Positions 1 through 24,002 of a stretch of 24,002 nucleotides of DNA are shown in pieces. The position numbers and the translations under genes were made by a program. The stretch is taken from the NCBI GenBank assembly GCA_016840465.1, contig JAEOSH010000031.1, forward strand, positions 1 to 24,002. Direction: 5' to 3'. Positions within the stretch are counted from its first letter, which is position 1, and each line of letters opens with the position of its first letter. The notes under the pieces are model-generated. The model did no database searches. It worked only from the letters and a program-made list of their open reading frames with translations, and was not told the DNA's origin. This DNA is from Candidatus Baldrarchaeum yapensis. GTDB taxonomy: Archaea; Asgardarchaeota; Baldrarchaeia; Baldrarchaeales; Baldrarchaeaceae.

Positions 1-1507
1 GGTCCCAGGGGAGGGGGGAATCGGGGTCCCGTGGCCGATCGGTATACTCAGATAAATCGATCCCCGTAATCTTCTGCCCAGACCTCCAATCAACATCCCT
101 CGTCGCGATCAATTCGAGCAACTTTCCGAGCCTTCTATCCCCCAATGACAAGGCGGCCTGTATTTTTGCCCACCGCGGGTCCACAAACTCAAAATTCCTT
201 ATCCCCACAAGCGAAAGTTCCCTCCTCAGTCTTTCAATTCTCCTCCTCAACTCCCTCAGTGGCATCTGTGGCATCCACTGAAAGGGTGTATGAGGCTTGG
301 GAATAAAGGGGGTCACGCTTACCCGAACGGCATCGGGTGGAAATCCCAACTTCTTTACCTTTTCAACCAACTTCGCTATCTCAACAATATCGTCCATCGT
401 TTCGCTGGGAAGGCCTACCATAAAGTACAACTTTACATTTTTGATGCCGCACACTCTCGCAACTGAGCACGCCTGTAATATCTGCTCCTCGGTGAACGGC
501 TTATTTATGAACTCTCTCAATCTATAGGTGCCCGCCTCGGGCGCGAAAGTAACGGTTCTCTGGCCCCCCTCAGAAAGAGCCAAGGCGATGTCCTCATCGA
601 AGGAGTCGACCCTGAGTGAGGGCACGGATAGTCCATAACCTCTATTCACAACTTCCCAGCAGATGTCCTTGAAATTACGGTGATCGAAGACGGCAGCACC
701 TATCAGAACCACGTTTCTCACTCCCGTCGCATCAATTCCGACCTCAATAAGTTCCCTTATGCGACCAAGGCTGCGAGTCCTGAATGGCCTGTTCTGAAAC
801 CCTATGAGGCAGAACCGGCAACCCCGCACGCAACCCCTTGAAACTTCAAGCAGAAAGGATTTCCCAAATATCGGGCAGAACTTGCTATCCTCCTCAACCT
901 GCGGAATTATTTGCGCTACCGGGTACGGGTAATCATCTAGGTTCGTCGCAATTCTCCTTCTAATAACACCGGAAGAGAACTTTGGAACGTAAAAACCCTC
1001 CATTTCGGAAAGTTCCCTCAGAGCATCCTCCTTATGGTAATAGGTGCATGCATTCAGTAGATCGTCAAGCAGGATCTCCGCATCCCCGATCGCAAAGACG
1101 TCCACAAACTCCGCAATTGGTTCCGGATTCTCCCAAACGCATGGTCCTCCGGCGGCAATTATAGGGTCATTTTCTCCCCTCTCCTCAGATTTTAATGGAA
1201 TGCCTGACGACCTCAAGATCCTGAGCATGTTGATGTAATCGGTTTCGTATTGGAGCGAAAATGCGACTAGATCGAAGTTCTTCAGAGATTGGTGCGACTC
1301 CAGAGAATTTACAATTAGCGGTTCCGTATATGGCAGAAAGGCGCGCTCGCACAACACATCGTTCCTCATATTTGCAAGGGAGTATACGATGTGCACCGCA
1401 AGAGAGGTCATGCCAACGCGGTACACATTGGGGTACACTATGGCCATCTTAAACGGAACCTTCAACCAATTCTTACGCACAACGTTTATCTCTAAGATCC
1501 GACTCAT
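1..1507 (-). CDS. Radical SAM protein (YgiQ/UPF0313- or TIGR03960-like), truncated by the left window edge
   Basis: Missing from the ORF track because no stop lies in the window. My minus-strand translation from ATG 1507 is open to position 2: MSRILEINVVRKNWLKVPFKMAIVYPNVYRVGMTSL... EVSRGCVRGCRFC (CxxxCxxC) ... PEAGTYRLR ... KLYFMVGLPSET ... FIPKPHTPFQW. Confidence 0.9.
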   Translation of the reverse strand, partial: MSRILEINVVRKNWLKVPFKMAIVYPNVYRVGMTSLAVHIVYSLANMRNDVLCERAFLPYTEPLIVNSLESHQSLKNFDLVAFSLQYETDYINMLRILRSSGIPLKSEERGENDPIIAAGGPCVWENPEPIAEFVDVFAIGDAEILLDDLLNACTYYHKEDALRELSEMEGFYVPKFSSGVIRRRIATNLDDYPYPVAQIIPQVEEDSKFCPIFGKSFLLEVSRGCVRGCRFCLIGFQNRPFRTRSLGRIRELIEVGIDATGVRNVVLIGAAVFDHRNFKDICWEVVNRGYGLSVPSLRVDSFDEDIALALSEGGQRTVTFAPEAGTYRLREFINKPFTEEQILQACSVARVCGIKNVKLYFMVGLPSETMDDIVEIAKLVEKVKKLGFPPDAVRVSVTPFIPKPHTPFQWMPQMPLRELRRRIERLRRELSLVGIRNFEFVDPRWAKIQAALSLGDRRLGKLLELIATRDVDWRSGQKITGIDLSEYTDRPRDPDSPLPWD

Positions 1508-1516
1508 CCGCCCCAC

Positions 1517-1933
1517 CTACAGGAGCCCCGCTGCCCTCAATATGACGACCGTATCGGGATGCATCTCATCAACTCGGCTTCTGATTTCCTCAGATGTGAA
1601 CCACCGCGCATCCGACAACTCCGAACTCGGAGACACAACTCCCCCAATCACCCTCGCAGTAAACACTATGTAAATTACGTGGAGTGTAACCCTATCTCCC
1701 TCCCTGACGATTCTGTCAAATGTTATCAGGTGGCGAAGAATGCGCACACTGAGCCCCGTCTCCTCCAAAACCTCGCGCCTCGCGCACTCCTCCAGTTTCT
1801 CGCCGAAATGGAGCCTGCCACCCGGCAGTATCCACTTTCCCTTCCAAAAACTTTCATAGCTGTGTTTTACAAGCAAAACCCTACCCTCGTCGTCGAAAAT
1901 CAACGCACCCACACCTATGAAAATATCACCCAA
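1517..1933 (-). CDS. NUDIX hydrolase
   Basis: Nudix box GGRLHFGEKLEECARREVLEETGL; TTG start overlaps the upstream stop. Confidence 0.9.
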   Translation of the reverse strand: MGDIFIGVGALIFDDEGRVLLVKHSYESFWKGKWILPGGRLHFGEKLEECARREVLEETGLSVRILRHLITFDRIVREGDRVTLHVIYIVFTARVIGGVVSPSSELSDARWFTSEEIRSRVDEMHPDTVVILRAAGLL

Positions 1934-3158
1934 CTTTATCCCCCTTGACCTTGGATAGCAGCCCCAGCACGGCGCCGGTGATCATTGTCTTTGCATATTT
2001 GCTTATGCACATGTTCTCCTCATATAGACGTTCATTGTACTCGTCCTCGGGCACGAAGTAGCCGAGCATGTCGTTCACCGGACAGACAACAATGCAATTT
2101 CCTTGGACTTTTGATTTTAACTCAAGTCCCGTCCTCGCGAAAATCTCCCCGGGAAGCATGATTGCCAGGACGCCGCTCAGATCAACTATCGAAACCTCCG
2201 TTTCCACGCCCAAAAAATTCCTTACTCTGACGGTAAATCGCCTGACAACCCCCTCTGTGAACATTTGCTTCAGGTTGGGGTTCCCTAGCGGTATCTTAAG
2301 CGACCCCGAATACACTCTTAGCCGTCCCTCCTCCAGTGATGTCTTAGAACCGAGAATATTGACCACGCACTCCGCAAGTCTCTCACCATACTCATGAGCA
2401 ATACCGTAGATGGCCGCCCTCTCGCCCTCTCGCTGTACAAGGGGCTCAACATCCCCCTGTGCGCCATTTAGGAATATGGAAACACCTCCCAACTCCTCCT
2501 CAACTTTATTACATAGAAATCCGGGAAAATCGGCAGATATTTTTGTTCCGGCGTCCGTAATTGTGGGATGTGATGCGAAATTTATCACGGTTGCTATATT
2601 TTCGTCATCACTGGAAAACTGCAACACGGTGAGAGAGTTATCGACCGCCCCGCCCTTTCTTCTCCTGTTTACAGTCATGTTCTCAACCCTTCCGACCGCC
2701 ACATACCCCTGCGCCTCCTTCATGTTTTTTAGCGCGTCCAAAACGCTCTCAATGATTTTCTCTCTCAGCATGCCGATGTACTTCATCCGAATATAGGAAT
2801 CAAAGGTTCCACCGAAGAACCCAATAATATCGGGAGCAGAGTGTGTATGCGTTGCACAAATGAATATATGGTCCTCAGGAATGCCAAACATGTCGTTTAT
2901 TTGACTTTTTAGCATTCTGACATCATCATATGGGATTCCCCACAGATCTACCGACGTTATGACCACCGTGTCCACGTTATTGCTTATTACAACTGTGCGC
3001 GCCCAAAGGTCATCATTTACCCCGGTGCTGTACCTTCTGAACCCCGTTCCCGCGAGGGGGACATCCTGCTCAGGGGTTATTTTCACACGTGATGCTCCGA
3101 CTAGGAGGGTGGGCTTCGAATCCTTATCCATTTTTACCACGTCCCATGGAGTTACCAC
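1926..3158 (-). CDS. Neutral/alkaline ceramidase-like metallo-amidohydrolase
   Basis: ITP...DDLWARTVV, CATHTHSAP, NFASHPT, ISADFPG, FLNGAQGDV and LPGE motifs typical of the ceramidase N-terminal family. Start uncertain (MDKDSK possible). Confidence 0.75.
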   Translation of the reverse strand: MVTPWDVVKMDKDSKPTLLVGASRVKITPEQDVPLAGTGFRRYSTGVNDDLWARTVVISNNVDTVVITSVDLWGIPYDDVRMLKSQINDMFGIPEDHIFICATHTHSAPDIIGFFGGTFDSYIRMKYIGMLREKIIESVLDALKNMKEAQGYVAVGRVENMTVNRRRKGGAVDNSLTVLQFSSDDENIATVINFASHPTITDAGTKISADFPGFLCNKVEEELGGVSIFLNGAQGDVEPLVQREGERAAIYGIAHEYGERLAECVVNILGSKTSLEEGRLRVYSGSLKIPLGNPNLKQMFTEGVVRRFTVRVRNFLGVETEVSIVDLSGVLAIMLPGEIFARTGLELKSKVQGNCIVVCPVNDMLGYFVPEDEYNERLYEENMCISKYAKTMITGAVLGLLSKVKGDKVG

Positions 3159-3222
3159 AGCGCATTCTCACCTTCGGAGGCAAAATATTTTTTGGAACCT
3201 GAAGCCTTAGTGCCAAGCGGTA

Positions 3223-4053
3223 GTGGTGGCACCAATGGATCTGCTTACGTATATACTCCTAGGTCTAATTCAAGGGTTTCTCGAGTGGATACCGGTAAGT
3301 AGCGAGGCCTTCCTCTTCCTATTCCTTGTGGTGCTCGGAGAGGAGCCCCTCTCAGCCCTCCTCCTCTCAATAGCAATACACCTATCTTCCGCACTCGCTG
3401 CAATCACATATTACTTCAAGGACTATCATTCCATGGCAAGATCGGTGCTTCGCAGGCACAGAAATTCTTCCAAAAGGATGCTTTCATTTATACTCGTCGC
3501 AACACTGTTCTCTGCGATTTCCGCCGTGCCTCTCTTCCTGCTATTATGCAAGTTCTTCGGCGAAATGAGAGTTTCGGCACTCATCGCACTCGGAATGGTT
3601 GGTTGCGCAATGATAGCTACAGGGGGCTTCATGAGAAGTTTCAAGAGACCTCCGGCACTGCGCGGATATGACGAGATAAACGTATTAGACAGCATAATAT
3701 TTGGTCTGATTCAGGGGCTGTCGGTGATCCCAGGGGTCAGCAGATCCGGGGTAACGATAACAGCGATGCTCGCAAGGAAATTTGACAAAGAAGTTGCCGT
3801 AAAGGTGTCATTCCTGTGTGCCCCGCCGATCATAATATGTGCGGTAAGCTTCGAGGCGTTAATGGCGTCGGCGGGCACGCTTTTTGCGACAGAAATCGAC
3901 ATGGGTGGGCTGGTCACTGCATGTATGACGGCGTATGTGGCCTCACTAATAGGCATAAAATTTATAACGAAACTCGCCGAGAGGCTCGATTTTTCACTTT
4001 TCTTGATATGCATGGGATTGTTTCTGCTGCTGAATGTGTTGTTGCTCATTTAA
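3223..4053 (+). CDS. uppP: Undecaprenyl-diphosphate phosphatase (BacA/UppP family)
   Basis: GLIQGFLEWIPVSSEA and QGLSVIPGVSRSGVT signature motifs; multi-pass hydrophobic protein. Confidence 0.9.
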   Translation: MVAPMDLLTYILLGLIQGFLEWIPVSSEAFLFLFLVVLGEEPLSALLLSIAIHLSSALAAITYYFKDYHSMARSVLRRHRNSSKRMLSFILVATLFSAISAVPLFLLLCKFFGEMRVSALIALGMVGCAMIATGGFMRSFKRPPALRGYDEINVLDSIIFGLIQGLSVIPGVSRSGVTITAMLARKFDKEVAVKVSFLCAPPIIICAVSFEALMASAGTLFATEIDMGGLVTACMTAYVASLIGIKFITKLAERLDFSLFLICMGLFLLLNVLLLI

Positions 4054-4354
4054 CGGTTTAAAACGAAATATTAGGCCGAAGTTTACGAGAGAAGGCGCCT
4101 CACGTGAGAACATCAATTACCGGAGAGGAAAATTTTTATTGTAATAACCACCCTCCATAACACTACTACCACGGCACGGCCGGCTGATAGAAAAATGCAC
4201 TCCTTCATAATAATACGGACAAAAATTTCGAAAAAAGAAAAGAAGCGGTGGTAAATCGCCAAGTTTAGGGGATGATTTACAATGATCTATTTCTTGAGGC
4301 GTTTCGCGCGCCTCGCGCTCTTTTTGGTAGAAGCTATCGAGTGAGGGAGAGAAT

Positions 4355-5350
4355 ATGAAGAAGATAGAACTTTATCTCACAAAGGACAGTTTTGAGAGGG
4401 CAAAGAATCTCCTAGAGTTGTGGGGCATCCGCTTCTACTACCAGAGAATGGCATCGGGAGAGAACGTCGTCTACCGCATCGATATGTTAATACCCGACGA
4501 AAAGGTCGATGACATAATTCACAAACTCAAGTCCTACATGGACTTCAGGTATCTAAAGGACATGCTCATAATAACGGACATTGAGGCAATGGTCGCGAAG
4601 GGGGCCAAAAAGGCCGACATGACGAAGAATATGAGGGTACGGACTCCCCTCGAGAAACTCCTACTGATCGCAGACAAGTACACCGCACTCGACAAAATGA
4701 AAGTTGTTCTCGTCGCACTTGCAGGACTAGTTTCACTGGTAGGGTTGCTTCTGAATAACATCACGATAATAATAGGAGCCATGCTCTTAGCCCCGATCCT
4801 AGGGCCAATATATAGCTTCTCGATAAACTCCGTCCTCGGAAAGACGAAGAACTCAATAATGGCTCTACTATCTCTGTTCGCGTACATAGGAGTCGTGATG
4901 TTAGCATCGTTTTTAATGACATTCGTCTTCGTATCTCTGAAACACGAAGTTCCGCTCACGGAGGAGATAATTGTAAGAACAAAACCGAATCTCATTTATG
5001 TACTGATGGCCGCAATGCTGGGCTTTGCAGCAATACTAGCAATAGTCTGGGGAGTCCCCGAAATGCTGGTCGGAGTTGCAATAGCGGCGGCAATCTTACC
5101 TTCTGCGGCCGTTGCAGGAATATCCCTCGGTATACTAAACCCTATCATGTTCCTAGGATCGCTGATATTAACGCTGGAGAACGTATTTGGCCTCCTTATA
5201 GGCGCACTGGTCGCGCCGCTTGTCCTGAAGATCGCACCGAAGGAATACACGGAAAAAGAGATTGCAAAAATGCACACAGCACGAATGATAGTGTTGCTAA
5301 TGCTCATGACAATCAGCGTCATAGTAATAGACCTGGTCTTTCACATATAG
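4355..5350 (+). CDS. TIGR00341/DUF389 family membrane protein with soluble N-terminal domain
   Basis: IIIGAMLLAPILGP and LVGVAIAAAILP motifs; GGGAG SD upstream of the ATG. Confidence 0.85.
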   Translation: MKKIELYLTKDSFERAKNLLELWGIRFYYQRMASGENVVYRIDMLIPDEKVDDIIHKLKSYMDFRYLKDMLIITDIEAMVAKGAKKADMTKNMRVRTPLEKLLLIADKYTALDKMKVVLVALAGLVSLVGLLLNNITIIIGAMLLAPILGPIYSFSINSVLGKTKNSIMALLSLFAYIGVVMLASFLMTFVFVSLKHEVPLTEEIIVRTKPNLIYVLMAAMLGFAAILAIVWGVPEMLVGVAIAAAILPSAAVAGISLGILNPIMFLGSLILTLENVFGLLIGALVAPLVLKIAPKEYTEKEIAKMHTARMIVLLMLMTISVIVIDLVFHI

Positions 5351-5365
5351 TGCAGCTGCGAAAAA

Positions 5366-6457
5366 TCATTGAACGATGCGCGGAACTTTTTCCCACTCCT
5401 CCTCAAGTACCATCGTGCATCCAGCATCTATGTGGCGGACCCAGTATATTCCGGGCGGCAAGATGTTATACTTAGGAAGCGGTGGTATTTTCTCCCCGTA
5501 GGCAAGCTTAACATAAATGTACGGGAGGTTCCCGATCCATCCCTTCCCGAGCTTTTTGGTCGCATATGTGAAGAAGTAGCTAGTGGTGAAGAAGCGCCCT
5601 GCATTTATTTCGGTAGGACAGGGTTCTCCGTCTTTATTCTCCTTCAAATCAACACAAAATATCCCGTTTGGTTCCGGGTCTATCGCAAGTATGGCCTCGG
5701 TTGCGACCTCATTAACCATGTCGTCGTGGATTGTGCGCTGGACGGCTGGAGTCCCAGTTATCCCGCTGGGAGCGAGGTGTGGATATATGTACTCCAGCCT
5801 CTCTCTAGCTTGTGAGACAACAAGCTCCCCGTCCTTCCAAACACTATGAAATGCAAGATTTCTCCCTGGGAGGTACTCCTGCGCTATGAACTCCCAGTCG
5901 ACACCTCGCGAATACCAGTACATTATCCAGTGGTAGGCGGTTTCAAAATTCCGAGCCAGGGTGCTCCCGCGTCCCCCGGCGCCGCGGGTGGCTCTGATCC
6001 ATATGGGAGAGCCTAGCTCCTCGAATGCCTTTCGAATGTCCTCCTCCAGATGGTCACGCCTGATTTTAATCGTTTTCGCAACCGGAATTCCCTTCTTATC
6101 CCATATCCTGGCACTCTCAAACTTATCCTGACAGATCCTTATTGTCCTCCTGCTTGGCAGAAAGATGATCGCATTTATCTTCTCCCTGTTCTCCGAAATC
6201 GCAAGAACTTCGACGTCCGGTTGCGGGTGCACGAATTCTATCTTCTCCCGCTCGATTATCTCGTTAAGCGCATCCACGTAGGCCGGATCTGTACAGCGCG
6301 GCACCAAATACATCTTGTCCACATGCCTGTTCAACTTAGTGTGCCATAGGCTTGCATCCGTCCCCACAATGTAAAACTTCTCGGGCGCATCCCTCAATGA
6401 CAGCACAAAATTGACACCTGCGGGACCCCCACACCCCGTCACCATTACACGCTTCAT
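5366..6457 (-). CDS. ATP-grasp domain protein (CPS-like)
   Basis: MKRVMVTGCGGPAG start (ATG 6457 behind GGAGTGTGA), ICQDK, QEYLPG, CVDLKE and TEINAGRF motifs. The track's 6523 start overlaps ncsA and is unlikely. Confidence 0.8.
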   Translation of the reverse strand: MKRVMVTGCGGPAGVNFVLSLRDAPEKFYIVGTDASLWHTKLNRHVDKMYLVPRCTDPAYVDALNEIIEREKIEFVHPQPDVEVLAISENREKINAIIFLPSRRTIRICQDKFESARIWDKKGIPVAKTIKIRRDHLEEDIRKAFEELGSPIWIRATRGAGGRGSTLARNFETAYHWIMYWYSRGVDWEFIAQEYLPGRNLAFHSVWKDGELVVSQARERLEYIYPHLAPSGITGTPAVQRTIHDDMVNEVATEAILAIDPEPNGIFCVDLKENKDGEPCPTEINAGRFFTTSYFFTYATKKLGKGWIGNLPYIYVKLAYGEKIPPLPKYNILPPGIYWVRHIDAGCTMVLEEEWEKVPRIVQ

Positions 6458-6486
6458 ACAATCACACTCCCCTAAAATTCGTAGAC

Positions 6487-7446
6487 TTAACTTAAAACTC
6501 CCATTCTTCGGAGAAGTTCGCAAGCCTTACATATGCTTCCGGAGGAGGGCTCGCCGCAGATCTCACACTCCCTCACCGGCTGCTCACCCGGCTCCCAACC
6601 GAGGGAATCCGCCATCCTTAGGAGCCGGTCGTGGAACCTCAGAATGGAGTACTTCACGGAGGGGATCCTCCTCTCCAAATCGTTAAGTATCCTTCTCACC
6701 TCCCCCCTGAGAACATCCCCTCTGTAGGGGCATGGCTCCGGGTAGTACTCTATTCCCCTTAGCTGCGCATAGAGTATTATCTCCCTCGATGAAATCTCAC
6801 AGAGAGGCTTGACCCTTGGCACGAACTTCTCGTGAGTCTTCTCCTGAACCCTCTTAACCCTGAACAACCTTTCAAAATCCCCCTTTATCACATTCATGAA
6901 TATCGTCTCTACCTCATCATCCAGGTTATGTGCGGTTGCCAATTTGTCGGCGCCCAACTCTCTCGCGGTGACGTTCAGCGCCTTTCTCCTGAGAACTCCG
7001 CACACCGTGCACGGCCTCACCCCTATTTTTCGGCAGAGATCCACAACTTCATCCAGCGAAATTCCGAACATCTCTTTGAAAGAAACCATCACGTGCTCGA
7101 CTCCCAGTTTTTTCGATAGTCTTGTCGCGAATTTTATGCACACATCGCGGTATCCGCTAATTCCCTCATCGACCGTGATCGCGATGACTTCCGACTTGGG
7201 GAAGTTCTGCTCTATCTTGTTCAACACGTATAGAAGAACATTACTATCCTTTCCGCCCGAAACCGCAACTGCTATTCGATCATCCTCCCTGAACATGTCA
7301 TATTTCGAAATGGTGCGCTGAACTCTTCTCTCAAATCCCTTGATAAAGCAGGGACCGCACAGCGAAATCCCCGAAACCCTATCGGTAAATACAGCACTGC
7401 GTCTCTTACAGACACTGCAGACGCTATCACTCATACCTATCTTCAT
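6487..7446 (-). CDS. ncsA: tRNA 2-thiouridine synthetase, NcsA/TtuA/Ctu1 (TIGR00269) family
   Basis: N-terminal CxxC...CxxC, PP-loop SGGKDS, PCTVCGVLRR, TAHNLDDE and C-terminal CEICG...CKAC. Confidence 0.9.
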   Translation of the reverse strand: MKIGMSDSVCSVCKRRSAVFTDRVSGISLCGPCFIKGFERRVQRTISKYDMFREDDRIAVAVSGGKDSNVLLYVLNKIEQNFPKSEVIAITVDEGISGYRDVCIKFATRLSKKLGVEHVMVSFKEMFGISLDEVVDLCRKIGVRPCTVCGVLRRKALNVTARELGADKLATAHNLDDEVETIFMNVIKGDFERLFRVKRVQEKTHEKFVPRVKPLCEISSREIILYAQLRGIEYYPEPCPYRGDVLRGEVRRILNDLERRIPSVKYSILRFHDRLLRMADSLGWEPGEQPVRECEICGEPSSGSICKACELLRRMGVLS

Positions 7447-7489
7447 CGAACATCACTCGTATGTTCAATGGCGGGCCACACATAGAAAC

Positions 7490-8319
7490 TTATGCCATCC
7501 GGAAATGTTGCTGCTGTTCGTATACAATCGGCTGTTCCACGACAACGTGCACCGTCGCGTACGGAACTCCCATCTTCACAAGGTACGAGTGGACCCTCCT
7601 CGCAAACCTCGCGTTGAAAAACTTGAGATGCACCACCGTCGTCAGATATATCGGAACCCGCCAAGGAGCAATGTATTCACCACGAAGAAAATCGCCTCCT
7701 CCACCGAAAACCTCGTGAACAGCATGACCAGTAGCCCCAAAAGCACACCCATGCTCGCAAACCCGCGCATGTAGATCAGCAGATGATCCCCGACACTTAT
7801 GATCTTATTCCTACTCTTGTCATAAATGTACCAGCCGCTGTCAATCAGCGCCCATATCACCGGAACGATTGCAACAAAAACCGGAGCAAGCACGATTATT
7901 ATCATAAGTATCGGAACTTCCACAATCTTGAATAAATTCTTGATAATACCTGCCTCCACCATCCTGCTCAGTATGGTGTTCAAAATGCCGAAAAGAAACA
8001 ACATCGGAATAACCGACCGCGTAACTCCCTCCCTGAAAATCGCATTCATCCAGCTATACTCCTTCACCTGCTGCTTGAGCAAAAACGAGCCACCGGTATC
8101 CGCAAGATTAACAGATGGACCGGGCACCACAACCCTCAGCAGCTTAAACAGAAATCTGAACCCTTTCTCCGATAAAACAACGGAACACGTCACAAACCAT
8201 ATCAGCACGCCCGACGCGGTCACCAGCACCATGATGAATGGAAGTATCAAAAGGTAAAACACCATCAGCGCCAGTATCGTCAGAAACCGCAAAATCCTGA
8301 GGAGATCCCTTATACCCAC
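7490..8319 (-). pseudogene. Uncharacterised multi-pass membrane protein with an apparent 1-nt frameshift near 7657-7659
   Basis: ORF 8319-7642 ends abruptly (LLLGGFRYI*). One extra G in the GGG run continues it as GGVPIYLTTVVHLKFFNARFARRVHSYLVKMG...RMA* to TAA at 7490. Could be a mutation or a sequencing error. Confidence 0.6.
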
Positions 8320-8580
8320 AAAATCGCCCCTACTTTACATCGAAAAACCATCAAATAAAGTCTTCGAATCGTACGATGAATGTATTACTTTCCTCGAATG
8401 CAGTATAACACGTGATCAACAAAAGTAGAGAAAATTCAGATACTGATGTTTTCGATTTTTGATAAAAATCTTGTGTGCCAAAAGTGGGCCCCAATCGGTA
8501 TTATATAGAGGGATCCCGGCAACAAATCAAGTAGTTTAAGAACAAGAGCGAAAACAAAAATATTACCCATTTATCGAGGT

Positions 8581-9063
8581 TTGGCGGATGAAATCCTTAT
8601 TGGTTGTAGAACAAGGTGTCGTAAAAAGATATTTGTCGTCATAACAGTGGAGGAGGGGAAATATTCCCAGTTGTACTCAAAAATACGCGAATGGATAAAG
8701 CATTTCAGGGAACTGAGTTCTAAAAGGAAAAGCATGTATATGCATGCATTTATTAGGAGATTTAGGAGAATAAAGCATCTAATACACTCCTTAGATGTCC
8801 TTTTCGACTCAAATTCCTTGATGAAAAAGGTAAATGGGTTGGCTGAAAGGTCGATAGTATTGATCGTCGATGACGAATTCTTTCCCATTTTTAAGGGTAA
8901 ATATAGGACAAAATTGGTAATTAGAGAGGGAGATAAGTCTCAGAAGTTCTACCGTCCTTTGATACTTTTAGCCGATAATATCGCAAATATAATTAGGATA
9001 GCCATGGAAAGATCTAAGGACCGCAGAAGGATTGAAAACTTGCTAAGAGAGTTCAAAATATGA
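8581..9063 (+). CDS. Hypothetical protein, weak DUF3800-like (RNase H fold) resemblance
   Basis: 160-aa basic, AT-rich ORF with a hydrophobic N-terminal strand, IVDD and a C-terminal LLADNIAN (cf. QLADLIA). The N-terminal DES motif is absent. Confidence 0.45.
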   Translation: MADEILIGCRTRCRKKIFVVITVEEGKYSQLYSKIREWIKHFRELSSKRKSMYMHAFIRRFRRIKHLIHSLDVLFDSNSLMKKVNGLAERSIVLIVDDEFFPIFKGKYRTKLVIREGDKSQKFYRPLILLADNIANIIRIAMERSKDRRRIENLLREFKI

Positions 9064-9068
9064 ATGGA

Positions 9069-9216
9069 ATGATGGGTCAGGCCCCCGCTCAGCCCGCACA
9101 TCGGCCCCTTGAATTACCCTCTGTGATGTCGACCACATGTAAAATATCTCTTAACGATATGGCTCTTTACTGTCAGGGTCGCCTCAGCGGGCATCATGCC
9201 TTGGGCCATCATCCCC
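9069..9216 (-). ncRNA. Candidate structured RNA with a box C/D-type kink-turn
   Basis: Minus strand GGGGAUGAUGGCCC...AUGAUGCCCG at the 5' side can pair with CGGGCUGAGCGGGGGCCUGACCC at the 3' side. Strand and boundaries are uncertain. Confidence 0.35.
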
Positions 9217-9464
9217 TCGTATGAGGTAAGGAGGGCATCCTTGATAAACTGATTGCTTGCAGACAATGTAATGCCCGTATGCTTTTAGTACTTCTGAAAC
9301 TCCTTCTCGATTTATATGCGGCCGTCCTGCCAGTGTGCGTTTCACCGCGTGACGAGAAGTGGCGGAAATGAGGGACTAGACGAGAAGTGCCGTTTCCTCG
9401 GAAAGTTTCAGACGTACTATATTAGAATATTGCGTGCCAGAACTGGAGCAAATCTATGTGTATC

Positions 9465-9701
9465 TCATTGTGTCGCTGTAGCAGATATATCACGTGACTT
9501 TGCAAGCATCAAAACGCTTTCTAATTGCCTTAAAAGTCCCCTCTCCGATGCTCTCCATATTTCGATTCCCATAATCTCTCCGTTTTCATCGAGTTCGATT
9601 ATCACATCTTCTCCGGCCTCAATAACCTCCTTTGTCGCCCCATCTTTAAAATGAAGGTATAGTACATCGATTTCAGGATCGTAACTGACGATCATTTTCA
9701 T
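9465..9701 (-). CDS. DUF2283 family protein (putative antitoxin)
   Basis: YDPEIDVLYL...IIELDENGEIMGIEIW family pattern. Confidence 0.85.
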   Translation of the reverse strand: MKMIVSYDPEIDVLYLHFKDGATKEVIEAGEDVIIELDENGEIMGIEIWRASERGLLRQLESVLMLAKSRDISATATQ

Positions 9702-9847
9702 ATACCTCTGCAAAACTCGCCTCCTTATAACTTATCTACTCTCCTCTAGCACCCTATAAACTGTTAGGAAGAGAAACTTAAAGTTTAATTGCGATTTTAA
9801 ATCTGGGACGTGAGGTTCGGTCTCCATTGCAGAGGGGTCACTTAACG

Positions 9848-10021
9848 ATGAGTAAAAGTAATGCGGTAGAGTATGACCCTAAGGCGGACATACTGACGAT
9901 AAATCTAGTAGATGCGCCGCACGTCATAAGGGACGAACTCCTCGACAACGACATCGTCTTAGGCTATGATGAAAAAGAAAGGCTTGTACAGATTCAGATA
10001 CTGGATGCAAGCAAGAGATGA
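9848..10021 (+). CDS. DUF2283 family protein (putative antitoxin)
   Basis: YDPKADILTI...IVLGYDEKERLVQIQILDAS pattern; divergent from the first copy. Confidence 0.75.
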   Translation: MSKSNAVEYDPKADILTINLVDAPHVIRDELLDNDIVLGYDEKERLVQIQILDASKR

Positions 10022-10111
10022 CTCATTGATGTACTGGTAAGACTGACTGAGAAGATGCAAATTTCATAGAAGCCGTATCAAGGGTTTAAAAGATCAGGGA
10101 ATTGATAAACC

Positions 10112-10292
10112 GTTCTGACTCTCCGCCACTTTTGTTGCATTCGATGCGTGTGTAGCGGAGAGCCTTCCCGTCTCGGGGTTCATCGACGGGCCTTCGCGGG
10201 GAACGGTACTCCGCACATCCATCTGGCCCCTCGCTCCGCCCTTTCGGGCTTCCCCTCCCTCTTACCACCCATCCCACATCCCGGGCGGAGCC
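10112..10292 (-). ncRNA. Stand-alone TnpB omega-RNA-like element or non-autonomous IS remnant
   Basis: GC-rich and non-coding. Perfect 9-bp inverted repeat 10233-10241/10283-10291 and a terminal stem 10119-10126/10155-10162. Shares motifs and layout with the tnpB 3' end at 23652-23776. Confidence 0.55.
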
Positions 10293-10314
10293 ATTTGACA
10301 TAACAAAACCTTCC

Positions 10315-10328
10315 TTTATAAGGGTTTT
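10315..10328 (-). promoter_or_regulatory. BRE/TATA promoter for the omega-RNA-like element
   Basis: Minus strand CAAAACCCTTATAAA, with the TATA about 25 nt upstream of G10292 where the structured region begins. Confidence 0.55.
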
Positions 10329-10431
10329 GAGGTTGCAAAGGTGCATGAAAGCAACGAATGCAACACTATACGTTTCTGCCCCCCACTATAGGAATCTTGC
10401 TTAACCTTACAACCTCAGTGAAATTATTTAT

Positions 10432-10461
10432 ATGATAATAATTATCATGATAATAATTATG
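10432..10461. repeat. 15-bp tandem duplication containing a 14-bp perfect palindrome
   Basis: ATGATAATAATTATC/ATGATAATAATTATG; palindrome ATTATCATGATAAT at 10441-10454, between TTTATAT and the ATG at 10459. Confidence 0.85.
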
Positions 10462-11853
10462 AACGAGGAACTGAAGTTCTACGACCGGGAGGAAGAACTG
10501 GAAATACTGCGGGACTTCTGGAGGGAGGACAAAGCGGGTATCTGCGTTGTCTATGGAAGGAGGGGTATCGGGAAGACCAGGCTGCTCGTGGAGTTCTCGA
10601 AAACTGTCGACCGGCACATATACATTTCGATCCCGGAGGGAGAGTGGAGCATAATCGCCGAGTCCATTGCAAACCAACTATCTCTGCCCTCCTACTTCAG
10701 GTTCCCAACGTTCGAGGACTTCCTAAACTACATACTAAAACTCGCCGAGCAGAAGATCCTCATAATACTGGATGAATTTCCACGAATAGTGGATGCGGTG
10801 CCCGCCGCCTCCTCGATACTCCAGGGCGTCTGGGATCTCAAACTCTCACGCACAAAGGTAAAACTCGTACTGTGCGGATCATCCGTCGGAATGATGTTCA
10901 AAGAAACGCTGTCGTACTCGGCACCCCTTTACGGGAGGGTCTCCCGCATAATCCACCTCGAACCCCTCAGCTACATGAAGTTCCGCCAAATCCTAGCAGG
11001 AGTACCGGAAAAGAGAAAAATAGAACTCTTCGCGATCTTCGGCGGAACTCCCTCACACTTCATCTTCATAGACCCTAAGGCCTCGCTCGAGGAAAACGTG
11101 AGGAAGATACTTGACCCCACGTCGTACCTCTTCCACGAACCCTACCTTATACTGTCCCAGGAAACCCGCACGCCGGAACGCTACCTCTCTATCCTACTGT
11201 CAATAGCAAAGGGTAAGACCACCCTCGTCGAAATAGCAAACTACATAGGCATAAAGGCAACAAGCCTCCCCCAGTACCTGAGAGTTCTCGAAGAAATGGA
11301 CCTCATAAGGCGCGAGGTTCCCGCAACCGATGAACCGTGGCGCAGCAAACTCGGCAGATACAAAATATCGGACCCCTTCTACAGGTTCTGGACAACCTAC
11401 GTCTTCCCCCACAGACACATCATCGAAACCGGAAGCACAGTCGAACTCGTGAGAAGAATCATGGACGATCTCCCCCAGTTCGTCTCCCCCGTGTTCGAAG
11501 ACGCAATGCGCGACATCATCGTCCGCTCCGACATCTTCGGAACCTTCCTAAGATTCGGTGCGTGGTGGGACAGAAAAGGAAACGAAATAGACTTCGTCGG
11601 AATCAAAAGAAACGAGGTGTGGATCGGCGAATTCAAATGGGGAGACGTGAGCAAAAACGACATCACGAAACTCCTACAAAAAGCAAACCTCCTGAACATC
11701 AAAGGAGAGCAAAAACTCTTCATGATCTCCGGAAAAACCCCATCACCATCCGTGCAATCTCTCGCCGACGAACTAAACGTGAAAATACTAACCCTGGAAG
11801 AAATATCCCGATATCTCGATGAAAAACAAAAAGGGGAAACTACTCCCGCATGA
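10459..11853 (+). CDS. Archaeal ATPase (COG1672-type: P-loop ATPase + winged HTH + DUF234/PD-(D/E)xK-like C-terminus)
   Basis: FYDREEEL, Walker A YGRRGIGKT, Walker B ILDEF, DPFYRFW and EIDFVG...IGEFKW. Confidence 0.9.
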   Translation: MNEELKFYDREEELEILRDFWREDKAGICVVYGRRGIGKTRLLVEFSKTVDRHIYISIPEGEWSIIAESIANQLSLPSYFRFPTFEDFLNYILKLAEQKILIILDEFPRIVDAVPAASSILQGVWDLKLSRTKVKLVLCGSSVGMMFKETLSYSAPLYGRVSRIIHLEPLSYMKFRQILAGVPEKRKIELFAIFGGTPSHFIFIDPKASLEENVRKILDPTSYLFHEPYLILSQETRTPERYLSILLSIAKGKTTLVEIANYIGIKATSLPQYLRVLEEMDLIRREVPATDEPWRSKLGRYKISDPFYRFWTTYVFPHRHIIETGSTVELVRRIMDDLPQFVSPVFEDAMRDIIVRSDIFGTFLRFGAWWDRKGNEIDFVGIKRNEVWIGEFKWGDVSKNDITKLLQKANLLNIKGEQKLFMISGKTPSPSVQSLADELNVKILTLEEISRYLDEKQKGETTPA

Positions 11854-12991
11854 CCTCCTTAATCAGGTCCACAGCCTGTATAACGTCATCCTCCGAGTTG
11901 TAAAGGTGCGGGGAAAACCTCAACATCCCCTGCCTTATGCTGAACTCCACCGGCCTATCCGCAGAACGCAACCTCCTAACAACGGCGTCCATCTTCCTCC
12001 CGTCAACCCTCAGAGTAACTATCGATCCGTGCTCCCTCCTATCACTAGGCGTTATTATCTCCACACCGTTAACGTTCTGCAACTCCTCAAAGAACACGTC
12101 CACAAGCTTCATATCATGCTCATAGATCCTCTCGATCCCTATCCTCCTCAGATACCTTATGGACTCCGCAAGCCCCACCTTCACATCATACGCGCTCGTG
12201 CTGTACTCGAACTTCCGCGCAGACCCCGCATACTCTATCCTCCTAGCATCAAAATCAAACGGCCTCTCAGTAGAACGCCACCCCACAATCGCGGGCTCTA
12301 AACGCTCATACAGCTCCCTCGATATGAACGCAACCGTTGCACCGAAAGGAGCAATGAGCCACTTGTAACTCCCGGTGATATAAACGTCCACACCCAGCCT
12401 CCTAACATCCACCGGAACATAACCCGCCGCCTGAATCCCATCAACCACCACTATCGCCCCCACATCATGCGCCTGCGAGGAGATCTCCCGAAGATTGTGT
12501 AACTGACCGGTAAGATACTCCACGTGGCTTATCGCAACAACCTTTGTATTCTCATCTATACTCGAAAGCAGATCATCCAGCGAAACGTACCAGTTCCTAC
12601 CCCTCACAAGCCTCACTTCGAACCTCCTCTCCTTCGACAACCGCATCCACGGATAGGTAACACTGGGAAACTCCACCTCCGTGGAAACAACATTCCCCCC
12701 GCTAAAATCAAGACTCCATGCAATCGCGTTCATAGCCTCGGTCACACTGTTGAATATCGCAACCTCGTCAACATCGCACCCGAGCAACTTTGCCCCTTCC
12801 TTCCTCAACCCCTCATAGATCATCGTCTCCTTCTCCTCATCCAGCGCACACGTTCCACCCGAGCACAACTCGAGCGAGAGTCCCCGCACTTTCTCAATCA
12901 CAGGCCTCGGAACTATGCCTATACTCGCAGTATTCAAGTAGTTCACCCTAGAAAGCAGCGGAAAATCTCCCTTCAGACTTTCAGACAACAT
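11840..12991 (-). CDS. Class V PLP-dependent aminotransferase/lyase family protein
   Basis: YLNTAS, EFPS, VVDGIQAAG, GSYKW (PLP lysine), RFSPHLYN. ATG 12991 lies behind a GGTGG SD. Confidence 0.9.
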   Translation of the reverse strand: MLSESLKGDFPLLSRVNYLNTASIGIVPRPVIEKVRGLSLELCSGGTCALDEEKETMIYEGLRKEGAKLLGCDVDEVAIFNSVTEAMNAIAWSLDFSGGNVVSTEVEFPSVTYPWMRLSKERRFEVRLVRGRNWYVSLDDLLSSIDENTKVVAISHVEYLTGQLHNLREISSQAHDVGAIVVVDGIQAAGYVPVDVRRLGVDVYITGSYKWLIAPFGATVAFISRELYERLEPAIVGWRSTERPFDFDARRIEYAGSARKFEYSTSAYDVKVGLAESIRYLRRIGIERIYEHDMKLVDVFFEELQNVNGVEIITPSDRREHGSIVTLRVDGRKMDAVVRRLRSADRPVEFSIRQGMLRFSPHLYNSEDDVIQAVDLIKEVMRE

Positions 12992-13205
12992 GAATACCAC
13001 CACGTATTGGTAAGTCCTATACAAGCCGGAGTCACATAAATTTTTGTAGATGCTCTTGCTCCATCTCCAACGCTTCGATTGCTTGCAAAGGCAATCTAAG
13101 GATAACATTCGCTGGCAAAAAAAAATCTCATCATCTGAGACCCTTAAAAAGCACTCTTAAAAGTACCCAATATCAACTTTATAGCCTCAAAACAAGTTAA
13201 TATCC

Positions 13206-13709
13206 GTGGTGAACGATTTGGAGGCCATCACGATTCTCCTGCCCGCTGAGGCCTTTAAGAAACTCAAAAGATTAGCAGAGGCCGAAGATAAGTCCTTAGA
13301 GGAACTAGTCGGCGAAGCCATATTCAGGCAACTTGGAATAACGGATCCTCAGGCCAAAGCCGAACTTCACCTAAAATTGTGCGAAAAATACCTGAAAGAA
13401 GCGGAAGAATTTCTGGCAAAGGGGGACTATGTCCAGGCGTCTGAAAAGGCATGGGGTGCTTCCTCTCAAATGCTTAAGGCGCTAGCTGCGAAGGAAGGTA
13501 AGGAACTGAGAAGCCATGCAGATCTCTGGAAATACATGGACATACTAGCTGAAAAACTCGGAGATGACGAACTAAGACATTTGTGGAGGACTGCCAACGC
13601 GCTTCATCAGAACTTTTACGAAAATTGGATGCCTCCTCGGGAGGTTAAGCTCTCGATAAAGGATGTGAAGACTTTCATAAAAAGGTTAAAGGAGCTTTTT
13701 AAAACTTAA
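13206..13709 (+). CDS. PaREP1 (HEPN-like) protein with N-terminal ribbon-helix-helix domain
   Basis: AEEFLAKGDYVQASEKAWGA, LRSH and LHQNFYE motifs; CopG-like N-terminus. Confidence 0.85.
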   Translation: MVNDLEAITILLPAEAFKKLKRLAEAEDKSLEELVGEAIFRQLGITDPQAKAELHLKLCEKYLKEAEEFLAKGDYVQASEKAWGASSQMLKALAAKEGKELRSHADLWKYMDILAEKLGDDELRHLWRTANALHQNFYENWMPPREVKLSIKDVKTFIKRLKELFKT

Positions 13710-13736
13710 GGGGAGAAGACTTTCACATCGATTCCC

Positions 13737-14588
13737 ATGACGGTGATCCCTGTGGGTCAGTCATGGCATGCACTGGAAGCGCTCGCAAGGCAATTGAAAG
13801 AGAAGGTGGAGGAAGTCTTCTGCCCGCATTGTATGAAATACGTAAAGCCCGATATCAGGCTGATACCAACATTTCTCGACTCCATTCTTATCGAAAAGCT
13901 TTGTCCCCACTGCAGAACTGTACTCAGCACGGAGTATACGCAGGTCAGGCTCCCAGATAGAAAACCGCACCTGATAAAGGGCGGAACGTACATTGCGTTC
14001 GAGGGGATCGACGGCTCGGGAAAAACATACTACTCGAAGTGGCTCGTTGAGGAGCTGAAGAGGCGGGATTATGACGTGATCTACGTTAAGGAGCCGTGGG
14101 TGGACGCGATAAAGGAGTTTCTCTACAAGCATCGGATAGACCCAGATGCAGAGGTTTACATATTTGCCGCCGACAGGATAATACTGCAGACGGAGGAAAT
14201 TCTGCCCGCATTGGAGCAAAACAAGATCGTTGTCAGCGATAGGAGCATATTTTCGAGCATCGCGTACCAGTCCGCTCGTGGTGTGAGTGAGGCCTTCATA
14301 TGGGGCGTCAACCGCTCGATAAAGGTTCCCGAGTTCGTAATAATACTGGATGTTCCGGTGGATGTTGCCCTGAAGCGGATAGAGGGCATTGGCAGGGCGA
14401 TGACGAGATTCGAAGACCCAGAGTTCCTAGAGAGGGTCAGGAGGAAGTTTCTGGAGATTGCCGAGAGGTACGCGAACATATCTCGCTTCGTCGTGGTCGA
14501 CAATTCACGCCCCGAGGAAGTTGTAAAGAAGGAGATTCTGGACCACGTTCTGAGGTACTTGGAAGAGAAGGAGAAAATGGCAAAATGA
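13737..14588 (+). CDS. tmk: Thymidylate kinase with N-terminal Zn-ribbon-like extension
   Basis: YIAFEGIDGSGKT P-loop, FAADR, SDRSIFSSIAYQ; about 80 extra N-terminal residues containing two CPHC motifs. Confidence 0.9.
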   Translation: MTVIPVGQSWHALEALARQLKEKVEEVFCPHCMKYVKPDIRLIPTFLDSILIEKLCPHCRTVLSTEYTQVRLPDRKPHLIKGGTYIAFEGIDGSGKTYYSKWLVEELKRRDYDVIYVKEPWVDAIKEFLYKHRIDPDAEVYIFAADRIILQTEEILPALEQNKIVVSDRSIFSSIAYQSARGVSEAFIWGVNRSIKVPEFVIILDVPVDVALKRIEGIGRAMTRFEDPEFLERVRRKFLEIAERYANISRFVVVDNSRPEEVVKKEILDHVLRYLEEKEKMAK

Positions 14589-14594
14589 GGAAAA

Positions 14595-15422
14595 TCACAG
14601 ACCTCTTCCTTTCTTTCTAATACGCTGAAGTATTTCCTCTATATCCGCTGGTAGGGGAATGTTCAGTGCCGTGAAGACAGCCTCCATCGCCATAAATCCC
14701 CCAATGTGAAGAAACGGTTCATCGGTCTCGGGGTCCTTGTCCATGCTTGCTGTGCACGGATACGAATGATGCGCCTTTGAAATGGCGGCCCTGAGTTTTT
14801 CGGGATCCACCTCGACTCCCTTGAGTTGCTGAGCAATATACCAAGTAGAACCGCAGGGTGCGCTCCTCAGAACGGTTGCACTGGCTATCGAAACCCTTCC
14901 GGTGGGGTCCTTTTTTGTGCTGATCATAAGCAGGGGTTTCCCTATCCTGAACTCGTGGCAGAATCTCGCTATTGTAGGGGGAGAGTTGAGAGGGTCGAGG
15001 GTGCAAAAAGGTTTAGGGAATGCACACTCCACACCCAACTCCTCGCACTCGCTCATAACCTGACGAGCAAGCCCCGGCGGGATACTAGGCCTTTCTATGG
15101 GGACTATTAAGGCTTTCACTCCGGCATCTGCAAGTTTCTTTGGTAAGGCGAGGAGCAGGTCGGGATGTATGTCTATTGCGAGCATGATATCGACCTGGGG
15201 AATCTCATCCGGGAGATATTTCTCGCTATCATCTACGAATGGCGGGAGAGACTTCGGATCCGGTGCTTCGAACACCGTAACTATTCTATCCGCAAAACTG
15301 GGTAGCACCGACCGACAAGACTCACAACCGTCGCCGCATGACGTGCAAAAGCGGTCATAGTTTATCAGGTTTCCCAGTACCTTCTCGCCGAAATCTCCAT
15401 GGAACAGCATACTTATGTACAT
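14595..15422 (-). CDS. DUF166 family protein
   Basis: IHPDL, FPKPFC, RSAPCGSTW and YPCTAS motifs. Confidence 0.8.
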   Translation of the reverse strand: MYISMLFHGDFGEKVLGNLINYDRFCTSCGDGCESCRSVLPSFADRIVTVFEAPDPKSLPPFVDDSEKYLPDEIPQVDIMLAIDIHPDLLLALPKKLADAGVKALIVPIERPSIPPGLARQVMSECEELGVECAFPKPFCTLDPLNSPPTIARFCHEFRIGKPLLMISTKKDPTGRVSIASATVLRSAPCGSTWYIAQQLKGVEVDPEKLRAAISKAHHSYPCTASMDKDPETDEPFLHIGGFMAMEAVFTALNIPLPADIEEILQRIRKKGRGL

Positions 15423-15553
15423 TTAAATCCCCTGAGCGCCCAAACCTTCTGATGGGGGGTGTGAAAACTCACCACCTCCCCCTTATGTTAATTTCCTTCT
15501 TACAACAACCCCAAAGGTTAACACCCGGCGGTTTCCTACACCAAGAAGCATAG

Positions 15554-15561
15554 TATATAAG
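15554..15561 (+). promoter_or_regulatory. TATA box of the Lrp gene
   Basis: TATATAAG preceded by purine-rich AAGAAG, 28-37 nt upstream of the GTG 15589/ATG 15598 starts. Confidence 0.5.
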
Positions 15562-15588
15562 CACCTCCTACCATCTGTATGTCGGAAG

Positions 15589-16143
15589 GTGGAACGAATG
15601 TCACGTCAGATCGACGGAATCGACAGGAAAATAATTATGGAGCTCCAGAGAGACGGTAGAATGAGCCTCGTCGACCTCGCAAAGAAGGTTGGTCTCACCC
15701 ATCCGACAGTAAGAGAGAGGTTGCTCAAGCTTCTCAGGGACAACTACATGAAAATACAGGCAAATATAAACTACCGAATGCTGGGGCTCCTCATGGCGCT
15801 GGTATGTGTGGAACTCGAAAACGCCAATGACGCTATCGAGATGATGAACTGCCTCGAAAAGTGCCCTAGAGTTCCAATAGTCGCGGTTGGGTCTGGGGCG
15901 TACAACGTCTTCGCAATTGTGGTTGCGGAGGATGCAAACACCCTCAATGCCGTTGTTGAAATGTGTATAAGGTCAAAGCGCGGCGTGAAGAGGATGAGCC
16001 TCAGCTACGTATGCATGTTCAAGCCCGAGTATCTCCCCTTCAAGGTAGTGGATGAGAAGAGGGAGTGCAAGAGCATGTGCGAAAACTGTGAATTTCTGAA
16101 GAACGAAATCTGCAGAGGATGCAACTCCCCATTGATGAAGTGA
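15589..16143 (+). CDS. Lrp/AsnC family regulator with Cys-rich C-terminal tail
   Basis: IDGIDRKIIMELQRDGRMSLVDLAKKVGLTHPTVRERL HTH; tail CKSMCENCEFLKNEICRGC. Confidence 0.9.
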   Translation: MERMSRQIDGIDRKIIMELQRDGRMSLVDLAKKVGLTHPTVRERLLKLLRDNYMKIQANINYRMLGLLMALVCVELENANDAIEMMNCLEKCPRVPIVAVGSGAYNVFAIVVAEDANTLNAVVEMCIRSKRGVKRMSLSYVCMFKPEYLPFKVVDEKRECKSMCENCEFLKNEICRGCNSPLMK

Positions 16144-16165
16144 ACTCCCTACGACGGGAAATCCG

Positions 16166-17023
16166 ATGAGCAAACGCAGGCCGGAAGAAGTCATCGAACT
16201 TATTTCGAGAAAAATGAAAGAAAAGGGCAAATTGGCAGTCGCATTCTCGGGCGGTGTTGACTCGTCGGTGCTGGCGGCCCTTGCCCACCGTTCCCTTGGT
16301 GATAACGCCATTGCGGTTACTATAAAATCCCCGCTTCTTCCATCCGGAGAGTTAGAAGACGCGATTAGGGTTGCGCGCGAAATAGGAATCCGTCACAGGA
16401 TTGTGGAATTGAACGAGCTTAACTTGCCGGATTTTTCGAAGAATCCGCCCAATAGGTGCTACATTTGTAAAAAACATCGTTATGGTCTGATAAAGCGCAT
16501 AGCATCAGAAATGGGAATCTCGGTCATCGCGGATGGAACTAACGTGAGCGACCTTGCTGGTTACAGACCCGGGCTCAAGGCGATCATCGAGGAAAACATT
16601 TGGGCGCCCTTCCTCGAATTTGAGGTGAGTAAGGATCAAATAAGGGAAATGGCGAGAATTCTCGGGTTATCAGTTGCGGAAAAACCCTCAACTACATGTC
16701 TAGCAACCCGTTTTCCCTACGGCGAGGTCATAACCCTCGAAAAGTTGAGGATAGTCGACAAGGCGGAGAGAATCATAAAAAGAAGACTGAACGTTGGGGT
16801 CGTGAGGGTTCGCTACCACGGAGCGATCGCAAGAATAGAAGTGGAGAAGTCCGCGCGTAGGAAGTTCTTTGATGAAAGGATAATGGACGAAATCGCCGAG
16901 CAGTTGAGAAAGCTCGGATTTCGGTATGTCTGCCTAGATCTCATGGGGTATCGGTCTGGAAGTCTCGATGAGGTCCTTCCTCGAAAGAACTCTAACGCTG
17001 CCCGCGAGGTACCTACCTCATAA
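16166..17023 (+). CDS. larE: ATP-dependent sulfur transferase, LarE (TIGR00268) family
   Basis: PP-loop SGGVDS, NPPNRCYICK, RPGLKA, CLATRFPYG and RVRYHG motifs. Confidence 0.9.
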   Translation: MSKRRPEEVIELISRKMKEKGKLAVAFSGGVDSSVLAALAHRSLGDNAIAVTIKSPLLPSGELEDAIRVAREIGIRHRIVELNELNLPDFSKNPPNRCYICKKHRYGLIKRIASEMGISVIADGTNVSDLAGYRPGLKAIIEENIWAPFLEFEVSKDQIREMARILGLSVAEKPSTTCLATRFPYGEVITLEKLRIVDKAERIIKRRLNVGVVRVRYHGAIARIEVEKSARRKFFDERIMDEIAEQLRKLGFRYVCLDLMGYRSGSLDEVLPRKNSNAAREVPTS

Positions 17024-17175
17024 CTCCGAAACGGCAAAAATTAATGTCAAATTGTGGAAAGTATAACACGGTGGTTATATGCGTAAATTCGGAAAGTTCG
17101 TATCGCCCGCAATAATGGTCAGACGCATAAAACGCAGATTTGGAAAGTTTGTAAGAGCCGATATGGTGAAACGCG

Positions 17176-17592
17176 GTGGGCGTACGCGTAAGGATTGAAA
17201 TAAAACATGGAAATGTGGTCATGGATACCGTCGCTCTAGTAAATAGTGGGTATGAGACTCCCGAACCAGAGGTGCACATCCCACTTGCGCTGGCTAGGAG
17301 GCTTGGACTCATAAGAGAGAGTCTGCGTAGTACACAATACAGGGTCGTCGGATCAGAGGTCACAACGTACGTGCTGGGGGAGGTTGAGGTAAGAATAGTT
17401 ACCGAGGACAGAACATCGCCGTGGATAAAAGCGCGAGCGGTCATGGTTCCCGGAGAGTACGAGGTACTTATAAGTGATGCGCTGATAGAGGCCTTCGAAA
17501 TAGAAGTTCTTAAACCCAAGTCGGGAATATGGAAGTTTAAGGGCGAAACCAAAACCAGAGAAAGCCCCGAACCCGAATACTGGGTGGAGTGA
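17176..17592 (+). CDS. Archaeal retropepsin-like (clan AA fold) hypothetical protein
   Basis: VALVNSGY (DTG-equivalent position is NSG) and EVLISDALIE pattern. Confidence 0.6.
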   Translation: MGVRVRIEIKHGNVVMDTVALVNSGYETPEPEVHIPLALARRLGLIRESLRSTQYRVVGSEVTTYVLGEVEVRIVTEDRTSPWIKARAVMVPGEYEVLISDALIEAFEIEVLKPKSGIWKFKGETKTRESPEPEYWVE

Positions 17593-17698
17593 TCACCCGC
17601 TCCATTTTCGCTCGTGTGTAAGGGCGGCTCATTCTCCCGTTTCAGACCCTCCACCTTTATACCCGCCAATCACCATCATTTACTCGTCGGTGATTCGG

Positions 17699-19210
17699 AT
17701 GGTTCCAGACGAATTGATAGAGAAACTGCGGAAAATAGTTGGACGAGAGAGGCTCAAGACCTCCATTGAGCATAGACTGGCGTATAGCAGGGACTGGGCC
17801 CCGATGCTCGCATCCGATGCTTACATTCCGGATGTTGTCGTCAAGCCGAAGTCCACCGAGGAAGTCGCGGAAATAGTAAAGCTGGCAAATGAGTATAAAG
17901 TTCCTGTGGTCCCGATGGCTGGGCTCACCGGAATGGGCGGAGGAGCGGTTGCGGTAAAGGGCGGGATCGCAATCGACACCACAGGACTAAACAAAATCCT
18001 AGAAGTCGATACCCAGAACCTCACAGTTACTGTGCAGGCCGGGATAACGATCGCAAAACTCAACGATGAACTGGATAAGTACGGCCTCTGGTTTCCTCAC
18101 GACCCCGAAAGCAAAAGGGTTAGCACCATCGGGGCCGCAATAGCCTGTGACAACGACAGGGTATGGCGTTAAGCCATACCCCGTGAGAGCACCTTCGGCA
18201 TGAAGTACGGAAAGATGACCGATCACCTCCTAAGTTTGACCATAGTTACGGGAAGAGGCGAAATAGTGAGGCTGGGACCGAGAAAGGTGCCATTCTCATC
18301 CACCGGGTACAAGCTACATTACCTGATGGTCGGGAGCGAGGGAACCCTGGGAATAATAACAGAGGCGACCCTGAGAGTGTACCCGAAGCTCAAAAGCCGA
18401 GTAGTCCGCGGATATGTTTTCCCGTCGATAAAATCCGCCATCGACGCACTCAAGAGACTGATCCAAGCGGGAGTATGTCCGGAAGCCGCAAATATAAATT
18501 GCAAGCGGAGGCTGGCGTTCTATACGCATGCATATAAGGTCAAGTATGGAAGGGAGCCGGATATTCCAAAGTGGGCGGAGGCGGTGCTATTTATAGTGTT
18601 CGCTGGCGATGAAGAGGTCGTCAGATTCTACGATGAATACTCAGAGAGGATAATGAAGGAGTTCGGAGGGGCTAAGATAAAGGAGGAAGAAATAGTGCAG
18701 TCGTGGTGGATCTCAAAGCACACGCTGGAATTTCCGCCCGAGAGGCAGAAATGGCCGGACTCTCAAAGGAAGAAGAAATTCGGGGCGGCTGATCTCGGAA
18801 TTCCTATCGGGAGAGTAGAAGAGGCATATAAGAGGTTCCTGGAAATCGCCGAGAAACATAAACTCGAGGTTCTGGGAATGAACATTTATAACCAGAAGCC
18901 TAATACCGTGAGCGCATCCATCAGTTTTGCAGTCTTCGTGGACGACCGCAACCCGTATGAGGTCCGAAGATTCTACGAATACGTTAAAGAGATGTCAAAA
19001 ATGGCCGTTGACCTCGAGGGAACGATGAGCACGTACATTGGGGACGGCTTTCGACTGGGAGGATTTAACAAATATGAACACGGTAAAGCCTTCGACCTGA
19101 TGCGCGAGATAAAGAGGGTTTTCGATCCAAACGGCATACTGAATCCCGGAAAGAAGTTTGAATCCCTCTGGATAAAATTCGAGGATGGTGGGGGCGATGG
19201 TCTATCTTGA
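17699..19210 (+). CDS. FAD-binding oxidoreductase (GlcD/D-lactate dehydrogenase family), interrupted by a 30-nt putative intron
   Basis: Track ORFs 17690-18172 and 18200-19210 share one frame. Motifs include PDVVVKPKSTEEVAEIVKLA, VQAG, DPES, STIG, KYG, GSEGTLGIITE and FDPNGILNPGK. Removing 18158-18187 gives 493 aa from ATG 17699. Confidence 0.9.
18158..18187 (+). other. Putative bulge-helix-bulge mRNA intron (30 nt)
   Basis: AGGGTATGGCGTTAAGCCATACCCCGTGAG: 9-bp perfect stem, in-frame TAA, 3-nt bulges ACA/AGA and a central helix with 3 of 4 pairs. Confidence 0.75.
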
Positions 19211-20333
19211 AAAGTATAAGGAGGACATATACACATGTAACAGGACCAGATGTGGGTTCTGCAGGGATGGTTGCCCCGTTTACGAGGATATGCTCTTCGA
19301 GTCATACACGAGCAGGGGGAAGATGATACTCGCAAGAGCCTTCCTCGAGGGCGTCATAAAGCCGAGCGAGGAACTGATGAACGTACTTTACGCATGTACA
19401 ACTTGCGGATACTGTAAAGTGAGGTGCGCACTCGACACCGTCCGGATATTCGAAGCCTTTAGGGCCGAACTCGTCAACTTGGGCCTTAAGGATATGTATC
19501 ACGAGAGAGTCCTCCAGTTCATAAACGAGAATGGAAATCCGTACGGACGCGATAAAAAGGAACGTAGTGGGTGGGCTAACGGCATAAGATTTGACAATTC
19601 CTCCGATACTCTATTCTTCGCCGGATGCGGATACTCATACGAATTCCCGGATGCAATAAGGTGCGCGGCCCTCACGCTGATAAATGCAGGCGTCGAATTA
19701 AAATATCTAGGTGCCGAGGAGCCATGTTGCAACCACTTCTCAAAGACCACTGGGCATTGGGAAACGTTCACCGAGTACGTCAAGAAAAACTACAAAATGT
19801 TCAAATCGGAGGGTGTAAAAAGGATAATAACGAGTTGCCCCGCGTGCTTCAAGGCGTTCTCTCAAGAATACCCGGAGTTTCTGCCGGAGTTCGACATAGA
19901 GGTGCTCCATTATTCCCAGGTGCTTGTTAAACTCCTCGATGAGGGAAAGCTGAAGCCAAAGAACGAGATCAAAATGAAGGTGGCGTACCACGACCCCTGT
20001 CACCTCGGACGCCACATGAAGATCTTCGAAGAACCGCGTGAGATTCTTAACAAGATCCCCGGACTGGAAGTCATCGAGTTCGAAAGAAATCGCTACGAGT
20101 CCTACTGTTGTGGAGGCGGGGGAGGACTCTTTGCAACCAGACCCGATATCTCCATGAGAATCGCATACAGGAGAATTGCCGAGGTCGCCGATAGGGGAAT
20201 CGACGCCATAGTCACCATATGCCCCACCTGTGAGTCCATATTGAAAAGAGCGGTGGAGTATGAGGAGTTGAATATTAAGGTGCTGGATCTGGCGGAACTC
20301 GTGTACCAAAGTTGTATGAAAAAAGAGAAGTAG
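19197..20333 (+). CDS. GlcF/HdrD-like Fe-S protein with CCG domains
   Basis: CNRTRCGFCRDGCP, CTTCGYCKVRC, EPCC, SCPAC, YHDPCHLGR, CCGGGGG and ICPTC; overlaps the oxidoreductase stop. Confidence 0.9.
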   Translation: MVYLEKYKEDIYTCNRTRCGFCRDGCPVYEDMLFESYTSRGKMILARAFLEGVIKPSEELMNVLYACTTCGYCKVRCALDTVRIFEAFRAELVNLGLKDMYHERVLQFINENGNPYGRDKKERSGWANGIRFDNSSDTLFFAGCGYSYEFPDAIRCAALTLINAGVELKYLGAEEPCCNHFSKTTGHWETFTEYVKKNYKMFKSEGVKRIITSCPACFKAFSQEYPEFLPEFDIEVLHYSQVLVKLLDEGKLKPKNEIKMKVAYHDPCHLGRHMKIFEEPREILNKIPGLEVIEFERNRYESYCCGGGGGLFATRPDISMRIAYRRIAEVADRGIDAIVTICPTCESILKRAVEYEELNIKVLDLAELVYQSCMKKEK

Positions 20334-20358
20334 CAAACCGTGTCAAACACTTTTTCGA

Positions 20359-21026
20359 TCAGAAACCCTGTCTGCGCTCTAGAAACTTCTCGACAATCTC
20401 AGGTATGATCTTCTCCTGGGCCTCTAATACCTCCTTTTCGTGAAACGCCATGATGTGCCTGGGATACACCTTATCCGACACCACAAGCACCGCCGCGCAC
20501 TCCACTCCGTAATATTTGCACAGCGCAAAGACGCTGCCCGCCTCCATCTCCACGCACTTGACATTCCACCTCTCGTGGTACTCCCTTAACTTCCATAACA
20601 CCTCACGATACGGCGTCGCAATAGTCCATACCCTGCCCATATGAACACGTCGCCCCAAAGAACGAATCACGCTAACGAACTTCTCCACCAAATCGGCACT
20701 GGGACTTATCTCAACTCCATACGGCACATAGTGCTAGGCGAGTCCCTCCTCACAGATAGCCCCCGTGGGAACAGCGAAATCCCTTGGGCCCACATCCTCA
20801 CCAACTCCACCGCATAACCCGAAAAATAACACTATCTTTACCCTGTTTAGTGATAGCACCTCCTCGAGAACACCAACCTCGCTGGAACCTACGCCTATGC
20901 GCATTATCGACAGGGGGACACCTGAAACCTCCGCGACATGCAATCCCCACTTCTCCCCGGCCTCATATATCCAATTCGTCACAGGCCTCGCGCTCCACCC
21001 CTTTATAAAAGCCTCATGGATACGCC
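20359..21026 (-). pseudogene. Nucleoside phosphorylase (PNP_UDP_1 family), 3' part, with internal TAG at 20734-20736
   Basis: GLCGG, EEGLA*HY, VEMEAG and VVSD motifs; the two track ORFs are in frame across a single TAG. Confidence 0.85.
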
Positions 21027-21078
21027 GCGCGAAACAGTTAAATAATAAGTGAGTCTTTGTGTATATTAGTGAGCAAAT

Positions 21079-21687
21079 ATGGAACGACTGTACACACTCA
21101 AGGAAGCCTCGAAACTGCTTGGCGTTCATGTGAAGACGATACAAAAGTGGGATCGAGAGGGAAAAATACGGTGTGTTCGCACTCCCGGCGGTAGGCGTAG
21201 GGTTCCCGAGTCCGAGATAAGGCGAATTCTTGGAATTCAGGAGAAAAGGAAGATTGTTGGCTATGCAAGAGTTTCATCGCGAACCCAAAAAGACGACCTA
21301 GAGAGGCAAGTCGAACTCATAAGAAGCTACGCGAAAGAAAGAGGGTGGGAGATTGAGATACTCAAGGATGTGGGCTCAGGACTTAAGGAGGATAGGAGGA
21401 ACTTCCTGAAGTTACTGAGGATGGTGATGAACAGGGAGGTTTCCAAGGTCATTGTTGCGTATCCCGATAGGCTCACGAGGTTTGGGTTCAAAATTTTAGA
21501 GGAGTTTTTCAAAAGCTACGGCACGGAGATCATCGTAATTAACAGGGAAGAAAAGAGTCCACAGCAAGAACTGATCGAGGATCTGATCACAATAATTTCC
21601 CACTTTGCCGGGAAGCTTTACGGCATGCGGTCACACAAGTACAAGAAGGTGGTGGAGGGTGCAAAGCGTCTCATTGCTGACCCGTGA
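21079..21687 (+). CDS. tnpA: IS607 serine recombinase/transposase
   Basis: N-terminal MerR-like HTH ([24 protein letters not shown]...TPGGRRR), YARVSS catalytic Ser, [16 protein letters not shown] and [10 protein letters not shown]. Confidence 0.95.
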
Positions 21688-22687
21688 GGAAGTGCGGGCG
21701 TATTCCGTCCCCTTCGAAGACGAGAGGATAAAGAACTTAATTACGTGGTACAAGGTAATGTTGCAGAGGGCAATTGATGTAATTTGGGAGAACATCACTT
21801 GGAAGTACGACTTCAAGAAGTTCAGAAAGCGAAAACACGTCAAGTTTAGGGTTCCCGTTCTTCCAAAAAGCAAGGAGTTCAAGAAACGACTCAGGGACGT
21901 ACTAATGCGAGAGAACCCGTATGCCGCGCACTGGGTGGACGCAGTGATAAGAACCGCGTACAGCATAATGAATTCTTGGAGAAAGCGATACGTCAAGGGC
22001 AAGGCACGGAAAAAGAAACCAATCGTCGGTAGAAGGTTTGCAAGGTGCAAGATAACATTGATGAAGGTGGATTACGAGCGCAAAGTCATACGGATAACGC
22101 TAAGACCGAGAGAGCACATAGAGGTATGCTATGGGAATACGTGGTTCCACAAAAGAGTCGAGGGGTGGCGCGTCGGTGAGGTGGTTCTAAAGGACGACAG
22201 AATAATAATTCCGTTCAAGAGGGAGCGGGTACATGCAATAGAGCACGAGATAGCGTGGGACTGCAACGAGTTGACGATAGACGGATTTTCACCAACCATC
22301 GGGTTTGTGCGCGTGGATTTGAAGCCCCTAATAACCGAGAGGATAGTTTATCAGACGAAAAGATCTAGGATACAGGCGCTGATGTGTAAGAAGACCAAGA
22401 GAGGAAGAGAGTTGTGGCAAAAGTACCACAGGAAGGAGAGGAACGTGTGCCGACAGATAGAAAGGGCAATTGCGAGGAGCATTGTTGAGACATTTCCAAA
22501 TGCATTGCACATATTTGAGGAGTTGAACAAGGAGAAGATGATAAGGAAGAAAAAGGATGGTGAGGAAAGCAAACCGAAATTCTTGAGGAAAAGGGTGGCG
22601 AGGGTCAGTTGGGCGAACATTCGGAGGGAGGTCGAGCAGAGGGCGGTTGTTCAGAAGGTTGATCCGTATCTTACCTCAAAGACCTGC

Positions 22688-23474
22688 TCAAGATACATGG
22701 TTGGAGGTATAAGTCTATGAAGTACGTAAGAAAGTTGCCATTAGAGGAGAGGATGAAGTTGTATCATCAAGCACTAGAACTCAGAAGAAGAGGAGTTCCC
22801 ATAAAGACGATAGCCAAGACCTTAGGAATTAGTAGGAAAACTGTAGAGAGTTGGATCTATAAAGGGTGTAAACCAGATACAAGGGTATATAGTGTTAGAC
22901 TGACCTCCTCAAAGGAGTTGGCATATATATTAGGTCTCTTTCTCGGTGATGGTACGGTTACAAAGCATTCATCAAAAAAGAAGGATAAAGTAGTGGTCAT
23001 ACGGACTAAATATTCAAATCATGCAATCAAAATATCAGAAACTCTGAGGAAATTAGGTCTCAACCCCAGTATTTATCTCGATAGAAAATCAAAGTACAAT
23101 AAGAGGTGGAACGACTTATATGCAGTCAGGGTCTTCTCAAGGAGATTTGTTGAATTTATCGAATCAGTAACCGCAAGCAAAATCAGGGAAATGATAAGGG
23201 GTCATGAAATAGATTTTCTTCGTGGTTTTTATGAGGCAGAGGGTTCTCTAAGCTATAACAAGAGAATAAAGCAACTTCATATCCGTATTACTAATACTAA
23301 CTACGAATATATGGAGTTGGTAAGAGATATCCTTCAGTTAATTGGATTTAACGTTAATGTAAGGAGACGTAGAGGTACAAAGAAACCAGCTTATGAAATA
23401 GAATTGACAGGGAATAATATTTGTCGAAGATTTCTTAAAATAGTTAATCCGCTAATCAAGAATGAAATCAAGAT
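22688..23474 (+). mobile_element. AT-rich homing-endonuclease cassette bounded by TCAAGAT direct repeats
   Basis: Repeats at 22688-22694 and 23468-23474, 780 bp apart. Sampled lines of the cassette are about 30-43% GC; sampled tnpB lines are about 40-58%. Confidence 0.85.
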
Positions 23475-23490
23475 GCGGGTTTGTGGTTAA
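22717..23490 (+). CDS. LAGLIDADG homing endonuclease (two motifs) with N-terminal HTH
   Basis: HTH GVPIKTIAKTLGISRKTVESW; motifs LAYILGLFLGDG and FLRGFYEAEGS; GGAGGT SD at 22703-22708. Confidence 0.9.
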   Translation: MKYVRKLPLEERMKLYHQALELRRRGVPIKTIAKTLGISRKTVESWIYKGCKPDTRVYSVRLTSSKELAYILGLFLGDGTVTKHSSKKKDKVVVIRTKYSNHAIKISETLRKLGLNPSIYLDRKSKYNKRWNDLYAVRVFSRRFVEFIESVTASKIREMIRGHEIDFLRGFYEAEGSLSYNKRIKQLHIRITNTNYEYMELVRDILQLIGFNVNVRRRRGTKKPAYEIELTGNNICRRFLKIVNPLIKNEIKMRVCG

Positions 23491-23639
23491 AGACCTGAGA
23501 GGACAGGTCTTTGCGTGCCCAAATGCGGGTTGGTTGTCGACAGGCAGAAGAACGCGTGCGTCAACATCTATCTCAGGATGAAGGGCTTTCCCCACGACAG
23601 TGAGTGGTGGGAGCAGGTTGTGAGACCGCTCCTCAACCA

Positions 23640-23776
23640 CGAGTCGTGGGTGGGGTTGCCCGGATCGGGGCGGAGACCGATGATATGTCCCCCGGTGAAA
23701 GGGGGACTGAGGTTGGTGAAGCCCAAGGCACATGTCCGCACACAACCGCTCGCAAACGCGGACATGTGCTGAACCC
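23640..23776 (+). ncRNA. Putative TnpB omega-RNA scaffold / IS right end
   Basis: Overlaps the tnpB 3' end. Stem 23687-23693/23701-23707 and a perfect 12-bp terminal stem 23728-23739/23758-23769 just inside the junction. The 5' boundary is approximate. Confidence 0.65.
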
Positions 23777-23846
23777 TTATCGGCGTTACCAGGAAAACTT
23801 CATGCACCTCGAAATCCTCTACCCCTATTCCTTTCCTTTCAGCCAT
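23775..23846 (-). pseudogene. Nucleoside phosphorylase, 5' part separated by the IS607 element
   Basis: MAERKGIGVEDFEVHEVFLVTPIR joins RIHEAF in frame; the restored ORF is 738 nt. Confidence 0.8.
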
Positions 23847-23860
23847 ATATTTTATCCAGT

Positions 23861-24002
23861 GGTTGCCCGTGCGTTATCTTTTGGAAACTAAGGGTATTTT
23901 GGGAACCCGCACGGGCTTCCCCCTCGGCCGCCTCATCCCCTCGGCGGCCCATCGGGGGCCACATCGACGGGCACCACGGGGCCCGCCTCACGTGCGATCC
24001 GC
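23861..24002 (-). ncRNA. 3' part of another omega-RNA-like element, running off the right edge
   Basis: Perfect 9-bp stem 23864-23872/23908-23916, 7-bp stem 23926-23932/23943-23949, and the 11-mer CATCGACGGGC shared with 10181-10191. Confidence 0.45.

Follow-up and report, generated by a model that had tools for sequence, protein, structure and literature searches.

A protein-less IS607 miniature with a probable compacted omega RNA in the Asgard archaeon Candidatus Baldrarchaeum yapensis

Results and discussion

A structured, RNA-like locus with a promoter-like motif

The stretch of DNA analysed here (hereafter the window) comprises 24,002 nucleotides of contig JAEOSH010000031.1 of Candidatus Baldrarchaeum yapensis, whose genome is an Asgard metagenome-assembled genome (MAG) of 2.27 Mb, 96% complete. 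Small DUF2283 genes (9465-9713, minus strand, 63.5 bits; 9827-10021, plus strand, 49.9 bits) lie around the spacer beside the element under study, which is located 50 bp upstream of an archaeal ATPase_2/DUF234 gene (10432-11853). Downstream of a BRE/TATA-like motif, the minus strand is G+C-rich as far as position 10110, in otherwise A+T-rich spacer DNA. This structured, RNA-like stretch of ~187 nt, with its 3' end at 10110, folds with a free energy of -94 kcal/mol (z = -3.2; none of 200 shuffled sequences was equally good), and the plus strand of the same stretch folds no better than shuffled sequences (z = -0.7). The first-pass annotation of this DNA, made from the letters alone, had proposed a BRE/TATA motif and a downstream structured RNA on the minus strand, and both the motif (10328-10315) and the fold agree with that proposal. 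It had also remarked that the G-U extensions of the terminal stem work on the minus strand only; indeed, the G-U pairs of this stem (10164-10152 / 10129-10117) become C-A mismatches on the opposite strand. The RNA-like stretch is more than a product of chance, since it recurs in ~20 repeats in the genome and its helices covary across 38 sequences (see below). Its features, from 5' to 3', are the following:

10380-10382, minus strand: GGG at the left junction, resembling a TAM and containing the GG crossover dinucleotide (17 left ends compared)
10331-10379, minus strand: left end (LE), GCAGAAACGTATAGTGTTGCATT..., common to all copies and to C96:26171-26221 (84% identity), presumed TnpA-binding region
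10328-10315, minus strand: BRE/TATA-like archaeal promoter motif, AAAACC + TTATAAA (seen in the sequence; putative promoter function)
~10297-10292, minus strand: predicted 5' end of the RNA, from the spacing to the TATA box
10225-10296, minus strand: predicted 5' domain of the RNA, with motifs conserved in tnpB-linked relatives
10290-10283 / 10241-10234, minus strand: closing stem of the 5' domain, CUCCGCCC / GGGCGGAG, with one compensated pair in the G003 copy
10249-10238, minus strand: hairpin GCCC-GAAA-GGGC, part of the 5' domain
10110-10224, minus strand: 3' domain of the putative omega-RNA scaffold, together with the right end (RE), ending in GAACGG; 86% identity to C96:27912-28026 (tnpB 3' end and RE)
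10215-10211 / 10199-10195, minus strand: stem A, covarying
10201-10206, minus strand: loop of stem A, CCGUUC, predicted to pair with the 3'-terminal GAACGG (10115-10110) in a pseudoknot beside the guide (3 of 6 pairs covary)
10190-10185 / 10172-10167, minus strand: stem B, covarying
10173-10184, minus strand: loop of stem B, GAUGAACCCCGA, K-loop-like (3 nt, GA, spacer, GA, stem), pattern present in 25 of 38 homologues
10164-10152 / 10129-10117, minus strand: stem C, covarying
10090-10109, minus strand: copy-specific 3' flank that would be read as guide (UUUAUCAAUUCCCUGAUCUU); similarity among copies stops at 10110

No Rfam family reached its gathering threshold in the window, and a permissive scan gave only chance-level matches (E ~1-8), none of them within the element on its own strand; a match to an unrelated known RNA family, which would have spoken against the first-pass annotation, is thus lacking in Rfam. 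Weak matches to C/D-box snoRNAs on the plus strand (9961-10048) are spurious, lying within the DUF2283 gene at 9827-10021. We also discarded as a gene an open reading frame of 86 amino acids (10086-10346), which has no Pfam match and of which the other copies of the locus carry indels and lack the ATG.

A multi-copy repeat family

The window element, from 10379 to 10110, is one copy of a repeat of ~270 bp that contains no protein gene. BLAST against its own genome retrieved ~14 full-length copies at 74-98% identity together with shorter derivatives, ~7 copies being truncated, and the flanks differ in all of them. When the copies were aligned with their flanks, similarity started inside a G-run (10384-10379), immediately before GCAGAAACGTATAGTG, and stopped exactly after ...GUCAGAACGG at 10110, the flanks beyond being unrelated. 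The copy number and the differing flanks suggest that the element has moved. A 98% identical sister copy on contig C89 indicates recent activity, and internal deletions in several copies (C76b, C1 and C82b) imply decay in part of the family. Contigs end in several of the copies, and the repeat explains several contig breaks in this assembly. Searching related genomes for an empty site with the flanks of the youngest sister copy matched only the repeat itself; none was recovered because the flanks of the locus are not conserved in four genomes of the same order. The view of the locus as a free-standing gene with its own promoter has to be amended: the TATA-like motif and the lack of a protein gene stand, but the locus is a multi-copy, probably mobile MITE with ~14 full copies.

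Divergence among the copies is uneven. Mean pairwise differences are lowest in the TATA box, motifs and stems (0.02-0.12), higher in the terminal loop and spacers (0.27-0.32) and highest in the flanks (0.75). No copy has lost the TATA-like motif itself (0.10, versus 0.32 for the spacer just downstream), not even the most diverged ones or one in the genome of a member of another family (G003). This pattern fits selection on a putative transcript, without being proof of it.

Two minor peculiarities concern individual copies. Those at G000 C39:1-26 and C69:3440-3465 have a common left flank (at least 26 nt) and different right flanks, which may be due to strain heterogeneity, to an artefact of the assembly or to copies having recombined. 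In addition, left ends that are solo or truncated occur at C76:22492, C82:5706 and C89:3505.

IS607 parentage

Two longer loci have only their ends in common with the repeat. One of them, on contig C96 of the same genome (C96:26171-28029), is an autonomous IS607 element that encodes a serine-recombinase TnpA and a TnpB; its left end (C96:26171-26221) is 84% identical to that of the repeat and its right end (the last 118 nt) 86%. The TnpA (203 amino acids) has a MerR-type HTH and a resolvase domain (NF033518, 237 bits; cut-off 110). The TnpB (~430 amino acids; NF040570, 162 bits; cut-off 100), with a Cas12f-like TNB domain and the ADRD RuvC motif, is apparently intact, judging from its sequence, and its reading frame extends through the right end. 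Genome-wide, there were 5 resolvase-domain and 6 TnpB zinc-ribbon matches; no Y1 transposase was found in this 96% complete genome. For lack of a Y1 transposase match, and in view of the G-rich junctions, we rejected an IS200/IS605 parentage; the parent family is IS607. The direct parent of the miniature was not found.

We regarded as marks of an IS607 MITE ends shared with an element that encodes TnpB and a serine-recombinase TnpA (MerR-like HTH plus resolvase domain), a GG crossover at both junctions, and the lack of long terminal inverted repeats and of target duplication. The ends are shared with the C96 element and GG is present at both junctions. The right end reads ...GAACGG, with ...AACGG in every intact copy. 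Among 17 left ends, the bases before GCAGAAACG are G at -1 in all 17, at -2 in 14 and at -3 in 13, and position -4 is variable; the third G could belong to the element and not to the target motif, and the G-run at 10384-10379 makes the exact left boundary indeterminable. A sequence CAGAA(A)CG is common to both ends in direct, not inverted, orientation, and the flanks show no duplication beyond GG. The two options left by the first-pass annotation, a trans-acting guide RNA whose TnpB is encoded at another place or an IS derivative that is non-autonomous, are supported by the ends shared with C96 and by the match to tnpB-linked RNAs described below.

A 3' domain shared with the 3' ends of tnpB genes

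We built a covariance model (R1) from the 3'-terminal 115 nt of 16 sequences, leaving the pseudoknot out of the model. In the own genome it detected 21 sites, a count of copies that had been proposed as a check; the highest score, 142 bits, was that of the tnpB 3' end on C96, with 138 bits for the copy in the window. The first-pass annotation had made its reading depend on a covariance-model similarity to tnpB-linked RNAs, which the C96 match provides. Of 151 Asgard genomes sampled, 20 also contain R1 matches, frequently a large number of them. Among 28 foreign loci that we fetched, 13 have a tnpB homologue of substantial extent that ends at the RNA, in several cases with a tnpA upstream, and the remaining ones have no tnpB homologue within 1.5 kb.

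In 38 aligned R1 matches, 91% of the cells of the nested helices are paired, compared with 65% after shuffling and 36-54% when the structure is slid along the alignment, and 23 of the 24 nested pairs have changed on both sides. With the pseudoknot included, the values for shuffled and slid structures range over 65-69% and 35-54%. The pseudoknot is likewise paired in 91% of the cells; 3 of its 6 pairs have changed on both sides, 3-4 sequences having the variant GGGUUC with GAACCC, and a U-to-C change breaks one pair in five copies. Thus, the predicted RNA fold is kept by compensating changes, and what appears to be the same RNA is found at tnpB 3' ends in other Asgard genomes.

The hairpin CCCGUC-GAUGAACCCCGA-GACGGG (10190-10167) had been said to resemble a K-loop, that is, a canonical stem, a 3-nt bulge and tandem G-A/A-G pairs from GA...GA closing a loop, a structure bound by L7Ae. 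The sequence pattern is indeed present, and it stays in 25 of the 38 homologues while the stem covaries; in tnpB-linked copies the bases of the pattern are coding. Binding of L7Ae to this hairpin would be speculation based on this pattern. A literature search found no paper linking TnpB RNAs with L7Ae, which is not proof of absence.

The 3' domain has homologues at tnpB 3' ends overlapping the right end, a scaffold that stops at the element boundary, and a fold with a pseudoknot beside the guide, as characterizes omega RNAs. As an omega RNA it would also be transcribed, bound by TnpB and used for TAM-dependent DNA cleavage; a conserved TATA-like motif in the copies and the apparently intact TnpB on C96 are what the genome shows in this respect.

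The tnpB-like gene of the window itself provided a further comparison. Its 3' end was said to share three features with the locus, and these are all there: GGGGTTGCCCGGATCGGGGCGGAG at 23652-23675, CGATGA, and an ending with AAGG, a long stem, an A/C-rich loop and GAAC at ~23776. The kinship is nonetheless distant, this 3' end being only a weak match to R1 (11.9 bits). Accordingly, we rejected the tnpB of the window as cognate partner; the close tnpB-linked relative is on C96 (142 bits).

A probably compacted 5' domain

Two motifs of the 5' domain, CCCGGGAUGUGGG and AAGCCCGAAAGGGC, recur almost base for base as CCCGAUAUGUGGG and AAGCCCGAAUGGGC in tnpB-linked relatives, the proteins of which are only 64-78% identical to the C96 TnpB. 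Every one of these relatives has both motifs in the part that codes for the zinc finger, where their distance to the 3' domain exceeds that in the miniature by ~110 nt. Because of this difference in distance, the miniature looks like a compacted omega RNA that has lost a coding-only middle and has probably gained a new closing stem; no counterpart of this stem was found in the C96 element. When the 5' domain is aligned colinearly with the TnpB C-terminus at the protein level, the match is weak, and the two-motif match to the zinc finger is the better account. The compacted scaffold, with two 5' motifs, three stems and a pseudoknot, points to the parts that evolution keeps without coding constraint, and could inform how archaeal TnpB guide RNAs are trimmed for engineering.

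In several tnpB genes (L025, L045-L048, L065, L067 and L068), CCCGATATGTGGG and TAAGCCCGAATGGGC are conserved base for base in zinc-finger codons, ~100-125 nt upstream of the R1 match. This suggests, at the level of nucleotide conservation, that omega-RNA elements may be embedded in the tnpB coding sequence ~290 nt from the right end. Related genomes also contain another type of miniature (L049 on G001:C110 and L050 on G004:C291), with a left end of its own (GGGCAGTAACATAGAGTG), a TATA-like box and both 5' motifs in reversed order, followed by the same 3' domain. Gene-less derivatives thus seem to have arisen more than once.

The putative guide

The guide was originally placed from ~10111 onwards. 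Its predicted start has to be moved to 10109, since the GG at 10111-10110 is conserved across copies and belongs to the conserved end. The flanks do vary, as had been thought worth checking, each copy having a unique one. For 20 copies, we searched the genome with the 16 nt past the right end and found no second site at 1 mismatch or less; matches with 2 mismatches were scattered and at chance level. The viral, plasmid or promoter targets envisaged earlier were found for none of the guides. What would serve as guide is the flank of each local site, in line with the transposon-retention model.

Proposed mode of life and alternatives

The region from 10379 to 10110 consists of an IS left end, a TATA-box motif and a compacted omega-RNA scaffold that runs to the right boundary. 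We consider, with a probability of roughly 80%, that it is best explained as a protein-less IS607 miniature that is mobilised in trans by a recombinase and whose omega RNA is used by the TnpB of its parent for retention. The serine recombinase would move the miniature in trans by GG crossover via a circular intermediate. From the predicted promoter, the TATA box would drive a transcript of ~187 nt plus flank, with the predicted ends given above, and the TnpB of the full element would bind it. With the flank (10109 downward) as guide, TnpB would cut the emptied site (NGGG plus flank) after excision, and recombination would then restore the copy. The miniature would in this way make use of the parental machinery for mobility as well as for retention.

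A bolder version of this scenario, which we put forward only tentatively and think rather doubtful, is that the miniature has evolved into a stand-alone guide-RNA gene and is not debris. It would represent a natural minimal omega RNA of ~187 nt, with the coding-only middle of ~110 nt lost, a new closing stem, an archaeal promoter of its own and a K-loop bound by L7Ae. Its ~14 copies would give the single cognate TnpB of the genome a distributed guide repertoire, the nuclease protecting the insertion sites of its own parasites.

Alternatively, the element might be an inert relic: selfish DNA moved by the recombinase, whose RNA-like part is kept because it serves as ends in cis or because the copies are young, and which is neither transcribed nor used by TnpB. 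The truncated and internally deleted copies and the pseudoknot-breaking change in five of them point in this direction, as does the similarity of most copies (86-90%), which implies that limited time has passed. However, the TATA box, motifs and stems are 3-fold less diverged than the spacers and terminal loop, as an RNA gene predicts, compensating changes are seen among the copies and in the G003 copy, and the interior motifs are far from both tips. We therefore regard this explanation as improbable.

It is much less credible still that the RNA is a domesticated guide that serves regulation or defence instead of retention, by leading TnpB, or a TnpB-like protein that is inactive, to a target in the host, a virus or a plasmid. 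The promoter-like motif of its own and the lack of an adjacent nuclease gene would suit such a role, and TnpB-derived RNA-guided regulators have reportedly been published as a precedent. This is nevertheless a multi-copy element in which each guide is the local flank, the guides of 20 copies lack a second genomic site at 1 mismatch or less and have only scattered matches at 2, and the locus is not conserved in place in related genomes. Finally, a box C/D or H/ACA guide, RNase P, SRP RNA or riboswitch, as the GAUGA and GA motifs of the K-loop-like hairpin and a G+C-rich RNA in an A+T-rich spacer might have suggested, has a negligible chance of being the answer given the Rfam results and the homologues at tnpB 3' ends.

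Comparison with known systems

The IS607 IStron of Clostridium botulinum has a strict GG core at both junctions and TGGG as target and TAM; its scaffold ends in ...UCGG and a C at -3 shields the occupied site (Zedaveinyte et al., 10.1101/2023.11.20.567912). The family described here resembles it in a parent with a serine-recombinase TnpA and a TnpB, the GG core at both junctions, the G-rich, TAM-like left junction (TGGG in the IStron, NGGG in the miniature) and a scaffold ...CGG directly before the guide. At the right end of the miniature, a C at -3 would protect the occupied site, as in the IStron. Unlike the latter, the miniature has neither a protein gene nor a group I intron, resides in an Asgard archaeal host and has a TATA-box motif; its scaffold, ~110 nt shorter than the tnpB-linked form, is a further difference from IStron-type elements.

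Gene-less elements are better known from the IS200/IS605 family, in which PATE-like elements encode omega RNAs (Meers et al. 2023, PMC10055086). Like PATEs, the miniature is minimal and non-autonomous and has kept LE, RE and omega RNA, and its RNA would have to be used in trans by the TnpB of another element in the same genome. PATEs depend, however, on a Y1 tyrosine transposase, single-strand movement and A/T-rich TAMs, whereas the miniature belongs with an IS607 serine recombinase and GG junctions. Stand-alone omega RNAs of OMEGA systems (Altae-Tran et al. 2021, as summarised in PMC10691335) are reported in that summary to work in trans. As far as the summarised account goes, they too are mobilised loci without effector or transposase, with effector-bearing loci in the same genome; the miniature differs from them in belonging to a specific archaeal IS607 family and in having a conserved TATA box and a K-loop-like hairpin, and its activity in trans is presumptive.

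With stand-alone omega RNAs and PATEs published, the element is a clear example of an already described kind, since transposon ends, promoter-like TATA box and TnpB guide-RNA scaffold are all kept. A structured, promoter-equipped RNA-like locus can in this way be explained without a new RNA class. Our literature search found no paper on IS607 miniatures in Asgard archaea, which is not proof of absence. The present family adds the serine-recombinase IS607 family of these archaea to IS605 as a home of gene-less omega-RNA miniatures; in this genome the miniatures outnumber the autonomous element ~14 to 1.

Other elements in the window

A second, distantly related IS607-like element occupies positions 21024-23776. 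It comprises a gene for a serine recombinase, TnpA (21079-21687), and a tnpB-like gene (21605-22720) that is divergent, its product being 39% identical to the TnpB encoded at C96:32063-33223. The latter gene is split in its zinc finger by a 780-bp insert, which carries a gene for an HTH + LAGLIDADG endonuclease (22717-23490) and whose two junctions both contain TCAAGAT (22688-22694 and 23468-23474). Without the insert, CSRCG is restored, but the downstream CVPKCG...DRQ then falls in a different frame, which makes the divergent tnpB a probable pseudogene. PMC10691335 mentions cargo of the WhiA/meganuclease type in TnpB transposons.

The end of the contig (23859-24002) belongs to a different repeat family, likewise G+C-rich, of which at least 8 copies (92-100% identity) are present, including C88:1-144, C82:5999-6141, C96:28615-28760 and copies on C8 and C74. 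The copy at C96:28615-28760 lies ~590 bp past the right end of the C96 IS607 element. On its minus strand, the contig-end repeat has a K-loop-like hairpin (23948-23972) that is a weak match to R1.

Follow-up and report, generated by a model that had tools for sequence, protein, structure and literature searches.

A candidate bulge-helix-bulge mini-intron in the gene for a GlcD-like oxidase of Candidatus Baldrarchaeum yapensis

The oxidase gene and its neighborhood

The DNA analyzed here is a stretch of 24,002 nucleotides, hereafter called the window, that corresponds to positions 1 to 24,002 of the forward strand of contig JAEOSH010000031.1 of Candidatus Baldrarchaeum yapensis. A gene for a GlcD-like FAD-linked oxidase occupies positions 17699-19210 of the plus strand. 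The assignment to this family is based upon Pfam matches to FAD_binding_4 (PF01565, E=8e-36) and FAD-oxidase_C (PF02913, E=3e-22), which suggest a putative enzyme of the glycolate/D-lactate-dehydrogenase type. The best protein matches came mainly from Helarchaeota and Lokiarchaeota MAGs (as judged by source names), and the identity to full-length orthologues of 485-497 amino acids was 58-66%. Two paralogous GlcD-like genes were found in the same genome by protein search, on contigs C52 (27075-28460) and C64 (13164-14525).

In the automatic annotation the oxidase is called as two ORFs of 157 and 336 amino acids, the second of which begins at the ATG at 18200. It had been claimed in the original prediction that the gene is broken only by a 30-nt insert carrying an in-frame TAA, and this description proved accurate. 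The single frame break is the TAA at 18170-18172, downstream of which the identical frame resumes and runs to the stop at 19210. With the insert set aside, the gene consists of 493 codons without any further defect. The two parts of the coding sequence and the gene that overlaps its 3' end are as follows.

17699..18157, plus strand: exon 1 of the oxidase, codons 1-153, ending in ...CDND; FAD_binding_4 covers residues 44-149 and stops at the insert, at profile position 105 of 139
18188..19210, plus strand: exon 2 of the oxidase, STFGMKYGK... to the stop, containing the remainder of FAD_binding_4 and, on residues 232-485, PF02913; placed by orthologue alignment
19185..20333, plus strand: intact downstream gene overlapping the oxidase 3' end, for a CCG-domain / 4Fe-4S protein (GlcF/HdrD-like; Pfam CCG, Fer4_8, Fer4_17)

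The CCG-domain / 4Fe-4S protein is likely the partner subunit of the oxidase. Immediately 5' of the oxidase gene lies an ORF of 138 amino acids without a Pfam match (window 17176-17592, plus strand). About 2 kb 3' of the oxidase operon, a MerR/HTH-resolvase (serine recombinase) gene at window positions 21079-21687 is followed by an MJ0013-family gene at 21605-22720, both on the plus strand and with Pfam labels taken from the twin assembly. This pair may be a small mobile element.

Structure, boundaries and distribution of the insert

The insert and the elements of the proposed bulge-helix-bulge (BHB) motif around it, all on the plus strand, are listed below.

18143..18151, plus strand: 5' strand of the weak outer exon-exon helix h, partner 18189-18199 in the constrained fold; one contiguous pair in the strict register
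18152..18155, plus strand: 5' strand of the central helix H, AACG, pairing with 18182-18185 through three pairs and an A18152.G18185 mismatch
18156..18158, plus strand: 5' bulge ACA, predicted cut 18157/18158 (cut rule of PMC2738675)
18158..18187, plus strand: the insert, a proposed BHB intron of 30 nt in phase 0, starting with A, ending with AG and containing the in-frame TAA 18170-72; absent from aligned orthologues, with BHB geometry
18159..18181, plus strand: intron helix h', a perfect 9-bp stem (18159-18167 with 18173-18181) closed by the loop GTTAA; stem alone -17.6 kcal/mol
18182..18185, plus strand: 3' strand of the central helix H, CGTG, inside the intron
18186..18188, plus strand: 3' bulge AGA, predicted cut 18187/18188 (cut rule of PMC2738675)

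The layout from 5' to 3' is thus exon AACG (helix H), the bulge AC/A, the 9-bp helix h', intron CGTG (helix H), the bulge AG/A and the exon. Each bulge lies 3' of its central-helix strand, which is the correct handedness for an hBHBh' motif, and the stem is separated from the 5' end of the insert by 1 nt and from its 3' end by 6 nt, in agreement with the 1 + h' + 4 + 2 layout that a BHB intron requires. The stem, the bulges and the central helix that had been described from the sequence were all present, with the right geometry. The BHB motif and the exon-exon helix claimed with them were found in their elements, but in a relaxed rather than a textbook form. In the strict register of the outer helix, C18151-G18189 is the sole contiguous pair. 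In the constrained fold the outer helix consists of U18148-G18189, G18147-C18190 and U18146-A18191, followed after a small internal loop by GCC/GGC pairing between 18143-45 and 18197-99. The BHB-constrained fold (-24.6 kcal/mol) and the unconstrained minimum free energy structure (-24.9 kcal/mol) are isoenergetic. The motif is a relaxed BHB, given the A.G mismatch adjoining the 3' bulge and the weakness of the exon helix, and corresponds to the HBh'-type relaxed motif. As modeled, with the exon helix reduced to one contiguous pair, the 3' site comes closer to a small internal loop.

The boundaries of the insert can be defined independently from orthologues, with an ambiguity of 2 nt that arises because the AG at 18158-59 recurs at 18188-89. 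For the cbf5 intron, cuts were predicted between bulge residues 2 and 3 (Yokobori 2009, PMC2738675). The endonuclease cut rule invoked in the original prediction agrees with this published one, and when applied here it excises exactly 18158-18187. The canonical cuts after the second bulge base therefore coincide with the orthologue-defined insert. Excision of 18158-18187 gives ...AAIACDND/STFGMKYGK... and a protein of 493 amino acids, inside the orthologue range of 485-497. If it is not excised, the insert reads as the ten codons RVWR-stop-AIPRE.

Orthologues were predicted to lack the insert, and this was the case in all of those aligned: 14 of 14 read ...CDND/STFG... across a gap-free junction, with 58-72% identity over the aligned segment. 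The CDND/STFG block is nearly invariant, and in the 14-orthologue alignment the T and F of STFG are invariant. About 28 orthologues in Asgard genomes have no insert and no internal stop. A protein search of 301 Asgard genomes gave no orthologue with an insert at the oxidase site; in a check with tblastn, the in-frame stops flagged in that search were traced to the normal C-terminal stop codons, which the aligner had read past, and to one nonsense codon in a paralogue. In that paralogue, L064 (G087:C380:11-1572) of another Asgard genome, an in-frame TAA replaces a residue at query position 431 with no insertion; this is not an intron but a plain nonsense codon or an error of sequencing. Metagenome contigs were also scanned with two degenerate patterns for an insert of 12-42 nt at CDND/TFG, and none was detected. 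A search for further N-terminal fragments of the oxidase returned the identical one only. A DNA search of 41 relatives gave matches in 5 other genomes. All copies of the insert are identical and occur in one species only, so that the motif shows neither covariation nor cross-lineage conservation, which reflects missing data and not a contradiction. From this distribution, the oxidase intron looks like a recent, species-specific gain.

The insert is not confined to a single assembly. Its sequence is identical in a second assembly, GCA_054386075.1, in which the gene is again called as two ORFs, and it is unchanged in Logan contigs built from four more metagenome runs. These runs belong to four studies that sampled hydrothermal vents and sediments, and the word depth of their contigs reached 77x and 44x. 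The contigs of these four runs, in which rare variants are dropped, contained no indel variant and no joint across the insert, and those of a more divergent strain do not cover the insert site. The N-terminal product of 157 amino acids, including its RVWR tail, was called on six contigs. The insert is thus fixed in the population, insofar as it is unchanged in two assemblies and in the contigs of the four further runs that cover it. No second copy of the hairpin exists in the 2.27-Mb draft genome (a MAG of 100 contigs), and an Rfam search of the window gave no match; on these two grounds, an origin as a repeat or mobile element was rejected.

Strain variants of the oxidase gene that occur in other runs were examined for signs of selection. 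Among 38 variants, 33 were synonymous and five non-synonymous, as compared with 23% synonymous under neutrality. Three insert-bearing haplotypes are separated by six sites, two upstream and four downstream of the insert, and all six are synonymous (p of about 1e-3, even for transitions only), although this test is small and the variants could predate the insertion if haplotypes recombined. The pattern argues for purifying selection and speaks against a pseudogene, and it suggests that both halves are translated in frame. It fits splicing and a two-piece enzyme alike and cannot separate them.

Similar putative introns and the splicing enzymes of the genome

The original prediction proposed that further split genes of this genome may hide introns of the same kind. 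Four such genes were verified, with the coordinates re-derived from the genome sequence in each case.

contig C67 54628-54657, minus strand: infB, 30 nt, excision restores REAGGITQHIG
contig C67 57987-58017, minus strand: rpoN, 31 nt, excision restores MIIPVRCFTCGK
contig C86 12830-12858, plus strand: UPF0147 gene, 29 nt, excision joins Pfam positions 2-62 and 62-81
contig C66 13809-13837, minus strand: radical-SAM gene, 29 nt, excision restores CNFTCPWC (CxxxCxxC motif)

These four sister introns are 29-31 nt long with a stem of 8-10 bp and a loop of 2-6 nt. They have a complete central helix (4/4) and 2-6 outer pairs, begin with A and end in A-A or A-G. The oxidase insert resembles them in size, stem, stem placement and its A...AG ends, and its excision likewise restores a conserved motif. 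It differs in having three of four central pairs and about one outer pair, whereas the sisters have four of four and 2-6. The oxidase motif is the weakest of the five in the genome. Beyond their consensus ends the introns share no sequence, and there is therefore no sign of a common mobile ancestor. Both aIF5B, the product of infB, and RpoN are indispensable. Since infB is essential and RpoN cannot be dispensed with, the organism must remove such introns from its mRNA, and the same fate is likely for the oxidase insert. Judged from sequence, the genome most likely contains at least five putative BHB introns in protein genes, the oxidase included.

The degree to which chance could produce such motifs was also evaluated. 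Within the genome, 2,579 hairpins comparable to that of the oxidase insert were found, of which 5.2% have flanks in BHB register and 0.47% match the class consensus as well. The coincidence of predicted cuts with orthologue boundaries adds a further factor of approximately 1/8, a rough estimate rather than a computed value. The first genome scans for a BHB motif combined with ORF fusion yielded mostly chance hits, no more numerous than in a control with mirror geometry, and relaxed BHB motifs are as frequent genome-wide in that control as in the true geometry. Real and control motifs were told apart only by the strict motif or the class-consensus filter: strict motifs passing the class filter (H 4/4, h >= 2) numbered six in the true geometry and zero in the mirror control. 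A genome scan for BHB-split genes was therefore informative when filtered in this way, but not in its relaxed versions. Structure alone is not significant genome-wide and proves nothing. What makes the case for a BHB reading of the oxidase insert, as far as sequence comparison can indicate, is that the predicted cuts fall on insert boundaries that were defined independently.

A strict BHB-shaped element of 27 nt (H 4/4, a 9-bp stem and a 2-bp outer helix) was also observed on the minus strand of contig C75, at 10097-10123, in a long open frame that it leaves uninterrupted. This element could be a stop-free in-frame intron, or due to chance.

The genome encodes two paralogues of the tRNA-splicing endonuclease EndA. 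Both have an N- and a C-terminal domain, and they share 34% identity. Among solved tRNA-splicing endonuclease chains, one paralogue is closest to 3p1z_B and 3ajv_B, which we take to be catalytic subunits of crenarchaeal heterotetramers. The other paralogue has no His at the position aligned to the catalytic His. The pair fits an endonuclease of (alpha-beta)2 type, with subunit assembly and specificity being predictions. Hetero-oligomeric EndA cuts relaxed motifs (PMC5829648, PMC2738675), and the (alpha-beta)2 and epsilon2 types cleave non-canonical motifs (PMC5829648). An intact gene for the ligase RtcB is present. The cbf5 gene (TruB_N) of this genome is uninterrupted (contig C67 87090-87431, minus strand). 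ARAGORN identified 24 tRNA genes and called introns in 11 of the 24, several at non-canonical positions. The true set of tRNA genes is probably larger and more interrupted than these calls.

A proposed splicing route, competing explanations and related systems

We consider it probable that the oxidase insert is a BHB mini-intron removed from the mRNA by EndA and RtcB, with splicing predicted from DNA. This reading, which is also the core of the original prediction, is the best supported of those weighed. In the pre-mRNA the intron would fold as the 9-bp hairpin h', and its 3' tail CGUG would pair with the exon AACG to form the central helix, exposing the two 3-nt bulges AC/A and AG/A. A two-paralogue EndA of alpha-beta type would cut after the second base of each bulge, and RtcB would ligate GAC to AGC, giving ...CDND-STFG... 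and an enzyme of 493 amino acids. RNA left unspliced would yield the truncated product of 157 amino acids. Cleavage and ligation on the oxidase mRNA are the two steps that we infer. Inefficient or conditional splicing at the relaxed 3' site, which might act as an expression gate, is a weaker possibility, and the gating role put forward in the original prediction is unsupported.

Other explanations of the interrupted gene were weighed against this one. The oxidase might be a recent pseudogene, killed by a 30-bp palindromic insertion through a replication or template-switch error or as the footprint of a small mobile hairpin, with coincidental BHB flanks and with decay not yet begun. Such an origin would suit the confinement of the insert to one species, the relaxed form of its BHB (relaxed shapes are common by chance) and the presence of two GlcD-like paralogues that could take over the function. 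It is nevertheless unlikely. The 493 codons have acquired no second defect, the overlapping partner gene is intact, and the insert is fixed and unchanged in both assemblies and in the contigs of all four further runs. The six of six synonymous variants among insert-bearing haplotypes, and 33 of 38 overall, are not what a dead gene would be expected to show, and the uniqueness of the hairpin in the genome leaves no repeat family from which it could have come. The insert also agrees in size, in the asymmetric placement of its stem and in its A...AG ends with four sister introns in genes that cannot be dead. A two-piece enzyme, in which the ORFs of 157 and 336 amino acids (the latter from ATG 18200) are translated apart and the insert supplies a stop and a restart context, was judged quite improbable. 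The break falls inside the FAD_binding_4 domain, and the conserved STFG, with its invariant T and F, would belong to neither polypeptide even though its codons stay in frame; a two-piece enzyme would also offer no explanation other than coincidence for the BHB register and the sister introns. Against these points stand the position of ATG 18200, 10 codons past the TAA, and the presence of Met at 18200-18202 where 14 of 14 orthologues have Ile, Val or Leu. There is also a weak GTGAG 13-17 nt upstream of this ATG, and purifying selection on both halves is equally compatible with separate translation. The Met codon at 18200-18202 could reflect a neutral substitution or serve to restart translation.

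Two further explanations carry very little weight. Ribosomal recoding would take the form either of TAA readthrough, adding 10 residues, or of translational bypass of the hairpin. In bacteriophage T4, the gene 60 bypass element is a stable hairpin with a stop codon, and the oxidase hairpin, which is stable and contains a stop, recalls it. The resemblance goes no further: the take-off codon would be GAC (18155-57) and the landing codon GAG (18185-87), which do not match, and the stop is not next to the take-off codon. Translational bypass was rejected because these two codons differ. Readthrough would place ten added residues in an invariant block that is uninterrupted in every orthologue, and we know of no mechanism for it here. 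Recoding in either form is highly improbable. The genome is a draft MAG of 100 contigs, in which an assembly or sequencing artefact is conceivable; however, an independent assembly carries the identical insert, as do the contigs of four runs from four studies, at 77x and 44x and with no indels. Contig evidence, as far as it reaches, excludes an assembly artefact, and the likelihood of an artefact of either kind is negligible.

The closest known system to the proposed BHB mini-intron is that of cbf5. The cbf5 pre-mRNA of Crenarchaeota reportedly contains a BHB intron, as Watanabe in 2002 and Yoshinari in 2006 are said to have described. The cbf5 intron of Aeropyrum, Sulfolobus and the Desulfurococcales and the oxidase insert are both short, lie within coding sequence in a highly conserved motif, have BHB or relaxed-BHB form with the same predicted cut position, and occur in hosts with a hetero-oligomeric EndA, which for the present archaeon is a prediction. 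They differ in that cbf5 is an RNA-modification gene of Crenarchaeota, whereas the oxidase is a metabolic FAD enzyme of an Asgard-type archaeon. The cbf5 intron is moreover conserved across orders and its splicing was demonstrated by cDNA and in vitro cleavage, while the oxidase intron is species-specific and its splicing is predicted from DNA. By analogy, the oxidase intron probably works like that of cbf5, and it would extend this kind of intron to a further gene family and a further phylum. In a full-text literature search, BHB introns of protein genes were found only in crenarchaeal cbf5; no report placed them in any other protein gene or in an Asgard archaeon.

Archaeal tRNA and rRNA BHB introns, reportedly treated by Marck and Grosjean in 2003, share their recognition motif with the oxidase insert, and EndA and RtcB are presumed to process both; the tRNA genes of this genome are intron-rich as well. 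The oxidase differs in that the host is an mRNA, so that the cut must keep the reading frame. Intron-rich tRNA genes have been described for Asgard archaea in a preprint (bioRxiv 10.64898/2026.10.13.758758) that deals with tRNA genes only; mRNA is unmentioned in it, and where 'protein-coding' occurs, once, neighbouring genes are meant. A comparison can also be drawn with HAC1/XBP1 splicing. In that regulated stress switch IRE1 cuts at small stem-loops and a tRNA ligase or RtcB seals the ends. As proposed for the oxidase, a short mRNA intron is excised independently of the spliceosome by a protein endonuclease and a tRNA-type ligase. The endonuclease IRE1 and the motif are different, and regulation is a feature of HAC1/XBP1 splicing.

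The oxidase case alone adds one member to the set of putative introns in this genome, with the weakest motif of that set and with splicing predicted from DNA; two of the four sister introns sit in core information-processing genes. For the genome as a whole, we regard the arguments as evenly balanced for a broader reading, that this archaeon may routinely depend on its tRNA-splicing enzymes for several mRNAs and may still be gaining mini-introns, the oxidase intron being a very young one in a non-essential metabolic gene. If this is correct, automatic annotation would split or discard such genes, as with the oxidase and its ORFs of 157 and 336 amino acids. Endonuclease-type introns would still be spreading into coding genes, in a process of gain that is ongoing and datable, and the archaea most closely related to eukaryotes would regularly rely on the tRNA machinery to splice mRNA during gene expression.

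Follow-up and report, generated by a model that had tools for sequence, protein, structure and literature searches.

The usual view is that a homing endonuclease gene can land harmlessly in a conserved gene only with the help of an intron or an intein. The archaeal monomeric LAGLIDADG enzymes I-DmoI and I-Tsp061I, for example, are found in spliced bulge-helix-bulge (BHB) introns of rRNA genes. The seg and mob genes of T-even phages are free-standing and mostly intergenic, and the enzymes they encode, of the GIY-YIG or HNH type, cleave a neighboring gene; mobE reportedly splits nrdA of Aeromonas phage Aeh1 into a working 'gene in pieces'. The biology of mobE has been described (PMC2790892). Nesting with transposons occurs in IStrons, in which a group I intron is fused to an IS605 or IS607 element with tnpB (PMC4227781; bioRxiv 10.1101/2023.11.20.567912), and in fractured genes a free-standing endonuclease gene lies between the halves of a split intein (PMC2677866). 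TnpB is itself the transposon's RNA-guided homing nuclease, targeting the empty donor site (PMC10055086; PMC8612924). In our literature search we did not come across a LAGLIDADG gene described within tnpB. Here we analyze a 24,002-nt stretch of archaeal DNA (the window) in which such a gene interrupts the tnpB of an IS607 element. We consider it probable (about 85%) that this is a free-standing homing endonuclease gene whose homing site is the DNA encoding the first CxxC motif of IS607-family tnpB.

The features of the locus are listed in Table 1. The host element has the layout of IS607, with a TnpA of the MerR-HTH serine-recombinase type followed by an overlapping tnpB. Its tnpA is 75–83% identical to that of the IS607 loci L011 and L014, and the left end of the IS lies near 21018–21024, where homology to other IS607 copies begins. 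The protein encoded by the tnpB 5' part is identical to residues 1–347 of an intact 423-aa allele (P0175), which matches both PF27234 and PF07282; P0009 matches a Cas12f1-like TNB domain at 1.1e-14. A role in omega-RNA for the segment at the IS 3' end is presumed from known TnpB elements. The Pfam matches to PNP_UDP_1 on the fragments to either side of the IS fit the proposed nesting of host gene, IS607 and homing endonuclease gene, and suggest that the two fragments would join across the IS. A close orthologue of the host gene that could prove this join was not found in the class.

Table 1. Features of the interrupted IS607 locus in the window.
Feature	Position	Strand	Basis or remark
Host PNP_UDP_1-like gene split by the IS	20359..21030	-	Pfam PNP_UDP_1; in-frame stop 20734-20736
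IS607 tnpA, encoding a serine recombinase of 202 aa that has a MerR-like HTH	21079..21687	+	Pfam Resolvase 1.5e-26, HTH_17/MerR
tnpB 5' part, WED/REC/RuvC-I/II to first zinc-finger Cys	21686..22694	+	PF27234 on record for P0008
TCAAGAT, 5' copy	22688..22694	+	Final T is base 1 of the split Cys codon
Mobile cassette	22695..23474	+	22-nt leader plus endonuclease ORF; absent from L060, L053 and L054
Shine-Dalgarno-like GGAGGT	22703..22708	+	8 nt 5' of the ATG; direct reading
Homing endonuclease ORF, 257 aa	22717..23490	+	Pfam; HTH at about residues 16-50 and two LAGLIDADG motifs
TCAAGAT, 3' copy	23468..23474	+	Cassette end; within codons for ..EIKM of the endonuclease
tnpB 3' part, zinc-finger remainder, RuvC-III (DRQKN) and tail	23475..23772	+	Frameshifted, C4 run near 23518
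IS 3' end, presumed omega-RNA scaffold and right end	23640..23780	+	Nucleotide conservation with L003, L013 and L056
Likely host gene N-terminus MAERKGIGVEDFEVHEVFLVTP	~23780-23846	-	Beyond the IS; PNP_UDP_1 matches both fragments

Direct reading of the sequence bore out the original prediction that an AT-rich segment of 780 bp (36.0% G+C, compared to 49.5% in the remaining IS) splits the codon for the second Cys in the first CxxC of the IS607 tnpB zinc finger. The tnpB frame runs through ...TSKTCSR, continues with YMVGGISL, and ends at a TGA (22718–22720) 9 codons past the junction. The predicted expression features were likewise found in place: the cassette has its own Shine-Dalgarno-like motif, the endonuclease start codon (ATG) shares bases with the stop that ends tnpB prematurely, and the endonuclease takes its TAA stop (23488–23490) from downstream tnpB DNA, which supplies the final 16 nt of the ORF. 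The sequence AGGTGAT occurs at the equivalent position in L009 and L011. Apart from the leader no part of the cassette is non-coding, and its G+C content is 32–36% at all loci, with flanks of 35–50%. Two further elements of the prediction stood only in part. The 7-bp direct repeat is indeed present at both ends, the copies being spaced 780 bp apart, but it is not a property of the element, because TCTCGAT takes its place in the 5' flank of the cassette-free allele and the other occupied loci have just 1–5 nt common to their two junctions; the repeat is specific to the window allele and incidental, rather than a target duplication. Removal of the 780 bp in silico restored TCSRCGFVVKDLRGQVFAC, as had been expected, but the tnpB frame remains broken due to the loss of one C from a CCCC run near 23518, with PKCGLVVDRQKN... 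lying in another frame.

The cassette protein has two LAGLIDADG motifs in one chain with an acidic residue ending each, as in monomeric double-motif enzymes of this family. Pfam analysis identified LAGLIDADG_3 (2.6e-21) in two stretches along with an N-terminal HTH_23/HTH_7 match. The motifs are LGLFLGDG (residues 70–79, with D78) and LRGFYEAEG (residues 167–176, with E175), and G77, D78, G79, E173, E175 and G176 are invariant in six homologues. The best sequence match in the PDB was I-DmoI (E 2.4e-5), to which both motifs aligned, the catalytic acidic residues D78 and E175 falling on its GDG and AEG motifs. Our own structural model, for which six sequences were aligned, was of low quality (pLDDT 61) and had the expected element order of alpha-beta-beta-alpha-beta-beta-alpha twice; Foldseek with this model ranked I-DmoI first, with I-Tsp061I also among the top hits, at a TM of only 0.26–0.36, and given the quality of the model we attach little weight to this fold search. 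An Atlas model (pLDDT 0.83) matched LAGLIDADG_3 clusters at a TM of 0.62–0.73. The endonuclease gene has a dN/dS of 0.14–0.27 and is under purifying selection. Based on this ratio and on the invariance of the catalytic acidic residues and their alignment to those of I-DmoI, the endonuclease looks active.

A search for tnpB alleles with and without the cassette at this codon had been proposed as a check, and both kinds were found. The metagenome contig L060 represents the same chromosomal locus without the cassette and encodes the uninterrupted 423-aa TnpB (P0175). It is 99.9% identical to the window over 18659–22689 (4 mismatches in 4031 nt) and 99.1% over 23472–23999, with 22690–23471 missing; its empty site reads CTCTCGAT/GCGGG, the slash marking the insertion point. 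In two other IS607 copies (L053 and L054, about 70% identical) the flanks are also contiguous across the site. Nor is the insertion in the window a one-off, an outcome that would have told against the prediction. Cassettes occupy the same codon in six tnpB contexts, these being the window, locus B (L064/L065), L006/L013 (from a Desulfurococcaceae MAG), L009, L011 and L014, and the cassettes of the five other tnpB genes have 46–95% identity to that of the window. In L011 the order is tnpA, a tnpB 5' part of 327 aa, an endonuclease of 254 aa, and a tnpB 3' part of 99 aa. As to where homologues of the endonuclease reside, all those of at least 45% identity lie within IS607 tnpB at the same codon, and the more distant ones are, according to ORF maps, free-standing intergenic genes between housekeeping genes rather than genes of rRNA introns or inteins. 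An rRNA-intron context for these distant relatives was rejected after an Rfam search of 20 loci, which returned two tRNAs and no rRNA.

Occupancy of tnpB by the cassette is low. Among the best 120 relatives of TnpB, 108 have a continuous zinc finger, and the sole product to end at the junction is that of the window itself. Four truncated proteins considered as possible occupied alleles were rejected: P0011, P0015 and P0122 derive from plain frameshift copies with the site empty, and P0055 ends at a contig end. Searches for cassette relatives at E ≤1e-15 found none in the family (1 genome), the class (5 genomes), or the 400 genomes sampled from the phylum. The cassette is present once in the genome of the window. 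The central part of the corresponding site in the other IS607 of this genome is similar, reading CTGCTCCAGATGTGG, and is uninvaded. This other IS607 carries a second, unrelated LAGLIDADG gene at a different tnpB site, ..GGVT/LNG...

Comparison of occupied loci indicates that the cassette and its flanks have separate histories. Between the window and L064, the cassette is 95.5% identical, with the 5' flank at 60.5% and the 3' flank at 42.7%. Between the window and L013, the blastn alignment is limited to 22682–23483 (81.9%), and sliding identity falls from 72–93% inside the cassette to about 40–60% at both junctions. The drop at the junctions is sharp in both of these pairs (95% vs 43–60%, and 82% vs about 50%); in a third pair the cassette is 92% identical and the flanks 55–90%. 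The cassettes of the window and L011 are about 55% identical. With identity higher in the cassette than in its flanks, it follows that the cassette moves independently of them. Similarly, dS between L009 and L011 is 0.24 for the endonuclease and 0.55–0.70 for tnpB, and these comparisons show a cassette younger than its flanks. Endonuclease dS was considered as a clock with which to test for selection on the tnpB halves, but this was rejected, since entry of the cassette into each allele may postdate the split of the endonuclease lineages. The contig L061/L063, which combines the window 5' flank and cassette with the 3' flank of locus B, was excluded as evidence; it is a probable chimeric assembly, given that the final 132 nt are identical in both cassettes.

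The site is thus polymorphic for presence and absence of an element that moves independently of its surroundings. The window and the empty allele also differ at 22690–22691 (AA in the window, TC in the empty allele). Both differences are synonymous and lie in the last 5 bases before the 5' junction, the flank being otherwise unchanged for more than 2 kb. They rule out L060 as a repeat-mediated deletion of the window allele. They may also be the trace of a short tract co-converted from a donor allele; no donor allele with TCAAGAT at its 5' flank was present among the sampled alleles.

The empty alleles, the relatives at the same codon, and the greater conservation of the cassette than of its flanks support the original prediction that tnpB serves as the homing site, and suggest the following mechanism. 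An I-DmoI-like monomeric LAGLIDADG enzyme with an N-terminal HTH would recognize the uninterrupted site, approximately AAGACCTGCTCTCGAT/GCGGGTTTGTGG, and make a double-strand break there. Recombinational repair from an occupied allele would then copy the cassette in, and the insertion would destroy the site. The endonuclease would be translated from the tnpA-tnpB transcript, in which its gene would be a downstream cistron, consistent with its own Shine-Dalgarno motif, the overlap of its ATG with the tnpB stop, and a stop codon located in tnpB exon DNA. IS607 transposition requires TnpA alone. An IS607 with truncated TnpB should therefore still be able to move and could ferry the endonuclease gene to new genomes, where it could invade resident tnpB copies. 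No splicing element would be needed because tnpB is dispensable to the cell. The cassette is, in effect, a parasite of a parasite. That the enzyme cuts the empty site, how the break is repaired, that translation is coupled, that TnpB is lost and that the IS still transposes are all inferences from sequence comparisons. In particular, the insertion most likely inactivated tnpB with loss of TnpB function. Decay of tnpB followed the insertion, because the C lost near 23518, a second lesion in the window tnpB, is not lost in the empty allele, and because tnpB is heavily decayed in L006/L013 and L064.

A potential concern is whether the insertion is real and the enzyme functional. Misjoining of the cassette into tnpB within a metagenome bin might be suspected, as the genome is an assembly of 100 contigs and the related contig L061/L063 looks chimeric at its 3' junction. 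The junction tail CSRYMVGGISL on the tnpB 5' product is, however, found in at least six contigs from several sources (NCBI, ENA, JGI and Logan), the same junctions recur in diverged loci, and in five sequencing runs from five studies 79–90% of the sampled words of 22300–23800 are present, with both junctions spanned. The junctions are therefore no artefact of one single assembly, and misassembly can be practically dismissed. None of the sequencing runs listed as containing the stretch is an RNA run. A real cassette could still be an inactive relic that no longer cuts and spreads passively, by IS607 transposition and ordinary recombination among tnpB copies. Such a history would suit the single copy in the genome and the uninvaded site in its other IS607, the frameshifted copies in L006/L013 and L064, and the lack of a relative in 400 genomes of the same phylum. 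We nevertheless regard it as very improbable: the window ORF is intact, with both catalytic residues and a low dN/dS, and cassettes of 95% identity in flanks of 43–60%, like the empty allele of 99.9% identity, require a recent transfer to the specific site, for which passive spread fails to account.

A different question is whether tnpB survives the insertion, either through splicing of the 780 nt from the mRNA or through two halves that make up a split RNA-guided nuclease, so that the parasite would be tolerated by the transposon and the two together would make up a mobile element of three stable layers. We consider survival by any route unlikely. Three types of insert were rejected: an intein, on the grounds that the tnpB frame stops 9 codons past the junction, the endonuclease is out of frame at both ends, and Pfam gave no Hint/intein match; a group I or II intron, with just 22 nt non-coding; and a fractured gene with split intein, neither side of the cassette carrying intein sequence. 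An Rfam scan of 20500–24002 (E up to 1) gave no match to a group I/II intron or other RNA. Survival in two pieces, which is quite unlikely, would have the endonuclease home while the active nuclease is assembled from two fragments, the 5' one carrying RuvC-I/II and the 3' one, whose translation is coupled to the endonuclease stop, carrying RuvC-III and half of the zinc finger. Consistent with this, L009, L011 and L014 have intact 5' ORFs (324–327 aa) and 3' ORFs (99–101 aa), each of the three has an ATG that overlaps the stop of the endonuclease, and the window keeps an 85-codon frame open from GTG 23515, the 85-aa product of which is called in other assemblies as well. Cassette-free relatives show M, L, V or I at the position of the ATG, but 2 of 6 empty alleles already have M there, and the ATG is thus not necessarily adaptive. 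Likewise, the dN/dS of 0.26–0.31 for the tnpB halves of L009 and L011 may predate the insertion, the cassette being younger than its flanks. The 5' fragment lacks the second Cys in the window, L011, L013 and L064 (CSRY, CPLY and CPRY) and an ATG-started 3' fragment would lack it too, leaving an incomplete zinc site, and tnpB has decayed in the window (by frameshift), L013 and L064. As a BHB intron, the cassette would be excised by the tRNA-splicing endonuclease, with TnpB restored and a circular RNA containing an endless ORF of 260 codons. Archaeal BHB introns encode the nearest characterized relatives, I-DmoI and I-Tsp061I, and as in those introns the ORF occupies almost the entire insert; the cassette length is divisible by 3, no stop codon interrupts the circle in the window, L009 or L011, and exon 1 of the window (AGACCUGC) is able to pair with exon 2 (GCGGGUUU), each TCAAGAU copy giving a 3-nt bulge plus 4 nt. 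The central helix AGAU/AGAU, however, has 2 of 4 Watson-Crick pairs and the second flanking helix is absent. A strict scan (4-bp center, 3-nt bulges) and folding of mini-constructs for five loci revealed no conserved BHB where excision would restore the frame, the exon-exon stem is also found in empty alleles, where it derives from the Thr-Cys...Cys-Gly codons, and the window repeat is allele-specific. Splicing would moreover leave the window TnpB unrestored due to the frameshift in exon 2, and occupied alleles decay. No earlier BHB intron in a protein-coding gene would have carried an endonuclease, and the circular ORF would be endless, but we consider this a long shot.

The reading that we prefer, a homing endonuclease gene that homes to tnpB without any splicing element, has several implications. 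The cassette lands bare in a conserved gene that is dispensable to the cell, belongs to a transposon, and itself encodes a homing-type nuclease. This suggests a new niche, in which a multi-copy, horizontally moving tnpB hosts protein-guided homing endonucleases, and the unrelated LAGLIDADG gene in the other IS607, which occupies a different position in tnpB, shows that the niche was found more than once. Hyperparasites of this sort may help to inactivate TnpB copies and so contribute to TnpB turnover. For annotation, a truncated tnpB accompanied by an unnamed ORF may be an invaded gene and not a product of plain decay. The empty allele of 99.9% identity offers a clean natural substrate for homing assays in hyperthermophilic archaea, and the cassettes could be a source of thermostable meganucleases with inferable targets of 20–30 bp.

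The cassette has parallels with several known systems. It shares with I-DmoI and I-Tsp061I a single chain with two motifs ending in Asp and Glu, hyperthermophilic archaeal hosts, and an insert filled by the ORF, but the identity is about 22–25%, the protein has an extra N-terminal HTH (missing in L014), and the cassette sits in a protein-coding transposon gene with no BHB detected. With the T-even seg and mob genes it shares independence from introns and inteins, presumed double-strand breakage with co-conversion of flanks, and the ability to split a host gene; it differs in being a LAGLIDADG gene inside its own target codon, as are intron and intein endonuclease genes, and in having a host gene that belongs to a selfish element. 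Fractured split-intein genes also consist of two pieces with an endonuclease gene between, but their split-intein domains rejoin the protein whereas the interrupted tnpB has no intein blocks. IStrons similarly nest a homing-type element with a tnpB transposon and involve conflict over the tnpB 3' region. In an IStron, however, it is the transposon that is enclosed, by an intron that splices itself out and so leaves the host gene unharmed, whereas here the endonuclease gene lies inside tnpB without a ribozyme, and tnpB is the victim. There is a parallel with TnpB itself, as both would rely on a double-strand break and recombination for the copying of a selfish element into a vacant site. A replacement of the TnpB nuclease by the endonuclease, as had been suggested, is unsupported, since its probable target is tnpB and not the transposon donor site, and an enzyme with this target cannot stand in for TnpB. 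TnpB homes with an RNA guide on behalf of the transposon; the cassette enzyme would be protein-guided and directed at tnpB.

The observation that an endonuclease cassette splits a Cys codon of tnpB proved correct, including the repeat, the ORF and the reading restored upon deletion. In the window, tnpB lies 3' of tnpA within the IS607-type element, and its frame reads ...VDPYLTSKTCSR, continues as YMVGGISL, and ends at a TGA nine codons past the 5' junction. The start codon of the endonuclease overlaps this stop and is preceded by GGAGGT, and the ORF contains two LAGLIDADG_3 stretches (2.6e-21) along with an N-terminal HTH_23/HTH_7 by Pfam. The 780 bp between the two TCAAGAT copies has a G+C content of 36.0%, compared with 49.5% elsewhere in the IS. 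Precise removal of the cassette had been noted to restore CSRCG. Deletion of the 780 bp does give TCSRCGFVVKDLRGQVFAC, but the frame breaks again further on, with PKCGLVVDRQKNACVNIYL..., which holds RuvC-III, in another frame, a second break that the original observation had missed. The IS607 element disrupts a PNP_UDP_1-like host gene, whose halves would join across it. This gene also carries an in-frame stop (..EEGLA*HYVPYG.., asterisk denoting the stop), and the insertion and the stop together suggest a doubly damaged pseudogene.

Features of the window and of related loci (coordinates within the window unless a locus or contig is named)
Feature	Location	Strand	Basis
IS607-type element	~21020-23780	+	
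tnpA, serine recombinase with MerR-like HTH	21079-21687	+	Pfam
TGA ending the tnpB frame	22718-22720	+	
Cassette	22695-23474		
TCAAGAT copies	22688 and 23468		
GGAGGT	22703-22708	+	
Endonuclease ORF, 257 aa	ATG 22717 to TAA 23488-23490	+	direct reading
PNP_UDP_1-like gene, two parts	20359-21030 and 23780-23846	-	
In-frame stop in PNP_UDP_1-like gene	20734-20736	-	
Second-type LAGLIDADG gene	L014:2264-3172	+	
Second-type LAGLIDADG gene, window genome	contig C96 (L003), ~458-1306	-	
Relatives of ~30% identity	L019:2647-3579; L021:2644-3597; L017:215-1405; L018:2575-3765		
Frameshifted stretches, cassette-free relatives	L053:4002-4110; L054:3999-4100; L056:3997-4100		

The leader just upstream of the SD (22698-22704) can pair with 23451-23457, the ..LIK.. 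codons near the 3' end of the ORF. The pairing is UGGUUGG/CUAAUCA in the window, UGAUUAG/CUAAUCA in L013, and UUUU..UGAU/AUCAAAAA in L009 and L011; differences among loci are one-sided changes only. Such pairing may reflect either coincidence, the sequence being A+T-rich, or an SD-masking fold.

An empty allele was recovered by way of the truncated tnpB product, whose 90% cluster includes a 423-aa intact TnpB (P0175). Its metagenome contig, L060, has the same neighborhood as the window (FAD-oxidase, CCG/Fe-S gene, PNP fragments, tnpA, tnpB), matches window positions 18659-22689 with 4 mismatches over 4031 nt and positions 23472-23999 at 99.1%, and lacks the cassette. The L060 TnpB is unbroken (...TCSRCGFVVKDLRGQVFACPKCGLVVDRQKN...); L060 itself has lost a G, resulting in a shorter TnpB tail (..PPVKGD*). 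The empty site is CTGCTCTCGAT/GCGGG (slash at the junction) and its window counterpart is CTGCTCAAGAT. The two differ by two synonymous changes (22690, 22691), the flank being otherwise identical for >2 kb. From these two differences it follows that the 7-bp direct repeat, originally described as bounding the cassette, is allele-specific and not a target duplication, and that L060 is the uninvaded state and cannot have arisen from the window allele by repeat-mediated deletion. A short co-conversion tract from a putative donor would leave just such changes. Near 23518, L060 has CCCC and the window CCC, so the second tnpB lesion of the window is a 1-nt deletion missing from the empty allele. Other assemblies likewise call an 85-aa product starting just past this deletion, which speaks against a merely local error. 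On the 3' side of the cassette the two alleles differ at 5 positions in 530 nt (23518, 23667, 23701, 23752, 23774), three of them 1-nt homopolymer indels, compared with the four on the 5' side, none of which falls in the 1-kb 5' part of tnpB. Relaxed constraint, repair-linked mutation or assembly noise could each possibly account for this downstream excess.

A search of 5.8 billion proteins returned only seven relatives, and a species-genome scan added two further loci. Of the locations considered for homologues (introns, inteins or tnpB genes), every relative of at least 45% identity occupies an IS607 tnpB, which it interrupts at this same Cys codon. Locus L011 contains tnpA, a 327-aa 5' part of tnpB (ending SCPLYFR*), a 254-aa endonuclease and a 99-aa 3' part of tnpB, and L009 has the same layout. 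In L006/L013, from a Desulfurococcaceae MAG, tnpB is decayed and the endonuclease gene carries a frameshift; in L014 the endonuclease is without the HTH and exon 1 is short by 12-13 nt; and locus B (L064/L065), which lies in a different chromosomal setting, carries a cassette of 780 bp within a decayed tnpB. The 3' junction is alike in all occupied loci (...IKN.. / TG(T/C)GG), and in all of them tnpB exon DNA supplies the endonuclease stop. At 35% identity or below, the relatives are HTH-LAGLIDADG genes that stand alone amid housekeeping genes in DPANN, Hadarchaeota and other lineages, and no rRNA was found near them. Those of ~30% identity lie between ribosomal-protein genes and an RNA polymerase subunit N-like gene in Woesearchaeota/Nanoarchaeota MAGs, and just upstream of an aminoacyl-tRNA synthetase-like gene in Hadarchaeota MAGs. 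The zinc finger is uninterrupted in 108 of the 120 best TnpB relatives, indicating that cassette occupancy is low, and of these products only that of the window terminates at the junction. The window genome has no other member in its family, and its class comprises five genomes. In contig NODE_5853 (L061/L063; ENA ERZ1742239), a window-type 5' flank and cassette (99.8%) are followed by the locus B 3' flank, the switch falling exactly at the junction. Because the two cassettes do not differ in their final 132 nt, this contig is probably a chimeric assembly and less likely a real recombinant, and it was left out of the evidence.

The cassette travels independently of its flanks, from which it differs in divergence. 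Between the window and L064, identity is 95.5% for the cassette compared with 60.5% (5') and 42.7% (3') for the flanks. Between the window and L013 the cassette is 81.9% identical (blastn, aligned over 22682-23483 only) and the flanks ~40-60%, identity falling sharply from 72-93% at both junctions. For L009 and L011, dS is 0.24 in the endonuclease and 0.55-0.70 in tnpB. The G+C content of the cassettes is 32-36% at every locus, with flanks ranging from 35 to 50%. Endonuclease dN/dS values of 0.22, 0.14 and 0.27 indicate purifying selection. Residues G77-D78-G79 and E173/E175-G176 are invariant and align to both catalytic motifs of I-DmoI, the top PDB match (E 2.4e-5); I-DmoI and I-Tsp061I also top the Foldseek ranking, obtained from a poor model (pLDDT 61). 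The empty allele, the contrast between cassette and flanks, the purifying selection and the conserved catalytic motifs together give the signature of an endonuclease gene that is active, or was recently active, in homing.

Inactivation of tnpB by the cassette is the most likely outcome, given the second lesion in the window and the heavy decay in L013 and L064. That the two halves instead function as a working split TnpB would fit the open frames of both halves in L009, L011 and L014 and the ATG overlapping the endonuclease stop. We consider this improbable, however, as empty relatives carry M, L, V or I at the ATG position, the second Cys of the first CxxC is missing from both fragments in most loci, and the halves may owe their low dN/dS to selection before the cassette arrived. 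Removal of the cassette from the tnpB mRNA by a bulge-helix-bulge (BHB) intron is the only serious splicing option, because the nearest characterized enzymes derive from such introns. Exon 1 AGACCUGC of the window can pair with exon 2 GCGGGUUU, and each TCAAGAU copy would supply a 3-nt bulge plus 4 nt; yet the central AGAU/AGAU forms two Watson-Crick pairs and the second helix is absent. A scan and folds of five loci revealed no conserved motif at frame-restoring positions, the exon-exon stem is also present in empty alleles, arising from the Thr-Cys...Cys-Gly codons, and the repeat that gives the symmetry is allele-specific. We thus regard BHB splicing as very unlikely. As a circle, the excised cassette would be an ORF without stops (780 nt in the window, 771 nt in L009, 768 nt in L011), which has a high probability by chance and is no demonstration of splicing. 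An intein was rejected because tnpB stops nine codons past the junction and the endonuclease is in another frame at both ends, and a group I or II intron because the cassette has only 22 nt of non-coding sequence and no Rfam match.

Since tnpB is not needed for transposition (PMC8612924), an IS607 element with an inactivated tnpB should remain mobile and take the cassette along. The proposal that the endonuclease may replace the nuclease function of TnpB is not supported: TnpB has a demonstrated role in transposon retention (PMC10055086), which the endonuclease cannot fill because its likely target is tnpB and not the donor site of the transposon. The cassette-free relatives L053, L054 and L056 each carry a 1-nt frameshift in the ~40 nt between the CxxC pairs. 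In the window, part of this stretch folds into a 9-bp hairpin (AAAGACCTG..CAGGTCTTT, 23489-23512), and the stretch may be a mutational hot spot.

A second type of LAGLIDADG gene, encoding ~303 aa with a C-terminal HTH and having no more than motif-level similarity to the first (BLASTP E 2e-4), occupies another tnpB site, close to the 3' end between ..LDRGGVT on the 5' side and LNGDETDD... on the 3' side. The gene starts with an ATG directly at the junction and continues in frame into the tnpB tail. Both endonuclease genes are present in one tnpB in L014. In the other IS607 of the window genome the second type is decaying (in-frame stop, 3' frameshift) and the first site is empty.

No report of a LAGLIDADG gene inside tnpB was found in the literature searched. 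The phage seg and mob genes encode enzymes of other families and mostly lie between genes, unlike the cassette, which is LAGLIDADG and lies inside tnpB. IStrons include a ribozyme (PMC4227781), and their nesting is opposite to that found here; fractured genes (PMC2677866) differ in having split inteins. The enzyme itself is an ordinary monomeric member of the LAGLIDADG family. What is new is the arrangement, a bare endonuclease gene within its own target codon in a transposon nuclease gene, and its recurrence across diverged archaeal IS607 elements with a natural empty allele.
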